Positions 1 to 12,744 of a stretch of DNA of 12,744 nt are shown piece after piece (position 1 is the first letter of the stretch; the number at the start of each line of letters is the position of its first letter). Position numbers and translations under genes: made by a program. The stretch comes from Azolla caroliniana. Its lineage: Eukaryota; Plantae; Polypodiophyta. The DNA lies in the NCBI GenBank assembly GCA_043228905.1, contig JBHGNT010001038.1, forward strand, positions 1 through 12,744. Reading direction: 5' to 3'. The notes beneath the pieces were generated by a model that worked only from the letters and a program-made list of their open reading frames with translations, was not told the origin of the DNA and searched no databases.

Positions 1-447
1 AAAATATACATAAGCAGACCAAGACAAAAACTAGCAAGCGATTTGTGCTAAACTCTAAATATCAATCATAGTTTCTGTGAACAGGATAGACCTTTATTGT
101 GAATTTAAATTTAGTAAGGGCTATTCAACTTCGAAAATTATATATCTTAATAATTTTACAAGGATATGTATCATATTGGAGGGTAGGTATGGTTTATATT
201 GATTCCATATCCCATATTGTTGAGAATTTTAATACGATAGGTTTGAATTTGGAATCATAAAGGTAATTCGTGTGTTATTTTCTATTATTTTAAGCTATTA
301 TAGGTCATAGAACCTGTTTCAATAAGGGCGCTAAATGTTACAAAATGTAGCAAATGTCACTAAAAATGTCTGAATTGGACATAAAATTGGTATCTTTTCA
401 CACATATATCATTAAGTTCCCCCACAGACACAATCTTCCTTTTAAAA

Positions 448-797
448 AAGAGGGTTTTATACAAGAACTCGATATAGGGTATCGAGTTCTTGTATAAAAC
501 ACTCTTATTAAACAGAAACTCGATACAACGTATCGAGTTCCTGTTTAAAGTGGGGGATTTAAATAGTAACTCGATACGGCGTATCGAGTTGCTGTATAAA
601 GCCCTACATTAAACAGGGACTCGATACGCCGTATCGAGTTACTGTATAAAACACCCACATTAAACAGGAACTCGATATGGCATATCGAGTTCCTGTATAA
701 AGTGGGGGATTTAAACAGGAACTCGATACACCGTATCGAGTTCATGTTTAATAAGAGTATTTTATACAGGAACTCGATACCCTGTATCAAGTTCTTG
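448..797. repeat. Tandem array of 7 palindromic (hairpin) units, period 50-51 bp; whole array forms a larger inverted repeat
   Basis: Core (A/G)ACTCGATA-N5-TATC(G/A)AGTT starts at 466, 517, 568, 618, 669, 720, 771. Unit 1 has 27-bp arms (448-474 / 480-506, one mismatch). 463-548 is close to the reverse complement of 710-796. Confidence 0.95.
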
Positions 798-846
798 AGT
801 GCTAAAACCATATTTACAAAAAAGGCCAGTACAACCAGGTGCTTAC

Positions 847-997
847 TTCGAATCTTGGCGCTCACTCTTCTTAGAAGACATGATTCTCGTCGTCGATGCT
901 AATGGGGAGATGACGATTGGTGCTCTAGGCTATGTGCGCTCGTGTGCTCTGTTCTGCGTGAGTGATTGCGAAATGAGGGGGTCTTCCTATTTATAGG
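847..997 (-). other. Putative promoter, 5'UTR and first coding mini-exon (MSSKKSERQDS) of a minus-strand gene
   Basis: On the minus strand: TATA box CCTATAAATAGG (997-986), CA-rich leader, ATG at 881-879, 35-nt exon, then canonical donor GTAAGC (846-841). No downstream exon identified. Confidence 0.4.
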
Positions 998-1043
998 GAT
1001 TGACCACTGTGGTTAAAGTAAACACAATTACTTTAACCATGGT

Positions 1044-1309
1044 TGGTAAGCTTAAGGTTAGTTAGTTAGACCTAAGAGAGAGTTTCTTTGACTTTAGGAA
1101 ACTTTTTTCTTAGACCTTAGTACACTTTATTTAGTACATAATCTTGAATGTACCAATGAATCTCTAATGGGTTTTAATTAAATGATGTTTATGAATGAAT
1201 CAAATGATTAAATACTCAAACTCACATATTAATCTTGACAATAATTGTCTTTTTCTCTCTTTTCTATCTCTAATACTAATCCTCTCTGTCTCTGGTACTA
1301 CTTCTGACA
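1044..1309 (+). mobile_element. Putative degenerate 5' LTR of the Ty3/gypsy element
   Basis: Ends in TGACA (1305-1309) followed by GTTTGAACC, the same LTR-end context as at 11476-11490, and gag ATG follows about 50 bp later. The left boundary is a guess. Confidence 0.45.
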
Positions 1310-1356
1310 GTTTGAACCGAATTTTATCCTCTTATCATTCCTTCCTCTTGACTCTA

Positions 1357-1790
1357 ATGGTGAATGTTAGTGCACATGAATACCAATTTGTCTTTTCAGA
1401 GCTTCAGTGCTTGAAAGAAAAGTTCGTAGCACTAGAACAAGAAAATCAACGTTTGTTGGGGGATCTTCAACAAATCACCATAGAAAAGCAACAAATGCAA
1501 CCACACCATAAGGACTGGGTATTACGAGTACAACAATTGGAAGCAACTATTATCTTGTTACAACAACAAGGAACGGGTACTCAAGGAATCCTTAAGGAAC
1601 CCAAGGTTGGCCGTCCCATGAAATTTTATGGAACACGGTCACAGTTTAGAGGGTTCCTCAACCAAGTACAATTGGCAATTCAAATGCATCCTTCTTGATA
1701 TCCAACTGATGCGTCACGAGTGGGGTTAGTAGACATATTATTTAGTGGTACAAAATTAGCATGGTTTGACCTTTGTTGGAAAAAGGATCA
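1357..1790 (+). pseudogene. gag: Ty3/gypsy gag, N-terminal part, inactivated and truncated
   Basis: Coiled-coil followed by KEPKVGRPMKFYGTRSQFRGFLNQVQLAIQMHPS*YPTDASRVGLVDILFSGTKLAWF, typical of Ty3/gypsy (chromovirus/sushi-like) capsid. Stop TGA at 1696-1698 (probably CGA), then a frameshift. Confidence 0.85.
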
Positions 1791-1799
1791 TTAATGCAT

Positions 1800-2439
1800 T
1801 TCGCTACATCAATTACGTAAGGAGGGAAGAAAGGAAGCAATGTTTTTTTTGCAGTATCAATAAAGTCTTCTAGTGTCACTGAGGCAAAGTCAACAATTCA
1901 ACTTCCAAAAAAGTATTATGATTATGCTGATGTTTTTGATAAGGTAAAAGCAAATACACTTCCACAACATCGATTGTATGATTGTCCCATTGATTTACAA
2001 CCAGGAAAAGAGCCACCATGGGGCCCAATCTACAATTTGTCACCAACAGAGCTTGAGGTTCTTCGAGCCTACATAGAGGAAAACTTGGCAAACAGGTTCA
2101 TTGGACATTCAAAATCTATAGCGGTGCACCCATTTTCTTCGTAAAGATAAAAGATGGATCACTTCACATAGTCATGGATTATCGGGGTTTGAATAAAGTT
2201 ACTCTCAGGAATAGGTATGCACTTCCCTTGATCTCTAATATTTTAGAAAGGATTAATGGTACAAGATATTTTAAAAAGATCCATTTATGAGGTGCATATA
2301 ACCTTGTACGTATCCGGCCAGGAGATGAGTGGAAGACAACTTTTGGTACCCGATATGGACATTTTGAGTATATTGTTATGCCAAAAGCACCAACAATTTG
2401 TTAGCACATGGAAAATGACATTTTTCGAGATCTTTTGGA
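1800..2439 (+). pseudogene. pol: Ty3/gypsy pol fragment: PR-RT linker and N-terminal reverse transcriptase
   Basis: [122 protein letters not shown]. Contains stops, a frameshift and loss of FGLT, and ends before YxDD. Confidence 0.93.
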
Positions 2440-2690
2440 AAAGATGACGATAGAAGGTAGAGAGAGAGAAAGAAGATTGGAACAAAAAAAGGTTTATATT
2501 ATAAGAGAACAAGGGTTACAAAGAGTAGGCTAAGGGGCTGAAGACTGATGTTGAACGAAATGAGTTCTGATGAATTAGTATACACCTATTTATATGTCTT
2601 TATAGAGTATTCTAGAATATTCTAGAGTATTTTAGATATTTACGATATTAATCATGGAATATTCTAGAATGATCTAGAATACTCTAAAGG
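2440..2690 (-). mobile_element. Inverted LTR fragment (U3-TATA-R) of a gypsy-like family
   Basis: Repeated TATTCTAGA motifs as in the LTRs at 11006 and 12436. Minus-strand TATAAATA at 2594-2587, followed by TTCAACATCAGTC (compare TTCAACACCAGTC at 11282-11294), then a CT-rich tract. Confidence 0.6.
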
Positions 2691-3004
2691 GGTAAAAGCA
2701 TGCGAGTGGAAACACTATTATAGCTAATTAGCTGCTAAAATGGCCATAGCTATTTAGCTATTTGTTTAGCTAGTTTTTTGTGGGCAAATCATAAGGATCA
2801 TTTACGAAATTTTATGCTTTTTTAGTTAAATACATGTCATTTAAATACATGCCATTTAATTTATGAGAATACTCAAAAATTTGAATTTTGGTTTCTGACG
2901 TAGTGGAGCTTGGGGAACAATGCCCTCATCTAAACTCGACTTGAATGTCACCAAATTCCTGTTTAGGGTGAGTTTGAGTTCGAAATCCAAATATATCAAG
3001 TACT

Positions 3005-5116
3005 ATGAGCACGGATGCAGATGAAACTTCCGCAACAACACAAAAACTCTGATATCGACATTGCACCTTTAGAGCTACAACACCACCAATTCGATCCTCG
3101 TCCAAGTATGTATCAGTTACACATTAAAAAATCTTTTTTTTTAACTTTTTGATAACTGTAACTTTGTTGCATGTTCATCTTTTATGAAAAGTGATTAGGG
3201 CGAAGTCGTTGGAGTCCCAAACAAGGATGTCTCGAAGATTGGGGTGTAGCAGCATGTGTGTTTCTGATTGACAAAAGTTCTGATTAGGGTTGATTTCATA
3301 CATATTTCAAATTAAGGTTTTTGATTTCCTTAAGCAGTTGATTTCTGATTACGGTTTCTTATTAAGGTTTCTGATTAGGGTTTTTGATTTTTTAAGCAGT
3401 TAATTTCTAATTACTATTGAAAATTTCAGATTTAGTGTTGGAATTTTGCACCAATTCACATTTCTGATTTCAATGGTTGTGTCTACAAACTTTCCCCAAA
3501 CTTGATTTAGGATTTGGGTGAATGTGGCAGTTTTTATTTATTTTTGATTCGTCCCTACCAATTATGATTAGGGTTGATTTCATACATATTTCAAATTAGG
3601 GTTTCTGATTTCCTTAAGCGGTTGATTTCTGATTAAGGTTTCTGAATAGGGTTTTTGATTTTTTAAGTGGTTGATTTCTGATTACTATTGAAAATTTCAG
3701 ATTTAGTGTGGAATTTTGCACCAATTCACGTTTCTGATTTCAATGGTTGTGTGTCTGCAAACTTCCCCCAAACTTGATTTAGGATTTGAGTGAATGTGGC
3801 TAATTTTTTATTTTTGATTCTTCCCTACCAATTATGGTTCTAAATACACATGTCATAGTAGAGAAGAGGCAACATGTATTGATTTTTTATTTCAGGTGGC
3901 TTGTTCCTCCATATCCTAGAGTGTTGGACTTTGCAAAGTTTTGCGAGACAAAGGAGGACTTTAACAACATATATGGTATGTCGCTAGAGGGTATTGACCC
4001 TATTGTTCTAACAGATAAATTAATTAGTGATATAGACTAGTTGTCAGTCTATAAAGTGCACAAAGTGAAAGGCAAGGTGAAGCTCAAGCATGTACGACCA
4101 GATCTGTATGATGACTGCATGAGGTTCCACCAGAAAGTACATCAAGAGATCCCGGTCAACAACGACTTGTCTGTTGCATTCGCCCGAGCTTTTGCATACG
4201 AGTATTGCAAAACAATGAAGGAAGCAACGAACCCTGAAATGTACATGGTAGCTTGGACTATTTATGGTGAGGCATCAGTAGAACGATGCTGGAAGATGGG
4301 GAGCTTGCAACAAAAAATGGCAAGATTTTGGAGCATGGCAGTTGATGATGCAACTGCCGACTCCCAACAAACCCGCAAGTTTACACCACACTGAAACACA
4401 ATGAAAGCCAATGTCAATGATACAAGTGAGACATTGATTAGATATATGTTGAAAAATGTCCATGAAGCCTGTGAGGCATTGGAGCCAACAAAGACTGATT
4501 TAGAGAAAGCAACATTGGTTGCTGTGATGGAGAGCAAAGTCACTTTGGTAGTGACAACATTCAGAAATAAGATTCAGCTAGCTATTGTTTTGCTAGCATG
4601 TAACATGTTATAACTAACTTGTACATGAAAATGTGCTTAGTGAGGCATTATCTGGAACATATTTCTCAACATGAGCTCGAAATTGAGCTGTTGCTAGATC
4701 CTCGATAGAAAATACAACTGTAGACAGAGATCCAGGCTCTTTCAATGAACTTGGACCTTCTAGGTGTAAATACTGTCGTTGATTACAATTTGCAGAACCT
4801 CCAAGTAAGTTAATGATTCTTGTTTCTTGTTGTTCTATCTTCCTCATTAAGGAATGATAAATCGGTAAATTTCTAGGCCGCGTTGTAGGAACAATACTCC
4901 CGTCAAGAACAGGTAGTTAGCTGCCTTAAGAAGCAACTACATTTTGTGGAGGGGATGGTAAGGAGAAGACAAGAATTGGACCTCAACATTCTTGCTCCCT
5001 TACCAAACGAAGGAGAACCAGGCAACGATATATTGACAGTTCAAGCATGTTGCATCGCTTGCAGCTTAGGCGTAGAGGACAAAACTACTACTATGTTCGC
5101 ATACCTACGACCATAG
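3005..5116 (+). pseudogene. Spliced pseudogene of unknown family (exons ~3005-3105, 3896-4547, ~4640-4804, 4877-5116)
   Basis: Track ORFs 3834-4040, 4041-4394 and 4401-4613 share one frame broken by single stops. Splice signals: donor AA|GTATGT 3106, acceptor TTTCAG|G 3895 (phase-compatible), donor CAA|GTAAGT 4805, acceptor TTCTAG 4876. The acceptor near 4639 is unclear. C-terminal coiled coil and CIAC motif. Confidence 0.6.
3281..3834 (+). repeat. Tandem duplication (3281-3564, 284 bp; 3565-3834, 270 bp) containing ~13-bp TTTCTGATTAGGG-like subrepeats
   Basis: Both copies start TGATTAGGGTTGATTTCATACATATTTCAAATT and end TCCCTACCAATTA. Copy 2 lacks about one subrepeat. Confidence 0.93.
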
Positions 5117-5209
5117 ATTGATCCATGCGTGATATTCGTAGTATTCAACATTCGTAATATTCGTAATATTCGAGAATATGAAATGACCCCAAGAATATTA
5201 TAGAACCAT

Positions 5210-6420
5210 TCGTTTATTTATTTATTATTTATTATTTAAAAAAATAAATATTTTTAGATATATTATATAAAAATATTATTAGTGTGAGGTCCCTTTTTAA
5301 TATCAAGAGAGTAAAAAGTAGGGAATTAATGAACCTTTTATTTATTTTTTTATTTTTATTGTTTTATTAAAAATAAAACAAATACTTTTAAGTTTTTCAT
5401 CTATTATAAGAATATTATTAGTGTGAGGTCCCCTTTTTAATGTGAGATAAAAATATGAAAATTTATGGGAACCTTTTATTTATTCTACTTAAAAATTTTA
5501 TTTATTTATTTTTTGCTTTATTAAGAAATAAAACAAATACATTTAAGTTTTATATCTATTCTAAAAAATTACCTAATGGAATGGAGACTTGGGCAAGTTG
5601 ATTAACCTTCTACATTGCATTACAAGACTCATAAACCAGAGAAAGATGGCTCATTTTGTGAAAGAATATTCGGGGGGTTGCTTTATTAAGAAATAAAAAA
5701 AATACATTTAAGTTTTATATCTATTCTAAAAATATTATTAGTGTGAGATAAAAATATGAAATTTATGGGTAACTTTTATTTATTTAGATATTTTTATTTA
5801 TTCTCTGTTTTATTAAATTATAAAACAAATAATTTAAGTTTTATATATATTATAAAAATATTATATGTGTGAGGTCCCCATTTAATAACAGATAAAAATA
5901 TCAATTTTTGTGGGAGAGTAAAAAGTGGGGAACTAATGAAACTTTTATTCATTATTATTTATTAAAAATAAAATATCTTTTAAGTTTTTCATCTATATTA
6001 TAAGAATATTAGTGTGAGGTGCCCTTTTAATAATAGATAAAAATATCAAATTTTGTGGGAGAGTAAAAAGTGGGGAAATAATTAACCTTTTATTTATTAT
6101 GATTTATTAAAAATAAAATAGGTTTTAAGTTTTTCATCTATATTATAAGAATATTAGTGCGAGGTCCCCTTTTAATAATAGATAAAAATATCAAAATTTG
6201 TGGGAGAGTAAAAAGTGGGGAACTAATTAACCTTTTATTTATTAAAAAAAAAATAGCTTTTAAGTTTTTCATCTATATTATAAAAATATTATTTAGTGTA
6301 AGTCTCCTTTCTAATGTGAAGTTAAATATCCCCTATTTAATGTAAAAGTCTCTTTGTTATATGATATATTAAAAAACTAAAAAGTATGAACTTTTTTATT
6401 TTATTTTTACGAATATTTAT
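5210..6420. repeat. AT-rich tandem repeat (satellite-like), unit ~126-155 bp, about 7 copies
   Basis: GTGTGAGGTCC-like anchor at 5282, 5421, 5741, 5867, 6012, 6157, 6296. Shared blocks GAGAGTAAAAAGTGGGGAA and TTTAAGTTTT(T/A)(C/T)ATCTAT. Confidence 0.9.
5568..5677 (+). pseudogene. rpoC1: Nuclear insertion of a plastid-type rpoC1 fragment (RNA polymerase beta' N-terminus; NUPT)
   Basis: Translates as LPNG-(frameshift)[27 protein letters not shown], matching the conserved rpoC1 motif LPNG..GQV.KP.TLHYKT.KPEKDGLFCERIFG. Confidence 0.88.
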
Positions 6421-6446
6421 TTTGGTTATAAGTGTTCAAATCTGAG

Positions 6447-6749
6447 GTTCATAACAACAATGTTTTTGAACACTTGATGCAACATTTCTTCAAATCCCAA
6501 AACCTTGATTCAACCCCACCGAGCCCAACTACTGATGATGTCCCACCAAATCCCAATGTGCTTTAAAAGTTAGCATAAGACGCGACTGGCGTGCAAACCG
6601 TTGCTGAGGCGATGGAAAGGTTGTCGGAGGAGGACACATTTGCGCAGTGGGTGAAAGAAGCAAGGCTAAATGGGCAACTGGCTAGAAAAAGGCTGAAGAA
6701 GGGGCCACCATTGGGGACAAGACCAGTTACTCAGTCAAGGGGCTCTTGA
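6447..6749 (+). pseudogene. Decayed coding fragment (possible terminal exon), product unknown
   Basis: GC-richer island in one frame: VHNNNVFEHLMQHFFK..PNVL*KLA*DATGVQTVAEAMERLSEEDTFAQWVKEARLNGQLARKRLKKGPP..RGS*. The two TAA stops (6564, 6576) are single transitions from CAA. Confidence 0.4.
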
Positions 6750-6872
6750 ATTGGAGCTAATTACTGCCAGTTACTGATTATTGGGATATGACTGTTAGCT
6801 ATTTTCCTAGAAAATATTATGAAGATTTTCTATGATTGGTTGTTGCTTGATCCACATTATGTAATGGAACTC

Positions 6873-6930
6873 TATGATGGATATTAAGATAATATTATTA
6901 TGATGGATATTATGATGGACATTATGATGA
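6873..6930 (+). repeat. 12-bp minisatellite (TATGATGGATAT)
   Basis: Copies at 6873, 6899, 6911 and partial 6923, directly abutting the copia fragment. Confidence 0.75.
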
Positions 6931-6940
6931 GATCATCTTT

Positions 6941-8227
6941 TTCTCATCTTACACTCCAGGTGACTATGGTGTTGTGAAGATGGGGAATGATGGATTCGCA
7001 AAGGTAATTGGCACAGGAACCATTTGCTTGCAAACCAACACGGGATTTAAGTTGATTCTACATCAAGTACGACAGGTGCCCGATATTAAATTGAATCTAA
7101 TCTCCACATGTACATTAGATGACAAGGGCTACAGCCATGCGTTTCAAAATGGTAAGTAGAAAATCTCTAAGGGTTTGATTGTTGCTAAAGCTAATAAATG
7201 TTGTCACAATGGTTTATATCTTTTGCAAGCTTCTATCTCCACTGACTTTGTCAATGCAGTTGAGAATCCAAATGTTTCAAAATTGTGGTATAAGAGATTG
7301 TCCCATATTAGTGAAAGGGGACTTGACTTTCTAGCTAAGAAAAACGCACTACTAGGTTTAAAAGATGTAAAATTCGATAGATGTGATCATTGTTTGGTAG
7401 GGAAGGCTAAGAGGGTTTCCTTTCTGCATTCTTCTCTTCGACAAGAAAGTGTACTCGAGCTAGTGCATTCCGATGTGTGTGGACCCTTGAAGGTAAGGTA
7501 AATAAGTGGAGCACTTTATTTTGTTACTTTCATTGATGATCATTGTAGAAAGCATTGGGTTCGAATGTTGACGTCAAAAGATAAAATATTTGATGTTTTT
7601 AAAGAGTTTCATGTTTCTGTTGAGAGAGAGACAGGGAAGAAACTAAAATGTATTCACACCGATAATGGTGGCGAATACTATGGATCTTTTGATGCATATT
7701 GTTGAGAGCAAGGTATCAAACATCAAAGAACCCCTCCAAAGACTCCCCACTTAAATGGTTTGGCTGGAAGAATGAATAGAACCCTAGTTGAAAGAGTTAG
7801 GTGCTTATTCTAAGATGCGAAGTTACCCAAATCATTTTGGGGTGAGGCTTTGAATATTGTTGCGCATATAATTAATCTTTCTCCTACTACTGCATTGCAA
7901 GGTGATGTACCAAATAGAGTGTGATATGGTAGGGATGTCTCTTATGATTACTTATGTGTGTTTGGGTGTAACCGTTTTGTACATATACCCAAGGATGAAA
8001 TATTGAAGTTAAATGCTAAATCTAAACAATGCATTTTTTATTGGATATGGTCAAGATGATTTTGGTTATAAGTGTTACGATCCTCTGGGAAAGAAGCTTA
8101 TCAGGAGTCGTGACGTAGTGTTAATGGAGGACCAAACCATTGAGGACATTGACAAGGTGGAAAGGTCGAGTTCCTCTTCAAATGGTGATCTAGTAGATGT
8201 TAATCCAATTCCTATGGCGGATGATGA
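6941..8227 (+). mobile_element. pol: Ty1/copia pol fragment (protease C-term, GAG-pre-integrase, integrase core, SH3-like), Tnt1-like, pseudogenised
   Basis: VKMGND..VRQVPDIKLNLIS; LWYKRLSHISERGL..CDHC; LELVHSDVCGP; YFVTFIDD; TDNGGEY; NGLAGRMNRTL (catalytic E changed to G); FWGEAL; FIGYGQDDFGYKCYDP..RSRDVV. Several stops and frameshifts. No gag, RT or LTR. Confidence 0.95.
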
Positions 8228-10945
8228 TAGCGCTTGAATTTCTTCGTCCATGGCTTCCATCCATCGGTGGTTACAAACCGCTTCTGTAAAGTGTTCGTAC
8301 TCTTGTTCACCCACTACCTTCATCATGAAGGTATAGTGGTGTGCCATGAACTCGTTGTAGCCATATCAAGTGATCACATTCTTCTCTCTGGACAAGCATC
8401 AAAATTTTTCGTTTGCAGCTCCAAGCGTCTTCTTTAGGCCAAGTGTTTGCATAATGGGTACCCCAAACTCACTATGTAGTGAGCGAGTCGACACATCCGA
8501 ATGACTTTCGTCATGGTGGTCGACATCATATTGAGGCATCTTTACTTTTCCTTTGTCCGATCTGGCCCATGGTTGCAATGTGGTTTCGTTGCTTGGAGGC
8601 TCTTGTGGTCCACTCATCATGGTTGAGCTTGGACTTTCACTAGGTATAGGCCTCAACCCAATGTCTTCATCCCAGTTGATGTTCGACTCTTCCTCAGTCA
8701 GGCCGGATGGAGCCGAATTGGGTTCATACCAAGATGTTGATTCGTCAAACACAACATCCTGACTTACCCGAACCGTTCAGGCAAAGGGGTTGAAGCACTT
8801 GTATTGGTTTTTCTCAGCTGAATATCCTACAAGGATGCATTTCTCCATCTTCGGGTTGAGATTCTATCATTTTTCGTTTGGGATGTGTACATACACAATG
8901 CTTCCAAACAGTCTCAAGGGTGATAGAATCGGCTTCCTTCCAACATATGTCTTGTATGGAGTTGGCTCATGCACTCCATTAATGGTGCACTAATTCACTA
9001 GGTAGATGACTATTGATGGCATTTCGGCCTAGTTGAATTTTGGCATATGCTTCTCATGCAACATGGCGTGTGCTACCTTGAGTGTATGTCGATTCCTCCT
9101 TTCGGCTACTCCATTATGATGGTGTGTGTGTCAGCACGAAAATTCTCTCCTTATTCCCTAACCTTGGAGATAGGAGATGAATTCATCGGAGAAGTACTCC
9201 TTCCCTCTATTTGATCGTAGGCACCGAATATGCCGACCCATTGATTCTTCCACTAAACTCTTGAGATTTTGGAAGTGTGACAACACTTCACTCTTCTTCT
9301 TCATCGGAAAGATCCATGTGTAGCATGAGTAGTCGCCGATAAAGGTGACGTAATACTGGCATCCTCCGATCGTCGGCGTTTGATCTGGCCCCCATACATC
9401 TGAGTGGATCACGTTAAGGAGGCCGTTACTTACGTGGCTTTCCTTTGGGAATGGGAGACGATGTTGTTTGCCAAGTTGACATGCTTCACACACCTTTTCC
9501 GCTTGCTTTGTTTCAAATGACAACTCCCTTCGATTGGATATCCCGAAGCTGTTGGAGATTGATGTGGCCAATTCTCTTGTGCCACATCTCGATATCCATC
9601 TCAGTCTTGAGACCTTTGGCATAAATGACAATCTTTACCTTGTCCGAATCGAGAATAAACATATGTCCTTCTCTCCTTCCTCTTGTGATGAGTCGACCGT
9701 TCTTTTCTACGAAGCAGTCTCCATTGTTTAACCTGACTTGCATGCCTTGCTCCATGATTTGGCCGACTGAGACCAAATTCTTTGTTATGGTAGGAACATG
9801 CAAAACATTCTTAATGCAAGTGTTATTTCTGTCATTGCCAAAAGGAACATTGCCGATGTGCCGAATTGGATGTGTGGTGCCTTCTCCCATCTCTACGTAG
9901 CCTGGTTGATCCGGACTTCTTAAGTCACTAAACCATTATTGATGTGGCGTAATATGATTTGAGGCACCAGAGTCGACGAACCACACTTCTTCTGAATTGG
10001 AGGTGTTGGTGGAATCGGATGCCGAGATGGAGTTATCCTTATGTCGCATGAAGAACATTCCATTGTAGTCTTCAAAGTCGGAGTTGGTTGTGTAGTTGGT
10101 GAGTTGTTGACTCGCCTCTTTTCTTCCGTCACTCCTCTTCATGATGCCTGATTTTCCCCCAGTAATCACATTTGACAGGCCTATTTTGTTGACTCTGTTC
10201 GACATGGAAGCTCCCCCTTCTTCTAAAGATTTCTTGTATGCTTCCGTCTTCTTGCCAAAGGTTTGAGTTACCTTCATAATTCCAGCCAAATCGTCCTCCT
10301 CTTCCTTGGCTGAATCAACCTCTTCTGCCACTACGACCTCATCCTCGACCACCATCCGAATTTGAGAAGAACACCTGTCCTTCCGACATCTTGCTCTTAG
10401 TTCGGAGATGGTTCTCTTCAACTAATAACATTGATTGAATGTTGAAGAACGAAGGAAGGTTTTCTTTCGTCAAAATTGCCATCCATATTGGGTCGAACCG
10501 TTGTGTGAGGCTACCAAAGTACACTTGCATCATTTCTCCTCTTCAATATTTATGTTGATGGAGCTAAGTGAGTTGCAGATACTCTTGATATTGCATGTGT
10601 AATCCCACATGGACATGTCTTTTTGCTAGATGTTATTCAACTCTTGCCAGAGTTGAAGTTTGCGGGCAATCATATTGGCGGCGAAGATTTTCCTTAAGTT
10701 CTTCCATGCTTCTTTAGGTGTCTTGGCGTCTCGAATGTGGCTAAGCATGTGATTGTGGACACATGTTTCCAAAAAATACATTACCCAACTTGCTCCTTGC
10801 TCCCACGTTGGGTAGTTGGCATTTGTGATGTCAGGTTTATTTTCGAGGGCACCGTTGATGTAGCTCCAATACCCTTGGCTACTAGGTACTATTGTTCATC
10901 TTGTACTTCCAAGATGAAAATTTGCTCTGGTCTAGCTTTTCACTA
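8228..10945 (-). mobile_element. gag-pol: Second Ty1/copia element (different family): gag-protease-integrase-start of RT, pseudogenised
   Basis: Minus strand: EKLD..FSSWKYKM and KTPKEAWKNL (copia gag); degenerate zinc knuckle ~10131-10171; WFVDSGASNH (protease); WHKRIGH..CEACQLGKQHR; IHSDVWGP; YYVTFIGDYS; SNRGKEY; WMEAMDEEIQAL (RT start). PR-IN-RT order is diagnostic of copia. Confidence 0.95.
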
Positions 10946-11005
10946 GGGAACAAGCAACTCATTTGTGTGTTCATGTTGATGTAGTGTCTTCCTTTTCGGT
11001 TTTTC

Positions 11006-11482
11006 TGTCACGACATATTGACATGAAATACATAGTTGGTTAGGATTGAACCTACAACCTCACATCAACAAGATGTCATGCTCAACCATTTTGATATAAG
11101 CATACATTTGTATATAATGGTTTAGTATTCTATAGTCTAGCTTATAGTACATTTCAAAATCAAAATATTCTAGAAATATTGTATGGTATATTCTAGAGAT
11201 ATTTCTCAAGTATATTCTAAAGATATTAAATCTCGGAACTTATATAAATACTTGTAACCTCATTACCACCCTTTGCAGGGATTCAACACCAGTCATTAAC
11301 ACATCAATCTAGTATTCTCGTTTCACCCCATCTTATCTCCTTGATCTTCACCTCTATCTTCATTCTCTTGTGTTGTTCTTGAGTTTCTAGCCTCATCAAT
11401 TATAGCTCTAAGTTCACAACTCATTGCTCGTAGCCCCATCATCCGTGCTCTGTTCGAGTCTGCGCTTGGTGTGTCCGTGATA
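11006..11482 (+). repeat. 5' LTR (477 bp)
   Basis: TG start, terminal inverted repeat TGTCACG/CGTGATA, TATATAAATA at 11241-11250. The first ~245 bp match 12436-12710 at roughly 90% by eye, with short TATTCTAG-type indels. Confidence 0.85.
11031..11103 (-). other. tRNA-like (pseudo-tRNA / SINE-head-like) module in the 5' LTR
   Basis: Minus strand reads GCTTATATCAAAATGGTTGAGCATGACATCTTGTTGATGTGAGGTTGTAGGTTCAATCC: degenerate A box, stem ACAT/ATGT around a 7-nt loop CTTGTTG, B box GGTTCAATCC (11052-11043). Acceptor stem is poor. Confidence 0.6.
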
Positions 11483-11494
11483 GTTTGAATCCCT
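11483..11494 (+). promoter_or_regulatory. Primer-binding site, self-priming type
   Basis: GTTTGAATCCCT follows the LTR end. It lacks the TGG start of tRNA-primed sites, and 11485-11494 is the exact reverse complement of 11277-11286. Confidence 0.7.
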
Positions 11495-11516
11495 TCCAAC
11501 TGGAATCATCACCCGT

Positions 11517-11602
11517 CTTCGTCACCGCCCTTGCTTCTAGAGTTACCATCGTCACAATCCTTGCTTCTAGAGTTACCGTCATCAACATCCTTGGTTTTAG
11601 AG
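11517..11602 (+). repeat. 30-bp tandem repeat, about 3 copies
   Basis: CCTTG(C/G)TT(C/T)TAGAG at 11529, 11559, 11589. Confidence 0.88.
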
Positions 11603-11736
11603 ACGCTTCCTCATCATCATCGTCTTCGTTGCCTTGTCTTCAACATCATCATTTTCAGCACCTCATTTTGTCTTCATGAAACACTACTTCGCTCAACCTT
11701 CATCGTCATCAACACTACTTTGCATGGATTGATTTT

Positions 11737-11933
11737 GATCGCTCAGCTTCCTAGTTCAGGTGGGGGTTACAACCTCTCACTTTCTTGGTGGGGATCAAAT
11801 TATTGCTCGCTTGCACTCTGTTTTCATTTTGGTCCACATTTCACTGCATTTCCTTTTTATGAGGATCGATTTCGATCGCTCACCTTCTAGTTCTGGTGAG
11901 GGTCACAACCACTCACTTTCTTGGTGGGGATCA
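11737..11933 (+). repeat. Pair of ~60-bp direct repeats (11737-11797, 11874-11933)
   Basis: Both run GATCGCTCA..CTAGTTC.GGTG.GGGT.ACAACC.CTCACTTTCTTGGTGGGGATCA. Confidence 0.85.
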
Positions 11934-12054
11934 TGTCGGTTTCTTGCTAGCACTACCGTTTATGCCGTGTTTTGGGTCAAACTTGACTATTTACCCTCTC
12001 ATGATAGAAGAAGTTGGGCCAACCACTTCACCTGCACTCCTTCACCCGTTGTTG

Positions 12055-12378
12055 TTCTAGTTCTCGGTGAGAACAACACATGGTCGCCCACACCCGTTCG
12101 TGTTCCAATTCCAATTCTTGGTGAGGAACACAGATAGTCGCTCAAGTTCCAGTTCCCGGTGAGAACCACGCATGGTCACTCATGCCCATCAGTGTTGTAG
12201 AGTCTAATGAGGACCACATATGGTTGCTCACATCTGTCAATGTTCCAGTCTCTGGTGAGGACCGAACATGGTCCCTCACCTAGTCTCCAGTGAGGACCAC
12301 ACATGGTCGCTCACGTCTGTTGGTGTTCGTGTCTCTAGTGAGGAAAACACATGGTTTCTCATGCTTGTCGGTGCTCCA
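12055..12378 (+). repeat. Diverged ~48-bp tandem repeat, 7 units
   Basis: GGTGAGGACCACACATGGTCGCTCA-like core at 12066, 12120, 12158, 12206, 12254, 12289, 12337 (spacings 54, 38, 48, 48, 35, 48). Confidence 0.85.
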
Positions 12379-12421
12379 CCTCCCACTCATCCCTACATCA
12401 CGCTTTCGAAAAGGCAGTCGT

Positions 12422-12435
12422 AAAGGGGAGGATAA
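12422..12435 (+). promoter_or_regulatory. Polypurine tract (plus-strand primer)
   Basis: AAAGGGGAGGATAA immediately 5' of the 3' LTR start. Confidence 0.8.
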
Positions 12436-12710
12436 TGGCACGACACAATGACAGGAAATACATAGTTGGTGAGGATTGAACCTACAACCTCACATCAACA
12501 AGATGTCATGCTCAACCATTTTGATATAAGCATGCATTTGTATAAAATATTTTACTATTCTATAATCTAGCGTATAATGCATTTCAGAATCAGAATATTC
12601 TAGTCGTTAGTATATTCTAGAAATATTGTACGATATATTCTAGATGGGTATATTCTAGTGATATTTCTCGAGTATATTTTAAAGATATTCAATCTCGGAA
12701 CTTGTATAAA
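12436..12710 (+). repeat. 3' LTR, truncated at the TATA box
   Basis: Matches 11006-11248. Similarity stops after CTCGGAACTTGTATAAA and unrelated sequence follows. Confidence 0.88.
12461..12533 (-). other. tRNA-like module in the 3' LTR
   Basis: Same as 11031-11103 except one base (11041 T vs 12471 G). B box at 12482-12473. Confidence 0.6.
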
Positions 12711-12744
12711 CACGTTCGCGTTCACAAGTGGAAGGATCACGCAT

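What the first reader, a model, noticed from the sequence alone, without database searches (positions are those of the whole stretch)
11241..11494. tRNA-independent self-priming structure (Tf1/sushi type) in a non-autonomous plant LTR element
Seen: AGGGATTCAA (11277-11286), about 30 nt after the TATA box where the transcript should start, is the exact reverse complement of TTGAATCCCT (11485-11494) just past the LTR end. The next bases CACCA (11287-11291) can pair with TGGTG (11467-11471), looping out the LTR end, which can form a small TGTC/GATA (ancestral GACA) hairpin. Established: fission-yeast Tf1 primes reverse transcription by pairing the first ~11 nt of its mRNA with the PBS, supported by adjacent duplexes. 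Inference: this element self-primes and borrows enzymes from a related gypsy family.
Basis: partly seen in the sequence, partly recalled or inferred. Interest (0 to 1): 0.75.

Follow-up and report, generated by a model that had tools for sequence, protein, structure and literature searches.

The report
Self-priming signal in protein-less plant retrotransposon
A high-copy, protein-less plant jumping gene has no ordinary tRNA landing site; that site matches the predicted front end of the element's own RNA in most copies examined, so it likely starts copying itself as the yeast element Tf1 does, a mechanism already predicted for related moss elements.

Summary
Observation confirmed. 11277-11286 is the exact reverse complement of 11485-11494, two bases behind the 5' LTR (11006-11482) of an aged, non-coding LTR element. 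Most family contigs read A at 11276, which gives an 11-bp duplex, the Tf1 length. It starts 32 nt after the TATA box in 38 of 46 LTRs. Of 14 copies with both sites, 9 pair 11/11, 3 pair 10/11, one 9/11 and one 7/11. One copy has a compensatory change, which does not exceed shuffles. A second primer allele and its exactly complementary PBS allele, differing by a 4-nt block, both occur in four runs; they were not shown linked in one copy. No copy has TGG behind the LTR. A chromovirus relic in the window shares the LTR-end/PBS layout, so a Tcn1-type helper is likely but unidentified. No RNA data were available, so start site and cleavage are untested. Self-priming is already predicted for 83% of Tcn1 elements, and this scan noted similar small self-primed elements on other DNA. 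Verdict: new member of a known kind.

The parts
11006..11482 (+). 5' LTR, 477 bp (U3-R-U5), TG...TA here (TG...CA in most relatives), inserted about 30 nt upstream of the gag start of an antisense copia element
   Evidence: loose ends behind 11480; LTR lengths 384-526 in relatives
11243..11250 (+). TATA box, 33 nt before the predicted start (32 nt in 38 of 46 distinct LTRs)
11276..11286 (+). Predicted R nt 1-11, the candidate self-primer (10 of 11 pair in this copy)
   Evidence: start site inferred, not measured
11292..11307 (+). R segment predicted to pair with the U5 end (flanking duplex next to the PBS)
11466..11481 (+). U5 end, partner of 11292-11307; also the integrase-end inverted repeat
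11485..11495 (+). Primer-binding site, 2 nt behind the LTR, no TGG, complementary to R 1-11
11483..12435 (+). Non-coding internal region (953 bp; 745-1577 in relatives) with 30-bp and about 48-bp repeats
   Evidence: no Pfam hit for its two longest + strand frames; no chromovirus Pol hit
12422..12435 (+). Polypurine tract plus TAA directly before the 3' LTR
12436..12708 (+). 3' LTR, U3 part only; 22 of 241 aligned columns differ from the 5' U3; cut at the TATA box by another high-copy repeat
1305..2440 (+). Context: broken chromovirus (gypsy) relic whose LTR-end/PBS junction has the same layout (TGACA, GT, TTGAA)
2445..2720 (-). Context: LTR of another family; TATA 33 nt before an R start ending TTCAA and followed by CATCAGTC; this R pairs 10 of 11 with the relic's PBS

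Best explanation
This is the 5' LTR and primer-binding site of an old copy of a high-copy, non-coding LTR retrotransposon family whose PBS is complementary to 11 bases of its own LTR, and it likely primes reverse transcription with those bases, the predicted first 11 of its RNA, as Tf1 does, likely using enzymes borrowed from a chromovirus (Tcn1-type gypsy). Shown: element anatomy, 11-nt complementarity 32-33 nt after the TATA box, conservation across copies while the intervening sequence varies in length, no CCA-type PBS, and two matching primer/PBS alleles in the population. Inferred steps: (1) transcription starts at 11276; (2) R 1-11 folds onto the PBS, stacked on a predicted R:U5 stem; (3) the helper's RT/RNase H cuts between nt 11 and 12, by analogy with Tf1; (4) the 11-mer primes minus-strand DNA across U5 and R; (5) plus-strand synthesis copies the primer back into the PBS, which would keep R and PBS matched; (6) the helper's integrase inserts the copy with a 5-bp duplication, or the cDNA recombines into an existing copy to give the tandem arrays seen.
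For: Chance controls. Family duplex is 11 bp. 14 copies with both sites: 9 pair 11/11 (2 of them with G-U), 3 pair 10/11. Column identity over 12 rows (two near-duplicates left out): R 1-11 0.98, PBS 0.92, intervening R-U5 0.84; R-to-PBS length 173-260 nt. TATA-to-R1 spacing 32 nt in 38 of 46. L007 has an A-U to G-C double change. Allele B: an R start reading AAGGTGAA before the shared CAA is seen as loose ends in 3, 6, 5 and 12 contigs of runs X1, X2, X7, X9, and its exact complement is the PBS of L044's second LTR; with that PBS as reference the type-A gap form is only 2-4% of depth at that place and no type-A substitution row is among the 40 shown (49 hidden). No TGG within 18 nt behind the LTR in 14 of 14. 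Perfect 5-bp duplications in 3 of 11 LTRs with flank on both sides, none of 4 or 6 bp. The relic at 1305 shares 12 nt across the LTR/PBS junction, and its Pol relatives (70-85% identical over the query) carry RT, RNase H, integrase, SH3_Tf2-1 and Chromo. A second LTR family in the window has the same TATA spacing and an R that pairs 10/11 with the relic PBS but only 6-7/11 across families. Literature: Tcn1 83% self-priming, TSD 5 bp; Tf1 cut between 11 and 12; PBS copied into Tf1 cDNA ends and tandem formation.
Against: No start site, cleavage product or cDNA was observed. Within-copy covariation does not exceed shuffles: one doubly changed pair, reached by 248 of 500 and 156 of 500 shuffles. 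The only long contig with PBS allele B (L044, high coverage, possibly collapsed) carries R allele A in the same LTR and in the next one, so it pairs only 7/11. L036 pairs 9/11 and does not fold this way. The third duplex of the Tf1 pretzel (3' of the PBS) has no consistent partner across copies. The relic's own upstream DNA has no complement of its PBS beyond 6 nt. No coding element with this LTR among 57 loci. PMC2864245 found no self-priming evidence for SM-Tcn1. The loci include near-duplicates and probably come from few host genomes.
Confidence: 0.8

Rival explanations
1. Trans-priming or primer exchange: the 11-mer cut from a co-packaged RNA (helper or sister subfamily) primes this element or overwrites its PBS, so PBS and own R need not match in a given copy.
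For: L044's second unit has PBS allele B with R allele A in both flanking LTRs. PBS allele B is common in laid contigs while R allele B appears in only 3-12 contigs per run and behind a different U3 end.
Against: 12 of 13 locus LTRs with both sites carry mutually matching type-A or L007 alleles. L044 is a high-coverage contig whose second and third LTRs look the same over their shared length, as a collapsed assembly would. Few contigs can be high-depth young copies. Hybrid central LTRs are known from Tf1/Tf2 tandems.
Confidence: 0.12
2. Self-primed, but mobilised by a copia (TAR-like) element rather than a gypsy.
For: TAR copia elements are also predicted to self-prime (89%) and make 5-bp duplications. 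The window copy and four loci (L034, L038, L040, L055) sit in or beside one copia family.
Against: All five are antisense to the copia frame, as nested insertions rather than parts of one element. The junction layout matches the chromovirus relic in the window. Gypsy-type Pol pieces also flank 6 of 57 loci.
Confidence: 0.1
3. A host tRNA fragment or other cellular RNA primes at this site and the match to R is incidental or serves only RNA folding.
For: Priming by tRNA halves and anticodon-loop fragments exists. The host tRNA set could not be searched.
Against: Chance of the match is at most 1 in 1000. A fixed cellular primer would not follow the L007 change or the 4-nt allele B block. No TGG in 14 of 14.
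Confidence: 0.05

Closest known systems
Tf1/Tf2 of Schizosaccharomyces pombe and the Tf1/sushi group (Tj1, Tosmo1-3, Tcry1)
   Same: 11-nt complement of the PBS at the predicted RNA 5' end; PBS next to the LTR-terminal CA; a flanking duplex between R and the U5 end; tandem copies sharing one LTR.
   Different: No coding capacity; only two of the three pretzel duplexes are supported; nothing shown by experiment; plant host.
Tcn1 chromoviruses of mosses and club-mosses (REXdb lineage)
   Same: Self-priming predicted for 83% of 1500 elements, 5-bp TSD. A chromovirus relic with the same junction layout lies in the window; calling it Tcn1 is inference, no tree was built.
   Different: Tcn1 elements average 6.4 kb and encode Gag-Pol with a chromodomain; this unit is about 1.9-2.5 kb and encodes nothing detectable.
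TAR lineage of Ty1/copia (Houba, Osr-1)
   Same: Predicted self-priming in plants (89%), 5-bp TSD.
   Different: No sequence link to a copia LTR or PBS was found here.
TRIMs and tandem-array TRIMs (Cassandra, Helenus, SMART)
   Same: Non-autonomous, PBS plus PPT, tandem arrays sharing an LTR.
   Different: Larger: LTR 384-526 bp against 100-250 bp, unit above 1 kb. Described TRIM PBSs match tRNA where identified. No tRNA-like gene was found in 18 loci or the window.

Membership tests
Tf1/sushi-type self-priming | PBS not complementary to a mature tRNA 3' end | tested here: met
   No TGG in the 18 nt behind the LTR in 14 of 14 copies; that mature tRNAs end in CCA is general knowledge.
Tf1/sushi-type self-priming | PBS not complementary to a host tRNA half or fragment | not testable with these tools
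   No host genome or tRNA set was held.
Tf1/sushi-type self-priming | About 11-nt complement of the PBS in the LTR at promoter distance from the TATA box | tested here: met
   12 of 14 copies pair at least 10 of 11; spacing 32 nt in 38 of 46.
Tf1/sushi-type self-priming | Transcript begins at the first base of the primer | not testable with these tools
   Only contigs could be laid; they cannot show starts.
Tf1/sushi-type self-priming | Covariation of primer and PBS | tested here: inconclusive
   One compensatory pair, not above shuffles; matching allele pair B exists but linkage in one copy not shown and one copy is mismatched.
Tf1/sushi-type self-priming | Duplex between the sequence 5' of the PBS and LTR sequence downstream of the primer | tested here: met
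   R:U5 stem with mean pair probability 0.62-1.00 in 13 of 14 copies; 383 of 410 cells paired in 41 LTRs, with the R side fixed by the search anchor.
Tf1/sushi-type self-priming | Duplex between the sequence 3' of the PBS and LTR sequence (third pretzel duplex) | tested here: inconclusive
   Best partner of the 16 nt behind the PBS falls at different places in different copies; pseudoknots were not modelled.
Tf1/sushi-type self-priming | RNase H-dependent cut between nt 11 and 12 | not testable with these tools
   Needs biochemistry.
Tcn1 chromovirus lineage | RT-RH-INT phylogeny and chromodomain | tested here: not met
   The element encodes no Pol, so it cannot be filed as a Tcn1 member; it can only be a dependent of one.
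Tcn1 chromovirus lineage | 5-bp target duplication | tested here: met
   3 of 11 LTRs with flank on both sides have a perfect 5-bp duplication, none 4 or 6 bp; shared with copia, so not diagnostic.
TRIM | Under about 1 kb with 100-250 bp terminal repeats | tested here: not met
   LTR 384-526 bp, internal 745-1577 bp; size definition from PMC6934838.
Non-autonomous LTR retrotransposon | LTR, PBS, PPT and no coding region | tested here: met
   16 of 17 testable PPT hits are preceded by the family's non-coding internal sequence (L017 had no blast hit; one more too near a contig end); every locus PBS is followed by the family internal motif, which the search used.

The most novel reading that the evidence does not exclude
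The family carries interchangeable primer alleles that move between co-packaged RNAs: an 11-mer cut from one RNA primes or rewrites the PBS of another, so self-priming works in trans as well as in cis. In addition, an inverted copy of the primer at the U3 end, present with both alleles, masks the duplicate primer at the RNA's 3' end. The family would then be a natural record of how primer and PBS co-evolve without tRNA.
Probability: 0.2. Interest if true: 0.62.

Novelty: new member of a known kind. Interest (0 to 1): 0.36.

Why it matters
Self-priming in plant retrotransposons rests on prediction in the papers I read; none of them showed it by experiment. A short, abundant, protein-less family that keeps an 11-bp primer duplex and a flanking stem while the rest of R-U5 drifts shows which cis signals a borrowed chromovirus RT needs, and its two primer alleles allow a direct test of primer/PBS co-evolution with long reads alone. 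It also shows why annotation that requires a tRNA PBS would miss such families. It does not add a new mechanism.

Tried and rejected
No whole genome was held. No RNA holder listed; this says nothing on expression. Viral contigs: R anchor 0 hits, Pol relatives none confirmed, PBS-B pattern 3 hits that are chance matches inside a phage-like coding frame with no window similarity, R-B pattern 0 hits. Genome contigs: nothing. 3 of the 60 metagenome loci (L021, L022, L037) were chance matches and were dropped. The helix-C column was off by one base and was redone. Idea that the LTR belongs to the neighbouring copia in reverse: rejected, since TATA, PBS and PPT all lie on the + strand. Idea of a tRNA-derived U3 (Helenus-like): ARAGORN and Rfam found nothing. 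Relic gag read-through had no Pfam hit. Levin's original papers were not held; Tf1 details come from later papers' passages. Additional file 1 of PMC6317226 (per-element PBS list) was too large to read and may already list the helper family. Contig depth is not copy number and was not used as one.

Full report
Observation. The letters are as stated. 11277-11286 is the exact reverse complement of 11485-11494, and the pairing stops on both sides in this copy. A 10-nt exact complement of the 20 nt behind the LTR arose in 5 of 5000 shuffled LTRs, and never in the slot after the TATA box. Folding 11270-11500 gives the duplex at z = -3.44.

Anatomy. Self-alignment gives a 5' LTR from 11006 and a second LTR from 12436, behind a polypurine tract. 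Public contigs fix the LTR end at 11482: 58, 47, 57 and 31 contigs in four runs continue past 11480 with CA and then unrelated DNA. The internal 953 bp are repetitive and gave no Pfam or chromovirus Pol hit. The 3' LTR is cut at its TATA box, from 12709, by another high-copy repeat, also seen in L011. The two U3 copies differ at 22 of 241 columns, so this copy is old. The family covers all 30 bins of the stretch in four runs from three coded organisms. The element sits in the leader of an antisense copia relic.

Relatives. One scan with a 19-nt anchor in R, outside the 11-mer, gave 60 loci; 57 belong to the family and 3 were chance. They include near-duplicates and probably come from few genomes. 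In 46 distinct LTRs with a TATA box, 38 have R position 1 exactly 32 nt behind it, preceded by C in 41. In the runs, A at 11276 makes up 97-99.6% of depth, so the family duplex is 11 bp, the Tf1 length. Thirteen locus LTRs plus the window have both sites: 9 pair 11/11, 3 pair 10/11, one 9/11, one 7/11. The distance between the sites ranges from 173 to 260 nt and the intervening columns are less conserved (0.84) than R 1-11 (0.98) or the PBS (0.92). None of the 14 has TGG within 18 nt of the LTR. Three of 11 LTRs with flank on both sides have a perfect 5-bp duplication; 7 LTRs in 6 loci have a PPT before and a PBS behind them, that is tandem arrays, though some of these contigs may be collapsed.

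Covariation. Inside single copies it is thin: L007 changes one A-U pair to G-C, L009 and L059 keep G-U pairs, and the whole does not exceed shuffles (248 of 500; 156 of 500). The stronger sign is at population level. One search showed an R variant with a 4-nt block change; I predicted its complement and found it as the PBS of L044's second LTR. Laid on that reference, both alleles appear in all four runs: R allele B as loose ends in 3, 6, 5 and 12 contigs, and PBS allele B as the apparent bulk of the depth at that place, with the type-A gap form at 2-4% and no type-A substitution among 40 shown rows of 89. Type-A contigs may be under-laid on a type-B reference, so this is presence, not frequency. 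Against the simple reading, L044 itself joins R allele A to PBS allele B. That can be a collapsed contig, a hybrid central LTR as known for Tf1/Tf2 tandems, or real primer exchange.

Structure. The same bases form a longer stem between R 17-32 and the U5 end, more stable in 13 of 14 copies. This matches one of the two flanking duplexes of the Tf1 pretzel as described in bioRxiv 2022.12.06.519325. The other, 3' of the PBS, has no consistent partner. The U3 end carries an inverted near-copy of the primer: 45 of 46 related LTRs fold better there than with shuffled U3 letters (mean -6.7 against -4.1 kcal/mol; not independent copies), and allele B is preceded by a 12-bp inverted copy. Its role is a guess.

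Helper. No coding element with this LTR was found: 16 of 17 testable PPT hits follow the non-coding internal sequence, and Pol-like pieces in 6 of 57 loci lie in flanks, in either orientation. The window holds a broken gypsy relic whose LTR/PBS junction shares 12 nt with the family junction. Its Pol relatives carry RT, RNase H, integrase, SH3_Tf2-1 and Chromo, and the best solved relative is Ty3 Gag-Pol. A further LTR at 2445-2720 on the minus strand has the same TATA spacing and an R start that pairs 10 of 11 with the relic's PBS, against 6-7 of 11 across families. The relic's own upstream DNA shows no such complement (best 6 nt). Calling the relic Tcn1 and the host a moss-like plant is inference from this layout, from recalled resemblance and from the published range of Tcn1; no tree was built.

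Comparison with what is known. PMC6317226 (passages and supplementary table 5 read) predicts self-priming for 83% of 1500 Tcn1 and 89% of 203 TAR elements. PMC2864245 (passages) saw no priming signal in SM-Tcn1. PMC4600332, PMC7175516, PMC5341516, PMC11042837 and the bioRxiv paper above (passages) describe the Tf1 mechanism. PMC4717578 (passages) found no TRIMs in Physcomitrella patens and describes tandem arrays; PMC11899658, PMC7466625, PMC10886601, PMC6934838 and PMC12786077 were read as passages. Eight literature searches did not turn up this family or a non-autonomous self-priming moss element; most hits were seen only as listings, and Repbase, subscription papers and Additional file 1 of PMC6317226 could not be read. 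Earlier notes of this scan report small self-primed LTR elements on other DNA, none on this sequence; they are unchecked and not used as support.

Verdict. The feature is real and probably works like the Tf1 self-primer (0.8). It is not a Tcn1 member, having no Pol, and is too large for a TRIM; it is a non-autonomous dependent, probably of a chromovirus. New member of a known kind, interest 0.36. The two primer alleles and the U3 anti-primer are the parts worth a second look.

Noticed in passing
window 11262-11286 and the same place in 46 LTRs; loose ends before L044:2706: The U3 end holds an inverted near-copy of the primer (7-9 bp hairpin with R in type A; 12-bp inverted repeat in type B). 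It could mask the duplicate primer at the RNA 3' end. Weak in the window copy.
   Followed up: partly
L044:2411-2880: Middle LTR of a tandem array with R allele A and PBS allele B; a collapsed contig, a hybrid LTR or primer exchange.
   Followed up: partly
window 12709-12744; L011:1532-1567: End of another high-copy repeat that cuts the 3' LTR at the TATA box here and cuts a family LTR inside R in L011; class not determined.
   Followed up: no
window 2445-2720 (-) and 1305-1322 (+): A second LTR family with the same TATA-to-R spacing and TTCAA/CAYCAGTC context; its R pairs 10 of 11 with the PBS of the chromovirus relic it interrupts.
   Followed up: partly
L002, L006, L027, L030, L041, L044: PPT-LTR-PBS junctions, i.e. 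tandem arrays sharing one LTR (7 LTRs in 6 loci); several contigs are low-coverage, some high.
   Followed up: partly
window 8200-10976 (-); L034, L038, L040, L055: The family lies in or beside the same copia family five times, always antisense to its frame; may be chance nesting.
   Followed up: no
window 11040-11065 and L044:748-780: U3 begins with a motif that by eye resembles an antisense tRNA T-loop/B-box (recalled); ARAGORN and Rfam found nothing.
   Followed up: partly
window 436-797: Array of about 6.6 palindromic 51-bp units forming nested inverted repeats; only sub-threshold miRNA-family hits.
   Followed up: no
window 5198-6420: AT-rich array of about 145-bp units.
   Followed up: no
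window 5575-5680: About 100-bp insert inside that array that reads like the start of an RNA polymerase beta-prime gene (weak Pfam RNA_pol_Rpb1_1 hit, E 0.095); probably a plastid DNA fragment.
   Followed up: partly
window 6893-8200 (+): A second, broken copia relic in the opposite orientation, abutting the first.
   Followed up: no
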